Below are positions 1 through 64,000 of a stretch of DNA of 64,000 bases, one piece after another. Positions within the stretch are counted from its first letter, which is position 1, and every line of letters begins with the position of its first letter. The translations under genes were made by a program, and so were the position numbers. Origin of the DNA: Dimorphilus gyrociliatus. Its lineage: Eukaryota; Animalia; Annelida. The DNA is taken from NCBI GenBank assembly GCA_904063045.1, contig CAJFCJ010000019.1, positions 2,123,700-2,187,699 on the forward strand. Reading direction: 5' to 3'. The notes below the pieces were generated by a model. The model searched no databases. It was not told the DNA's origin and was given only the letters and a program-made list of their open reading frames with translations.

Positions 1-541
1 CGTAATTCTCGTATATAATTAAATTCTCTAAATGTTTAAAGATATCATTCCTTGGTAGACCTCTGTTTTTATAATAAAACTCGGTTGATATTAAGCAAAA
101 CATACTTGGAATATCCTTACTTTCCCCTCAGTTCTTCGGGTACATGTTTACTTAGTCTTTCTCTCTTTCGCTCCTCTCTCTCATCCTCCCATTTTCTATT
201 CAAATATTTGACCGGTAAAATTCCATTTAATTAGTTAATAAATGATTATATTACTTGTTAATTCTATCCAATATTTCATTATTTTCATTAACCTTCTCTT
301 CTAAAGTTGCCAGCATAGGATTCATGAAGCTCTTTAATAAAAATAACACACAATAACAAAAAAATTCAAAACAGTTTCAACTCTTTACCTTGTAAAATTT
401 CTTTTCCAAAACATTGTTGAACTCTGTGTCAGGTTTTTTGGAATTCGTCAGCAACGGTGCCTTAGCGTCTTCTACTTTTCCACTACTTTCCTGTTGTTTT
501 GAGGCAGTTTTTTCCAAATTTTTCCCATTTTCTGCGGCCAT
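1..541 (-). CDS. PDXDC1: 5' end of a multi-exon gene running off the window; resembles the N-terminus of pyridoxal-dependent decarboxylase domain-containing protein 1
   Basis: ATG at 541. Hand-splicing of short GT-AG introns gives MAAENGK...FYKSFMNPMLATLEEKVNENNEILDRINKKWEDEREERKRERLSKHVPEELRGKGLPRNDIFKHLENLIIYENY. This resembles the remembered PDXDC1 segment PTLAEMGKNL...IPGPLQGSGQDMVSILQLVQNLM. The catalytic domain is outside the window. Confidence 0.5.
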
Positions 542-1286
542 TTTTACACGCTGGCAGCGTCTAGCAGAATACAATCTAACAAAACTCCTAAAATTAGTTC
601 TATCACTTTACGACACTATTCATTAAGTTTGTTAAATAAGTCTTGATTGGAATAGGTAGTATACAGATCGCTGATTGGTTGGAGTCAACACAAAAATTTC
701 ATTTAAAGCGCAAACATTTTTGCGTTAATGTTATCAAAAGAGAACAATCTATATCAATTCCGAAATCAATTAAATGTATTAAATAATGGTGGGTTTAACC
801 CAAAAATATCAACACATTTACATTCTTAAGTTTCGATGTGAAACAATTAAAATTGTACTATTTATTACTTTGTTTGTTTAATAAGTGCTTTTGAATCTTC
901 TACCCCTGATTATTGAAGTTTTAATAGCAACTTAAACTTAATTCAGTAAAAGAAAAGTCTTTATTCAAACTGAAATTAGATTAATCGACGACCAACAACA
1001 AATTGCAGCGACATCTTTTATTATTGATTAATGGAACTGAATCACCTGAAGACTTTGTTAAGTTTATTGTTTAATCACAGTGTTTCAATCGCATCATCAC
1101 CGTTTAGGGTAATTATCTTAAAATTTTAATTTCCATTTGTTTTTTACATATTGATTTCGTGACTAATCGTAGAGTTTGCGAACTTAAATGTTAAGAATAC
1201 TTGAGCGATAATGTAGTAATGTTAGTCTATAATTTTAGCTTTCAGTATTACTGCTAATATTTGAAATAGTTGGCGGTTATATAAAT

Positions 1287-2522
1287 ATGGAAGACAGTAA
1301 ATCGTCCACTTACACTCCAATGGAAGATGGAGGACCACCATCAAGATGTGGTAGAGAACCGGAAACAGGATCTGAAAAAAAAAGAGACTCTTCAAACGTC
1401 TGCTCGTCAAAACAAACTTATAATTCAAGAGAATTAAACGAAGGAGAAATATCAGCAAAAAAAGCTAAAACAGAAACATCGAATGCTGAAAAAATTTTAG
1501 CAAAAGACTACGGCTATTATTTTAACGACAGTAAGTTAAAACTATTTTACAATTGCATATGCGATATTCATTGGCTTTTTTAGATGGTGAATTAGTTCAT
1601 AATGATACAAAAGATAAGTTCGTTTATGAATTCTATGATCAAAAATCTAAAAATCAAGAAAGATACGAAAATATTGGTGACGTAAGTAATTCCTTAATAA
1701 TATATTTATTAAAAATTATTAAATTTTGATTTAATTGCTAATTAGCTAATAACAGAGATTATTTATGAAAAACTAGAATCCGAGTTCAAATTAAAAAAAT
1801 ATAATATGAAGGGTAGACCATTTCAAAATTCAGACGACAAAGATGGATTCGTATTTGCTACAGATGATTTCAATCAAAAAGATAAGATTTTACTTCTTAT
1901 ACATGGTTCAGGAGTTGTTAGAGCCGGCCAATGGGCAAGACGATTAATTATAAATGAAAGCTTAAAAACTGGAACTCAGTTTGAATATATTAAGAGAGGT
2001 ATAGAGGAAAACTTTGGCGTTATAGTACTTAATACGAATCATAACAAGAATAAACATGGTGAAAAATTCGACTTGTCGGAAACTCCGGAAAGGCATGGTG
2101 AAAATGTTTGGAAATACTTTGTGGAGGATTTGAAAAATACTCAAGTAGCAATAGTGGCTCATAGTTATGGAGGAGTTGTAACTAGCGTAAGATTCTTTTA
2201 ACGTATACCTTTCAATCTTGGTATATTTATCTCTTTCTCTCTATAGGCAATAATGAAAAAATATAAACAATCTTGCGAAGAAAAGGTGTTTGCTGTTGCT
2301 TTCACGGATGCCATAGATTATGGAACTCCTAAGTTTCTTAAACATAAAGTTAAAAATTGGGTTACTTCCAAAGAAAAACTAGGATCGAAATTAACTGAGA
2401 GAAACTCGGAAATTGTTGAAATGTTTTCTGCCGGTACAACGGCACATGAGGAAACATCAGCTTCGGCTTTTGAGGAAGTTTTTAATTTTATATTACATTC
2501 ACTGGCCAATAACGGAAAGTGA
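1287..2522 (+). CDS. FAM172A: FAM172A/ARB2A alpha/beta-hydrolase-fold (Arb2) protein, 4 exons
   Basis: Exons 1287-1530, 1584-1681, 1746-2186, 2247-2522 with GT-AG introns. Contains the diagnostic LLLIHGSGVVRAGQWARRLIINESL and VAHSYGG motifs. Confidence 0.95.
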
Positions 2523-2756
2523 TAATGACAATTTTCAATAGTTGACTTTCTTTATATACATTTTACGTATATTAGATGCGCAAGTCTCATATCCTAATAC
2601 ACTGTATATATATACAGATACATATTAATATCTTGCTTTTGTTGAAAGTCTTAATTTGAAATTTATTCCACTATCATTATCGATTCAAGAAACCTAAACA
2701 AACAAAAATTAAATTATAACCAATATTTCAATAAGGAGAAGAGGGAATTATATATT

Positions 2757-3661
2757 TTAACTCAGCTCCCTTTTCTTATTATCAATTAAAGATTTCCAAT
2801 CATCGGACCAGCTCTCTAATACTGATTTTGCTGAAGTTTTCCTGCCGGGTGCTCTAATTGAGGTATTATGGCATGCTCTAAAGAGAATGTGATCCCAAGG
2901 AGGGGATTTTAAAGCTCCAAATATTCTAGGTTTATCATCAATAAGCAAATTTCCATAGACAACAGTTTTATCTCTTGTTAGTATCAATTTATCAATCCAA
3001 GATCTACCAAAGTACTGTTCAACCCATTGAAACTATAAAAAACAAAATAGTTTTTACGTATGAATGACGTATAACAAAAAAAGTATTAATTTGCCTTTTC
3101 AACAGCGCAATATTTGTATGACCTCATCGGACTCGTGCATAAGAATACACTGACTCTGTTAACAAAATTTTTCTATTATTAATCAAGGATACTAGAAGAA
3201 CATTCAATTTTTTGATAACTTAATAGTATTATTATCTTTATCAGTTGATTGTTTTTTTTTTATAGTATTTATATAAAAAATAAATAAAAGTTGTACCCAT
3301 CCATTCCACTCATTTCCTTAAGACTATCAATTGCTTTGGGAATTGGTGGAATATTCTGAAAAAAACCTTCGGATGAAAAAATTGATTTAGCCTTGTTTCC
3401 ATATTCTTCTCCTAATTCTGAATATTGATCTGTCAGATAGAATTGATTCCTTTTTCCTAGGGCTATATATGGATCTTCGGGGTAAATCTTTTGATAGCAT
3501 TCCAAAAAGTATCCCTCGAAATCGCATATAACGCAATCCATGTCAACAAGAACAACCATATTTGAATTGCGTAGATGTCTCGTTGCCATACTCTTTAAAG
3601 CGCTACAATGAAATTGTCGAAAAATTTTCACTACTAATCCATAATTTCTTAAAAAGCGCAT
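2757..3661 (-). CDS. NT5M: 5'(3')-deoxyribonucleotidase (HAD family) with an N-terminal mitochondrial-presequence-like extension, 3 exons
   Basis: Motifs VLVDMDCVICDFEG, VFLCTSP...YCAVEK|FQWVEQYFG and LTRDKTVVYGNLLIDDKP. The N-terminus is Arg-rich and acid-poor. The second intron (3094-3033) is GC-AG. Confidence 0.92.
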
Positions 3662-4235
3662 AGCTGAAAATTGGATAATTCTTAATAGTTTGGTAAAAAC
3701 AATATACTAGGCAAACACCAATTTCTCTTATTTTTTCATTTAATGTTTTGTATCCTCGAAGGGTCTAAATGCGTAGCAAAAGATTAAGATAACAGGGCGT
3801 TGCAACTTACACAATAATGACAACTTATGGGTTTCGAAGTAGTGTATTAACAACACTTCATAAATAAAATCCTTCAGTTCAAAATTTTAATTTGCTACAG
3901 AAATCGGCAAAAACTGATGTGAAAAGGAATGGTCTTAGTGGTCACTAACCTAAGTATTCGTTTCCTATGGACTACGCATTATGTTAGAACAAATTTCCCC
4001 AAGAGCGAAAATACAAATAGCGCTTGTCTCACTTTTAATTATTGATTATCAATAAGTTTCAGTTTATGCATGTCTTGAAAGAGCAAACGATTTTGTCGAC
4101 GGTCCTTAATTCTAACATAGAAATGAATGCTGAAACTATTTAAATATGATAAGTTTGCAGAAACTTCACCGACAAAGTTTATTAATTGCATGTAATTCAC
4201 TGAGATTGCATAATTTTAAAGTTACTTTTCAAAAT

Positions 4236-5457
4236 TTAATAGCCAAGCTGACATAATGTTGTTCTCTCTACGGGTGGGGGCAGAGCACTATCCTCCTCTT
4301 GTTTAAGCTTTGCTAATTGTTCCTCATATTGAGTAAAAATTTTATCTTCGTATAAAATCAACGCATCAATATAGACTTTCAAAGGTTCCGCCCATGGACT
4401 ACATGCTCTTAAATCTGCTCTAGCCTCCCTTAAAGGTATCATTCTTTCTTTCATTATACACGCTAGACAGAATGCCGACGATCTACTCATTCCTTTATCC
4501 GAAAATACCAAAACTCTCCCGCCTAAATACTTGTGGCTCTGAATAAAGTTAGTAACATCGTCAAAATACGGATTTATATCTGAGGAATTTTCATCATTGA
4601 CGTAAACTTGAACTAAATTTTTACCCACATCGCAGAAACTATTCAATGAAATGGTTTTATAAATATATGCTTTCTTATATAGTAACCTATTCAATTATAC
4701 TAACAAAGTTCCAGGAGTTTGTGTACAGTTTACATGTCCAGTTATTTTTAAGTCTTTTTGAATGTAAGCTGCATTAGCTTGACGCCAATCACCGAGATAA
4801 AGGAGGTTTGGTATAACTTCTATTGGATAGGTTTTAAATTCATCCAATTCCTTAGGTGTCCACAAAATCTTTTGCGTTCTCATAAAAGGGTATAAAGCGG
4901 AAAAATGCTCGTAACCACCCTTCAGAATTAAAACTGTAAATCTACTGCCCATTAGCCATATTCTTTGACTGCAAGTGATGGCGTCTCCTATAGGGGTTTA
5001 CATAAAAAAATTAATAAGCAAATACAAAATAAATGAAATATTGATATTTGCAATTTTTAGAACAGTACCATTGTCTCTTATAGATGCAGTATTATTATCG
5101 TAAATAATTATTGTCTGTTTACATTCCAATTCCGCTTCTTCTGGAACTATATATTCGTTATGTTCATTCTATTGGGTGTTTTTTTTTTCCAAAGTGAAAA
5201 ATTGGCTTAAAAAATTAATTACAAAGATAACTCACCATTTTACAATTTTTCGCCATTAATATATGACTTTCATTAAAGTCATGCTCGCTTCTTGAATCTA
5301 AAATTATAAAGATCTTTAACGAAAAAAAGAGGATAATTGAAACCCGGTTCATACCTAATAAAAGTACATAATTAGGATCGCTAATTGCTGGATATTGGCC
5401 TTTCCTATTTATTAAATTGTAAAGTTCAGTTGGAAGTATAAAGTCAATTGGTTTCAT
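4236..5457 (-). CDS. STYXL1: STYXL1/MK-STYX rhodanese + dual-specificity pseudophosphatase, multi-exon
   Basis: Motifs PTELYNLIN, DPNYVLLLDSR, ILKGGYEHFSALYPFMRTQKILWTPKELDEFKTYPIEVIP. The active-site loop VFSDKGMSRS has Ser in place of the catalytic Cys. The start at 5457 is assumed. Confidence 0.92.
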
Positions 5458-6299
5458 GATGTTAGCAAACGTTTCTCTCTTATTCGCAAATAATAAAGGA
5501 GGTGGACGATTTGTTTGTATTGACAGTGCGTATCCATAGCAACAGCCAAGAAGAGAAAGATCTATTGAAATCGAAAATAAAGAAACAAATTGATTCAAAT
5601 ACGCTATAATTTAAAATTTACACGAAAAAAATGGATTTCTTTAAGTGGAAAAATAAGAGAAATTTTAGGGAAGGTTACGGGGAAAGGAGGTGATATTAAC
5701 TGTTTAAAATGCTGAAAACGGAACTATTCTAATGTAAAAAACCCATTTAAAGAGGATATGAGAATTTTTTGATAATTATACAACAAACAGAATATTCATT
5801 TTATAAATAATATACTGTATACCTAATATATAGACTTATTTAAAAGACGGTGCTTTTACAAATCATCATAAGAGAGAGAGAGGAGCAAAGCTAACAATTA
5901 AAGACAAGCTTAAAAATCAATAAATTATTATTTGTTACAATAAAATATATATATATAGTATTTATATCTTAATACTTTTATTTTAGCAATTGTTTTTGTT
6001 TCGTAAGAGATAACTTAAGTTTTAATGTAAATATCATGAGAAATTAAAGATATATATATATATATTCGGTTAATTTTCTCATAGATGATAAAGCTTTTTT
6101 TATCATTTTTTTAATTGGTAACAAGAGGGAATTGACCTAAGTTGAACGTTTTGTATCAAACATGTAGTTTCATAGGCTTAGTATTTTGAATACGAAGATG
6201 CGCTTTCTCATTGATAACCTTCACCTTGTTTGGACAGCAGACGACTGTCGAAGGTGATTAAAATCGTCTTCGCTAAATTCCTTGCATTCTTGATACTAA

Positions 6300-9200
6300 A
6301 TGGTAAGAATTACTAATCATCAAGCTATTATTTACCAAAAATTAAGTTTACGTAGGCTAGTTATGATTAAATGATGCATTTCGTATATTTCTTACTAAAA
6401 TCCTAATTATTTTTCAGGATCCAACTAATTATAAAGGCTTTAAAAGTAAAGATGCTCTGAATATTTTAAAAAGCGAATTAGAAGATGAACTTAGGGAACA
6501 TATAGCAGCTAATAAACCGAAAAAATCGTCTCTTCCTTGCGTCTCTTTTTTAAGATTAAAAGACGTTCAGTCTCAGCTAAGTTGGGTTGGCGTATCTTAT
6601 ATCATTATCGGCTGTGCACTTCTGATAATTGCTTATCTTTGCCAGATCCATCCGTAAGATATAGTAAAATTAATAAAAGTTTAATATTATTAATGAATTT
6701 TTATGCATTATTTGTGCTTTCAGCAATAATTGGATAATTGGACAAGTTTTTGTTCTTGTCTTATGTTTACTAGTCAATTTTTTTATTGCAAGTTGGATTC
6801 ATTTAGAAAAGAGGAATGAATTAGTAAGAAGAGTGCGTAATGCTATTAGTTCCGTAGAAGGTAACAGACAAATGATACAATTATTAAATATACTGTATCA
6901 CCTCTATTTCATTCGCTAACAAATACAATTCTTAAAATTAATTATAATCTTTAGAATGTGCCCAAAATTCTAATTGGACCTATTCAGACTACATCGACTT
7001 GAACTGTCCCTTATCACCTTGTGTTAGTTTACAGTGGACGATAAGGGATGATGAATTAGTTAATCTACCAGTCACGTTACTAGTTGAAGGAGATACAATC
7101 CTTCTTCGGCCTGGTCAGCATGTTCCTGGCGCATGTCAGATATTGGAGGTAGAAAATTTAATATATATGCAAAAGCGTACACATGTATTGACAACTTAAT
7201 TAATTACCTAATTAAGTTTTCTAAAATTAAGCCTTTTCTTTTTCTTTTGCAAAACCAAGCTATTATTCTATTCTTTTCAGTCAAAGAATAATTACGCTAC
7301 AGAACTTCGTGCAGGAGACATTTTTTCACCTAAAATTCTATCGGAAGACGTTCAACAACCTACCTGTAGAGAATCCTTAAAACCAGTTTATTACATGATG
7401 AAAGAAACTCCATTCTGTTCAACTTTAAAGCAAATATTAAATAATAATTCAAAAAGATTGCCGAGTGTCTTGGAGAAGGAGTTGAATTGGTGCTATTCAA
7501 GATGCGTTGAATTTATTTTAATACCAGGAATGTTTGTAAGTTTAAAGAGAAATTGTAATAGCATTTATTGTCTTTTTTTATATTGTCTCTTTTTATTCTA
7601 TTTGGACTAGTTGGTTACCGGTTTAATAGGAGTCTTTAGATATTGTCTTAACGGTGAAGAAGGTGGCTATTGGACAGACGTATTTTTAGTTATACCAGTA
7701 ATTATTATAGAATTGCTAATGAAAATGTTTAATTTACATAAATTTACATAAATTCCTAATATTTTTAGATTAATTGCGTATTACCATTCTTCTGTTTAAT
7801 CTTGCCATCATTATGGATATTTTTATATTGTTTTGGTATTGTACTAATACTTGCTCGTTTCGAGTATAGCATCAAAGTAAGTTAATTCGTTTATTTAATA
7901 GAATAATTAATTAATTAATATATTATACAGGGAAACGATACGAATAGCCTTAAAATTGGTGATTTGTTGAAGAACACTTGTAATTTTATATTAGGAAAGC
8001 ATAATAATCTATGTTGGACTAGCAATGTTTGTCACGCTCTTGGTCATCTTACAGTTCGTATTCTATTTCCCAAGAAAATGCATCACATTAATAATTTTCT
8101 TTCCTATCTGAAAATATCTTCTTAAATAATATAGTCTCTATGCTGCGTTGACAAAAAAGGAATTCTATCCTGGCCGAATCCAACAGCGGAGAAAATTTTC
8201 TTCCTCAGGAATGAAAAAGCACCAAAAACTCGTCAAAATTATCATTCAGACACCGAAGTAAATAATACTACCAACAATCCACTTATAGTGGTATCGGAAG
8301 GCGAAGAAGAAAAGGCTTATGCTGATGGCGGTATATTTGCATAATTATATAATGTTTAATGTAATTTAGCTCTCTCTTTCTTTCCCTTTTAGTCGATTAT
8401 GAATTTGAAAGTCGTTTTGAGGTATTAGATTTAACTCAGGATCCAACTGTAAGATTATAGTTGTTAATTGAAAATTAAACATTTATTCTCTTATTTCTCT
8501 TACTGAAATAGAATGAAAATAGTCTAGCATTTGACGATCCCAAGTGGAAATTTTACATTAATTCATTAAAACCATTGGTATGTATAATAAGATATAATTT
8601 TTCGATCATAGATAGATTCATCTTTTATCTAATAGTATCATCATTATTTATAGGGTTTAAATATTCTTTTAAATTCCTGTAATGATAATACCGTCCAAGA
8701 ATATACCAGATTCGCTGATCATACAACCTGCACATCAATGAAGCGTGAGGAGATGATTCCAGTTCTTAATAGGCGGTACGTAAAGCGTAAAAACTAATTT
8801 TAGACAATATAATTAGATGTAGTAGTCGAACAGTCTTAGAGTCATCGAACTGCTAGCTACGGTTAGGAAAAGGTATAGTTATTGATAAATAAATAAACAA
8901 AAATACACCAATAAATAAATTTTATATTATAAACAAATATGAATAAATAGAGGCCATAACTAATCGCGATAAATGAATAAAAAAAAAAAGAAAAGAAAAT
9001 CTTTTTTCTTAATTGTGCCGAGTGCTGTGATTAATTTTCATTATTAGCTACTAGTATTTACTATTTGCTATTATCAACAAGATATGGATTATCCTTATCC
9101 TTATCAATATAATCCAATATATATATATATATATATAAATATAAATATATATTAGAGCTTTATATAATTTTTTATATGATTTTTGTTTTTCCTATTTGAA

Positions 9201-11755
9201 TCAATCCTTATTTTCTATCAATTTATTCAAATAATATATATTTACCATAATTAATTAGTTAATTTATTTATTTATTCGATTAATTTTCTCAATGTTTTTT
9301 TTTTTTGGTGTTTTTAATTTTGTTCTAATTAGAACAAAAAATTTATTTTCTCTAATGATTTTTCGTTCTTTTTTTTAATAAAAAAAAATATATAGATGCT
9401 TCTGCGAATTGGCCCGACAAATTGGATTTCGTGATGGAGCAACAAAAAATTTTCGTACAATAAATTCATTTGCTATGTATAGGAATTCTGTACGGTTTTT
9501 CACATATATATATATATATATTTATTATTATTCAATGATTTTACATTCTAAAACAAACTGCAGGCTACAGATTCCGGTTTCCGAGATATTAATCAACGTT
9601 CAAGAAGTATTATTCAATATAAAATGCCGACTCCTAATATCTTTTCGGTTTTGGCTGAGGATGAACAACTTCAAATTAATCAGTTAATGTCACATGGTAC
9701 AGCTGATTTATTATTAGACACCTGTACTGACTTCTGGGATGGAGAGGATGTTGGAATCCTCAGCGAAAGTGACCGTAACAAGATTCTGGATTTTTATCAA
9801 AGAACTTCAATGAGTGCCTATTGCACTGCTTTTGCTTATCGACCCTTATCAGTCAAACATGATTCTGAGAAGAGAGACATTTATATTGAAATACCTGAGG
9901 GTATCTCAATTCACGATCACGACACACTTTCTTTGAAGAGTTCTTTATCAATTTGCGATGATGTAGATAACAAATATGGCTTACAAAGCCATCAGGTTTT
10001 TATTGGAATGATTACGATGCAATACCAAGCCCAACAAGATGTCGTTGGCCTTATAGAAGATCTAGAAAAAGCATGTATTAGATTCGTCCATTTCTCGAAA
10101 GAAAATGAGCTTCGTAGTCGTGTATTTAGTGAGAAAATGGGCCTAGAAGCCGGTTGGAATTGCCATATATCGCTTGAGAATAATCCAGATAATAATTTTG
10201 AGAGTTTCGAATTATTGGCGGAAGAGACCCAAAATCGAACTAGTATTGATGAGAAATTTGACGAGGATTATGGATTGATGAATCGAGCTAAATTACCAAG
10301 AGGTATTAAGAATGTAAGACCTCATTTAAAGAAGGTTGATAATGTTCCTTTACTCGTTTCCCTGTTCACCGATTGCACTCCTGATACTATTAAAGAGATG
10401 ATTGAAATTCTTCAAGAGAACAATGACGTTGCAGTGTGTATGGGTAGTTCCGTTTCATCTCACAATTCAAGCTGCTTCCTTCAATCCGACGCTAGTATTG
10501 CTATTGAACCATTGTACCCTTCCGTTTGTTTGCAAAAGAATGAAAATAATAAGACTTTGCGACCCCAAAAGCTACAAGCACTACTCAACTCATTACCTTG
10601 CGTTTTATCGTGCCATCGTTCTGATAAATTTGACATCATTAAGTTGATTGCGCTATCTAGGCACTGGTGTGAGATGACTAGACGAACTCTGCAATTCTTC
10701 TTTGCCAGCTATGCAGCCTTAGCGCTTTTACAGTTTTTGGCAGCAGTACTATGGTTACCACCTATTCTAGGCTTAGATCATGTACTTTGGATTACCTTCC
10801 TTGTTATTCCTATCATGTCTGTATCCGGTATTCGTATAAATTATGATAAAGATTACGAGCACCGAGCACTTGGAAAGCGATATAAAAATTTGATAAACTT
10901 CTTCTATTCAGCTTGGTTAGTTGGTGTAAGATTCCTGCCGATTCTTATCATATGTTTGATATGCCATGGTATGAATTTATATAGTTTTTGCAAGCAAATT
11001 CATCAGGTCCTACATAATACGAATCAAACCAATTATACTCACAACTGTCACATAATTCTTGGTAACAAAGACTACAGTGTTCAATATTCCTATAATGGAT
11101 GGTTGACAGGTTGGTAATAGCTTTTTTATGGAATATATTTGAATGTATAGTTGGGAAAAGATTTCATTAATCACTTATCCTTTCTTTCTTTTTTCTTGTA
11201 CAGATTTCCGAAAGCAGTTTATTTTGTGTCATAATTTCACAGCTTTTATATTCGTGTTAAATCTAGTGGTCACATCAGCTAGTTTTATGTATAAACTTCA
11301 ATATGTATGGAAAAAAGTACCGTTTATTAGCCCGCTTTGGTTAATTATTTCACTTCCTACGTAAGAATATTTATTTCAATCATCAAATTTTCATAAAAAA
11401 TTGGTTTCTATTAATTATTTATGTTTGCCCTTTATTCTTTTCAGATTATTGTTCCAACTTCTTTATTCTTTTATTGATATCACAATCAATAGTGATCAGT
11501 CCATTGTTGGCTCTCAAGTAAAACATATATCAACAGTATCATGGTGCTTAGCCGCAGCTTCCCCTCTCATTCAATTAATCGTCTGTGAGATTGTAAAATG
11601 GCAGGAAATAAGGTATGATTGTAGAAAATAAGATAAGCCTTTGATAAAATATGTCTAAATCTTATCAATTGAAATATTACAGATGGAATAAGCGATACGA
11701 AAGAAGAGTCAGATTAGACTTTGGAACAAAGTTGGGAATGAATTCACCTTTTTAA
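6300..11755 (+). CDS. TMEM94: TMEM94 (P-type ATPase-like ER membrane protein), many small exons
   Basis: ATG 6300-6302 is spliced to 6418 (M|DPTNYKGF). Motifs RDDELVNLPVTLLVEGD, CVDKKGILSWPNP, VFIGMITMQYQA, RFVHFSKENELRSRVFSEKMGLEAGWNCHISL and the C-terminal DFGTKLGMNSPF*. Confidence 0.95.
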
Positions 11756-12078
11756 CTACAATTGTTGCAATAAATTAAAACACTGATTTACACCTTTAGA
11801 GAATAAATTTATATTTGTTGTTAAATTACTCATTAATTATTTCGTAATTAGCTGAAATTATTCTTAATTAAAATTTCCCGAGCAATCTCTGCAAATGGCG
11901 CGCCTTTACAAGAGTTACTTTCGTACTTTTTTTATAGAACGCCTATGTAAAAAGCAAAAAATTAATTGTATTTTATTAAAAACACTACAAATGTATTCTG
12001 TAAAAAAAATAATTTCTGCTTTCTTTTATTTTTACAACCAAATGTGCCGGAAGTAAAGGAAAGGATTACAAACAAAAA

Positions 12079-12826
12079 ATGGCGACCAGTCAGCCGACGA
12101 TGAAAAATGGTAACGAGGACCGTAAAAGTAAATGGGTAAAGTTAAATGTCGGTGGGACATTATTTACTACGACAAGGACAACCCTTTTTAAAGATCCTAA
12201 GTCGTTTTTATATAGACTTTGTCAGGAAAATTCAGATTTAGATTCAGATAAGGTTGGCGCAAATTCATAGTCGAACATTTTGTACGGAAACGCCCTTTTT
12301 TGCAGGATGAAAACGGTGCTTATTTAATTGATCGAGATCCCATGTATTTCGCTCCAGTTTTGAATTATTTACGGCATGGAAATTTGGTAATTAATAAAGA
12401 TTTAGCAGAAGAAGGGGTCCTTGAAGAAGCAGAATTTTATAATATTGCAGAACTAATTAAAATTTGTAAAGAACGCATTCGCGAAAGAGATGCAACAGTG
12501 AATAAAACGCACGTTAAACATGTATATAGAGTACTACAGTTTTCAGAAGAAGAATTAACTCAAATGGTGTCAAGTTTATCGGATGGATGGAAATACGAAC
12601 AGGTTGGCTATTTTTTTTCAAAATAATGAAACAATTAACAAACTATTGATTTCCCTTTCTACTCGTTTAGATAATTAATATTGGTTCTAATTATAATTAT
12701 GGTGGTGATGACCATGCCGAATTTCTCTGTGTTGTCTCCAAAGAATATCCAAATTTAGAGAATGGTGTGGAAAATGAAACTAGCGATAAGGCAAAAGTTC
12801 TTCAGCAAAAAGGCTCTAGAATGTAA
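12079..12826 (+). CDS. KCTD5: KCTD5/2/17-type BTB (T1) domain protein, 3 exons
   Basis: Exons 12079-12252, 12306-12602, 12671-12826. Motifs [22 protein letters not shown]|[50 protein letters not shown]. Confidence 0.92.
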
Positions 12827-13009
12827 AAGATAGAATTGTGCCAGTCAAGCGAATCTGTGAATTATTTACTGCCACACTTTTACCCACCAGATATTTTTCA
12901 TACAAACAATTTGTGGTTTTTTTTATAAAAAGGGAAATTTTTTTTATACAATAGTCAGAAAGAAAAAAATGAGTACATGAATGTACTTGGTCAGTAACAG
13001 GAAAAGAAA

Positions 13010-14314
13010 TTATGCAATACACACTTTGTTTTTGTAACGATCAACCAAAGTATCCAGTTTTCTTGCCTGCAGTAAGCTTCCTTCTACTCCTAACTCTCCA
13101 TTCATATAGGCGTCGAAAGCTGATCCTTCACCGTCTAGCAACTTTTTTAGCGTATTTGATGTTAGTGTAAAAGTAACATCTGGTGATTTAATCGATCCTT
13201 CTCCTATTGAACCTGTACCGTTTTTCAAATCGAGAAAATAATTTAACGTCGTATTCGTATCTTCTTGTGCAATCGAGAAAGAATATATTGCAGATATTTC
13301 TCTCACAAGCTCCTTATCTAAAATATTTCTAATTTTTCCAATAAGGCTATCGATATTTTCTTCTTGTTCGACTTTTTCCGCCGGTTTACTGGATCCAAGA
13401 ACCTGAGTCGGTCTTGTTGCACCCGGGGGCAGCAAGATTGATCCGATTGCTTGAAGGGACGGAGAAATTTGAGATAGAGGATTTTTTGATCCCTCTACAA
13501 CTAGTATATCACCCAATTCAACGCGTTCGACGGTTACCCCCCAATCTTGTGAAAATTTCATAATAGAATTTCGTGTGGCGTTAACAACCTCATTCTTGTT
13601 TGATTCTATGTCCGATAGGTAACGTTGGGAGAGTTCAGAGCAAAGAATAGAATGTGATAGTTCTCGAAGGGAATGATTCAAGTCTTTCACGGATGAAATA
13701 TATTGAACTGGTTGGGATATCCTGTAAAATACATCAGCTCCCACTTGTAGAGCTGCTCCATCTTGAGTAAGAAGTTTCTGGGGTGGAATACTAAATGCTT
13801 TTTGCTGCATTTGAACTCTTGTACATTTATCTAGCCATGGGATACGAAATCTGATACCAGGCTTATAAGTTTTATAATAACGTCCAAGCCGGAAAACTAC
13901 TAAATTTTCATTTTCTCGAACTGTCTGTTAAATAAAGAAGATCAGCATCGGATAACCCTTAATTTTTTTATCATATTAAATTTCTTACCCTCAGAGTGAA
14001 TAAGAGAGAAATAGGCATTGTCACGATGATTATTGCAATTGAGAACACTAATATTATTTTACTGCATATATATAAAATCATTCCATAACTCTTGGACGGT
14101 TCTTCGTCATCTGAAAAGAAGAACGAGTATTGCAAATCAATAGTCATTGTCAGCATTTAATACTACCTGCTACGGGCGTGTTCTGTGACGAGTATTTGAA
14201 TGCCGAAGAGTAATCCATGATAGAAGCATACGAGAATGATGAGTGAAATTGTATTGCACTTTCGTCTTCATCCGCCAAAGGAATTTGTTTATATCGAACA
14301 CTCTTTGAATTCAT
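13010..14314 (-). CDS. STOML1: Stomatin-like protein 1 (TM + SPFH + SCP2 domains), 3 exons
   Basis: N-terminal YKQIPL motif, a TM segment, VVFRLGR, SPFH motif DGAALQVGADVFYRI and a C-terminal SCP2 domain (YFLDLKNGTGS...PDVTF...AYMNGELGVEG). Confidence 0.93.
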
Positions 14315-14739
14315 TGTGAAAGAAAAGATCCAAACGAAATGAAGCCTCAAGTTCTCTTTCTTTATAAGTAGAAACTATTTAAAATCTAACCGTTGAAGAA
14401 TCAAATCAGAAAATAACTAGTTATTGAAAGACATCTTAAAAATTACGGATAAATTTCTTAAATACAGCTAATTTTATCCTAAAGATGTAGTCAAAATATT
14501 AATTATTTCTTCTGTCAACGCCATCTGACGGCAATACAGGAATCAAGGCGTAAAAACAAAATATATATACATTTTTTTCAATAGGTACCAGTTTATATCA
14601 TCTATTGTTTAGCAGAAGATATTTGATTGCACCAGACGATTATTCTTTATGCCTGGTGTTAAACAATTGCTTTTTAGAGAAAACCTTTAATCAAAGAATT
14701 TTTAAAATAAAGAGTTATTCAATTGAGCTAATTAGAACG

Positions 14740-16849
14740 ATGGAAGATGTGTCATTCGAAAGTGGTAGCTTGTATTCTCCCTTGGTTCGTAGAAATTAAT
14801 TAAATCGTCTTAGAACAAAATCTAAGTTTTTGTATGTCACACTTTCGAATCATGTGATTTCTATATTCAGGTTGGAATATTATATGTATTTAATTTGATA
14901 GTTGGAACTGGTGCCTTAGCAATGCCTTTGGCATTTTCTGCGGCAGGATGGCTAATAAGTTTGATACTTATAGTAATTTTGGGACTGATGAGGTTTTCCA
15001 TTATCGTCTGTAAATCGTATTTATGATATTGTTAAAACTTTTTTACTTAGTTACGTGACTGTAACATTCGTTGTTGAAAGTATGGCTTGCGCAAATGCCA
15101 TAATTAAGAATAGAGAAGAGGAGTCAGTTAGTCAAAATTAAATTCTCCTTTCATCGATATTATTACATTTATAGAATAATAATTGTTACATTTGTAGAAT
15201 AGTAAAATTGAATGCACGGATGAGAGAAGTCCACTCCTTCAAGACGGTAGCATCAACGAATCAGAGAATAGCGATAAATTGTATGATATTACAAGAAGGG
15301 TAGAGATGGGGCAGATGGCAAGATTATTTTTTAATAAGCGTATGTAAATATTGTACCAATTTATGGAATATTCTAAGATGTTGACTTCTTGTAGTTGGGC
15401 TCAATTTATTCTATATTTGTTTGGCAATATATTTATACGGAGATTTAGCTATCTACGCCGTTGCAGTTCCAAAATCTCTAAGAGATGTAATTTGGTAAGA
15501 AAAAGAAAATTATATTTATCACTGTCTGATAAAATTATGTATCTTATGCTAAATCCACCAATTGTTCTTATAACTAAAATATATATGTCTATATTGTGTT
15601 CGTTTTATTCTGTTATATTAATCTATTAATAGTATGTCTTTTTTCATTTACATATATACTTGTATGTATATAAAATAGTACATACGAGCCTGGAAATATG
15701 ACAAACAGCTTCCTATCAAATTCTAGTCAAAATGAATCGTGCAGAAATCCCGATGATTACGACCTCTGTTGGGAAAACGTAAAAACTGTAAATAGAGTAA
15801 ACGCTTATAGGATATGTTTGGTAAATTTGGCTCAACTAATCGCTAAGGGAATTCAATCGCGTCTTTTCTACTTTCAGACTATATTCACCATTCTATTGGG
15901 ACCTTTCGTCTTCTTCAATGTGCAAAAAACAAAATATTTACAAATTTTAACGACGGGATTAAGATGGTTTTGTAAGTATTTAAGTATTTAAGATAATGAT
16001 CTTTGTCGATGTTTTTATCCCTCTCGTATTACTAATCAAGATATTTTTTTTTTCACCTCTTCTTCATTCATTCTAGCATTCTGTACTATGATAGTATTAG
16101 CAATAATAAGAATAAGCAAAGGTCATAGTTCAGCTCATCCAGAAATCGTCAAGCTATCGGGAATACCAACTCTATTCGGAGTTTGCGTCTACTCTTTTAT
16201 GTGTCATCATTCACTTCCTTCACTCGTCACGCCCATTCGTAAAAAAGGAAAAATTTACAGTTACTTAGCCGCTGATTACATTCTCATACTTTTCTTCTAC
16301 CTGCTCCTGTCTTTCACCGGTGTTTTTGCCTTCAAAGAGGTTAAAGACTTGTATACATTGAACTTTCTACGTGACCCTTGTCAACGGGATAAAGGCGGCC
16401 CGGAGACGGTTCCCTTCCTCTCTTATTTTCTTGCCCTATTTCCAGTTTTTACTCTCTCATCAAACTTCCCAATAATTTCCATAACCTTACGGAACAATAT
16501 ACGATCCATCTTCAATTTGGATGATTCGACGAGATTTCGATGGTGGTTAAATCGAATATTATTTCCCATAGCGGCTATTTTGCCGCCCATCTGCGTCGCC
16601 TACGGAACTGACAATGTGGAGTTTCTCGTTGGAATAACGGGATCTTATGCCGGAGCGGGAATTCAGTATGTTATTCCCGCCGCGCTCGTCATTTACGCCA
16701 GAAGAAGGACGTGTTATAAATTCGGTACAGTGTTGACAAACAAGTATAAAAGTCCTTTCGGCAGCCGCTACTGGGTGTATTTAGTGTTCGCTTGGGCTGT
16801 TTTATGTATCGTTTTCGTTACAGTTAATCACATTATAACGAGATCTTAG
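14740..16849 (+). CDS. TMEM104: TMEM104 amino-acid-transporter-like membrane protein, multi-exon
   Basis: Motifs LYSPL|VGILYVFNLIVGTGALAMP, VEMGQMA, YLYGDLAIYAVAVP, GVCVYSFMCHHSLPSLVTP, FPVFTLSSNFPIISITLRNN, GSYAGAGIQYVIPA. Confidence 0.95.
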
Positions 16850-16920
16850 TTGCTTCATCTTTCTTATAATTTTGTTTTTTTTTGTTTATCTTAATTTCTT
16901 TTCCATCCCTTAACGAGTTG

Positions 16921-17740
16921 GAAACACGCGAAATTTGTCCCATTACGATCGTTCCTAGAAAAAGCAAAGCATTACATTTAAAGAAAATTCTTGCGTCACA
17001 TCAGCCATCTGCCGGCCGTTATACGATCCGAGTAACGTCGGATCGAATAGAGAATTAACAAGTTAAAAACAATCCGCCAACATCAGAGGAGAGTGAAAGA
17101 GAAAATTCTCGCCCTTCTAGCGGTTGAACAAAGCGTCAATGACAATCTGTCTTCTGCCTCACGCTGTTCTAATTCGACGCCCGATCGACGCTCACCAGAA
17201 CGCCATATGTCACGGAAATGTTTCGGGCAGCCGATGTGGTACACCTGCCCTTAAAATGAGTTTGTAATTTTACAAGGCACGCGCCGAAATCAGGATCGGA
17301 TTTCTGGCGGGACGTTGGGGGGCGTGTGCACAACTGAGAGTAATATCGTTGTACATTTCCCCCTATCTTTATATCCTTTGCCACGCTCCCCTATGCACTC
17401 TTTCTTAACTCCATCTCGCATGCAGTCTTTTTTTAAATGGCCGATGTCGGATTAGGCCACAATCGATCGGTTTTTTTTTTCGGCTTCCGTCGGTCAATAA
17501 GTGTGTAGGGGTTAGTAGAAAAGAGGGAGGGGGGGGTCTTAACGGCGCGCATATGCGACGCTTGACATGTCAAAGATGGCTATTGTGTCGCTTTCATTCG
17601 GATTTTTTGGCGCGAACTAAAATTCGACAGATGGTCCGAATTTGCGGACGCGTTTAACGCGTGCAACAATAGAAATAGACGGGGGTAGTGAAAAAAAACA
17701 TGAAACACAATTCCCGAACTTTATCAAACGAAGGCACGCG
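16921..17740. promoter_or_regulatory. Candidate neural cis-regulatory module upstream of PRDM8 (Hes class-C sites plus proneural E-boxes)
   Basis: CACGCG at 16925, 17278 (within GGCACGCGCC 17276-17285), 17658-17664 (minus strand) and 17733-17740. E-boxes: CATCTG 17006, CATATG 17204 and 17550, CACCTG 17242, CAGATG 17628. Palindrome TTGACATGTCAA at 17562-17573. The DNA is visibly CpG-richer than its flanks. Confidence 0.5.
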
Positions 17741-18175
17741 TATACGATAAGTCATTGCAGTAGTCCCGCTCGTCGATCGATCGGGTGCTGCCCGTAAAAA
17801 ATATATAGAGGGTGTATGAAGGGACGAGGAAAGAAGGCTAGGGAGGGACGGATAGAGAATAGAAACAGGGGGTAAAATCGAATGAGGCGGGGGAGCGGGA
17901 GATGAGTTAAGACATAGAGAGATAGCTGGGGAGAGTTTAGGGAAAAAATATTTTACAATCTTAGCGCGTCGCCTCATCAGCCCTCGAGCTAGGGGCGAAA
18001 GCGGCGTCGAATTAGAAGCGAAGCGTCTAGAAAAGCCTATAGTCGCCGATCACTATGCGTCTCCCAGCCAATCACCGCCCTCCTCCCTTTTTTCGAACAT
18101 ATTTCCGAACGGCGGCGCGATCCGCTCGCATGCATAATCGATCAGAACTTGGGCAGACGACGACGTTTCCGCAAG

Positions 18176-19573
18176 ATGGGCGTCTTTACGAACGCTTCCA
18201 TTCCGCTCGGTCGCTTGTATGGACCGATACCAACGTCGATCATGCTCACGGATCCTGCTTCCCTTATCGGTCATATGACAATGGATAGACGTCTAAATAT
18301 TCACACTGTAACAGTAGGTATTCTTTTAACTCTTAGTCATATCCATAGTGAAACTTCATCCCTAAATATACATATTGAATTATAGTATACCACTTTAGTT
18401 TCATAGAAATATTCATTATATAAATAAATATGTATAAAGTAGTTATTTCTATGGAAACTACTCTATTAACATCATTTTCTTATCAACATCATTACTTAAA
18501 TAGTTCAGTATTGTGAAAGAGAAAAACGAGAGTACGTATGTAAACAAACCTAATACAGACGCTTAAAAAATATATACAAGGGATATAACCGCTTATTCAC
18601 GTCTGTGCGTTTAGAGCTACATACTTTTTTTTATATGTTTATATTTATATACAGGATATAACGGACTCTCACTAGACGCTACAATACGTATTATAGAATG
18701 TGTAATATTCTTTTTATAGACATTTGAATATTATGTAGTAAAAATAATTAACATATACTATAAAAAGGCAATTTTCAGCTTAATATCGACGAATTTGCCG
18801 AAGGCGTTCAGGCTATCGAATGGGTTCCCTATGTGCAGGCAGCTAGGGATGATAAAGAGCAAAATATGGAGGCATATGTGAAGAATAACTCATTATATTT
18901 TAGAACTATTAAAAGGATTGAAGCAAATGACGAATTGTTAGTGTGGTTTAGTGAGGAATACGCCAAACAATTAAATATTCCGAAAATAGAAGAAGGCTCA
19001 CGTCTGGAGTGTGCGCTCTGTTCGAGCAAGTTCGAGTACCCTTATTCCTACCGATCGCACGTCAAATTTAAGTGTCAGGCTTCGGCGAAGAAAAAGAACG
19101 TTGTTCCCCCGGCATCTCCTTCTCCACCGAATAACGCCGTCACTCCTAAGCCGCCTTTAGCACCTTCAAATGCGACACCCATACTACCGGCCACGTTACC
19201 AATGCAGACGCCCATGGGTGTTGAGAACACTCAAATCTTACATGCTGTTAGTGGAATGCTAAAAACTAACAATCCTATGGTAGAAAAGATCCTCTCATGC
19301 GCCTCTTTACCACCTGCTCCAGCGCCATCTGCCGCCGTATCTATGCAAACGCCGCTCAATCAGAATTGGTGCGCTAAGTGTAACGCCACATTCCGTATGA
19401 CGTCCGACTTGGTCTATCATATGCGAACGCATCACAAACGAGAAACCAGGTCACCCGTCTCATCTGCCGCGGCTCAACGAATTCGCCGCGAAGAGAAATT
19501 GCATTGTTCGATTTGTGGTGAAGGATTTCGCGAACGTCATCATCTTACCAGACATATGACGTCACATATTTGA
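18176..19573 (+). CDS. PRDM8: PRDM8 PR/SET-domain zinc-finger transcription factor, 2 exons
   Basis: Exons 18176-18313 and 18779-19573 join in frame. PR domain VQAARDDKEQNMEAYVKNNSLYFRTIKRIEANDELLVWF. The C-terminal QNWCAKCNATFRMTSDLVYHMRTHH...REEKLHCSICGEGFRERHHLTRHMTSH is PRDM8-diagnostic. Confidence 0.93.
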
Positions 19574-20567
19574 CGTTTGTCCGTCTCCTTCCTTTTCAAT
19601 TAGATTAGGTCGCTCGAGTATTATATATATATATATGCATCTTTCATATATACAATACAGTGTTTGTATGTATGTATAATATATTTTTTTTGTATGTGTT
19701 TTCGGTTTAATGTACATAGATTTAAAAAATATAAAAAAAACAATTTCCGAATACACCAGCAAAAAGACAGCAATAGACCTCTTTATTTTAATCCAGTAAT
19801 CAAAAGCACAACTCTAGAAAAATTTTGTTCAAGTCTGCAAAACAAATTGAAACACGGACAGAAAAAACATCGCCCAGTTTTTATATATGTATAATACGAC
19901 AAAAATTGCAATAAAAACATCACTAAAAAACAAAGAAAAAAATCACACTGCTAAAAACACCAGTATTGATTAGGAAGAGTCCGTATAATTAGTATTTAGT
20001 GTAGACATATAAAATGATACAGCAAAATCTACGCCTGGCAGTAGCAAAAATCAGTACAAAAAACCGCTAGAATAATTAGGAAAATTTGCAACAAACACCG
20101 CGGTGATGAAAAAATTGAATTTCAACCACTAACAACGTCTGCATGATTACGCAATGGCCGTAGGTGGTCTGACACATGTTTTAATAATTTTTCCGTTTTT
20201 TTGTTTTTTTTTTACATTTTTGTTACATAGTCTTTTAGGTTAAAAAGTTACAAAACATATTGCACGAGACAATCTACGGCCTATGTATGTGTATATAAAT
20301 ATAGTAAACTAACAACAACCCAACAACGGATCAGGTGTGCGGCAAAAATTGCAAACAAGTAAACAGACTGCAGGTAAAAGTTAACACACATCAATTGTTT
20401 GTGTTCCACTACGCCCAATTAAAAAACACACCCACAAATTTCTGTACAATAAAAAATAAAAAAACAACACAACCATTTTTTTTTTGTTTAAAAAAGCGTT
20501 TGAAATTGCACGACACTCTAAAAAAGCTGCCTAATCATAAGAAAAACAGAGAAAGCGGCGGGAAAGA

Positions 20568-22346
20568 CTAGCGAAATCGCCTCCAATCGTGCGCCTGTTG
20601 AACGTCGACGGCCGGCGTCTGCACGTGAGCGTGCACGAAAGCTTCGAAATGCTGTGAAAGAGGATCAACATCTACTCGTGGTCTCCTACTGTCTCTCCCA
20701 GACTCGACAGCTTCGTCCAACTTCTCTTGTAGATGTTCAACGCTTAGCCACTTTTCATCATCAGCAGAGCGAGACAGTGGCTCAGCAGCGAGGGGTTCTG
20801 GATCTAATTGACATTGCGTACATAAACCTGATCTACAATCTTCGCACAGAGCGACATGGTATATTTTCTGTCCGCGCTCAAGCATACGCATAGACAATGC
20901 TTCGGAAGCCGAAGCTCTGTCTGATGCCTGCCATACCAGTAAGCGCGAAAGAAGTTGTAAAATATCAGCTGGAACGGGAAGTGAAGAAAAGGACGGTAAA
21001 GTTGTCGGCTGTTGAGAAAGTACATAGGCTCTGGCTTCCGGACACGCTTGAGCCAGAGCTGAAGCAGTTGGTAAACCTAAGACTCTTACTACACTCTCTA
21101 GCATAGCCGGAACGGTTGAAGCGTGAAAGAGAACATGTCCTATAGCCAACTCGGCTATTATACAGCCTACCGACCACAAGTCGATAGCTGGTCCATAATT
21201 TCTGGATCCCATAAGAACCTCTGGTGCACGATAATATATAGTAACGACCTCTTGTGTCAGATGATTGGAATTTGAGCCATCCGTTATTCGTGCTAAACCA
21301 AGATCTGCAACTTTCAAATGACCAGTTCGAGAAAGCAGAAGGTTGGCCGGCTTCAAATCCCTATGAATTACCCCAGCCGAGTGTAGGTACTTAACGGCTC
21401 GGAGTAATTGATAGGTTAATGTACAAAGTTGAGCGTCAGTTAGTGTATGTCCAACAATATTTGAAGCATCTCCATGCATTAATTCGGTTAGCACACATAT
21501 ATACTTAGGTGCTGGCCTAAGAACATCAATTGCTCCTAGAATATTATCATGTTTCAATTCTAGAAGGAGCCGGATTTCTCTTAATGCTCTAACAGCCAGT
21601 GCTCGATGCTCTAGAACATGTGTCATCCGCTTTAAAGCCATCTTTCTACCTGTAACCGGATCGTGTACTCTCCAAACAACGCCAAATGCTCCACATCCTA
21701 TTTGACGATCATGATCTGAACGACAATGTTGGCACGAAACAGTTCTATTTAATTGAGCGTCTACAGCCGTCCATGTGGAATTCCAGGACGTTTTTAGTAA
21801 TCTCTCTAAATCATCGTCAACGTTGGTACGTTGGCGAGCAATATTTCTCTTTGACTGTTCAGACTCCAGAGATAACTCGGAAATTCGGAGAACATCCGAA
21901 GCCATTAATTTTAATAAATTTGGAGATCGTTTGGTTGCTGTATGACACGGGGAACGACGTTCATCTTTACGATCACCATCGCCTACCCGACGTGTAACAA
22001 CAAGAGGTAGGCCAACATATGGTAGATGTTGAGGTTGGCACTGAACAAATGGGACGCTGGTGACATATGGTTGAATAAGTTGTACAGGTCGAGCGTCTCG
22101 CTCTGTAGTCCAAGCTAAGACGGGAGGCGGAGGACGGATGGTTATCGGTCGAGCTTGCGATGAACAAGTCGAAAGCGGGAGATACGTTGATCTAATAGGC
22201 GTAACATGTCGCAGTAATGGAATATAGGGGACAGTTGGTAAAGCTCCGCTCGTCATTGCTGGTGCACGTTGGATTACGTACTGAATTTGGGCTGTGTCGA
22301 ATGGCGGGATATGAGCAAAGACACTCCCATGAGGTGCGACAGCCAT
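20568..22346 (-). CDS. Divergent intronless Nemo-like kinase (NLK) paralogue, 592 aa
   Basis: DRQIGCGAFGVVWRVHDP, ALKR, HRDLKPAN, activation loop HLTQEVVTIYYRAPEVLMGS (the NLK TQE signature) and an NLK-like Cys-rich C-terminal tail. It has DLG in place of DFG, and the ORF is uninterrupted. Confidence 0.88.
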   Translation of the reverse strand: MAVAPHGSVFAHIPPFDTAQIQYVIQRAPAMTSGALPTVPYIPLLRHVTPIRSTYLPLSTCSSQARPITIRPPPPVLAWTTERDARPVQLIQPYVTSVPFVQCQPQHLPYVGLPLVVTRRVGDGDRKDERRSPCHTATKRSPNLLKLMASDVLRISELSLESEQSKRNIARQRTNVDDDLERLLKTSWNSTWTAVDAQLNRTVSCQHCRSDHDRQIGCGAFGVVWRVHDPVTGRKMALKRMTHVLEHRALAVRALREIRLLLELKHDNILGAIDVLRPAPKYICVLTELMHGDASNIVGHTLTDAQLCTLTYQLLRAVKYLHSAGVIHRDLKPANLLLSRTGHLKVADLGLARITDGSNSNHLTQEVVTIYYRAPEVLMGSRNYGPAIDLWSVGCIIAELAIGHVLFHASTVPAMLESVVRVLGLPTASALAQACPEARAYVLSQQPTTLPSFSSLPVPADILQLLSRLLVWQASDRASASEALSMRMLERGQKIYHVALCEDCRSGLCTQCQLDPEPLAAEPLSRSADDEKWLSVEHLQEKLDEAVESGRDSRRPRVDVDPLSQHFEAFVHAHVQTPAVDVQQAHDWRRFR

Positions 22347-23188
22347 TGTTTTGATCCGTAGTTTTTATACCTGAAACCAAAAGTAAATACCATTGTGTTT
22401 GATAAGCTGCGCCTAACGCCCACATTAATCGCAATCAACCTCATGATTATGTCTAGTTAATATAAAATTAATTAAGTGAAATATTTTGTAAAATTTATCT
22501 TCGATAAAAAGTTCTAAATAGCGTAAATTAAAATTAACATCGAATTTCGAAACAAAGCATTCATTCCATTTGCAAAATATCGCCCAAGGTGAACAATTCC
22601 TACAACGTAGTTGACTTACCCAACGAGAAACGATCCATAAAATATCTCCGGAGAGAGCCATGCAGTTAAAAGGTAATGTTTTTGATGTTTCTAGATACCT
22701 ATTTGCAGTAAAGAGGCTCGGGTCGTTAGATATATTTGACGTCTCCATTGGTAACTTCGTTTCCTGTCACGGTTATTTTGCGAATTCTTTCGCAAGTGAA
22801 AACTGGTTAGATGTGTCATGTGACCATTAACATGCGTAGTTAGCTAAAACACTACATCTTTTTATAATAAACTTTTAAATAGAATAATATGTTGTTAGAT
22901 AAATTTCATACAAGTACATAAAAAATTTCAGTCAAATGTGATAGAATTTCACAATATGTTTTTTCTCTGTTATCTTATTTAAAAAACGCAGCTTTAAGTT
23001 TCACAAGCTAATAACACAACACAAATATAGGATTGGTCGGTAACTGATTAAACTTGAATCCAATGCATAGATTGCTAAAGGCACTTAAATATACAAAAGA
23101 GCTTTCCGCCGAAATTTTGAAAATAATTAAATTTTCTTACAACTTGCGGGAGGAAAACAAAAAAAATTGTACTAAACATATAGAACCG

Positions 23189-24608
23189 TTAATATATTTT
23201 ATTGTCCGGATGTTTTTCATTGTTTCTGATATCTCTTTCAATCCAAGTTCTCCAAAGTGATCTAACAAAGTCGGTTACGGTGATTGTATTCGTATTACTT
23301 CCTATTAGACGTAATATAAATATTCCATCTGATTTCAAGTAGTCTTTAACGAATTTGTTCAAATCTTCCGATTGCTCATTGGCAGTTTGATATAAGCCAG
23401 CTAATTTTAAATGTTTACGGACATACCTCATATCATCTACCTTTGATATGCTCCTTAAGCTCCATTTTATGAGTGAAACACCCTGAATGAATATAAGCAC
23501 GATAATCCACCACCAAATGAATAAAAATAACTTTTCGTTAAACAGGTTGATTGGTAATACACATTGAACTGTGTAACGATGGATATTGCCTAAACGTCTA
23601 ACGTCTAAATCGCACATAGTAACCCTGGGAAATCTGTGAGAATCCGTCCAATCTCTACCAGCGGATAGTTCCATTAGGACTTGGAAGCCGTACATATGGA
23701 AATTAGAGCCCATAAAGTAGTTGAGAGAGACCAATACAGTAATAGCACTAGCTATATATAAGAATTTAGTCATTATGTATAGTGATATTAAATAAGTTCC
23801 TTTTTTACGGCCGCAGCAAATGCACAGTAGCGACAAGAAGTTTTTTAAAGATATTGTCACTCTACGGCTTAAATGCTCTTGGGCGAAAAGATACCGATTC
23901 ATTTGGTCAGTCATATGTTTAAGAGTCTTGTCTCTGTTGGGTATTTTCTCGGTATTCTGAAAGGTTTCTGCTGAATCGATTAACGACTTTATGTCTATAC
24001 CAGATTTATTATTCAAACTCCTCCAAACTAGACTTGCTTCAATACAAAGAGAGCTTTGTTCAAAAAATATATTTTCTTGAAAAAGTATATAACTTACGTA
24101 AATAGAAGAAAAGTGCCATGACAAGGAAGATGATGGGGACCCATTGATAATATGGTATCATTTCCCTTTTTTCACCAACCTTAGGAATATGTTCTTCAAA
24201 GGGTAGAAAATAAGTATTCTTAATCCAACAATAACTATTCGTATATTCTTCCCATCCGCCACTGAAGTGAGCGGGTACCCAACAAGTGATAGGATCGCCC
24301 ACAAACTTGAAAAATATATATAATTTCTTATATAGTAACTTTTTAAGGAGCCAAATTATTAATTAAATAAACTTTAATATAAAATATAACTATATTTTAT
24401 TGTAATAGAAATTGAAAAACTACTCAAATGTTGACTAAAAATTTTGTCTAGTTTAAAAGATATTAAATACCTGTTTTGCCGATACAACAAGCGCAAAAAC
24501 TATTAGTTTGGCAGTCATAAAGCGATGTGACAGACGATCAGCACTTGTATCATCTTTTCTTGTCTTCGATATTGGTATAGATCCTACCACGCCAATTATC
24601 TTATCCAT
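23189..24608 (-). CDS. Innexin (gap-junction protein), 3 coding exons
   Basis: MDKIIGVVG...DDTSADRLSHR...KQ|FVGDPITCWVPAHF...YCW...YYQWVP...|PSLVWRSL...FPRVTMCD...QCVLPINLFNEKLFLFIWWW. Four TM segments and paired extracellular Cys residues. Confidence 0.96.
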
Positions 24609-25290
24609 GCCGTTTTAGTTGGGATGATTTCTTTTTTAAATAAATTAACAACTTAAACGCTTTCTAACTAGGAATAAAAGTATTTAATTCAATGGTAATG
24701 AATACTTTAAAGAAACTTACTTTGGAAAAACTTCTATTACTTGAAAATTTTAATCAAATAAATGATAAAAAAAAGTAAGAAGAGTCGCAATTACCCAGCG
24801 TGCAGTACTCTCAATAAAAAAATTGAGACATGTCTGGAGGTGAGGGTAGGTGGGAGGGTTAATAGATAGAATGTACTCCGTAACCAGATTTTGATGCAAA
24901 AAGCAATAAAGTCTGTGACCTCTTATTACGCTGTGTGACTTTTCAATCAACTCCTAATGATTAATAATAGTATTAATATTCTATGTAAATTATTCAAAAA
25001 TAAGGAAACTTCATCCTAAAAAGATATTAATATTTGCATAAAAGTATTGATTAATAGTACAAGTTTTCTTTTTTTTTTTATACTCAATACATTGGTATGG
25101 ATGCCACAAAAAGTCCTATCCAGTAAAATATAGCTATATTATTTACTTTTTAAAGCCAGATTCTGCTAATGTAAATTCTCTTCTCAATACTTTTACCTAC
25201 TAAATACACAAAACTGATTTATTTGACGCATATCATTATATTATTTTTTAAATATATTGTATTATATATATATATATACTGTATAAATTA

Positions 25291-25295
25291 TAAAA

Positions 25296-25325
<30 letters not shown>
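25291..25325. repeat. (TA)n microsatellite
   Basis: Long alternating TA run in intergenic DNA. Confidence 0.85.
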
Positions 25326-25329
<4 letters not shown>

Positions 25330-25532
25330 GGGAAAAACCAATAATTCTACTCTCTTTATCATTCTCTTTACATCTTTTAGGATGATATACTTAATCTAAT
25401 ATTTTTCTTATAGTACAATACTTTGTAGAATTTATAGAATAAAGATTTTTCTTAAACACATATTTATATACTTTAAGAAAAAAAATAATTACTTTTCACA
25501 TATATATATAGAATTTACTTTGAAAATTCTTT

Positions 25533-25590
25533 CTCCTCCTCCTCCTCCTCCTCCTCTTCCTCTTGCTTTTGCTCTTCCTCTTCCTCCTTG
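25533..25590. repeat. (TCC)n/pyrimidine-rich simple repeat
   Basis: ctcctcctcctcctcctcctcctcttcctc... tract. Confidence 0.8.
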
Positions 25591-25809
25591 CCACATCAAC
25601 TCAACTTCCGTTTACAATTTCTTTTTTTTTTACTTTTTTTTAAATTAATACATATTTATAAAATCTCTCAGCCAATTTCAATTTGTTGATTTTTTATTAA
25701 GATTTAATTAATGAGCCCAAAGATAAAAATTTTAGATAAAGCCTATACAAGATATTCTATTATATCGTAGCTGTTTTAACTACTGTTAAACATGACTATT
25801 TCGTCGAGT

Positions 25810-25882
25810 GGCCTTGTGGCGCAATGGATAACGCGTCTGACTACGGATCAGAAGATTCCAGGTTCGAGTCCTGGCAAGGTCG
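25810..25882 (+). tRNA. tRNA-Arg, anticodon ACG
   Basis: GGCCTTG/CAAGGTC acceptor stem, A-box TGGCGCAATGG, anticodon loop CTACGGA and B-box GGTTCGAGTCC, followed by an oligo-T Pol III terminator. Confidence 0.97.
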
Positions 25883-27079
25883 GCTTGTAAAAATTTTTTT
25901 TTTTCCATAGACTTTTTTTTATATGGAAATAAAATTTGTCTTTTATTTTAATTGATCTTATTCAAAACATAAGTCTTTATAATCGATTCCCCTTTCAATA
26001 TTTGATTATTATATATTTATTGATTATCTATATATAGCGAAAAAAAAAGATAATATTAGTGAGATAGTTTATTAGATAATTGGCAAAAAGAATTTGATTA
26101 ACTTTTTAGAAACTCCCTGCAAATAGTCAAGCTGAGAGGAAAAAGTTGGCATTCCGAATAATGAAAGTAGAGTACAAAAACAAAGTACTCAACTTATTCA
26201 ACTTTTGTGTACTTTGTGTAAATTAGGGCCAGCTAATTAATACGAATTAAATGTTACATTTGCGCTTGAACTGAGCGTCTCACTCTTTGAAATATCTTCT
26301 ATATACCATTAATAGGCCTTATCAGGCTTAAATAATAGATTGTATTATAGGTGGCGCTATATTTAAGAAAATCACAATGATTTTCGACCTTGAGTAGAAG
26401 GCGAATGGGCGTTTAAAAATTTGTAATAAGAATTTTAAGGTCTTTTAATTGGTATTTCTTGAATGATCAAAGAAAATTTGGGCTATATTTGAAATTTTAG
26501 CAAATATCTGTAAATGTATGCTCCTGGTCGTATTTGACAAGAGTGGTAAAATCCCTATGAATAATAAGTTAGCGAAACAGTTAGCTCCTCAATTCTTCCT
26601 GTAGTAGTATTTGGAAGCCGGTACAGGTGAGTGCAGTCGATCACTCTTTTTTTTTAAATTAACTTTAAATCAAGTTTAACTTTTTTTTTTCTGTAATTAA
26701 GAGGTCAATTAGGCCTTTACTAAAACCTTTATATACGCCAAATAGCTAATATTATAGAAATTAATTATATTAATAAACCAAACTAAATACTATGAAACAT
26801 GATTAAGCCAATACCTACAATAAGACAACCGATAGCCAAGCTACTACGCCTTTGTTTGTAATAAATGACAAACAAATAAGGTACTCATACTAAATAATAA
26901 ACAATATTGAACGTTCAATATCATTCTAACATTAACGGCTTTATGCCAGATAAGAAACTATTTTTAATGCAGATATATTGGCCTTATAGAAATTTTATTA
27001 AAATCTTTATAAAGATAGATACTGAGTAATTCATTTTTAAATATTTTTCAACAATTAACAGCAATTTAAAACGTTTAAC

Positions 27080-30000
27080 ATGAAATCGTCGATTGGAACA
27101 TTTATTCTACTAATAATATATGGTAAGTTATCTTATGTTTTTATAAATATTATATAACTATATACTGAAAAGATGATTGTCGATACTTAATACGAAATTC
27201 TCCATTATTACATCATCTATATCTTAACAATCTTCTTATTTTATATATATATATATTTTTTTAAAAAAACAGTAGCCAAAAAATAAAAGCTGTTAACTAA
27301 ACATTTTTTTAACTTAGTAAAATAATATAGAAAAGTGAAGTATTATAATGATTATTACTATTCTTAATTAAATTAAATAGTTTTTTATTATCTTTTACTA
27401 GTCTTTTTTAACTAGTGAATTTTTATTATCTAATTTTATCGATAGTTTCTCTTTGAATTTATCCAAATTTATTGCTATAAATTAAAATTGACGGTAGAGG
27501 AGGAGAGGTGAATTATAGGTATAAGATGTTAGATTGGATAGGATTTAAGAGGGAGAGAATATTGAAAAATTATTAAACATATTTAATAATTATTTTAAAA
27601 ATCTTACATTGAAGAGTTTCATTCAATGCTTGCTCTTTTATCTTATCTAATTTTCTCTTACTAGTGAGCATGAAGCAAGCATAAACAACTAGAAAACCGC
27701 CGCCCAATACACCTGAACTAACTGCTAGAGGGGTCAAATTCGACCGAACTGGGGCACCGTAGACTTCTATTGCGAAACTAGTTTTTAAATAGCAAGACGT
27801 TTCCCTCTTATCCAATCCGTAAACGTCAAATAGTAGAATACCATTAAATGCGTTCAAATCGATATAATTATCGCTACTTGAATTTAATATTTCATATTCT
27901 TCATTAAGTTGTTTACTATCGAATTCTTGTTCATTTGATTTGAAACATGACTCATAGTTACTTCTATTCCACGCTTCTTCCGGATTGCTATTAATTCTAA
28001 GCATTTCTCTCCAATTTTGTGCCGGTTTCTTACAACCTACATCCTTTGCTTTTTTGTTATATCTAATCAATTAATTAATTTATTAGTAATTACCCATTTT
28101 TTTTATATAGGTAATTATATATTGTATATATTAATCATTTAGCAGGTTAACCTGTATAATTTTAAACCTCTTGTTTCGAATATTGTGAAATCGCCATCGT
28201 ATCTTTTAACTCTTTCATTGTTTTCATATATATCAAATTTTGGTCTAAAACCTATCGAATAGAATATACGCCAAGGACATCCATATTTATTATAATTGTA
28301 ATATCCCATTTGATAATCAGCCATTTCATCCTTACTCATACTTCTTACTAATTCTCCATCACTCATCTTCTCAGATTCTCGTAGGTACCTTTGAGCAGGA
28401 GTGAGTAATTCGTATTTCTTACTATTTCGCAATCAACATGGAAATTTATAAATGTAACGTTCTTGTTATTAGTGATAGAAATTACATTTAAGAGACTATA
28501 GGCTTACATTGGAATATAGTAGAATTTACTAGAATTCATATAATCGTAACAACTGGTATGCTTTAAATCTTTACTTTTTTAAGTAGTAAATATAAATATA
28601 TATAGTAATTTAAAGAAGCAAATAAAACTATTAAAATATCTTCAACCGGATCTTGGAATGTAATAATAGACTAATTGTAATATTTACCTAACTAATCGGA
28701 TGTGCTTTGTAGGTGGACAACCGGAAGTTATTGTTACAATCTTTTTGAAAAAATATTCATTTCACACTAAGCCCTTTTTTTTAGGGGTTATATGAAATTT
28801 TTAACATACTTTGGATGCCTTTCTAGCATTACATTGACCAAAATTCATTCTATGAGTAATGAGGATATTTCCTATTTGTTCCTTGTCGTTAGCTGAGTTA
28901 ATCATCTCGATAATCTATTTTGGAAATGATATATAATTATATATATATATAAACATATACATGTATGTATATGTTTATATGTAGGAATAATATTAAAAAG
29001 ACTATATTATCTGAATGTACAAACTATGGTTGATGGATTGTTATCTCTTTTTATATAGGAGCGAAAATTTGGATTAAGGGAGATAGTCGTCTGTTATTTT
29101 TTATTAAAAGTTATCTTTCAGTAATTTTCTACTCTGTTAAATAGGATAATTACTATACTATTAGTCATTAAAGGATCAGCTTTAATGATTTTTTGAATAA
29201 TTGACAACTTTTGTAAATCCATAAAAATCAACTCTCTTTGATTTTCATTCACATCTATTGATTCCCAAGAAAATTTACAAATGTTATTAACTTCGACCTT
29301 ATTGTTGTCATTCATTGGCCTCATTTCCCAATATCCAATACTATTAAATTCCAAAATAAATATAAACGACTCAAGTAAAACTACAACCTCATCATTTAGA
29401 GGTAGAATATTTTTATTCTCATAAAATATTGGATAAACGCAATCATATCCAAAATATATCTTTCTATTTGATTCAATTATGATAAAATAACCATTTGAAT
29501 TACTAATTGTTTGTCTAATGTGCTTTCTAAATGGTTTTGTTCCGTTTGTAAATATTTGTTTATTATTCTGTTCATGATTTAAGATTCTTAAATTTCTTCC
29601 TCTATCAACCGAATGATAAAGTTTCTCTTCATCATGTATAAAAACTGTTCCAATGTTTAATAGAGTATGAAAGAAATAAGGTCTACCCTTAACATTTTCA
29701 ATTTCCTCCATGACTATACTATCTGGTAAATGACTACCACCATATTTTGAATAGTTTCTCAGAATAATATAGAACTTAATATGTAAACAAAAGAAGAAAG
29801 AGAATATTCTAAACATTAAAACAATTTATATATCTAACTTTACTATTTATCTCTACAAGTATGGATACTGTATTGTCCAAATATAGACAGGCGTCAATAA
29901 TTTTTAGCTGAAGAAAGATAGCATAAAAACTATTGTCTTTTTTTTATGTAGAAAGAAATATATAGAGAAAAGATTTATTCCACTTACATTCTTTTGCTCT

Positions 30001-30519
30001 AAGCCTATGTCGAAATATGTTAAATATTTACCGCTATATTTTGATAGAAACATTGATTTTCCTTTAATAGCTAAAATTGTTTGATTAGCATTTAAACACC
30101 ACCAAACTTTGATAGATAAGCAACAATGTCCAGATGTTATTGAATTTATAGTAATATTCTTTTCTAGAAATTAAATAAGTATTAATTTCAATTAAAATCT
30201 CTCTCTCTCTCTCTCTCTCTAACCATTTTTCTCAAATATCTCAATTTCTATTAATACCAACTCAACAAAATTCCAATATTTATTATTAATATTCGTTAAA
30301 TTAACAAATAAATTTGAATATAAATCATCTCCACAATCGAATTTATAATTAAATTTTAATAAAACACTCGAATTAAAAGTAATCACTTTTTTATTATCAA
30401 TTTGAATATTTTTACATATGTTTACTTTATTTCCATTCATTGAAATAATTAATAATTTCGCATCTATTTGATAAATTTAACTAATTAACTATAAATATTA
30501 ATATATTAATATATATTGG

Positions 30520-30551
<32 letters not shown>

Positions 30552-32119
30552 TACTTTCTATATATTGTTTCTCAAATGATAGGATACTACCAATAAGTAG
30601 TCCTCGTTTTATTTTAATTGGCCTTATAAATGTTGCTTTCCACCATGGTAGATTTGAATTTGAAAGAATTCTTGTAAATGTATTAAAATCTCCATCAACC
30701 GCTAAATTTGGATTTGTTGAATATATTTGACTTTCTTGTTCTAGTATTGCTATTTCCTTAAAGTTTATAGGTTCTGGAAATATATTGCACCTCTAAAATT
30801 AATTGGTACTATATTTTTATTACTATCTGATAAGAGGAGCTGTTCAATGCTGTTGGGTTCTCGGCAATTCATGTATTGAAGTCTAAATAATTTTGAATTA
30901 ATAACCAAAGCTAGATAGTTTCCGACAAATGTCATTGAAGTAACAATTGGATTGTCCTAATAGAATTTTTTCAATTCTTTATATTTAGCTTGTGGGTTAT
31001 CATTAACTTATATAACTATTTACTGTTGATTTAAAGATAGTTTGATTGAACTCTGTACAAGGCTTATCATCAAATCCAGAAAGTGTTATGTATAAATAAT
31101 CGTTAAATCTAGATATAAAATATATGCAGTTTATTTATATTTTATGTATTATATCACATACATACTTGGCTACCACTATATGTCGTTCATTACAGGGATG
31201 CTGTAGAACGATTGTATCATTATAACCAGATTTTAACTTTATTATACTCTGAGAATACAGAATTTTAATAAGATTTATTAGGATAAACTGTAATTGCAGC
31301 ATTGTTATTCAAATAACTATTTCTTTTTTTTTTACGTTCCGTAGCCGAAGCCTGTTTTTATCAACGTATTGTAAGGAAACAGAGCGCACCCCGTCATTTT
31401 GTGGCAAAAATTGATAGCAGAAGATCAACGTTCAAATACAATATTTCCATAACATCACCTACAACTATACAACCTTTGACTAATGTTTCTACGGAATCAT
31501 CTCTAATACACCAAATAAGAAATTGTACACCAAATGAAGAAATTCAACAAAATTGCAGAAGAGGTGTACCTTGTGAAGTTTCATACATTTCAAATGGAAC
31601 CCACGAAGTTGGGAATATATATTGCCGGTAATTATTATACTTTATCCATTTCCAACCCCCCCTCCTACCTATATCCCATATTTATTATTGTCTTATTTCA
31701 GTTGTCCGGCAGGATATTCGGGTCCTCGTTGTCATTTACCCGGAGGTAATAATTTTATATCAATTGTCTTTTAGTTTCATTTTTTAAATACTTATCTCTT
31801 TTTCCAGCCTATACAGCTTTATCTAACGTTGGAACAGGATTAATTGCTTTTGCAGTATCAGCAGTTGTTATTACAATTTTTGTCGGTATTCTATTTGTTT
31901 TTCTATATAAAAAGTAAGTAAAAAAGACTTGATACTTTGATAATTATGCTAATATTTAAAAAAAATAACTATTCTTCTCTCCCTAATAGAAAGAAAGCAA
32001 AATCTGAAGGTAGATATTGTTGTGCAGCCAATAGACCAGAAGCCCAACACCTAAATCGAGAAGTTGCTCTTGGCAGTCTAGAATCTTCACATTTAAATGG
32101 AAAACCGGAAGTATCTTGA
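27080..32119 (+). CDS. EGF-family (EGFR/ErbB) ligand-like type I membrane precursor: signal peptide, pro-region, single EGF module, TM, short tail; 5 coding exons
   Basis: Exons 27080-27122 (MKSSIGTFILLIIY, phase-1 GTAAGT donor), 31345-31627, 31702-31745, 31808-31913 and 31990-32119, all phase-compatible. EGF module C-X9-C-X5-C-X16-C-R|C-PAGYSGPR-C, then TM GLIAFAVSAVVITIFVGILFVFLY and basic KKKKAK. Confidence 0.8.
27398..31302 (-). CDS. CatSper auxiliary subunit delta/epsilon-like type I membrane protein, multi-exon, nested in intron 1 of the EGF-ligand gene
   Basis: Signal peptide MLQLQFILINLIKILYSQ followed by LQHPCNERHIVV (cf. CATSPERD IKHPCEKNIAL). The C-terminal block YGCPWRIFY...GCKKPAQNWREML...WNRSNYESC...YEILNSS...SCYLKTSFAIEVYG plus TM matches the remembered CATSPERD/E C-terminus. 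Internal exon limits are only partly resolved. Confidence 0.8.
30199..30220. repeat. (CT)n microsatellite in an intron
   Basis: ctctctctctctctctctctct run. Confidence 0.85.
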
Positions 32120-32618
32120 AGAATATAAATAATTTAGTAACGTTTATTTTTTTTCTTTTTAGTAAAAAATTGTTTTAGTTATTTTAAGTGTTTGCTATTT
32201 TTTTAAAATATATATATATATATAAGTTTTATCTGAAAAATTCTAAGTTTCTCGGAGCATCTAGCTCCCAAAAATTTTAAGAATTTTATGTATTTTTTTG
32301 TACAAATGTGACATATTTTTGTGTTCATTAGACAATGAAATGTAGTATTGATTTGTTTTTTCTTTTAAAAAGTGATGTACCGTGATAAGACATTGAAATC
32401 AATGAATCTATTAAATAAAGTAATATTGCATAAATTGGAGGCCTCTGTTTCGATTTAAATGATAAAGCTTATATATTTTTTCTTCAAATCAAGTCAATCA
32501 TTTTGCATAAAATTAAAGACAATAGAATGCAAAAAGAAAAATCAATGCGGAACAATTATTAAAAAAACACAAAGTCATTTGACAGATAAGAAATTAGAAT
32601 AAGTTATCTTTTCAAATT

Positions 32619-33398
32619 CTACTGTTTCTTCGGATAGGGTATATCCGACTGGGATCCAGGAGTAGCGCCTAAAAACGTAATATAATAATGTATCGTCCTT
32701 GCAATTGCTATTTAACATCAGTATTTCATATACGTACCGAGATATGGTGGAGCGCTCGCATTATAATATTGATGACCTCCACTAGGATACTGGGGAGCAT
32801 TACCCGGATACATAGGAGGCATATTTGGGACACTACCACCTGGTTGCGTTGGATAAGCAGGCATAGGCTGATTCATTAGGGGTCGCATGGGCTGTTGCAT
32901 AGGAGGCTGCACGGGGTGAGATTGATTGGGAACTCCGGGATACATTCCATAAGGCGGCGGCTGACCGTAAGGAACACTTCCCGGACCAGGTGGTGGGGGT
33001 TGCACTCCCATTGGATAACTAGGACCACCAAATGGTGCTTGTGGAGCACCAGGCAGAATATAATTTGGTCCAGTTGGGGTCTGCTGAACAATCTGAATAA
33101 AATGACTCATTATTTACACTGCTTAAATTTGTAAGATAATATGCTTACCAAGCCTAACTCAGCGGCTGCAAGTTCTGCAGGTATTCCTCTCTATGTCACA
33201 ATTTAAGTCTCAAATTAACTCTATTTAACTGAAAGGTGGAATACAGACTTTTTTACACCTTTTATGGAGCTTCTTAACCAGTTTCTTCTGTTGTTTCATA
33301 TGCTTCTTGTATGGATGTTTGAACCCATCGTCACTGCTACTGCTGCTACTAGATGACGATGAATTGTAGCGTCTACGAAATTTGTGTTTTTTTCCCAT
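32619..33398 (-). CDS. Uncharacterised protein: basic/poly-Ser N-terminus and Pro/Gln/Tyr/Gly-rich low-complexity C-terminus, about 4 exons
   Basis: MGKKHKFRRRYNSSSSSSSSSDDGFKHPYKKHMK...|RGIPAELAAAELGL|IVQQTPTGPNY...SAPPYLG|ATPGSQSDIPYPKKQ*. GT-AG introns; the first donor is uncertain. Confidence 0.7.
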
Positions 33399-33873
33399 TT
33401 TCAAACTTTTGTCTATAAAATATGAAAGTTCAAGATTATATTATCGCTCATAAAAATTTCCGTGTCAGGCTCGAAAGAAATATTTATAAAAATTACAGCT
33501 CCCAATTTCAAAAATAATAATTAAATTTTAAAGAGCATTAAAGTTTTTTTCAAATCACCGACGTTTAAGGGAGAATTAGGTAGAACAACATACGAGCAGG
33601 AGTGCCTCAAAGCTGATTGGTTGACTGAGTCATCCTTAACTTGGACATCGCCATTTTGTTGAGATTTCTTTTTGAGCGGACAAATACATTTCTAGCTCGA
33701 TTGTTTAAATTTTTTGAGGTAATTTTTTTCTAGATCGTTATTTAAACACTTGCAAGGAATTGTCCCAAATATTTGGCGTTTAGCCTTCGTTCTAAATCGT
33801 GTTATACTAGTTGCGTCGCTTGATGCAAATATGGCGGATAAAAATATTAAAGGGTTGTCTTTATGATAACAGA

Positions 33874-36829
33874 ATGGATAAGGACGCCTCAAACGCCAGT
33901 ATTCAGGCGCTGCTACAGAGAAATTGTCAACGTTTGATGCTATCGCTAGACTACTTGAAAGAAGAAGATCAGCTATGCGATGTTGGAATCCTCATAGATT
34001 CAGTCCAAATAAATGCCCATAAGGTTGTTTTGGCTGCCGGTAGTCAGTTTTTTCGGTAAGTTTAGTGTAAATACTAATTCCATAGTGAAACTTGAACTTA
34101 TAAACGTTATCAATGTCTATCATATAGTTGGGTTTCGGCAATATCCTATTTTCTATTCTAACTATGGAATTTTTCTCACAGGGATCACTTTTTGCGATCA
34201 CAAATGATGAAATCACAATCTGGTATGGATCTTTATAAACCAGAATTACAGATTCCCGGTTTAACGGTTTCTGACATGCAGTTGGTGATAAAATTTTTGT
34301 ATACTGGTTATGCTAAAGTTACGGACGAAAACGTTGATATGCTAATTGTCCTGTCAGAAAAATTAGACATTCCACTACTAAAGACATTTTGTTTGGATTA
34401 TAAAGAAAAGGTAATTTAAAACTTTCTTGTGTACTGCTGTTGAATTTATTAAGGCTGTCTTTCTGTATAGATTGACAAGAAACATCGAACAAAGGAGAGA
34501 GAAATCGTCAAAGCTCCAAGAGATGTTCGTTTCGATGATTGTTTCATGTTATATAAGATTTTAGTAACCAGCTTTTTTACAGATTGAAACTATCGATGTA
34601 TTGAAAACGGAGAAATCCCAACCTGTGGTACAATTCACTGAGGATAATGAAATTGTTATTGCGGCCGACGATATAGAATCTGCTCAAGCGGAGGGAAAAC
34701 GCCTTCGACTAACTTTTACGAACGGAGAGACAACTTATTTGGCCATTGATGATGATGATTCGGCAAATGCGTTAAACGAAGAGACTATTGTTGTGGAGGA
34801 CGGGAATGTTGCTAAAAATGTAGTAGTTGTTCAGGAAGTTGGTAATGAGACTGGAGATGGTACTGGAAAAGAAGGCAATTCTAATGCTGGTAGAGGAATA
34901 AGCACTTTATTATCAGCAGCAGAGAGTTTACAAGAGGGAAAGAAGCGCAGACGAAAAGAGGTTGATTCTCGACCGGCTAAGAAAAAAGCTTACGAAGAAA
35001 ACGAAGAAGAACCAGATGATTATAATACTGAGGATGAAGCTGGTAATACCACAATGGAAGTTACTCTATTACCCCCATCTGAAGTCTTTACAGAAGGCTA
35101 TCCGCAAAAAGACAGAAGAGTCTTAAAATCATTTCCGTGCGAGTTATGCTCTTTCAGTGTCGCATCGCGAGCTGATTTGGCGAGACATTTAGATAGTCAG
35201 CATAATGGAGCTGTTAATAAAGAAGGTGAGATGGTTCAACACTGTGAACATTGTGGAAGAATGTTTGTGACATTAGATGAACTGATTGTTCATGGCTATA
35301 TGTGTCTTATGCAGCGAGTCCCCGGTAAAATGAACAGATTTAAGTGTCCTAGTTGCCAATACGAGATTGAGAAACAGCGAAGCGCTGAACATCACTATCA
35401 GAGATCCCATGCTGCTCATAAAAGAGCCTGTCCTGATTGTAAAGAGGAATTACCTGTTGTTGAATATTATTTGGAACATCGAATGTTAAAGCATGGAGTC
35501 GACGTTGAAATGTTAGGTTTTACTGTCTATCATTGTCCTCATTGTCATTTTAGTACTACAAGACATCAATTCAAACGAAGACACTCGAAAAAGTGTAGAC
35601 CAGAGAAGCCATATATACATAGATCATTGGACTCACCAAAAAAATCTGGAGACAGAAGAAATGACAAAAAGGCTCTGAAGAAAACTCCAGTTTCAAAGCA
35701 AAAATCGGATTCTGAAATGGATAATCCCCGAAACTGGAAAATGAAATCTGATCAATGCTCTCATTGCTCTGAAGTTTTAAATGGTCACGCAGCAATGCTG
35801 AAACATGTTCTGAATCAACACCCCGATACAATGGTACATTGTGACCTATGCGATCAGCCTTTTCTGAACCCTGTAGATTTGCTTGTGCATGATAGACGTT
35901 GTAAGGCCATCCAATTACCAAATTCGACGATGTTCGCCTGTCCAAGCTGCGACTATAAAACTTATAAAGCAAGGAAAATTGCTGAACATTATCGCATACG
36001 CCATTCGGATGAAATGATTAATTGCGTCTACTGTGCATATAAATGCAAGTATATGTTGAATATGATGCAACATCTTGTCACTGAACATAATGTACTATTG
36101 AAAGACAAAAAGATATATCAATGTGAACAGTGTAATTATAGAACTGTTCGAGTGGAACATTTCAAGAAACATACCGATGAACATGTTGGAATAGATCGTC
36201 GAGTAAATTGTTCGGTTTGCTTCAAAACATTTGCCACAAATGCTACTTTAGAAGCTCACGTTAAGAATGTCCATATAAGAGTGAAAAGTTTTCAATGTCC
36301 TCGATGCGAATTCTGTTCGCATTCAGCGGCAAGTTTAAGAAATCATCTATACACTGCTCATAAAGTTGTACCAGAAAGAACGGATGGAATGTACGATCAA
36401 GTATATAAATGTGCGCATTGCGACTATTCTCATATATATGAGAGAATCGTTTGCCGGCATATATCTTTAAAGCACTCGAATCAAGAACAATTTCAATGCA
36501 AAATTTGTGACACATCTTTCAAAAACAAAACACAACTGGATACCCACCAATCTATACATGCGGAAAGGATAGAAGTTGAATCACCTTTAAGTCAATGTCA
36601 AGTTTGCGGATTTACAACTAGTTCAGACGAAGTACTAGCTGATCATTTCGCTAACAAACACGCTAATATGACTCAAATTGTCTTGGATCCGTCAGACGAA
36701 ACTGTTAAGAAAATGGGCGACCCTATGGATTTAGAAGGAGTGACTATTATTACTAGTGATCATCAAGTGGAAGAAAACGAAGTTGCTGAAAATCAAATAG
36801 TTGTTGTAGACGTAGCCGAGATGGGATAA
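33874..36829 (+). CDS. BTB/POZ + 15 C2H2/C2HC zinc-finger transcription factor (ZBTB-like), 4 exons
   Basis: Exons 33874-34055, 34182-34410, 34471-34524, 34583-36829. BTB motif LCDVGILIDSVQINAHKVVLAAGSQFFR...KFLYTG. Fifteen Cys-X2-Cys...His fingers counted by eye. Confidence 0.9.
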
Positions 36830-37497
36830 AAACTGTAGATGGCAGGGCGGCGTTTCTAGCTAGGTTACTAATTCCATACCCTATTAGAATAAATGTTTTG
36901 CGTTTATTTCCCCGAACCTCTTTGTTATTTTTATAACATAAACATCGCAAAATGGCGTTTGCAAAGTGAATATAATTGTTTGCCAGACTATCTGCTGAAG
37001 ACAATTCGAAGTTAATCATCATATGGTTTCATATATTTCTCCATAAAATCAATTTTTATCTGTCACTTTGAGTAGCTATGCACGCTGCAGACTGATCGAA
37101 AAATTGACCGTGTATGTTGAAAATTATGTAACTCATCACATTTTGTTGAATTGTATTGCAACAATGCTCTCAGAGCAAAATTTTAAAGAAGTTGCTTATA
37201 CAAACGCGAAGAATGATGATACAAATCAGGTAAAAAATTTAACATTTCCTCCCAGTACCTTCCCTATAAAAATTTTAAATTTTAACATTAAAACGTTCGA
37301 TCGATCGAATGTTGCGCCCGCTCAGCTGGTAGGCCTACGTGGCCCGTAGAGAAATTAATAAAAGTCGGGTCGTCGACAGAGTTTAAGCGGTTGGTTTTTT
37401 TTATTGTTAGTATTTCTGACGTATTTTAAAAATTCAAAAAATATACATACATATACAGTCATATACTGTAAAACTTAAGATTATATCACCTAGAGCA

Positions 37498-37899
37498 ATG
37501 GACGAATTAGATTCATCTATTAAGGATATTGGATATGTTTCGAATAGTAAATTTCTTCATTTCTTGACTGCGGAAACTCTAACAAAATATATATTACAAT
37601 TTGGAGTCAATAAAGATAGAGATTACGCCTTTTTCATATTAGTCATAACCTTAACCTTTGTAATATTTCTTTTGGTTATTGTAACTTCGATTATTGCCAT
37701 TATTCAGTACGCAAACGAATCATCCAAGAATGAAAGCGTTGTATCATTAAACTATAGACAGGATAATAAATACATGGAATATTATCAAGATTTAACAAAT
37801 CGTATTGCAGAAATTTCACGTAAAGATGATAGTGTTGATAAAGATAACGAAAAGGAATGCCATAGTGATGATCACAGCGATGATAAAAGAATTCATTAA
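37498..37899 (+). CDS. Small single-pass membrane protein of unknown family (133 aa)
   Basis: Intact ATG-TAA ORF with one long hydrophobic stretch (YAFFILVITLTFVIFLLVIVTSIIAIIQY) and an acidic C-terminal tail. No family recognised. Confidence 0.6.
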   Translation: MDELDSSIKDIGYVSNSKFLHFLTAETLTKYILQFGVNKDRDYAFFILVITLTFVIFLLVIVTSIIAIIQYANESSKNESVVSLNYRQDNKYMEYYQDLTNRIAEISRKDDSVDKDNEKECHSDDHSDDKRIH

Positions 37900-38194
37900 G
37901 ATTTATGATATATTATTGAAACAAATATTAACAACAATGACATTTATGCATAAAAACGACATATGTTGCTTCATACTTATAAACCAACCTACGTTCTATG
38001 TTTGTTAGGTGACAAGCTTTCATATATTTGTTTTTTCTTCTTTTTGCTTTATATACTTATATATATATATATATTACATCAATTTATCAAGTGATCCTAT
38101 TTCTTGTAATTAAAAGGTTACCTCTATTTGAATGTAATAATACAGAAAATATATTTATATATTTAAATTATAGACAACGAGAATTTGTTTCGAA

Positions 38195-38835
38195 ATGGAA
38201 CCGATTATAACTCCAGTATCGTCAGCGGATGTTTGTCGAATATGTCATTGCGAAAGCGAACCAAATGCCCCCCTTATATCGCCTTGTAGATGTTCGGGAA
38301 CTCTGAAATTCGTTCATCAGTCCTGCCTGCAGCAATGGATTAAAAGTTCTGATACCAGGTTCTGTGAATTGTGTAAATACAACTTTCGCATGATTACAAA
38401 GCTCAAGCCGTTCGTTAAAGTAAGTACTTTAATGGATATAAAATAAGTTAAAGAGAATATAATTATATTGATATGCTCTCATTTAAATAGTGGAACAAAC
38501 TTGAGATGACAGCAGTGGAACGCCGTAAAGTTGTTTGTACAGTTACCTTTCACGTTGTCGCTGTCACATGTGTTCTCTGGTCACTCTATGTATTAATAGA
38601 GAGGACAACAGAAGAAGTTCGTGCAGGAGTTCTCGAATGGCCATTTTGGACTAAATTAGTGGTCGTTGCTATTGGTTCTACGGGAGGACTGGTCTTCATG
38701 TATGTGCAATGCAAAATGTACGTGCAATTGTGCAAACGGTGGCGTGCGTACAATCGTGTAATCTATGTGGAAGGTTGTCCAGCCCTTCCGCCAATTCATA
38801 AAGGAATAACTTCCGCAGAGACTCAGTTGCTCTAG
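38195..38835 (+). CDS. MARCHF8: MARCH8/MARCH1-type RING-CH E3 ubiquitin ligase, 2 exons
   Basis: Exons 38195-38419 and 38491-38835. CRICHCE...[35 protein letters not shown] and [15 protein letters not shown]...YVQCK...AYNRVIYV. Confidence 0.92.
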
Positions 38836-40284
38836 TTCTATTTTTTTTATTCTAGTCAAATTATGCTCACTTAATTTTACATTAACAAATCGTTTTATGC
38901 AGAAATTCCGTACAAAAAGTTTTTTTGTCGCCTGTAAATCGAAATTGCACAATGACGTAATAAATAATCGATGTGATGTCAATAAATTGTAATCGAATTT
39001 TCATATATAAGGTCGACTAAATGAATCGATAACGAGTGCATCTTATTGCAGTATAAGTTCTTTATTGTCGAATCTATGCCTCAGTGAGAGCTAAACTATA
39101 AATTGATTTTAAATTAATTAAATTAAAAAACTAACTAGAGTTCAAATAAAAAAAAATATGTCTTCAACTCCATAGCATATTTGCTTTTAATTCGTCGTTA
39201 ACTATAGAAAGCCCTGAGGAAAACATTATTAAGATTTCCAGAGCTACTGATGGGTGGGAGAATGAGGCAAGTTGCACAGCTAGACATGTCAGAAGAGCGG
39301 AAAATTTGAGATAAATTTATTCCATTAAAGTCCTTAGAGTCCTTTGCAAAGAAGTTATAATGGTATTAAATATCTATTTAATCCCATTGATAGTGCGTGA
39401 ATTATAATCAAATTAAACAAAAAAAAAACAATCTAAAGAATTATATATGCATATTGTTATCTTATAAAAAAGCAAAATCTAAATTTATAACATTTCCTGG
39501 AAGAAGAACATATTTCATCTACAGTTCTTACAAGGAATTTGCATTAATCCTGTTATTGCTTCTCCTCTCTTCCTCTCCTTTAGTAAAACATTTCAAAAAT
39601 AGTAAGGACAGTAAAACGTAGTTTGTTAATTGGACTAATCAAATTATACATTTTATTATTGATATCTTTTTAGATTTGCCTTTGAAAAGAAAGAGTACCT
39701 TGTTTCTTTATATACAATATATATATATCTTTAATATTGAAATTGGATTGGACTTAATTTATTGATTTGTTATCATTGTATTCGGAAATAAAAATATTCT
39801 GTACGAATGTAGTATGAATACTTTTAACAAATCCGAATAATTCTATTTCTTTCTTTCTTATAATTGTGTTAAAAAATAAGCTGCTCTTGTAAATTCACAC
39901 AAGTTGAACGTTATAAATTGGCAAATTATACTTAAGGTGCTTTACTCGCTCCAAAGATTGAATTTATACCCTCAAAGTCATCTTTTTGTTAAATATTGAA
40001 AGAAAAAACTTGAGTAGATTAAAGTATTTCACTTCTAAAAACATTTTATTATATTAATGTATTAAATAAGTTTAAAAAACGTATTGAAAAAGTTTCTAAT
40101 TTCTTGGTACTTTGGTGCAGAACTGTTATTTTAAGACTTCCGTTTCCGTTCTCCACGAAACCTCGTGCTTTCTGAAAAAAATAAACAACTACTTTTGAAG
40201 ACTTTCAATAATATCTTTAAAGAAAAACTTTTCAGTCGCATTTAGTACACTATTTATTCAGCATAGAAATCTTAATTGACAAAA

Positions 40285-41801
40285 ATGGTGTTTTTTACCT
40301 GTAATGGTTGTGGTGAAGCTTTAAAAAAAAATCAAGTTGAGAAACATCGATTCAAGTGCCGCGGCAGCAATGTTTTATCATGCGTGGACTGTAGTAAAGA
40401 CTTCCGTGGGAACGAATACCAAACTCATATAAAATGTATTTCGGAGGAAGAGAAATATTCTGGAAAGGGTTTTAAGCCGAAACCGGGTCTTAATAAAGGA
40501 GAAAAAAAACAACAAAGTTGGACAGAGCGAGTTCAACAAGCAGCTGCAAAAGAGCAAGATAGGCAATTATCTGAATTGTTAAATAAGATAGCTGACTGCG
40601 CTAACGTTCCAAGAAAAGAAAAGAAATTTGTGAATTTCTTAAAAAATTCTTGGAAGATTCACAAGGATTTTATTATCCAAGTATGTATCTATAAACGGGT
40701 GGTTTATACGGGCTTTGTCTAAGTAGTATAATTGACTATAAGACGATTAAAGCCTCTCTTTAATTCCTATAAGAAATCAATATTGAAAATTTTCTTTTCC
40801 TAGGCTGCGTGGAAGGCGATAAATGAGTCTCCAGTTGAAGAAACTCTGGAAGAACCTGCACCTGTAGAAAAGCAAGAAGTTGAAGATAAAGAGAAAAAAC
40901 TATCTAAACGGGAAAAGAAAGAACTTCGCAAAGAGGAGAATCATAAGATTGAGAAAAAAGATAAATCCAAAACAGATAAAGAAGAATGTGAATCATTAAA
41001 CGAGGAAGAGGTTGAGAAAAAAGTTAAGAATAAGAAGAAAAAAAGAAAGAATAAAAAGGATAAAGGTCAGTAATAAAAATTTCAAATTGGCAAATACATA
41101 AAAGACTTTTTCTCTCAGAAGAAAAATCTGCCGAGCTGGAACAAGAAGGTAAGTTTTTTAAGTTTTTATTGATCTTTTTCAAAAAAATCAATACCAAATG
41201 CATTTTCTAAACCTTAAAGAGGATTCTGACGAGCCGAAGAGAAAGAAAATATCCAACGAAGAAACAGAAGAAGGTAATCACAATTATCAATTTTCCGTCA
41301 TAAGCCTATTAATTAAAATATCTTTTCTGATAAAGAACAATCCAGTGTGGAAAAAAAGAAAAAGAAAAGGAAGAAGAATAGGAAAACTGAAGGTATGATA
41401 TTTTATTAATTTCTAAAATTAATGTCAACGGATAATCATATCCTAAATTTTAAAACTAGAAGTTGAGGAAAATGGTACAAATAATCTAAATGGTCATTCT
41501 GAAGAGAAGGAGGAAGAAAAAAGTGATAAAACAAAGTTCAACATAGAAAAAATGATTGTTACCATATTAAAAAAGCAAAAAGAAAAGACGCTATCTCAAA
41601 AACTACTTAGGAAAAAGGTTTTTTTTATGCTTTAATTCAATATTAGTTTTAATACGTTACGTTATCTTTCAGATTATTCATGAATACGAAACTAGAATGA
41701 GTAAGACTATGAGCGAAAAATTGAAATTGAAACTTACAAAGAAGCTGAATGATAAAAGTGTTTTTAAAATATCTAATGATAAAGTTTGTTTACGTAAATA
41801 G
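40285..41801 (+). CDS. LYAR: LYAR nucleolar C2HC zinc-finger protein, multi-exon with several micro-exons in the Lys/Glu-rich linker
   Basis: MVFFTCNGCGEALKKNQVEKH...LSCVDCSKDF...HIKCISEEEKY, a charged linker and a C-terminal basic domain ending KVCLRK*. Confidence 0.93.
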
Positions 41802-42323
41802 TTATTAAAATAGCTCTAGTTATTAAATTATGAAGAAGAAGACAAATTTAAGTTTGTTAATTAAGTTTTAATATATATTTTTTTAACATCTTGTTCATAT
41901 AACTCTCATTAACATAATTCAATAAAAACATAACCATTTCAATCATATAACAATACGCAATTCTATCATAAAGCTGACGTTGGGCTGCTCTCGTTAAAGA
42001 TTTCACAATCAGAACGACAACCTTACGAACATAATCTTAGGGTATTGGTCTAAAATTTTCGTCCAAGAGCACATATGTGATAAAGTACCTCTCAAGAGGA
42101 GAGTAACAGATGTTAACTAGCTAATAGATTTTTACATTACAACAACAACGTTTACTGTTTGTAAGAAATTAGTGAAAAGTTGTTTGATTATGAAAAATTT
42201 ATATATTCAATATTTCCTTTTTATTTACAAAATTTTTTTATCATTATTGTTTCAGTTTCATCAGGGAAAATCTGGAGATATATATTTTATAAAGTATACA
42301 TTATATTTTGCATATTGATTGTA

Positions 42324-44057
42324 TTACGTCCATTTATCGTCAAGGGGCTGTATACAAATAGGGCATGAATTAGCCACTCTACGCCATTTATCTATGCACT
42401 TAGTGTGAAATATATGATTACAAAGAAGCTGAACTGATAGAACTTTGACGTTTCTTTCGCAACAGATACAACAATCCATATTCTCTATAGGTTCAGCTGT
42501 ATGGAGATTTTTATAAATAAGTATTCCAAGAGTTCGCCTACATCTTCTAAGTTTCATTTCAGTATACTCAAAAGTTTTGGCGACGTCTATCAAAAGTTCA
42601 GGATTTTCTCTTCCTTTATCAAGAGATTTAATATAGTCGTATCCCAAAATGGGCATAATAGTTATCATATCCTTTTTACATATATTCTCGATTTTATATT
42701 TCCCGAGTACTGCCTTTAGTGCAATCATCTTTCTTTCTTCAATATTCCATGGTAAATAAACTCGAAATTGTTCATAAAGTTGGCAAACATTATAAATTGT
42801 TTGTAAAGCTATCTTCATTTGATATTCTTTCTTAAGAAGTACTATTATAAAGGGTAGAACAAAACAATATACAAATTGGCATAGTATTATTGATGAACAA
42901 GATAATCTTCCATAAGAAGGATAATAACTATAATCAATGGGCAGATAAGAGATATTGAAAAACAATAAAATAGTTAATACAACACAAAAGGAAAGAAAAT
43001 TCTCGCCATATCTTACTGTAATTAAACATATTATAATTGGAAGTCTGTATATTAAAAATGAATTAAATATCAAGAAATTATAAGTGGAGAATACGCATTC
43101 ATATATCATTATGACAGTAAGGATGATGGATAGAAAGTCACTGAAGAAATAATTGTTTAAATCTAGAGCATAAATTAGTATTAATATCCAATATGAGACA
43201 AGGAATTTCTTTAAATGTTTTAAAATATAGTTGAAACGATTGCTATGTAGAATAAATACTCCATTTTGCGATTTGGGTAAATAATACTCAGCCAAATAGT
43301 TTCCTTCTTTCGATGATGAATTTAAATATCCAATCTTCATTGTATCTTTAAACGACTGTTGAAATAGTAGTAATAATTCTTGAGAGAATAATACCGAAGT
43401 ATCAAAGATTATCTTTAATCCTTTTTCAGATCGGAATTTATTAAATTCATTTACTGATCCTAGGTTAATTCTTGTCAGTTCATCAATTATCTTTCCCAAC
43501 CAATCGTTAATAGAAAGTTGAGAAGATGAAGTATAAACAGAAATTGTTGAAATTTCTTGATCGTAATCTTTCATTTCCTTTACTAAAACAATTTGGGATT
43601 TTGCCCAATTATTCTCCTGACAAACATTCAACATTTTTGAACAATTATACTCCTTTACTTTAATATTTCTACGAGATTTAGATGAAAGAAACTCATTCCA
43701 TCTATTGTTGAAAATCTTATCCTCTTTAGTATTATACAGTACTTTAACCAATGAAATGGTTAAAAGATGAAAATCATACTTGCTATATTTCTCTAGAGAT
43801 TTATTATACCTATCTCGAGTTATAAGATAAAATATTTCGCACTTCCTCTCTAAATATAAACTTGCTATTTTAGCGCGATTTTCTAATTGCATAGTCTCAA
43901 GATAAACCTTTTTAAAAGCGTAATTCGCGTTTGTATAATAAGTTGTAATATCTAATCCATAATATACGAAAAGCAATAATAATTCAGCTAAAAGTAAACT
44001 TAATAGTCCTGCTAATTTGTTTTTTATAAAATCCAGTAGATTGTTCACAATTAACAT
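42324..44057 (-). CDS. RNF103-like copy A: intronless multi-TM protein with C-terminal RING-H2
   Basis: 577 aa ORF with an N-terminal hydrophobic anchor, a lumenal WNEFL...YNC-X6-C region, about 5-6 TM segments and CCICCE...LLCNHIFHTKCIDKWRRVANSCPIC. Confidence 0.85.
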   Translation of the reverse strand: MLIVNNLLDFIKNKLAGLLSLLLAELLLLFVYYGLDITTYYTNANYAFKKVYLETMQLENRAKIASLYLERKCEIFYLITRDRYNKSLEKYSKYDFHLLTISLVKVLYNTKEDKIFNNRWNEFLSSKSRRNIKVKEYNCSKMLNVCQENNWAKSQIVLVKEMKDYDQEISTISVYTSSSQLSINDWLGKIIDELTRINLGSVNEFNKFRSEKGLKIIFDTSVLFSQELLLLFQQSFKDTMKIGYLNSSSKEGNYLAEYYLPKSQNGVFILHSNRFNYILKHLKKFLVSYWILILIYALDLNNYFFSDFLSIILTVIMIYECVFSTYNFLIFNSFLIYRLPIIICLITVRYGENFLSFCVVLTILLFFNISYLPIDYSYYPSYGRLSCSSIILCQFVYCFVLPFIIVLLKKEYQMKIALQTIYNVCQLYEQFRVYLPWNIEERKMIALKAVLGKYKIENICKKDMITIMPILGYDYIKSLDKGRENPELLIDVAKTFEYTEMKLRRCRRTLGILIYKNLHTAEPIENMDCCICCERNVKVLSVQLLCNHIFHTKCIDKWRRVANSCPICIQPLDDKWT

Positions 44058-45171
44058 TGTATAAATTCAGTAATTAAGCCTATTCGAAAAAGTTACTATT
44101 TTTAAAAGTTTAAGATTCGATGATGTGGTTTTATAGATGATGAATTTCTTTTTTGAAAAGGATTAGCTAATCGCCTTAAGTATTTCTTAGAATTCCTAAG
44201 CTAAAAACTTCCAAGATGTCTTAAGTCGTTTCTAAGTCTTTTTTCTATATAGGATGTAATAAAAATTGGATAAGAGAGAAAGAAGGAACATCCTCTCCTA
44301 TAGCCAAGTTTTATAGACTGTGTTAAAAGATCGATTATTGTTGACTATCTCCCCTGTCTAACTGTCTGTGTCTTGATGTATTTGTTTTTTTTCCCCAGGC
44401 ATAGAATGAATCAATGGTATTATCGTAAATCGTATAATCCCTACCCACTAAATTTACTTATGAAAAATTGTTTTCCTATTTTATATAATAATCAAAATTT
44501 CTGATGGGTAATTTGTCTTGTTAACTAAGTCTAAAAAACTTATATTAATGGGCAACTTCGGTAGTGTATCTTACTCTATTCTCATAGGATTGTTCATAGA
44601 GTAATCTAGCATAATCCAATCCCAAAGAGCCTATTATTCAATAGCTATTTCTCACATAGTATGTTAGAGATGTTTGTGTCATTTAGAAACTTAATGGATT
44701 CTCGTCGGACAGTTCGTGAGAGTTTTTCAAGTTTTTTTTTATCTAATATAATGATAGCCCATTTTATTAAATATACTATCTTAAGGCATCAGTGTTACTG
44801 TCTCGTCAATGCTACTTAGGATACAGGAGATATCCTTATTCCACTGTAGAAAAAAGCTTCCATCCAATTTAAACTTTGTCCTGTCCTGCTAATATTAAGT
44901 ATTAATCTGTAGCCGTATTCCAAAACACATTCACTTCAATACTGTTCGTTAAGCAAACCTAATAAGGATTTATTGTTTGAACGTTTCCATGTCGAAATCT
45001 ATTTTCCAGCATATAATCCTCTTGTTCTTTCATAAGTTCTGGTTTACTTAAATTTGTGTCTTCATGAATGGTTCACGTTCACTTCTCCAAATTAAACCTA
45101 GATTGTTGAAGAGACGTAACGATTCGTGGAATTTAATCATCAACAACTATTCTCTTATGTTTTTTATTTAT

Positions 45172-46867
45172 CTATTCCATAGGACTTCTACAATAGCGGC
45201 AAGAATAATTGATTCTACGCCATCTTCTTATACAATAACAATGAAATATATGTTTGCAACGAAGTTGAACTGAACGTTTATTAGAGTTTTTCCTTAAGCA
45301 AATGCAACAGTCAGTCTCTTCTAATCTTCTTTCGGTTAAAATTTTCAATTCTATAATTATCTTAACGTCTATCATTAGACGTTTAATCCTAACTAAAAGT
45401 TCTGTAGATCGATATCTGCGAACCACGTTCTGTAGACGTCTAACATCATCAAAATTTGGTCTTCTTGCAAGTGCTTCAATGAAATCATAGCCTAATGTAC
45501 ATTATACATATTGTAGTCGCATAATTGATCTATCTTATACAGTTTAAATAGATATTGAAGACTATCTGATCCTTTCATTTTCCTCCTTTCTGATAATACA
45601 AAATAATATTTGTAATTTGTAATAGGTATGCGAAAGGGTACATTAATTAGAGAATACACAGATTGATTACAATTACAAGGATACCTTCGTTCACAAATAC
45701 CAATTGAAGAAAGGAGTGAATGAAATTTAGGGGTTACTATTAACAAAGTAAACATTATAAATTTGTAGTACGACATATGAAAATAATTACCTAAAAACAA
45801 AACGTATATATAATCGGGAGGTAAAGCGGAAAAGTATAGATAAGCTGATAGCAGTATTATGCCTAATAATAAACCTTGAATTTTCTTCCCAGTTCCATAC
45901 AAGTTCCGTTGCTTCCATTTAAAACTATTGCGTATGCAATTGAACAACATAGAAAGGTAAGTGATACTAGTGTATATAAAATATAAATTATCGGACGAGC
46001 GTTCTGTAGAAGCTTAAGGCATGTAAAATGATTAAGCAAATCGTTGTAAATATAAGAGTATCTGTTATACAAGAGATCTATACCGTTGTTATTATAGGTA
46101 TGCATTTTTGGTTTGTGCCATCCAGTAGCTGAATTGGCCTTGACATTGGCAAATTTCGCTATTCTATGATATTTTACCCGAAGTCTAATTAATAGCTCTT
46201 TGGGGAATATATCTTCATCACTAAAAATCATTTTCCATCCGTCTTTACGTCGCATTTCATGATACTGCTCCGATGATGAGATTATAGGCGTTCTTAATTC
46301 AAATTCTTTCGTAATAATCCAACTTTTAATGAAATCGAACTATTTCTAGGATAAACTGCAAATGTAAGAGGACTATCATACCCAGACACCGCAGGTGCAA
46401 CTAAAGCTATTTGCGGCGAACCCTTTTTGTGTGAATGGCAGAATTTTTGGCAAGTTGAGCAGTTATATTCATAAATATTATTTATATTCGGTTGTTTTAT
46501 CCTCAGGAACTCTTCCCATCTATCATTCAGTACTTTATCAATTTGTTCGTTTTATAAAATTCTCACAAGTTGAACGTGATATTTATTAAAATTGAATAGA
46601 TGATATCCTTCGCTCTTACCGATGATTGAAACTGGTGAGAGATTGAAAATCATTCTCGTCTAGAAATTGATGAGTAGGCTCCCTCTTCAGCATAAACTTG
46701 TAAGCTCCTTGAAGGGTTTTGAAATCGTTATCGAACACATGAAAATACGTAGTGAAATCAAGAAATGGAATAATAGGCAAAAACACAATACTCCTAATAA
46801 AATACACTATTTTATCATATAATTGCAGAAAAACATTGTTCTTAAGGCTATGTTTGTATTCAATCAT
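45172..46867 (-). pseudogene. RNF103-like copy B: disabled paralogue of copies A and C
   Basis: Homologous blocks (LDFTTYF, QLVRIL*NEQ...DRWEEFL...YNCSTC, GWKMIFSD, LPPDYIY, YKIDQLC, LGYDFIEAL, CCIC...CKHIFHCYCIRRW...CRYC) are spread over several frames. There is an in-frame TAA at 46554-46552 and about four frame switches. Confidence 0.8.
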
Positions 46868-46927
46868 AAATACTAGTTATCACGTAATTTATACCAGTTA
46901 TTTCTCGAAATTTCAAATAATAACAAA

Positions 46928-48385
46928 CTATTTATTCTTATTATAGATTTCGGAGTTGTATCTATTTCTATAGTCTTCATTTAATTTATAATTATCATCA
47001 AACTCTAAATTTTCATTGGTAGGAGCAGCCTTCCTAAAGTTTCTAGCATATTTCAATACATTTTTAAAATGACAAAAGAGAAAAATTTCATACTGATAGA
47101 GACGAATAAAGAACAAACTTATTTGTAAGATTACATAACGAAAAATGACAGTATTACTTAATTGAAAATACGAATAGAAAACAAAATTCGATAAGCAAAA
47201 GTACAATAGAAATCTTGAAGTACAATAAAGCTTTCCATCAATAAAGAGATAGACGTAATCTATTGGATAATTTGATTGGTTCATAAATATATGTATATAC
47301 AAGCATAAAATCAATAGATAACATAATTTATTAATGATATTATGCGTTATATTTCGAAAATAATGGTTAATTGTAGTAATTATATTAGTATCTTGAATAT
47401 CGTAACAAATTATCAATAAGATTATTAATGGAAATCTTTCCATAAAATATGATATTGAAATGAAAGGATTAAAGGGGAAAATAAACTTTTCAGTAAGGAT
47501 TACAGAAGCAAAAGTAATGAAGAATACATCTTCTAGGAATAGGAAAAGTATTATTATACAAAAGCTAAGAATTATTAACCAATAAGATAAGATAAATCTT
47601 TTCCATAATGTATGCGAAAATGAATAACGATTATTATAGAATATATAAATACCCTCCCCTTTTGATTCGGGTAGATAGTTCTTTACTATAAAATCTCCAT
47701 TTATTGTACTCGATCTTATATAGGCAAATTTTAATTTATCTCTATAAGACAATCCTAATGATAATAAAGACTCTTTGTTTGTTCTCTTTGAAATGTCGTA
47801 AATTATTTTCCAACCTGTCTTTGACCGGAAATCATTTAAATCTTCAACAGTTGAAATAATTGGAATATTTAATTTCCATTGTTCTATTTTTAACCATTCA
47901 GTTAAAGAAAGAGATAAAGATTTAGGATATATTGCAATCCTAATTGATCGCCCATTATTAATTAGTTGTAAAGAAATATGTGACAATTTCAAATCGTTTT
48001 GAACACAATCATCCACAGTTTTCCAACAATTATATCGGACTAGATGAATTGGACAGAATTGTTTCGTTGCAAGAAACTCTTTCCATTTATCCTTCAATTC
48101 AATATCTTCATTTTCACTATAAAGCATCATTATCATTGAAACGTTTAATTGACAAAAATTATTCTCGTATAAATTGTCGTCGAGTTCCTTATAATTGAAA
48201 TATTTAAACTTATTATCGTGAAATACATGATTTTCTTTAAGGTTTTCCAATTTAAAAATATTCTTAAACGTTTCATTAAAGATATCATTTCTATTGACGT
48301 GATAGGTTGTAACATCCAATAATCTTGGTAAAAGACTAAATATTATTATATCAAAGAAGATGATTAGACGAAATTTTATATCCAT
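46928..48385 (-). CDS. RNF103-like copy C: intronless, multi-TM, lacks RING
   Basis: 485 aa ORF collinear with copy A (LDVTTYH, WKEFL, YNCW, GWKIIYD, YLPES, YPIDYVY). It stops before the RING region. Confidence 0.82.
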   Translation of the reverse strand: MDIKFRLIIFFDIIIFSLLPRLLDVTTYHVNRNDIFNETFKNIFKLENLKENHVFHDNKFKYFNYKELDDNLYENNFCQLNVSMIMMLYSENEDIELKDKWKEFLATKQFCPIHLVRYNCWKTVDDCVQNDLKLSHISLQLINNGRSIRIAIYPKSLSLSLTEWLKIEQWKLNIPIISTVEDLNDFRSKTGWKIIYDISKRTNKESLLSLGLSYRDKLKFAYIRSSTINGDFIVKNYLPESKGEGIYIFYNNRYSFSHTLWKRFILSYWLIILSFCIIILFLFLEDVFFITFASVILTEKFIFPFNPFISISYFMERFPLIILLIICYDIQDTNIITTINHYFRNITHNIINKLCYLLILCLYIHIFMNQSNYPIDYVYLFIDGKLYCTSRFLLYFCLSNFVFYSYFQLSNTVIFRYVILQISLFFIRLYQYEIFLFCHFKNVLKYARNFRKAAPTNENLEFDDNYKLNEDYRNRYNSEIYNKNK

Positions 48386-48900
48386 AGCTATCTAAAATTC
48401 AATTAAGAAAATTTTAACATTCTGAACAAATGTTCTTTGAAATCTAAACTGGTAATAGTCACGAGTGATACAAAAAATTCAACTGTTTGCGCAACTCTGA
48501 CTAATAATATTGCGTAATAGACAGAAACATTTGGGAACTTTCAATAGGCTTATGATTTAAGAATGAATAATAATTTCTCACTCCCATTGTATACTTTGTT
48601 GGCTAAATGCTCAAGAAATTTTATAGGTATTGAGCAAACGAGATTCGATAATCGAAGTTTAATCGCTGTCTATCTATAATGAAACTACTAATGACAAATA
48701 TCGTTTGTTATACTAGTCCCTATAGTGATAAATCATCCACAATTCGGCAATTATTAACATTTTTATTGCAGTAATAGTTTCAGAAGCTGCTGTGATAATA
48801 TTCATGAAAAGCAGCTTATAGAAGAGCTAGCATTTCTATAATATATGTCTAGATGAGTCCAAAAAAATCGCACTTTATGAAAAGTAAATGAACACCCGTA

Positions 48901-50441
48901 TTATATTTCGTGAAGATGTTCATCTCTGATTATGATTTCTCTACAAAGTCGACAGCTGTTTTGGTATGCGTACCAATCTTGAATACATTTCGAATGGTAA
49001 ATATGCTTGCAATTGAGCTGCAGAAATTCTCCTTTTTTAGGCTGTTCACCACAGAAACAAGTGTTTCCCTCTTGTTCCTTATTCGGTACAACAATCGTTA
49101 ATTTTTTGCTAAGATCTGTATCACGTGTTTTCTTTGGATCATATTCACCCACTCCGAACTCAAAGTCGGGTATAAATTGGGCAATAACATTCAATATATT
49201 CTGTAGTATTCTCTCTCTTTCAAGGTTCTCTCTTTCAATTTCTTCTAGCCTTTCTCGCTGTCTTTTCAATTCGAGATAGCCTATATCAACAATTCCATAT
49301 AGCCGCTTACTCCTAATGCCTAATATATAAGACAGACAATTTGTATAATCAGCCTTCACTGTTTTGACTTTAACTACGTTTTCCCACCATTTTATGGTAT
49401 CTTTTATAGAACTAAGACCATTAAATGTTAATATTCTAAGGATGGTCTCCAGATGAAAAATTATCAAGATCGCTACTGTTATATCACCGAAACTTCCCAC
49501 TGAAGTTTTTAAGTAGTAATCTAAAGAATTAAATGATAGTTCTTCACCAATAATTCGACTGTACTCGTATTCACTCTTATTTCTATATACTCTCATCTGT
49601 GACCTTCTTGAACCTAAATACTTTTTGGCAACCCATTCTGTTGTGTTCAAGTAACCAAACTTGATTTCATGGGAGTATTTCATTTGCAAAAAATGCAAAT
49701 ATTTTGGTGGGTGTTTAAAGGGTAATGCAAAAAGGATTTTAGGGGACTTATCATCAGCAAATGACTTTAAAGTCATTTTATCAGAAATCACTGATAATTC
49801 TTTGTTACTAGATAATTCTCGAATCATCCAATCTTTAATTGACAAATCAAAAAGCGCGCTATAAGAGAGGAAAACGTGCCGTTTTGAATGGTTACTTACA
49901 GGAGGTAATATCAAAATAATCTTGGAAGATATCCAAAGCTTTTTACGGCACATATCATTATTTTTCCGACAATGATAAACTCCGTGTTTAATAGGCCAAG
50001 AGAGATTCAAATTTATAAACTCTTGCCATTTTTTTTCAAGTATTTTATCAAATTTCCCACCATGGTGAACCTATTGGGTAAACTTGTGAACATTTGCAAT
50101 CAGAATTCAATGATTCTAACCTTAATTAGCCATACAAATTTCCCCATTTCTTGTATAGCATCTTCAAGATTTGAGTTTTCTCCTGGAAAATTGGCTGCTG
50201 TTTTTCCAGTTCTATCATATGGACTGTCTTCTGTTAAGTCCCCAGAATCTTCCAGAAATTTTATAAGGTCTAATTTATCATGTTCATTGGAATATATTAT
50301 TCCTCTATCATTCAATAAGTGTCTTATTTTGTGAATATTCAGACTTCCTAGATTTGAGTTTTTTGATAGATGTAACCATTTAATTAAAATTAGAAGATAT
50401 ATACATCCTAAAGGGACTGTAATCTTTTTAAAAGAAACCAT
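48901..50441 (-). CDS. RNF103-like copy D with variant RING-H2, 2 exons
   Basis: Exons 50441-50121 and 50070-48901 joined by a 50 bp GT-AG intron (WLIK|VHHGG). N-terminal IRHLLNDRGIIY...LEDSGDL resembles RNF103 LKTILECRGL...VEKSGDL. C-terminal CFC...LNCKHIYHSKCIQDW...CRLC. Confidence 0.82.
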
Positions 50442-50557
50442 ATTCTCCCCTATCCTATGCGCTCTTTTTCAAACCGGTAATGTAGAAACCATTCGGTTGA
50501 ACGGTTATGTGGTTATCTCAGCTCAAGTAAACCACGATTCGAATATACACACCAAAA

Positions 50558-51892
50558 ATGCAATATCGTAAATTTTACACATATTTTCAAATAGCTTTCA
50601 AATATCCTTTCATGTATATTATATATATGTATAGTCTATCATTTCTACTGAAAAGGACTCTCAACTATGAAGTTGGAGGAAAGAAACAACTTGACATCAA
50701 TGAATTTCCTGCTTCAACATTAAAAACAATTCTGGATCATAGAGGTGTAAGCCACAGAGGTTCACTCTCAAAACTTTCGTTAAAAGATTTAATTCAATTA
50801 AGTGGAGGATTATCCAGAGAAGAATCTGAAAATATAAATTTTAGACAAATTTCACCAATCTACTTTCAGAATTCCAAAGACTACAATTATTTTGTTAATA
50901 ACGAAAGTAGGAGTGTTTGGTTAGTTCACTTCCTCGTTTTTGGCAAAGAAAGTAAATCCTCAGCGTCAGAATGGGACAAAATGTTAAAACTAGGATTATC
51001 TTGGCCCTTGCGATATGGGATACATAAGTGTATGTCTACAAACGATAACTGTCCGTCTCATAGAAACAGAGTCTCAACAATATCCTTGTTGATCCCACCA
51101 ACAAAAGAAGGTGTAAAAATGAGTAGCGTACATTTTCCCAACACTCCGTCACTACTGCTAAAAGATTGGATTGGAGAAGAACTAGCAAAGATAAGATTAG
51201 CTACGGTAAAAAATAGAACCAAATTTAAAGATTGGATTCTAGATGATGGTATGAAAATTGTCATCTCATCACCTCTTCCAATTCCTCCTACATTTCTTAT
51301 ATTTCTCAGAATTCATTATCAAGGGATCATACAATTTGCTTTTATAAATACCAGGTCAAATATAGGGAGGGATATTGGTAAAGGAATTTTTTATGTTCCT
51401 GGAGAAACAAGCGTTTTTATATATGATGGACCTAATTCTATTAATTTTGGTAAGATTAAGAGCCAGGGCATATTCTATTCATATAAATCAATGAATTTAT
51501 TCCTTAGATCTTTAATTCTAAGTTATTTCGACATTACGTTATTCTTAATGTTAAACGTGACTCTAGCTTACTTGTTACAAATATTATCCTACAATTGTGG
51601 AAGGAGTACACCATTGTTAATTCGAGAGTTGCTCATTTGCAATATATTCATAATATTTATTATAACAGTATTAATGATCGTAAGTCCAATCTTGAAAGCT
51701 CTTTTTAGCTTCTTACAAATATCAATAGTAAATATCAAATATACATTTATAATATCTGCAATAAGACAGGAATTTATGTACTATGGAGTACTGAATTTGG
51801 ATGCGTTGTCTCTTAAGTTTATAGGTATATTGGCCATGTCAAACGTGTTATATAATATAGGAAATATATTTCAATTTATCCATACTATGTAA
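50558..51892 (+). CDS. RNF103-like copy E: intronless, lacks RING
   Basis: 444 aa ORF with LKTILDHRGVSHRG, VWLVH, W..M...LSWPLRYGIHKC, PPTFLIFLRIHYQGIIQFAFIN and SMNLFLRSL, all matching the RNF103 N-terminal and TM region. It ends after the TM segments. Confidence 0.85.
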   Translation: MQYRKFYTYFQIAFKYPFMYIIYMYSLSFLLKRTLNYEVGGKKQLDINEFPASTLKTILDHRGVSHRGSLSKLSLKDLIQLSGGLSREESENINFRQISPIYFQNSKDYNYFVNNESRSVWLVHFLVFGKESKSSASEWDKMLKLGLSWPLRYGIHKCMSTNDNCPSHRNRVSTISLLIPPTKEGVKMSSVHFPNTPSLLLKDWIGEELAKIRLATVKNRTKFKDWILDDGMKIVISSPLPIPPTFLIFLRIHYQGIIQFAFINTRSNIGRDIGKGIFYVPGETSVFIYDGPNSINFGKIKSQGIFYSYKSMNLFLRSLILSYFDITLFLMLNVTLAYLLQILSYNCGRSTPLLIRELLICNIFIIFIITVLMIVSPILKALFSFLQISIVNIKYTFIISAIRQEFMYYGVLNLDALSLKFIGILAMSNVLYNIGNIFQFIHTM

Positions 51893-52454
51893 CGTAAATA
51901 TTTACTTGATTTGTTAAAAATTTCAATCAATTGACTTTTATTGATTGTGATGAATAAATTTTTTTTCCTTCAATCCGTAAAACCACGTAAGCATTTAACG
52001 ATTTGGTTACGTGGTCAAATTTTGTTTTCTTTTTTATATTCCTCCAATTTATTCCGAAGAGTAAATAGAATGCTCAAAAGTTCTTAAGTAGACTTTTAAC
52101 AAGGACATTTAGGGAATTAAGACGATAAAGGGGAGGAATTAGTCAAAAAACTTATTTATTTATCCAATTCTGTTTTATTTGATTGTTCTCAATCATATTT
52201 ATATATATTTGCCATTACTATTATTTATAGAATAAAGGATTCAGCGATTAATTGTTTGATTTGTTTGAGAAGAAGCTAGATAATTTGATAGCTTATATAT
52301 AAGAAAGAATCATATTATCAGAATAATCTTTAGACATGTTGCCTTAGACTTTGATAAATATTGATAATTGATAAATTATCGGTGCTATTTCGTGCTATTC
52401 CCGCTATCTGAACATTTTCATTCACAGAAGAGAAAACACTTTTCTTGGTAGTAA

Positions 52455-52513
52455 GACTACAGTGTCCATAAACTTTTTCCGGTGACGCATGCGCATACCG
52501 GATTTACGTGGCA
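52455..52513 (+). promoter_or_regulatory. SEC24 core promoter motif cluster (ZNF143-like, NRF1-like and CREB3/CrebA-type sites)
   Basis: GACTACAGTGTCCA at 52455, TGACG at 52483, CGCATGCGCA at 52486-52495 and ACGTGGCA (reverse complement TGCCACGT) at 52506-52513, about 310 bp upstream of the ATG. Confidence 0.45.
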
Positions 52514-52818
52514 TCCAACTTGACGATTGAACAAGACTATTAAAATTTTGGATTTAGATCGTGTTGATTCAAAAAGTAAATGTAAGTTTGTGTTAGAGTG
52601 ATAATAAATTGTTTTCATCCTGTTATCTTATTTTTGAATAACGATCGATTATACCTAAATTTCCAAGTGTTATGACAAGTATTTTCGTCTGTCGAAAGCC
52701 GAGCCACGTTTCACTGAACACGTACTTTTCCTGTTTTATTTAAAACGAGATGATTGCGTTATTATATCATAAGATCGGGGGAGGCAACTAATGTTGGATA
52801 TTATTTTTCAGTCTGAAA

Positions 52819-55800
52819 ATGAATCAGCCTTTCACTCATGGTTCAAATTATCCCCCTCCTCTTTCAACAAATGGAGTAGGACAAACAAACTTCGGGGCAC
52901 CTCGGCCTGCAGGTTAGGAGATTGAACCACATATCAAAAAAGTTTGATCTAAACATATCTTTTATACACTAACAGATGTTAATGGTGTACATAACGGAAT
53001 GCAGAATATGAATTTCCCGCCGCCGATGAACATGAATAGGTACGTTGAAAGAAGATAAAATGAAATAAATAATACATCATTCAGTTAAGACTTGTCGTTT
53101 TTTTAGAATGCCTTTTTCTCAAGCTACACCACTTTCTCAATCCCAAGGTTTTCCTAATCCAAATCCAAATACAAGTCAAGCAGGCCAGCCAAATAACCCA
53201 AATTCACAAGGATATCCTCCCCGATTGTCAAGACCTGCCGATGTAATAAAGCAAATTTTTATAACATTTATATAAATACTCTCTTCAATATCAACAGATT
53301 TCTCAATCTATGGGAAATATGCACGTCTACGATTCAGCTCCAAGACCGTCAATTCCTCCATCAGGAGTAAATTCCCAAAATGCGCCACCACATATGGGAG
53401 GAAATATACCACAGAATCTACCACCTCCAGTAGGAGGAAATGTACAACAGAATTTACCCCATTCAGTTGGAGGAAATGCACAACATAATCTACCACCTCC
53501 TTCCGGGGGTAATTTCCCGCAGAATATGCCACCAAATCTAGGAGGTAATGCACCACCAAATATGCCTCCCCATGTTGGGGGAGGTATTCAGCATAATATG
53601 CAACCTCCGGTAGGAAGTAACTTTCAGAATTTACCATCTCATCCAAGTAGTGGAGTTCCCAGTGCATTTTCAGCACCACCTTCATCGAATTATAATCCGA
53701 ATTTACAGACTTTACACATGCCTCCTAAATCTGCTTCTCCAGCGTCCGCTATTAACGGACCGCCAATTCCCCCCAAGGATATACATCCTCCAATAGCTTC
53801 GACTTCTGGCCTTCCTGGTCAATATCTTCCACCAACCTCTAGTCAAGCTCCCCCCCATTTCAATAGTCAAATGCAACCCCCAACTCCCGGATCGCTTGGT
53901 GGCCCACATGGTCTACAACAGAGTTCTCAAATGATGGCTGGCGCTTCTGTAGCTCCTCCTCCTCCTCCTCCTGGCCAGCAAATGCTCGGAAATATGCCAC
54001 CCCCTCCCCAAATCGGACAACATTATGTTCCACCAGGGCAACCAGGACAATTTGTGCAACAACCTGGACTAGCTTCTCAACCTCAACCAGGTTATGGAGC
54101 TAAAAAATTAGATCCTAATCAAATGCCCAGCCCTATTCAAGTTATCGAAGATGATAGAGTTAACAGAGGAGGAATTTTTACAACGGAAGGACGCGGAAAG
54201 GTACCTCCGTTAGTAACAACTCCTTTCATTTGCGAAGATAGTGGAAATGCAAACCCTCGTTTATTGAGGTCAAGCATGTATAACGTTCCAATCAGCAAGG
54301 ATATGCTTAAACAAAGTGAAGTTCCCTTTGCTATCGCAGTACAACCTTTAGCTGTATTGGCACATAATGAACGTCCCCTACCTATTGTTGATATGGGTGA
54401 ACAGGGACCTATTCGTTGTAATCGATGTAAGGCTTATATGTGTAACAATATGCAGTTTATCGATGGCGGAAGAAGATTTCAATGCTGCTTTTGCTCCTGT
54501 ATAACTGACGTTCGTCAAGATTATTTTGCTCATTTGGGAGCTGATGGACGAAGGGTAGATGCAAGCTATAGACCAGAATTATCTTTAGGAGCATTCGAAT
54601 TTCTTGCTACAAAATCATACTGTAAAAACGATAAACTGCCAAAAGAGCCAGCTTTTATCTTTATGATAGATGTTAGCTACAATGCTGTTCGAAGTGGCTT
54701 AGTCCATTTATTATGCTCTAGATTAAGGGAGGACATCCTACAATATCTACCCGTAGATACTTCCAGACAAGGCTTCGAGAAGCGCTCGGAAATAAGAGTT
54801 GGATTTGTTACATTTCATAGACAAGTTCACTTTTATAACCTTCATCCATCTCTCACCCAACCTCAAATGTTGGTCGTATCAGATATTAATGATATGTTTG
54901 TCCCTCTTGTTGACGGATTTCTTGTGAAAGTGCAAGAATCCTACGAATTGATTGACACTTTATTGGATCAAATTCCAAGAATGTTTGCTGATAGTCGGGA
55001 AACGGAAACATTGCTTGGCCCTGTTATCGAAGCTGGTTTAGACGCATTACAATCTGCTGAAAGAACTGGGAAGTTATTTATCTTTCAATCCAGTTTACCG
55101 ATATTGAAAGCACCTGGTTCACTATCGAATAGGGACGAAAGAAACGCATTAGGGACTGAAAAGGAAAAAACTCTCTTATCTCCTAACGGTAATTATTATA
55201 CCAAGTTGTCAGAAAAGTGTGTCGCAGCCGGTTGCGGTGTTGATTTATATCTAACTCCTAATTCTTTCATTGACGTTGCTACGATTGGTGAAATAACTAA
55301 ATTAACTGGAGGATCCATTCATAAGTATCAGTATTTCCAAGCTGATTTGGATGGCGAGAGATTAATAAATGATCTTCTTCAAAACGTCTCTAGACCGATT
55401 GGTTTTGACGCAATCATGCGTGTTAGAACTAGCACAGGAATTAGGCCTACAGATTTCTTAGGCGCTGTTCACATGTCAAACACTACTGACATCGAAATGG
55501 CTACAATTGATAGCGATAAGAGTATTGCTGTCGAAATTTTGCACGACGACAAGTTAAAACCAGAGGAGGGAGCTTTCGTTCAAGTGGCTTTATTATATAC
55601 TTCGTGTTCCGGGCAAAGACGGTTAAGAATCCTAAATATGGCTTTGAATTGCGCCGAAGAAATGACAGAGGTCTTTAAAGCTTGTGAATTGGACACAGTA
55701 GTTAATTTCTTATCTAAATATTACGCAAGAGAAACTCTGCGCTCAAATCCCAAGGCAGTTAGGGAAAAATTTACAGGTCAAGTTGCTCGAATTCTAGCAT

Positions 55801-56569
55801 GCTACAGAAAGAAATGTTCAACTTCAACGGCCAGTGGTCAATTAATCTTACCAGAATGTATGAAATTATTACCATTATATGCTAATTGCATATTGAAATC
55901 CCCGGCTTTCCAAGGATCATCCGAAATCTCGCTTGACGATAGAGCGTTTATGATGTGCGCTCTATCTTCAATGTCGGTTAGAGAAACAGCTGGATTCTTT
56001 TATCCGAGATTGATACCATTGACTGCAATAGATCCGAATGCTACAGCTATACCAACTGCCATAAGATGCTCTCAAGAAAGGCTACAGAGCGATGGAGCTT
56101 ATTTATTGGAGAACGGTATGCAAATGTTTATATGGGTTGGTAAAGATATTGATCCAGAATGGGTACAAGCCGTTTTCGGAGTTGATAATCCCATCCATAT
56201 CGATGTTGATTCCGTAAGTTTAATTATTTTTTTTGCAGAAAAAGGGAAAATAAAGTGACACATTTCTTTTCTAATAGACCCGTTTGAAAGACCTGGATAA
56301 TCCATACTCCAAACGTGTTAGGGATATTGTAAAAAGAGTTCAAGCTGAACATAATAGGCAAATGAAGGTAATTATCATCTTTATAAATACAATAAAAATT
56401 ATTTAATTCTTCTTTTTCAAAATAGTTGGTCATTGTGAAAGAAAAGGATAAATTAGAACCAATTTTCGCCCAATTCCTCGTTGAAGACAGAAGCGGATTG
56501 AGTGGTTCAGTATCTTACGTAGACTTTTTATGTCACATTCATAAAGAAATTCGAGCATTGTTAAGTTGA
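52819..56569 (+). CDS. SEC24C: COPII coat subunit Sec24C/D
   Basis: Pro/Gln-rich N-terminal exons, then [17 protein letters not shown], zinc finger [12 protein letters not shown]...FQCCFCSC, trunk [47 protein letters not shown] and the C-terminal [17 protein letters not shown]. Confidence 0.96.
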
Positions 56570-56854
56570 ATTATATGATTGATTATTCTTTATTGTTTTC
56601 CTAAATTATTTATAAATTGGAAAAAGTTATATGTGTTTAAAAAGAAGAAAAATTGTACAAAAATATTATATTATATTGGTTTTAAAAATTATTTCTTTGA
56701 AGAAAAAAAAAGAACAATTGTACTCTTAGGAATTTTTTTTCTTTCCTTTTTTTGCGTTAAATGGTAGTTTTGTGGTTTGATAACATACAAATTAATTAAA
56801 TGAGGATATCTTTATACATATATATATATATATATATATGTATATAGTTTCCTT

Positions 56855-58399
56855 TTAATGGTTTTTTGATATTTTCTCTTTGGACGATGATGGAGGATTA
56901 ATTGGATCGAGAATTTTTGTTGAGAATAGCTCTGATGGTTGATAATTGATGTAGAATAATTTTTGTCTACTTTTTTCATATACGACGTCTAAGACTGCTC
57001 CACTTACTTCTAAAGTTGCGAGGTGTTCACCTCTTTGTGTGAAAAGGTGCATTTGTTTTGCTTCGTAATCGGCAACTATTAATTCTCCTCGGTCTGATAG
57101 ACACATACCTCGGGGATGTTTTATTATTCCTGATGTTGCGTATTTCATTACTGTTGAATTCTTTGAATAATTGAAAATGAGCATTAATTCTTGAGCAGTC
57201 AGGCAAGTAACACCAATAAAGGTTTCTGTTCCGCATACTGTAAGATCGTTAGAATATTCTAATTTACCAAATGGTAACACCATACTCCAACGTTTCTCTT
57301 GACACATTGGACTCCAGACTGCTAAAACTCCTTCGCCTTGGGCGTTCATTCCACCGAGTATTACGTCGCCGTTGTGTCTTGTAAAGACGCTGTGTACGCT
57401 ATGAATCTCCTCCAGCTCTGTCAGTTGAAAGGGTTGCTGATCAGTTTCGGATCTATGCCACAGTGTATTATCTTCTTCCACCCTGGCCACCCAATAAATT
57501 CTTCCATCGGGTGAACAGGTTGCCGAAATAGTCTCTTCATTATGAAAGATATCAACCAGCTCCCCACGAAAAGTATAAATAGCCAAGTAACGATTTGAGC
57601 CAATCATTAAACCCCTTTGATTGGGCGCCAAAGATATGCAATGTACCGAACCCTCTCCCAATGGTCGACCGTGCCTTGAATGATCAACTGAAAGTACTCC
57701 CAATTGACTCGAAGCGGCGGCCGTTATTGGTGCCCAACGAAATCCTAACTTTCCCGGTCGAATTACGTCTGGTTTGGTCATTTTGGCCAAATGCATTATT
57801 AATTGTTTAACCTCATTCGTGAGTCTTTGACTGTTAGCATGATTTTGTAGATCAATGACGTGCGCTCTCCTAGCTGATATTTCCTGATTATGGTTAAGAA
57901 CTTTGAATTGCTCCCTTTCGACATGCTTCGTCAGTTCTTGATATTCTTCCCTCGCTTTTTGCAGTAGAGCTTTCTCTTCGTGCGCTATTAAAGCAATCTG
58001 CTGCTCATGCCATTGCCTTCTGGATGTAGCCGCTTCTTTAATCTTTTTCTCGACTGAAGCTAAATTACCGTCAACTTTGTCCCTATCAATCTTTTGAATA
58101 TTGTCGATCTTTAGTCTTTCCAGTATTTCGTGACAATTGATTAAATCGCTCTCCAGTTCCGTAAGTATCTTTTCAGCCTCTTGAATTCTATGATCTCGAT
58201 GACCATCGCAATTATCGCAATGCCACGTAAAACATTCCGTACACCATTTAGTGCATAAGACATTAGAATGAAGTAGACATGTGACACGACGCTCCATTTT
58301 ACATAGTTTACTAGCTATTCTCTCTTTGGGATGGTTTGTGTGATTTACCTGGCTTTCCCTTTTCGACATGTTGGGAGTTTGTATGCTGACACTGCTCAT
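56855..58399 (-). CDS. RING-less TRIM-like protein: B-box2 + coiled coil + NHL-like beta-propeller, intronless
   Basis: B-box CLLH-X8-CTEC-X4-CDNCDGHRDH, a heptad-rich helical region and propeller repeats such as IKHPRGMCLSDRGELIVADYEAKQMHLF. Confidence 0.78.
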   Translation of the reverse strand: MSSVSIQTPNMSKRESQVNHTNHPKERIASKLCKMERRVTCLLHSNVLCTKWCTECFTWHCDNCDGHRDHRIQEAEKILTELESDLINCHEILERLKIDNIQKIDRDKVDGNLASVEKKIKEAATSRRQWHEQQIALIAHEEKALLQKAREEYQELTKHVEREQFKVLNHNQEISARRAHVIDLQNHANSQRLTNEVKQLIMHLAKMTKPDVIRPGKLGFRWAPITAAASSQLGVLSVDHSRHGRPLGEGSVHCISLAPNQRGLMIGSNRYLAIYTFRGELVDIFHNEETISATCSPDGRIYWVARVEEDNTLWHRSETDQQPFQLTELEEIHSVHSVFTRHNGDVILGGMNAQGEGVLAVWSPMCQEKRWSMVLPFGKLEYSNDLTVCGTETFIGVTCLTAQELMLIFNYSKNSTVMKYATSGIIKHPRGMCLSDRGELIVADYEAKQMHLFTQRGEHLATLEVSGAVLDVVYEKSRQKLFYINYQPSELFSTKILDPINPPSSSKEKISKNH

Positions 58400-58716
58400 T
58401 TTTCTTCTTTAATTAATTTTCTTTTATTTATAAATTCTTTAATTCGTTTTTAATTTTAAATATTTAGTATTGATGACGAAAGACTAACAACTAAACTTTA
58501 AATTTATTAACTATTCCCGCCTTTTTTTATTGCAGCGTCGCCGTTGGCAACCTGGTAAACAGTTTTGATCAGATCCGGTATTTTTTGACCTAGTGTTGAA
58601 TTTAGCTTTACCCAACAACAACAAATATTCTACATATCTCGTTGAATAATTAAATTTTCAGTCGTGAACTAAATTAAACTTCTAAACGTCTGACGTAGTA
58701 AACGATTGGTGAGAAG

Positions 58717-60863
58717 ATGACATCAAGGCCTTTACTAAGGCGGAGGCCGGCAAGTTCCAAAGTATTTCGTCAGGTTTATGATGATCGTTTAAAGGAGAAA
58801 TATGAAGAACTATGCGAACTAATACAAAAAACTCCAGGTCTGCCATGCGTTGAGAATGATCTATACGAAAAGGCTAAAAGAGCAATGAAAGTGTATGAGA
58901 GATCTCAAAGAGGATATTTACCAGATCCACTACCATTATCAAGGGCAGACAGGATTGGCAGGAAACCTTATTGTTGGCATGAAGAGCACGCCGATTTTGG
59001 TGTTCAAGTTGAAGGTATATCTATTTCACATAGTTTTTTATAATATTTATTCAAATCAATCTATTTATAGAACGTTGTGATAATTACCTTGGAGTACCAG
59101 AACATCAATACGTCACAACAACAGCTCGCCAAAGATTTTACTACGATAATGAATATCACAATGGAACTTTGGGAAATCAGACTAAGCCACTTTTACCTAT
59201 TAAGAAGAGAAGACCCTATTCTGCTGTAGTGACAAGGAAAAAGGCTAGCACTAAATTAGATGAAACTAAAATAAGCGGATCTTTAACTAGCCTATCTTCT
59301 TTGGAAGATGATAAAGACAAAGCTAATAAAGAGATATTTCATCGTTGGAATGCTAAAGATGACGATGTAATGAAGAAGTGGCTTAAGGAAAAAAGGAAAA
59401 TTGAAAAGCAAAAGAGAAAACTAAAGAAAAAGGAAATAAAAGAGAAAGAAGATAAAGAGAGAGAAGAAGAAGAGATCAAAAAGGAAAGACAACAGCAAGG
59501 TAAGAAAGCCTTTAAGGAATGGTCGCAAAGAAAACAAAAAGAAATACTTGATAGGAAAACTCAAATGCTAAAACAACAAGAAGAAGAGGAGAAGAGGGAG
59601 AGAGAAGAACAGAAGAGAATGGAAGTTCTATTTGAGGAATGGAAAAAGAGCAAGGAGAGAGAAAAGAAGCTGTTATCCAAAAGAAATAATGTTAACAATA
59701 AAATGGAGGAAGTTGGCTCTCCTAAGGACGACACAAATTTTCGAAATAATAAGGAGTTTCTAGAATGGGCCAGGAAAAAGAACAAGGAATTGTCTAAGGA
59801 AAAGAACGAGGATAATGGAACGAAATCTGAAGAAGTTGTAAATAAGAAAACAAGCGAAAGGAAGAAGAGATCTCATAGAAAAGCAAATCTTAAATCTGTG
59901 TCAAAAAAAGATGTTGAAAAATTATCGGAAAAATGTGATGAACTCAAGAAAAAGGATGATAAACTTCTTTCATCTGCTTCAAAGGATAAAGAAGAGAAGG
60001 ATGGCTTTTCAGTTAGGTCTACCGAAAAATATGAAGATGAATTAATAAAGCAAAACGAGGATTTAATTACGCAATTAGAACAGAAAGATAATTTAGAAAC
60101 AATTACACGTCTCGAGACCCAGATTGAAATCGATAAAAAGAACGCGGCGTTCAATGGGGACAGCTTATCAACAGGTAGAAGAAGTACAAAGGCTTTGCAA
60201 ATAGAACTCGTGGAACATTGGAATTCTTCTATGACTATTGATAATGAGGAATCACCATCCGTTTCAATATCATTCAATTCGAAAGACGATAATGACGAAG
60301 AGGAACCAATGAGTACAGGTTTTGAAGAGGTTAAACAAAGCATTGAGCAGCAACCTTCTGAAGAGGGTACTCTACCTGTAAATCATCCAACTGAAGAAGA
60401 TAAGGAAGACGTTTCAGATTCTAAAGAAACAACAGAACAAATAACCCATTCGAAAGACTCAGGAGCTGTTCTAAATGAGACTGAAGATCACTCTCAAAGT
60501 ACCCAATCTGAAGCAAACTTACGACAAAGTGTAAATCTAGAAAATGAAAACAATGATAACGTGTCAAATAGTAACAATAATGATAATAACAATAACAATA
60601 ATCTCAATAACGATAGTGAATCAACCAGTATTGAAACTAACCAGGTAGGTAAAATTGAAGATGAAAATCAACATTCCTCAGATACAGAAACCTCTCAAAT
60701 GAAAAACAATAGAACCGACGAACCTGAATCGACGACGATAGAAACTAAAGATGACGTCACAAATGAAAAAGCTGATACTGAAAAAGAGGAAGATTCAAAC
60801 TCCGAAAAGAATACTAAAGAAAATGAAATAGAAGACAAAGAAGAAAAAGACAAACAAGGTTAA
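58717..60863 (+). CDS. Large Lys/Glu-rich coiled-coil protein with repeated F-x-x-W-x-x-x-K motifs (CCDC34/CCDC181/MAP9-like), 2 exons
   Basis: Exons 58717-59014 and 59071-60863 join in frame (VQVE|ERCDNYL...TLGNQTKP). Motifs KKWLKEK, AFKEWSQRK, LFEEWKKSK, FLEWARKK, then an acidic/Asn-rich tail. The family call is tentative. Confidence 0.75.
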
Positions 60864-61486
60864 AAAAAGAAACTGTTGGTAATATTTTTAAATTAACAAT
60901 AACATTAACAAAAACTCTATCTTTATATTTATCTAATAAAAAAAGATCAGACATAGTTTCAAGACTCTATATTAAACGTATTGCATAAATAAAGAATAGA
61001 ATACGTTATAGAACAAAATCCTCAAATATAAGCCTATTCTGATAATTTTGCCAAACACAAGTATAGAATTAATTGGGTAGGTGTGAATAATACATTAAAT
61101 AATATATACATAATAAATCATGATAGTCAATATTCTTATAATTTTTATAATATGGTAATGCCATCTTCAGTTGTTTTATTTTTCTTTCATTAATTCACCT
61201 TATAATACTTTTATATTAGATACGATAAGAAGAAATTGTCTATTATCTTTATTCAAATAGAGGACTATGATACTTTTTCAGAGTGTTCAAAACTAGTAAA
61301 ATATAAAGTTTCCTTTTTTTTCTTCATTTGATCTTATCCTAGAATTTACTCATAGCATAGAAACTTTTATGGTGTTACAATGTAAATATACTTTATAGTA
61401 TGCAGTATATATTTATTAAGATAATTGAAAAAATCTTGTTGAAAGTACACCATCTGTAATCTTATTGGTTGGTAACTGATACGGAC

Positions 61487-61490
<4 letters not shown>

Positions 61491-61530
<40 letters not shown>
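61491..61530. repeat. (CT)n/(CTTT)n microsatellite
   Basis: Long CT dinucleotide run followed by CTTT units. Confidence 0.85.
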
Positions 61531-61533
<3 letters not shown>

Positions 61534-61688
61534 CCCCAGCTATAGCAAATATCATATTATTCAAAGGTATTCAACTTTAAAGAGTGATTTTTTACGATTC
61601 TTTTAAATATATATATAAAAAAGAGAAAGGTATATTTAAGGGAAAAAGAGAAAAATTGAAAAGGATTTGACACAAATTTTTCTTTTTA

Positions 61689-62415
61689 TCAATCTAAATA
61701 AACAGCATGAACAATACAAACGAGAAAAATTGAATCGTTCTTATATTCAACTGTCAGATAATTATCGCTCTGAGAATTCCATAAAGCTCTGGAGGCCATT
61801 CGAAAGCCTTGATCATTCACCTAAATAAATTCGTAGATTTCATGAGTAGTAATAGGTAATCATTAAACGATTAGTTGAAATGTGAAAGAAATATATAAGA
61901 GTTGTGACAAGAGAAGAGAAAGGTGAGAGAAAGAGGGAAGGAGCAAAGGAGAAATGAAAAGTAAAGGGGAAAGAAAACAAGCAGAATAATAATATTAATT
62001 AAATAAGTAATTAATGTATACTTACTTGACCGTACGCAATCTGTACGACATACTTGTATCTATCATATCCTAAATCTTTCATTCGATTCTTGGTCATATT
62101 CGTCAAAGAGCAAATTAGGCGAGGAGCCTCGCTGGGATCGTATCTTTTTCCGCAAAGAATAGGTTCAAAAAGAGTGTAGATAGCTTCGCGAGCTCTTGTA
62201 ACAGGGAATCTCTGGTCAGGTTCAGTTTTATAGGTATTCTCCAATTTAATTAAAGGCTTTTCGCTGACTCTATGTAAAGACATTCCTCTAGACATTCGTT
62301 TCAAACCAAACATCGCTGTAACACTTTGAGCAATATGCTTTAGACTGGACCTCTTCCTCTGAAGAGTCGTCGAAGCTATGCTAACTTTTCTTGAAGAGAT
62401 CTTACTTTCACTCAT
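61689..62415 (-). CDS. Tctex1-domain dynein light chain (TCTEX1D/DYNLT5-like), 2 exons
   Basis: Exons 62415-62026 and 61820-61689. Sequence LENTYKTEP...FPV...RYKYVVQIAYGQ|VNDQGFRMASRALWNSQSDNY...VHAVYLD*. Confidence 0.9.
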
Positions 62416-63784
62416 TTTTCTTTTCCTTCCGTCTCGAAAGCGGCTTTATGACTTCGTCTGAACTAGATACAACAATAAATGAATAAAAGTCCACTGAACA
62501 AATATTAAGCACTGTTCAATAATTCTAATACGCTTGCCTTGATAAACATTCGTAAATTCCAATTGCTTAGCTATAATTTAAATATTATAAGTTACAAGAT
62601 ATGTATATATTATTGTTTTTAACAATAATATCAGCAAACTTAGACACTACTTATAAATAATTAATTGTAATTGCTCTTCGTTTACAAACAAACACACTCT
62701 TCTTCTCTCTTCTCTAGAAGTTTTTTTTTTACTTGAACAGTATAATGAAATACTGTAAATATAATCTATTCTTCCTATTCTTATTTTCTAGCTAGATATT
62801 GCTATCTCAATGATATTAGAATTTCTTTTACGCACTTCCACCTTTGCACAGTCGAAGACTTAAGGGTTAAATATTATAAAAAAGAAATAAAGATTTATTA
62901 AGTCAATTTATAGACTTATAAAAACATTACTTACACGTTAACGACAACGAGCAAGAGAGGGGCGGTAGAGGGGTGGTAAATAGGTGTTGGGAAATAGAAC
63001 AGAAAGTGAAAAATATAGGATTGGGAGGGAAGGGCAACTAATATACAATTTTAATAAGCGTTTATTATTTTCCAATTAATAACTGACAGTTCGGCAGACT
63101 TTAATGCGTCTTATTCCAATTCAAATAGACATATAATATAGAATTTTAAGATTTAACATGATCTTATTTCCCAATAGCTGTTATCTAAATACACATTTAT
63201 TTAATATGCAAAAATAAAAGACAGACACCCCTAATTCTCCCTATCAACACAGTTTTCAGACAAAATAACAACATTAAATCTACTATTTATTAATAAGGTC
63301 AAACGTAGGGAAAAATCATTATATACTTTTCTATGTATTGCTTTAGTTTCACAATAAGAAATGCAAGGGATAAGGATAATAAGGGAGTAGGTGAAAAATA
63401 AAAAAAAACTCTACTCACTTTGCAGTAACAACGTTCAATAAAGTTTCCAGTGAACGGTAGAAAATCTACATAAAGGTTTGAAAATGTAAAGTATACAAAA
63501 GTCAATCAATTGATCAACATTTTTCATTTACATTCTACCAACTTCGTTCAATTATTATCCTCTTTCATGATATTCAAGTTTATTAGACTATAATATATAA
63601 TTTTTTGAATTAAGTCAAAGTGTAATTTATAATCTAATAAATCATTATAGAAATCTATATTAGTCTTTTAAAGTTTTTTGTATAAATACTTTATTTATCC
63701 TAATTTTGAAATAAATATACTAACAATTATTTTATTTAGTGCGGTGTAATAGAGCAAATTCCGCTTCCTACTCTTCTCATTCTC

Positions 63785-63787
<3 letters not shown>

Positions 63788-63817
<30 letters not shown>
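63788..63817. repeat. (CT)n microsatellite
   Basis: Long CT run. Confidence 0.85.
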
Positions 63818-63818
<1 letters not shown>

Positions 63819-64000
63819 GTCATAATGTAGTATTAATATGATAATATATCTTTTCAACGGGCAAGTTAACAAAAGGAATGTAATAATGAAAATCAAGTTA
63901 ATCTGATTAATCCATAAATTTATTAAAGATTTTGCGACTTTGTGAATTACTCAATAAATTACGATTGTTAGTAAATAAATAGTTATACTACTTTTAGGAT

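Follow-up and report, generated by a model that had tools for sequence, protein, structure and literature searches.

Within a 64,000-nucleotide stretch of contig CAJFCJ010000019.1 of the annelid Dimorphilus gyrociliatus (hereafter the window), two protein-coding genes lie on opposite strands, one inside the first intron of the other. We refer to the outer, plus-strand gene as the host and to the inner, minus-strand gene as the guest, and their features are collected in Table 1. The gene model of the host is already public under the identifier DgyrCDS11811 (protein CAD5123466.1, 201 aa), in an annotation for which PASA transcript assemblies were weighted tenfold over ab initio models (PMC7854359). 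When mapped exon by exon onto the window (606 nt in total), this public protein proved identical to the spliced model of the initial annotation, and its N-terminus, MKSSIGTFILLIIYAEACF, is the same as that predicted from joining position 27122 to position 31345.

Table 1. Features of the host and guest genes, in window coordinates. Slashes within sequence motifs mark the splice or cleavage point; "relative" denotes the related species used for comparison.
Feature	Positions	Strand	Description and support
Host exon 1	27080..27122	+	First coding exon, 14 codons plus 1 base, phase 1; ATG at 27080; putative signal-peptide h-region MKSSIGTFILLIIY; donor G/GTAAGT; residues 1-14 of DgyrCDS11811
Host intron 1	27123..31344	+	4222 nt; holds the whole CatSper-like CDS
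Host exon 2	31345..31627	+	Residues 16-108 of DgyrCDS11811; cleavage motif AEA/C, N-glycosylated spacer (predicted), EGF cysteines C1-C4; joint 31627>31702 in RNA contigs
Host exon 3	31702..31745	+	EGF cysteines C5-C6 (CPAGYSGPRCHLPG); RNA joint, protein map, relative
Host exon 4	31808..31913	+	Predicted transmembrane helix; 97% identity in relative
Host exon 5	31990..32119	+	Short cytoplasmic tail (predicted) and stop codon; RNA joint, protein map, relative
Guest exon 1	31166..31302	-	ATG at 31302, signal-peptide-like N-terminus, donor CAA/GTATGT; predicted from open frame
Guest exon 2	31024..31108	-	77% identity over 30 aa in relative
Guest exon 3	30824..30956	-	Faint match to CATSPERD beta-propeller, PF15020, E 0.12, profile positions 54-83
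Guest exon 4	30555..30773	-	62% identity over 79 aa in relative
Guest exon 5	30224..30463	-	Open frame, splice phase, relative
Guest exon 6	29988..30163	-	Open frame, splice phase, relative
Guest exon 7	29154..29774	-	207 codons; 60% identity to protein P0004 of relative
Guest exon 8	29025..29090	-	Joint 29025/28914 in RNA contigs; relative
Guest exon 9	28810..28914	-	Both joints in RNA contigs, CT..AC on the plus strand; relative
Guest exon 10	28688..28740	-	Both joints in RNA contigs; relative
Guest exon 11	28152..28421	-	Start of CATSPERD/E C-terminal domain; both joints in RNA contigs
Guest exon 12	27608..28062	-	CATSPERD/E C-terminal domain and single TM helix; joint 28062/28152 in RNA contigs
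Guest exon 13	27398..27474	-	Short tail, TAG stop; predicted, without RNA joint support
Gap between guest ATG and host exon-2 acceptor	31303..31344		42 nt; host polypyrimidine tract and conserved ACGTTYCGT..AG
Cryptic acceptor in guest exon 12	27665..27700	+	GT..AG joint from the 27122 donor; stop after 6 codons
56-nt GT..AG skip in RNA	29089..29144	+	Joint 29088>29145; unfit for the guest frame

An initial annotation, made from the sequence alone, had proposed that the exon at 31345 requires an upstream phase-1 exon and had paired it with the one at 27080-27122, and both proposals withstood closer analysis. The acceptor AG of host exon 2 occupies positions 31343-31344, and because an in-frame TAA lies at 31314, 31 nt 5' of the exon, and the whole EGF/TM frame is without a methionine, the host needs an upstream coding exon. 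Among 30 candidates (each an ATG with a phase-1 donor, between 24.3 and 31.3 kb), exon 27080-27122 ranked first by donor match (8/9) and third by hydrophobicity, and it is the exon used in the public model. Two other first exons, 29281-29374 and 31124-31181, were rejected on account of weaker donors, the lack of an RNA joint and the lack of conservation. Also rejected was a start codon supplied by a spliced leader, for which the frame would not fit, trans-splicing moreover not being reported in the genome paper (PMC7854359).

Taken together, the five host exons encode a predicted type I membrane protein, in which a signal peptide and a spacer precede a single EGF-like module, followed in turn by a transmembrane helix and a short tail. 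This is the architecture of TGF-alpha, Spitz and LIN-3, with which the host also shares an intron between cysteines 4 and 5, exons 2 and 3 meeting within the Arg codon that separates C4 from C5. The single EGF module adjoins the membrane anchor, with the helix beginning 10 residues past C6, and both the six cysteines and a CxCxxGYxGxRC motif are present. In ErbB ligands the cysteines are canonically spaced as CX7CX4-5CX10-13CXCX8C, a pattern from which the host departs (9-5-16-1-8) through longer first and third loops. When Pfam EGF models were run against the host they scored 16.6 and 13.3 bits, below their cut-offs; a Spitz/LIN-3 chimera was matched weakly by residues 49-120 (E 0.048), and Notch EGF repeats matched the host as well as EGF ligands did. 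In searches of proteins and Logan contigs, no homologues were detectable beyond the dinophilid relative described below. The likeness of the host to an EGF ligand, as which the initial annotation described it, is one of architecture only.

The guest coding sequence runs along the minus strand from 31302 to 27398 and comprises 13 exons (2637 nt, 878 aa), with all phases consistent and an AATAAA directly 3' of the TAG, still within the host intron. Its provisional assignment as CatSper-like was borne out by profile searches, in which PF22850 matched two exons at 71.1 and 32.1 bits (cut-off 27.4), with E-values of 1.2e-19 for exon 12 and 1e-7 for exon 11. In the PDB, structures 7EEB and 9UBW yielded further matches to the guest through their CatSper delta and epsilon chains, exon 11 matching CatSper epsilon at E 8e-4 and exon 12 matching chains 7eeb_G (delta) and 7eeb_H (epsilon) at E 2.5e-10 and 2.4e-8, respectively. 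The length of the protein and inspection of its translations indicated a type I topology, with a hydrophobic N-terminus and a helix, GVLGGGFLVVYACFML, in exon 12. In this, the guest resembles mouse CATSPERD and CATSPERE (7EEB chains G and H), which likewise begin with a signal-like peptide and end, beyond a C-terminal CATSPERD/E domain and a single transmembrane helix, in a short tail, and which at 805 and 985 aa flank it in length. It differs from them in that divergence across the N-terminal two thirds is too great to leave sequence matches in Pfam or the PDB, save for the faint PF15020 match on exon 3, which is the sole trace of an N-terminal beta-propeller in these databases and is consistent in position. 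For exon 7, searches of Pfam, the PDB (phmmer) and the ESM Atlas returned chance-level matches only, and an AlphaFold model built from a two-row alignment had a pLDDT of 36.

As to the choice between delta and epsilon, the PDB scores conflict between guest exons. A second CATSPERD/E paralogue was found on another contig of D. gyrociliatus, and it is equally ambiguous in this respect. Judged by its encoded protein, the guest is a complete gene for a CatSper delta/epsilon-type accessory subunit of the sperm channel; the supplements of the genome paper mention neither CatSper nor the gene identifier (PMC7854359).

Host intron 1 contains the entire guest coding sequence, on the opposite strand. 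The initial annotation had described this intron as almost entirely filled by the guest, with the guest ATG close to the host acceptor, and its coordinates hold: the guest takes up 92% of the intron, leaving 275 nt on the side of host exon 1 and 42 nt between the ATG at 31302 and host exon 2 at 31345. Nesting of this kind is common. Textbook examples of nested opposite-strand genes are OMG, EVI2A and EVI2B, in an intron of human NF1; others are F8A, in intron 22 of F8, and a pupal cuticle gene in Drosophila Gart. The present locus is like the NF1, F8 and Gart pairs in that a complete guest with its own exons lies antisense within one host intron, in that this intron is far above the genome norm (the median intron of D. 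gyrociliatus is 66 nt; PMC7854359), and in that host and guest are functionally unrelated. It differs from them in its tighter ends (42 nt and about 275 nt), in a guest of 13 exons that occupies so much of the intron, and in a far-side host exon of merely 43 coding bases. The pair is an ordinary nested antisense pair that is packed unusually tightly.

Synteny in related annelids had been put forward as a check on this layout, and both the nested arrangement and an orthologue of host exon 1 are present in a related species, at about 60% protein identity. The comparison was made with two contigs, L005 and L006, from a set of independent contigs spanning four runs, SRR23372228, SRR23372229, SRR23372231 and SRR31984834. 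Across the two, all 13 guest exons are colinear, including exon 1 (59% identity over 37 aa; L005 1538-1648) and exon 13 (65% over 23 aa; L006 2962-3030). Host exons 2-5 lie on the opposite strand, head-to-head upstream of the guest (the exon 2 orthologue at L005 1414-1125), while the orthologue of host exon 1, MKLSIGTFILLIFY (14 codons), lies beyond the guest stop at L006 3374-3332. The latter carries the same G/GTAAGT donor in the same phase 1 as its counterpart in D. gyrociliatus, with which it shares 12 of 14 residues, the next-best match among 15,432 six-frame windows being 6 of 14; the codon changes between the two comprise five that are synonymous and two that are non-synonymous. In both species, the joining of exon 1 to exon 2 completes a conserved signal-peptidase motif, YAEA/C.

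Since a related species shows the same arrangement in contigs of independent origin, the layout is neither a chance occurrence nor a misassembly. The proposition that the nesting is an artefact of assembly or annotation, in favour of which nothing was found, is refuted by this repetition of order and orientation in four runs of another species, and the RNA joints described below fit the window sequence on both strands without mismatches; we give it practically no credence.

RNA evidence was drawn from assembled RNA-like contigs of one run (X1), which represents a bulk sample and holds spliced RNA of both genes. For the host, these contigs contain the joints 31627>31702, 31745>31808 and 31913>31990; for the guest, they contain 28062/28152, 28421/28688, 28740/28810 and 28914/29025. 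In the 5' half of the guest, exon 1 included, the contigs of this run hold no spliced joints and support comes from conservation. The 3' boundary of guest exon 7 is a predicted one and differs from the joint found in RNA. At the other end of the locus, one RNA contig demonstrates use of the donor at 27122, joined to a cryptic acceptor at 27665. Contig 1 begins at a point precisely 30 nt 5' of the donor, a distance that would fit a branch in a k=31 graph. The contigs of this run contain neither the 27122>31345 joint nor a loose end at 31345, which is a weak negative, since contigs lose short dead-end paths and rare variants; the full 201-aa host product is encoded by no Logan contig.

These contigs could also be read as placing 27080-27122 at the head of a separate, antisense non-coding transcript over the 3' end of the guest, in which case the EGF gene would start elsewhere. 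The sole RNA joint from the 27122 donor leads to 27665 and a 20-codon dead-end frame, as such a reading would have it, and one contig runs unspliced from 30582 past 31345 into host exon 2, although, since it also continues into the neighbouring gene, this contig is a composite. However, the exon is conserved as a coding exon, in its ATG, its phase, its donor and its excess of synonymous over non-synonymous changes, and its join to exon 2 yields the signal-peptidase motif in both species. Furthermore, it is the exon of the public model, the other candidates are not close, and the EGF frame lacks a methionine of its own. We therefore consider a non-coding origin of this exon very improbable.

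Taken together, these data make it highly probable that the locus is an ordinary nested opposite-strand pair, in which host exon 27080-27122 would be spliced to exon 2 over a 4222-nt intron that holds the whole CatSper guest. Since the complete guest lies on the other strand of that intron, transcription of the host would have to run antisense through the entire guest gene. In addition, given the 42 nt between the start codon of the guest and the host acceptor, the core promoter of the guest probably lies on or beside host exon 2. The two genes would most likely coexist through separate cell types, with the guest expressed in the spermatids of dwarf males and the host elsewhere, and the nesting would then be tolerated, not used as a switch. 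The cryptic splices inside guest exons suggest that this arrangement carries a real cost to the host.

An alternative, in line with the expectation of the initial annotation that the two genes interfere or are expressed in mutually exclusive cells, is that the overlap acts as a regulatory toggle. Host exon 2 would then carry the guest promoter, and transcription of either gene would suppress its partner, whether by transcriptional interference, by antisense RNA or by occlusion of splice sites, to give sperm-versus-soma exclusivity. The short distance from guest ATG to host acceptor is in keeping with this, as are the retention of the head-to-acceptor layout in the relative, the plus-strand spliced RNA that crosses guest exons (27122>27665 and 29088>29145), and the narrow promoters of D. 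gyrociliatus, whose regulatory information is mostly found no more than 1 kb from the start site (PMC7854359). Yet the gap itself differs between the two species, at 42 nt in D. gyrociliatus against 102 nt in the relative, and its conservation between them is limited to the host's own 3' splice signals. Moreover, spliced RNA of both genes occurs within the same bulk sample, and interference would be unnecessary given separate cell types. A toggle accordingly seems unlikely to us, and we think it quite doubtful that the guest promoter lies on the host 3' splice site and exon 2 such that the firing of one gene blocks productive expression of the other. If true, this would amount to a hard-wired toggle of sex or cell type, with an EGF-type signal on one side and a CatSper subunit on the other, in a species in which males consist of a few hundred cells.

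As an ordinary nested pair, the locus shows to what extent genes can be packed in an animal genome of 78 Mb while ordinary gene structure is retained: in two species, a 43-base signal-peptide exon has persisted 4.2 kb away from the remaining host exons, and the space between is occupied by a 13-exon gene on the opposite strand. It would likewise offer a clean natural test of antisense read-through, and of the overlap of a promoter with a splice site, for a germline-restricted gene.

The whole coding sequence of the CatSper-like guest gene lies within intron 1 of the host, on the opposite strand, and the two form a conventional nested antisense pair. This confirms the nesting described in the initial annotation. 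The structural interpretation is supported by 13 minus-strand open segments that can be linked through canonical GT-AG sites with all phases consistent, by a PF22850 domain, and by the same arrangement in a related worm.

Coordinates of the host, the guest and neighbouring features
Feature	Position	Strand	Remarks
Innexin gene	23189-24608	-	YYQWVPIIF motif; N-terminal MDKIIGVVGS...
tRNA-Arg(ACG)	25809-25884	+	Rfam 61.5 bits; ARAGORN
Host exon 1	27080-27122	+
Host exons 2-5	31345-31627, 31702-31745, 31808-31913, 31990-32119	+	encode EGF module, transmembrane helix, tail
Guest exon 1	31302-31166	-	predicted model
Guest exon 2	31108-31024	-	predicted model
Guest exon 3	30956-30824	-	predicted model; faint CATSPERD beta-propeller match
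Guest exon 4	30773-30555	-	predicted model
Guest exon 5	30463-30224	-	predicted model
Guest exon 6	30163-29988	-	predicted model
Guest exon 7	29774-29154	-	predicted model
Guest exon 8	29090-29025	-	predicted model; RNA joint 28914/29025
Guest exon 9	28914-28810	-	RNA joints 28914/29025, 28740/28810
Guest exon 10	28740-28688	-	RNA joints 28740/28810, 28421/28688
Guest exon 11	28421-28152	-	RNA joints 28421/28688, 28062/28152
Guest exon 12	28062-27608	-	RNA joint 28062/28152
Guest exon 13	27474-27398	-	predicted model
(TC)n run	30189-30228		guest intron 5; RNA contigs break
(TA)n run	30520-30560		guest intron 4; RNA contigs break
P/Q-rich gene	32718-33110	-	convergent with host

The guest coding sequence totals 2637 nt (878 codons plus stop), which makes it longer than mouse CatSper delta (805 aa) and shorter than epsilon (985 aa), and its product is predicted to have a signal-like N-terminus and a single C-terminal helix. 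Family searches were run exon by exon rather than with a joined protein (for the host, the joined protein was the stored entry P0001 only). Pfam PF22850, the C-terminal domain of CATSPERD/E, was hit by the two largest 3' exons (E = 1.2e-19 and 1e-7), which also matched mouse CatSper delta and epsilon (PDB 7EEB and 9UBW). Sequence in the N-terminal two thirds has diverged beyond the reach of such searches, apart from the faint match of exon 3 (E = 0.12, position-consistent). Judged by its C-terminal domain, the predicted protein is a CATSPERD/E family member; its PDB match scores conflict between exons over delta versus epsilon. A second gene of this family, at locus L002 (G000:C2:1687748-1688350, minus strand; PF22850, 90.7 bits), brings the paralogues in the genome to two, and it resembles mouse delta and epsilon to much the same degree. 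Mammalian CatSper auxiliary subunits belong to the sperm flagellum. Annelid CatSper genes have been described before.

On the host side, the frame encoding the EGF module, transmembrane helix and tail (31345-32119) contains no methionine, and an in-frame TAA at 31314 shuts it 31 nt upstream of exon 2, whose acceptor AG (31343-31344) lies behind a long T-run; an upstream phase-1 exon with an ATG is therefore required. Among 30 candidates from an ATG-plus-phase-1-donor scan over 24.3-31.3 kb, 27080-27122 ranked first for donor match (8/9) and third for hydrophobicity. It comprises 14 codons (MKSSIGTFILLIIY) and one base, ending at the donor G|GTAAGT (27122/27123). Used on its own in an exhaustive profile search, exon 2 retrieved P0001 (CAD5123466.1, DgyrCDS11811; 201 aa, N-terminus MKSSIGTFILLIIYAEACF), a public protein of the annelid D. 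gyrociliatus, at 100% identity from its residue 16, and the five host exons, translated each in its own phase (606 nt in sum), all fall at their expected places in it. The 27122>31345 join proposed initially is thus identical to the published model, and the host gene model is already public. The annotation was produced by EvidenceModeler, which gave PASA transcript assemblies a weight of 10 against 1 for ab initio models (PMC7854359). The upstream neighbour of host exon 1 is the innexin gene, whose start is some 2.5 kb away; the tRNA gene lies between them.

The description of the host as an EGF-ligand gene reflects an architectural resemblance. Its architecture is TGF-alpha/Spitz-like, with an intron between C4 and C5, but the EGF module scores under Pfam cut-offs, the cysteine spacing (9-5-16-1-8) differs from the ligand pattern, and protein and contig searches detected no homologues outside the relative. 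We therefore limit the label to 'EGF-type membrane protein, candidate ligand'.

Guest exon 7, used as a word-search query against the Logan assemblies, found one protein, P0004 (60% identity), from the related worm. The contigs behind it, L005 (4364 nt) and L006 (3434 nt), share 1850 identical overlapping bases and are unspliced, and were hence taken as genomic. All 13 guest exons are present on one strand in the same order (47-77% identity), with similarity stopping at predicted exon boundaries. Host exons 2-5 occupy the opposite strand (L005 1414-625), a short way upstream of the guest ATG, with 97% identity in the transmembrane exon. Past the guest stop, at L006 3374-3332, lies ATGAAGTTATCAATTGGAACATTTATTCTCCTTATTTTTTATG|GTAAGT, which encodes MKLSIGTFILLIFY and shares the phase-1 donor. 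This orthologue of exon 1 matches at 12 of 14 residues, the next-best of 15,432 six-frame windows at 6, and of its codon changes 5 are synonymous and 2 non-synonymous. Splicing to exon 2 creates ...YAEA|C... in the two species alike, a conserved signal-peptidase-type motif. The synteny check offered in the initial annotation thus shows the nesting to be conserved, and the tiny exon 1 is under coding constraint. In L006 only 37 nt precede the exon-1 ATG before the contig passes into Illumina adapter sequence (3412-3434), so the relative's host promoter region was not recovered.

Transcript evidence came from X1, a single run of Logan contigs whose type is not on record. It behaves as RNA, since on both strands its contigs jump over segments of intron length that have canonical ends; depth is per contig, so host and guest levels cannot be ranked from it. 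Three host joints were seen (31627>31702, 31745>31808, 31913>31990), alongside the tabulated guest joints. The 27122 donor is used, but its partner is a good acceptor within guest exon 12, at 27665; across this joint the frame would end after six further codons (a dead-end 20-codon frame). A second plus-strand GT..AG skip, of 56 nt (29089-29144; 29088>29145), misfits the guest frame and nearly coincides with the guest's own predicted frame-keeping intron (29091-29153). Spliced plus-strand RNA therefore traverses the guest body, as expected if host pre-mRNA spans it; the two joints look like cryptic splicing of that pre-mRNA or a separate antisense RNA. The 27122>31345 joint is absent from the X1 contigs, and one contig (contig 5, 2054 nt) runs unspliced from 30582 through 31345. 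Both carry little weight, because contig 5 may be composite, the start of contig 1 hints at a branch, and a first exon of some 80 nt is the kind of short dead-end path that assemblers routinely clip. Contig 1 starts exactly 30 nt upstream of the 27122 donor, which fits a k=31 graph branch, and we infer that exon 1 had at least one further continuation. Contig 5 links unspliced guest 5' sequence with host exons 2-5 and extends about 450 nt beyond 32400 towards the P/Q-rich gene, suggesting that the 3' ends overlap or that the contig is composite. Contigs also break off at 27587, 28105, 29771 and 31830 into sequence absent from the window (loose ends of at least 255 nt in three of the four), which may stem from repeats or chimeras, or from joints made with distant exons.

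The guest ATG lies 42 nt from the host acceptor, the only room before host exon 2 (102 nt in the relative), and conservation within the gap is confined to the host's own T-run and ACGTTYCGT..AG; the guest polyadenylation signal lies inside the host intron. Since D. gyrociliatus promoters are narrow (PMC7854359) and only 42 nt are available, a guest core promoter overlapping host exon 2, as initially suggested, or the host splice site is plausible. The accompanying idea of interference or enforced mutual exclusivity stands as a proposal. The cryptic 27122>27665 product may mean that the host pays some cost in splicing. The males of D. gyrociliatus are dwarfs, 50 µm in size and built of a few hundred cells (PMC7854359). 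On the simplest view, host and guest would be expressed in separate cells, with the nesting tolerated.

Follow-up and report, generated by a model that had tools for sequence, protein, structure and literature searches.

An expanded, fast-diverging and partly RING-less gene family at the probable RNF103 locus of Dimorphilus gyrociliatus

The window, i.e., the whole 64,000-nucleotide stretch of D. gyrociliatus DNA that was analysed, contains an array of five homologous RNF103-like units with SEC24 on one flank and LYAR, identified by a zf-LYAR match (2e-14), on the other. A reading from the sequence alone (hereafter the sequence-only reading) had placed five units between these two genes, and all five were recovered there, four of them intact (A, C, D and E) and one a pseudogene (B).

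Table 1. Features of the array, with positions counted from the first nucleotide of the window and parts of unit A in residues.
Feature	Position	Strand	Description
RNF103-like array	42324..51892		five homologous units
Unit A	42324..44057	-	intact, intronless, 577 aa; N-terminal anchor, tandem thioredoxin-like lumen (~35-286), TM cluster (~303-410), cytosolic RING-H2 (529-568)
Unit B	45172..46867	-	pseudogene, broken across three frames
Unit C	46928..48385	-	intact, intronless, 485 aa; anchor, lumen, TM cluster; without RING
Unit D, exon 2	48901..50070	-	thioredoxin-like lumen, one TM-like segment, charged coiled stretch, RING-H2
Unit D, intron	50071..50120	-	50 bp, GT..AG
Unit D, exon 1	50121..50441	-	N-terminal anchor and RNF103-type helix pair (LLNDRGI...SGDL)
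D/E spacer	50442..50557		116 bp between divergently oriented start codons
Unit E	50558..51892	+	intact, intronless, 444 aa; anchor, helix pair, tandem thioredoxin-like lumen, TM cluster; without RING

The open frames of the array (580, 487, 453 and 389 aa) are far longer than the 154 aa that was the maximum when this region of 30% GC was shuffled 300 times. For unit D, the two-exon model is an exact match to the deposited model DgyrCDS11817 (496 aa); its two exons served as separate queries, and for the joined protein the deposited record P0002 was taken. We infer that D and E have one bidirectional promoter in common within the spacer between them. Unit B, by contrast with the intact units, carries at least three in-frame stops and at least four frame changes, and its N-terminal, luminal, middle, TM and RING pieces are scattered over different frames. 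Its RING stretch (45172-45426) is still open and retains all eight ligands, and a frame change separates it from the preceding TM piece. With roughly one lesion for every 70 codons in the rest of B, 108 open codons in a row are no surprise. No deposited gene model was found for A, C, E or the dispersed copy G, and only a truncated one for a further copy, F; most members of the family are missing from public protein sets. These missing or truncated models may reflect weak transcript support.

All-against-all BLASTP aligns A with C over 389 aa (31% identity, 3e-39), D with E at 3e-21, the RING fingers of A and B at 5e-15, A with E at 6e-9 and C with E at 1e-8, so the units are not so diverged that only short motifs align, as had been supposed. 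The two proposed subfamilies, A/B/C and D/E, were both recovered in the tree, and the proposed common plan of anchor, luminal domain, TM part and, in some copies, RING-H2 holds in the same order across the units. In a Kyte-Doolittle scan, anchor, lumen and TM cluster follow one another in the canonical proteins and likewise in A, C, E, F and G. For D the same scan, a simple tool rather than a dedicated predictor, finds one TM-like segment behind the lumen; the RNF103 plan has a lumen of about 290 aa, followed in human RNF103 by four TM segments (PMC4971459). The likeness between exon 1 of D, which was left out of the luminal alignment, and the N-terminus of E is weak when the two are compared alone (E 0.008) and is supported by the alignment with canonical RNF103.

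The relationship to RNF103 is borne out by several comparisons. A profile of the lumen alone gives 37 matches from seven animal phyla, all of the named ones being RNF103 or RNF103-like proteins: Tubulanus (3e-14), Pecten, Mya, Potamilus, Lingula, Ptychodera, Antedon, Branchiostoma and Polyodon, within the range 3e-14 to 2e-7. The RNF103 proteins among these matches all align at approximately residues 105-320, and all have a C-terminal RING. In the reverse direction, canonical RNF103 queries against the genome select E (4e-20 and 9e-18) and D (7e-13). The profile of A, C, F and G matches the canonical RNF103 profile in hhalign with 97.9% and 5e-13 without any help from D and E, and the units, when aligned with canonical RNF103, run colinear with it from the N-terminal helix pair through the C-x6-C motif and TM cluster to the terminal RING-H2. 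Word-based homologue searches gave no match for either the whole of A or the E lumen, but these blanks say nothing about novelty because low-complexity, AT-biased sequence defeats word seeding; a PDB sequence search with A returned generic RING domains only.

The AlphaFold model of the E lumen, of moderate confidence and built from six sequences (pLDDT 63, core 70-79), has two beta-alpha-beta...beta-beta-alpha modules. A Foldseek search of the PDB with this model gives 102 matches at E<=1e-3, led by ERdj5 (8e-8) and including PDI bb', Mpd1p and QSOX, and these PDB matches all belong to the tandem thioredoxin proteins of the PDI family (E 8e-8 to 1e-5, probability 1.00), which reach TM 0.52-0.63 in the ESM Atlas. 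The best shape match in the Atlas is an RNF103 cluster (TM 0.65 over 251 residues). The modelled lumen is therefore assigned, with moderate confidence, a tandem thioredoxin-like fold that matches RNF103 models. No copy, and no canonical RNF103, has a cysteine after strand beta2, where a CxxC active site would lie. The conserved cysteines are instead a family-specific C-x6-C after the next strand, and the lumen is therefore probably redox-inactive and substrate-binding, like the b domain of PDI. None of the literature we found on RNF103 discusses a luminal tandem thioredoxin-like domain.

The sequence-only reading took the family to be these five genes. A search of the genome gives at least 11 loci on seven contigs, five of them in this array, and at least 10 frames of 341-1011 codons are intact at 30% GC. 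The family also includes one mosaic partial copy, and F and G adjoin a NACHT gene and long LRR open reading frames, a linkage to NLR genes seen at one locus only. Within the array, A, B and D pass the Pfam threshold for RING-H2, and outside it a RING-H2 is present in F, G and the copies labelled C43 and C77; the finger is absent from C and E, downstream of which no RING remnant was found, and from the C64 and C103 copies. About half of the family copies therefore have no catalytic RING finger; these are derived relatives that cannot be ligases themselves. The RING of A retains all eight zinc ligands. Even where a RING is present, ligase activity is not assured, because D has an atypical first pair, C-x-C, and the conserved Trp on the E2-binding surface is missing from F and G.

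To our knowledge, RNF103 is normally a single gene in each genome. The sequence-only reading had proposed a genome-wide search for the canonical gene; two canonical queries found only array units and unrelated RING fingers, a result that depends on the completeness of the assembly. Since there is no separate canonical gene and the copies closest to canonical RNF103 are D and, nearest of all, E, the array is best read as the RNF103 locus of D. gyrociliatus and not as an addition to it. The units are indeed nearly intronless, D alone having an intron, but this is less unusual than it was taken to be: in a nemertean RNF103-like gene residues 161-690 lie within one exon, and intron poverty appears to be ancestral to RNF103.

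In a second, related species (data SRR23372229) the SEC24-LYAR locus lies on three contigs that are 99.98-100% identical to one another, leaving no polymorphism to analyse. Orthologues C', D' and E' are present in synteny, which shows that the expansion is not a recent burst. The species does not carry the same five copies, however: C, D and E are shared, but A is absent, the A/B lineage is represented by a TM+RING stump B' only, and D' is inverted and RING-less, though split after 'WLIK' at the same position as D. C' is RING-less, as C is, and no full-length RING-bearing copy was found at the locus. This difference in gene content, together with pseudogene B, agrees with the birth-and-death turnover proposed earlier. 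All dinophilid copies form one clade (100/99) against the canonical sequences, with orthologue pairs across the two species, and tree and synteny place the E, D, A/C and F/G lineages before the split. We also considered C with the open RING piece of B (or C' with B') as one spliced gene and set this aside: the last TM segment of B' duplicates the end of C', and in D. gyrociliatus the frame change splits the TM piece of B from its RING.

That the copies are rapidly diverged is confirmed by a dN of 6-13 times that of the flanking genes; between the species dS is either saturated or undefined, and the comparison is therefore made in dN ratios alone. Identity in the lumen is 25-34% between the two related worms, compared with 34% between nemertean and fish, while the Trp residues, the C-x6-C and a PP.F block are retained as core residues. 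Neither the TM part nor the tail lags behind the lumen in divergence, and omega is 0.39-0.56 for C64/C103, the youngest pair and the only unsaturated one. The arms-race signature claimed earlier is not seen in these numbers. A high rate over the whole protein with omega below 1 fits better with relaxed constraint after duplication, through sub- or neofunctionalisation, than with a focused arms race.

We consider it likely that the RNF103 (Kf-1) locus was multiplied in dinophilids into a fast-evolving family of ER-membrane proteins, with RING copies as putative ligases and RING-less copies as their putative partners. Tandem and dispersed duplication would have produced the family, every copy retaining the signal anchor, the pair of luminal thioredoxin-like modules and the TM cluster, and about half the RING-H2. 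For the family we computed homology, architecture, fold class, copy census, synteny and rates, whereas the ligase roles are carried over from mammalian RNF103, for which E3 activity, ER localisation and binding of Derlin-1 and VCP are reported (PMC4021871; see also PMC4971459 for its biochemistry). By that analogy the RING-bearing A, D, F, G, C43 and C77 copies would be ubiquitin ligases of the ERAD type that choose their clients through the luminal domain, and the RING-less C, E, C64 and C103 copies would be non-catalytic partners, adaptors or competitors. A bolder version, which we regard as a long shot, is that a conserved RNF103 was given up for a variable luminal recognition family, partly RING-less and partly NLR-linked, working through split-ligase pairs (E with D, C with A, C' with the stump B') in immune-like surveillance of ER clients or in reproductive compatibility. 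Because the locus of the second species has no full-length RING-bearing copy, the RING/RING-less partnership is not conserved there.

The same rates could also come from a recognition system diversified by an arms race (immunity, ER surveillance of foreign proteins or gamete compatibility) with the lumen as its variable surface. The high dN, the gain, loss and inversion of copies and loss of RING fingers between two species, the pseudogene and the mosaic copy, and the neighbours of F and G all point that way, as does a figure legend in PMC7854359, according to which the expanded gene families of D. gyrociliatus are mostly immune and mostly local copies. We nevertheless judge it unlikely: omega stays below 1 in the one pair where it can be read, divergence is not concentrated in the lumen, the main lineages are old and retained as orthologues, the NLR linkage is confined to one locus, and the identical contigs of the second species give no polymorphism signal. 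Some of the same facts, namely a high dN, a copy that is already a pseudogene and repeated loss of the RING (C/C', E/E', D'), would be expected if redundant copies were simply drifting toward pseudogenes and the open frames were remnants, and the lack of annotation and the AT-richness of the copies (28-31% GC, against 38-40% in SEC24) could be taken in the same sense. Such decay is nonetheless quite improbable, given that at least 10 long frames remain open where shuffles never exceed 154 codons, that C, D and E are open in both species over a distance exceeding 2 substitutions per site, that omega is below 1 and that core residues are retained. It is very improbable that the family goes back to a different tandem-thioredoxin protein of the ER (DNAJC16, ERdj5 or the PDI family) which gained a RING: PDB and Atlas fold searches do return these proteins at similar TM-scores, but all named sequence-profile matches are RNF103 with no DnaJ or PDI protein among them, the units have neither a DnaJ domain nor a CxxC, their helix pair, C-x6-C, TM cluster and terminal RING-H2 are colinear with RNF103, and the reverse searches with two canonical proteins select E and D.

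Few ER-membrane ligases are as poorly understood as RNF103, and the literature we found covers only its E3 activity and its binding of Derlin-1 and VCP. The preferred reading, multiplication of the RNF103 locus, would make the worm a natural experiment that shows what the protein cannot do without, the gene having been multiplied, split into RING and RING-less forms and left to evolve 6-13 times faster than the genes beside it: the copies keep the fold core, the C-x6-C and the membrane part, whereas the RING and the helix pair appear dispensable. One would not expect such an expansion in a genome that has been characterised as conservative and slow to evolve.

Among known systems the closest is RNF103/Kf-1 itself, with the same order of anchor, tandem thioredoxin-like lumen with C-x6-C, TM cluster and C-terminal RING-H2, the helix pair 'LKxxLxxRGV...SGD' retained in D and E, and an intron-poor gene as in the nemertean orthologue. 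It differs in being one gene rather than at least 11 loci, in its length (~640-760 aa, against 340-580 aa in the worm and 881-1011 aa in two copies) and in its much longer cytosolic linker; the worm copies also evolve far faster, about half have lost the RING, and A, C, F and G have lost the N-terminal helix pair. The family is a known one, and what appears to be new is its expanded, fast-diverging and partly RING-less form in D. gyrociliatus. The PDI-family ER proteins (ERdj5/DNAJC10, DNAJC16, PDI bb', yeast Mpd1p, QSOX1) have two consecutive thioredoxin-like modules in common with it, but there is no match at the sequence level, and the worm copies, which lack a CxxC active site and any DnaJ or Erv domain, sit in the membrane by an anchor and are coupled to a RING finger. 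Tandem expansions of RING or TRIM ligases in single lineages likewise combine local duplication, pseudogenes, fast divergence and loss of the catalytic domain in some copies. The comparisons made here, with one unsaturated pair and two species, gave no evidence of positive selection or of an immune role in the worm family, and what would set it apart from those expansions is that its ligase spans the ER membrane several times and carries a luminal domain for recognition.

The sequence-only reading had placed five RNF103-like units, A to E, at positions 42324-51892 of the window (contig C19:2123700-2187699 of a 77.9-Mb assembly), and this array is confirmed: by the ORF list and frame translations, four of the units are intact and the fifth is broken, and LYAR and SEC24 flank the set. 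The open frames of the region are 389-580 aa long, and 300 shuffles at 30% GC gave none above 154 aa. In all-against-all BLASTP the similarity of A and C is 31% over 389 aa (3e-39), and long alignments also join D to E (3e-21) and both A and C to E (about 1e-8). A, B and D each carry a RING-H2 that scores above threshold in Pfam; Pfam finds none in C or E, and the sequence downstream of both holds no RING remnant. The pieces of B, the broken unit, are distributed over three frames with in-frame stops, and its RING stretch remains open, cut off from the TM piece by a frame change. D has a 50-bp GT..AG intron and was used in searches as two separate exons. It is divergently oriented with E across a 116-bp spacer, and the two may be co-regulated. 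The first zinc-ligand pair of the D RING is C-x-C, not C-x2-C; the remaining six follow the canonical pattern, and Pfam scores the finger above threshold despite the change. The A-B interval far exceeds the other array spacers (60-515 bp).

The identification with RNF103 is likewise upheld. Word-seeded homologue searches gave no matches, and we therefore used an exhaustive profile search, with a query alignment confined to the luminal region and free of TM segments and RING. Every named protein among its 37 matches is RNF103 or RNF103-like, and the taxa comprise a nemertean, bivalves, a brachiopod, a hemichordate, a crinoid, amphioxus and a fish; the match lies at about residues 105-320 of each RNF103 protein, which is 610-760 aa long with the RING at the end. 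For the E lumen, AlphaFold gave a model of two thioredoxin-like modules (pLDDT 63, core 70-79), which Foldseek matched to ERdj5, PDI bb', Mpd1p and QSOX. An ESM Atlas shape search ranked an RNF103 cluster at the top (TM 0.65 over 251 residues, N-terminal helices included), and a language-model search pointed in the same direction. The A/C/F/G subfamily, where F and G are tandem copies on contig C45, by itself matches the canonical RNF103 profile at 97.9% (5e-13). In a joint alignment the dinophilid copies and canonical RNF103 are colinear, in the order anchor, 'LKxxLxxRGV...SGD' helix pair (retained in D and E, degenerate in A/C/F/G), 'VWLV' strand, C-x6-C, 'DW[IL]', 'PP.F...F[GA]..N' and TM cluster. 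Because this alignment contains no CxxC, redox catalysis by the family lumen is unlikely.

Two canonical queries were run against the whole assembly, the RNF103 proteins of Tubulanus and Lingula; both matched E (4e-20 and 9e-18, covering residues 9-427), followed by D and, weakly, A. No canonical RNF103 was found outside the family in the whole assembly; the other matches were unrelated RING fingers, so the array itself must be the RNF103 locus of D. gyrociliatus. The RNF103-like gene of Tubulanus, with three coding exons, carries residues 161-690 within one; the scarcity of introns was hence inherited and does not point to retroposition.

The family extends beyond the five units of the array. 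When the genome was searched with A and the luminal profile, it also yielded F and G, each full-length with a RING, a mosaic partial F/G copy upstream of F, single copies on C43, C77, C64 and C103, and a fragment on C35. The C64 and C103 copies are 52% identical. Those on C43 and C77 are intronless and very long, with several hundred additional residues between lumen and RING that are internally repetitive between both copies and have no Pfam match. Deposited family models cover D and a truncated F only, and the public protein collection has no exact entry for A, C, E, F or G. The F model comprises the first 238 codons of F, skips 80 bp, adds 19 residues and stops ahead of the TM cluster, which makes it a mis-prediction or else an isoform with the lumen alone. 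The mosaic copy on C45 joins pieces that match F at 71-100% identity to one that matches G at 75%, and to sequence from downstream of G, which points to recent unequal exchange at this locus. An NLR-type cluster adjoins F and G, its NACHT ORF preceded by a 782-aa LRR ORF and followed by a 1421-aa leucine-rich-repeat-like ORF.

Positions of array features and of family copies elsewhere (G000, the assembly; L013 and L015, stretches of C45; L030, of C43; L032, of C77; L024, of the second species)
Feature	Position	Strand	Description
D exon 1	window 50441-50121	minus	exact map of deposited 496-aa model DgyrCDS11817
D exon 2	window 50070-48904	minus	exact map of DgyrCDS11817
D RING	window 48940-49056		
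A-B interval	window 44058-45171		1.1 kb, no ORF >=80 aa
C43 copy	L030:1699-4731	minus	1011-aa frame, RING
C77 copy	L032:1753-4395	minus	881-aa frame, RING
C64 copy	C64		382 aa, no RING
C103 copy	C103		341 aa, no RING
Deposited F model DgyrCDS14514	L015:1002-1852		256 aa
Mosaic partial F/G copy	L015:1-950 (G000 C45:25000-25949)		upstream of F
NLR-type cluster (NACHT-domain ORF, then LRR-like ORF)	L013:3221-5332 + 5412-9677 (G000 C45:18221-24676)		NACHT ORF intronless, 703 aa, Pfam 1.8e-12; just upstream of F, G
B'	L024:11914-12474		186-aa ORF

A 20.5-kb Logan contig from a second, related species (sample SRR23372229; counterparts primed) is syntenic with the locus from SEC24 through LYAR. Its flanking proteins are 83-89% identical between species, whereas the units are only 24-43% identical. 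C', D' and E' have no RING; D' keeps the intron position of D, in opposite orientation relative to its neighbours. B' consists of the last TM, a linker and an intact RING-H2, nothing else, and is about as similar to A as to B. It follows directly after C', which has no RING, and shares its strand; it could be a mini-ligase in its own right or half of a gene that has been split. No counterpart of the A lumen occurs at the syntenic locus, and an F/G-type copy sits on a separate contig.

A maximum likelihood tree of the luminal domain unites all dinophilid copies in a single clade (100/99), and its stem is long. Four pairs cross the species boundary, E/E' (97/86), D/D' (93/76), C/C' (98/92) and (F,G)+FG' (96/86), so four lineages are older than the split. 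Events after it are the F/G and C64/C103 duplications, the A/B history, the inversion of D and the loss of the D' RING. Interspecies dN is 0.55 for C and 0.89 for E, compared with 0.07-0.10 for SEC24, LYAR and a 514-aa neighbour, and dS is saturated. The youngest pair, C64/C103, has an omega of 0.39-0.56, and lumen and membrane parts show the same level of identity. Orthologue distances between the two species are at least as large as the nemertean-to-fish distances of canonical RNF103. The picture of a recent five-gene arms-race array gives way to that of a family replacing RNF103 which is older and larger, evolves fast and has lost the RING repeatedly.

Mammalian Kf-1/RNF103 is reported to span the ER membrane with 4 TM segments, to have E3 activity and to bind Derlin-1 and VCP (PMC4021871, PMC4971459). 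By analogy, the RING-bearing copies would be ERAD-type ligases with clients bound by the thioredoxin-like lumen, and the RING-less copies, which retain lumen and membrane part, would probably be partners or competitors.
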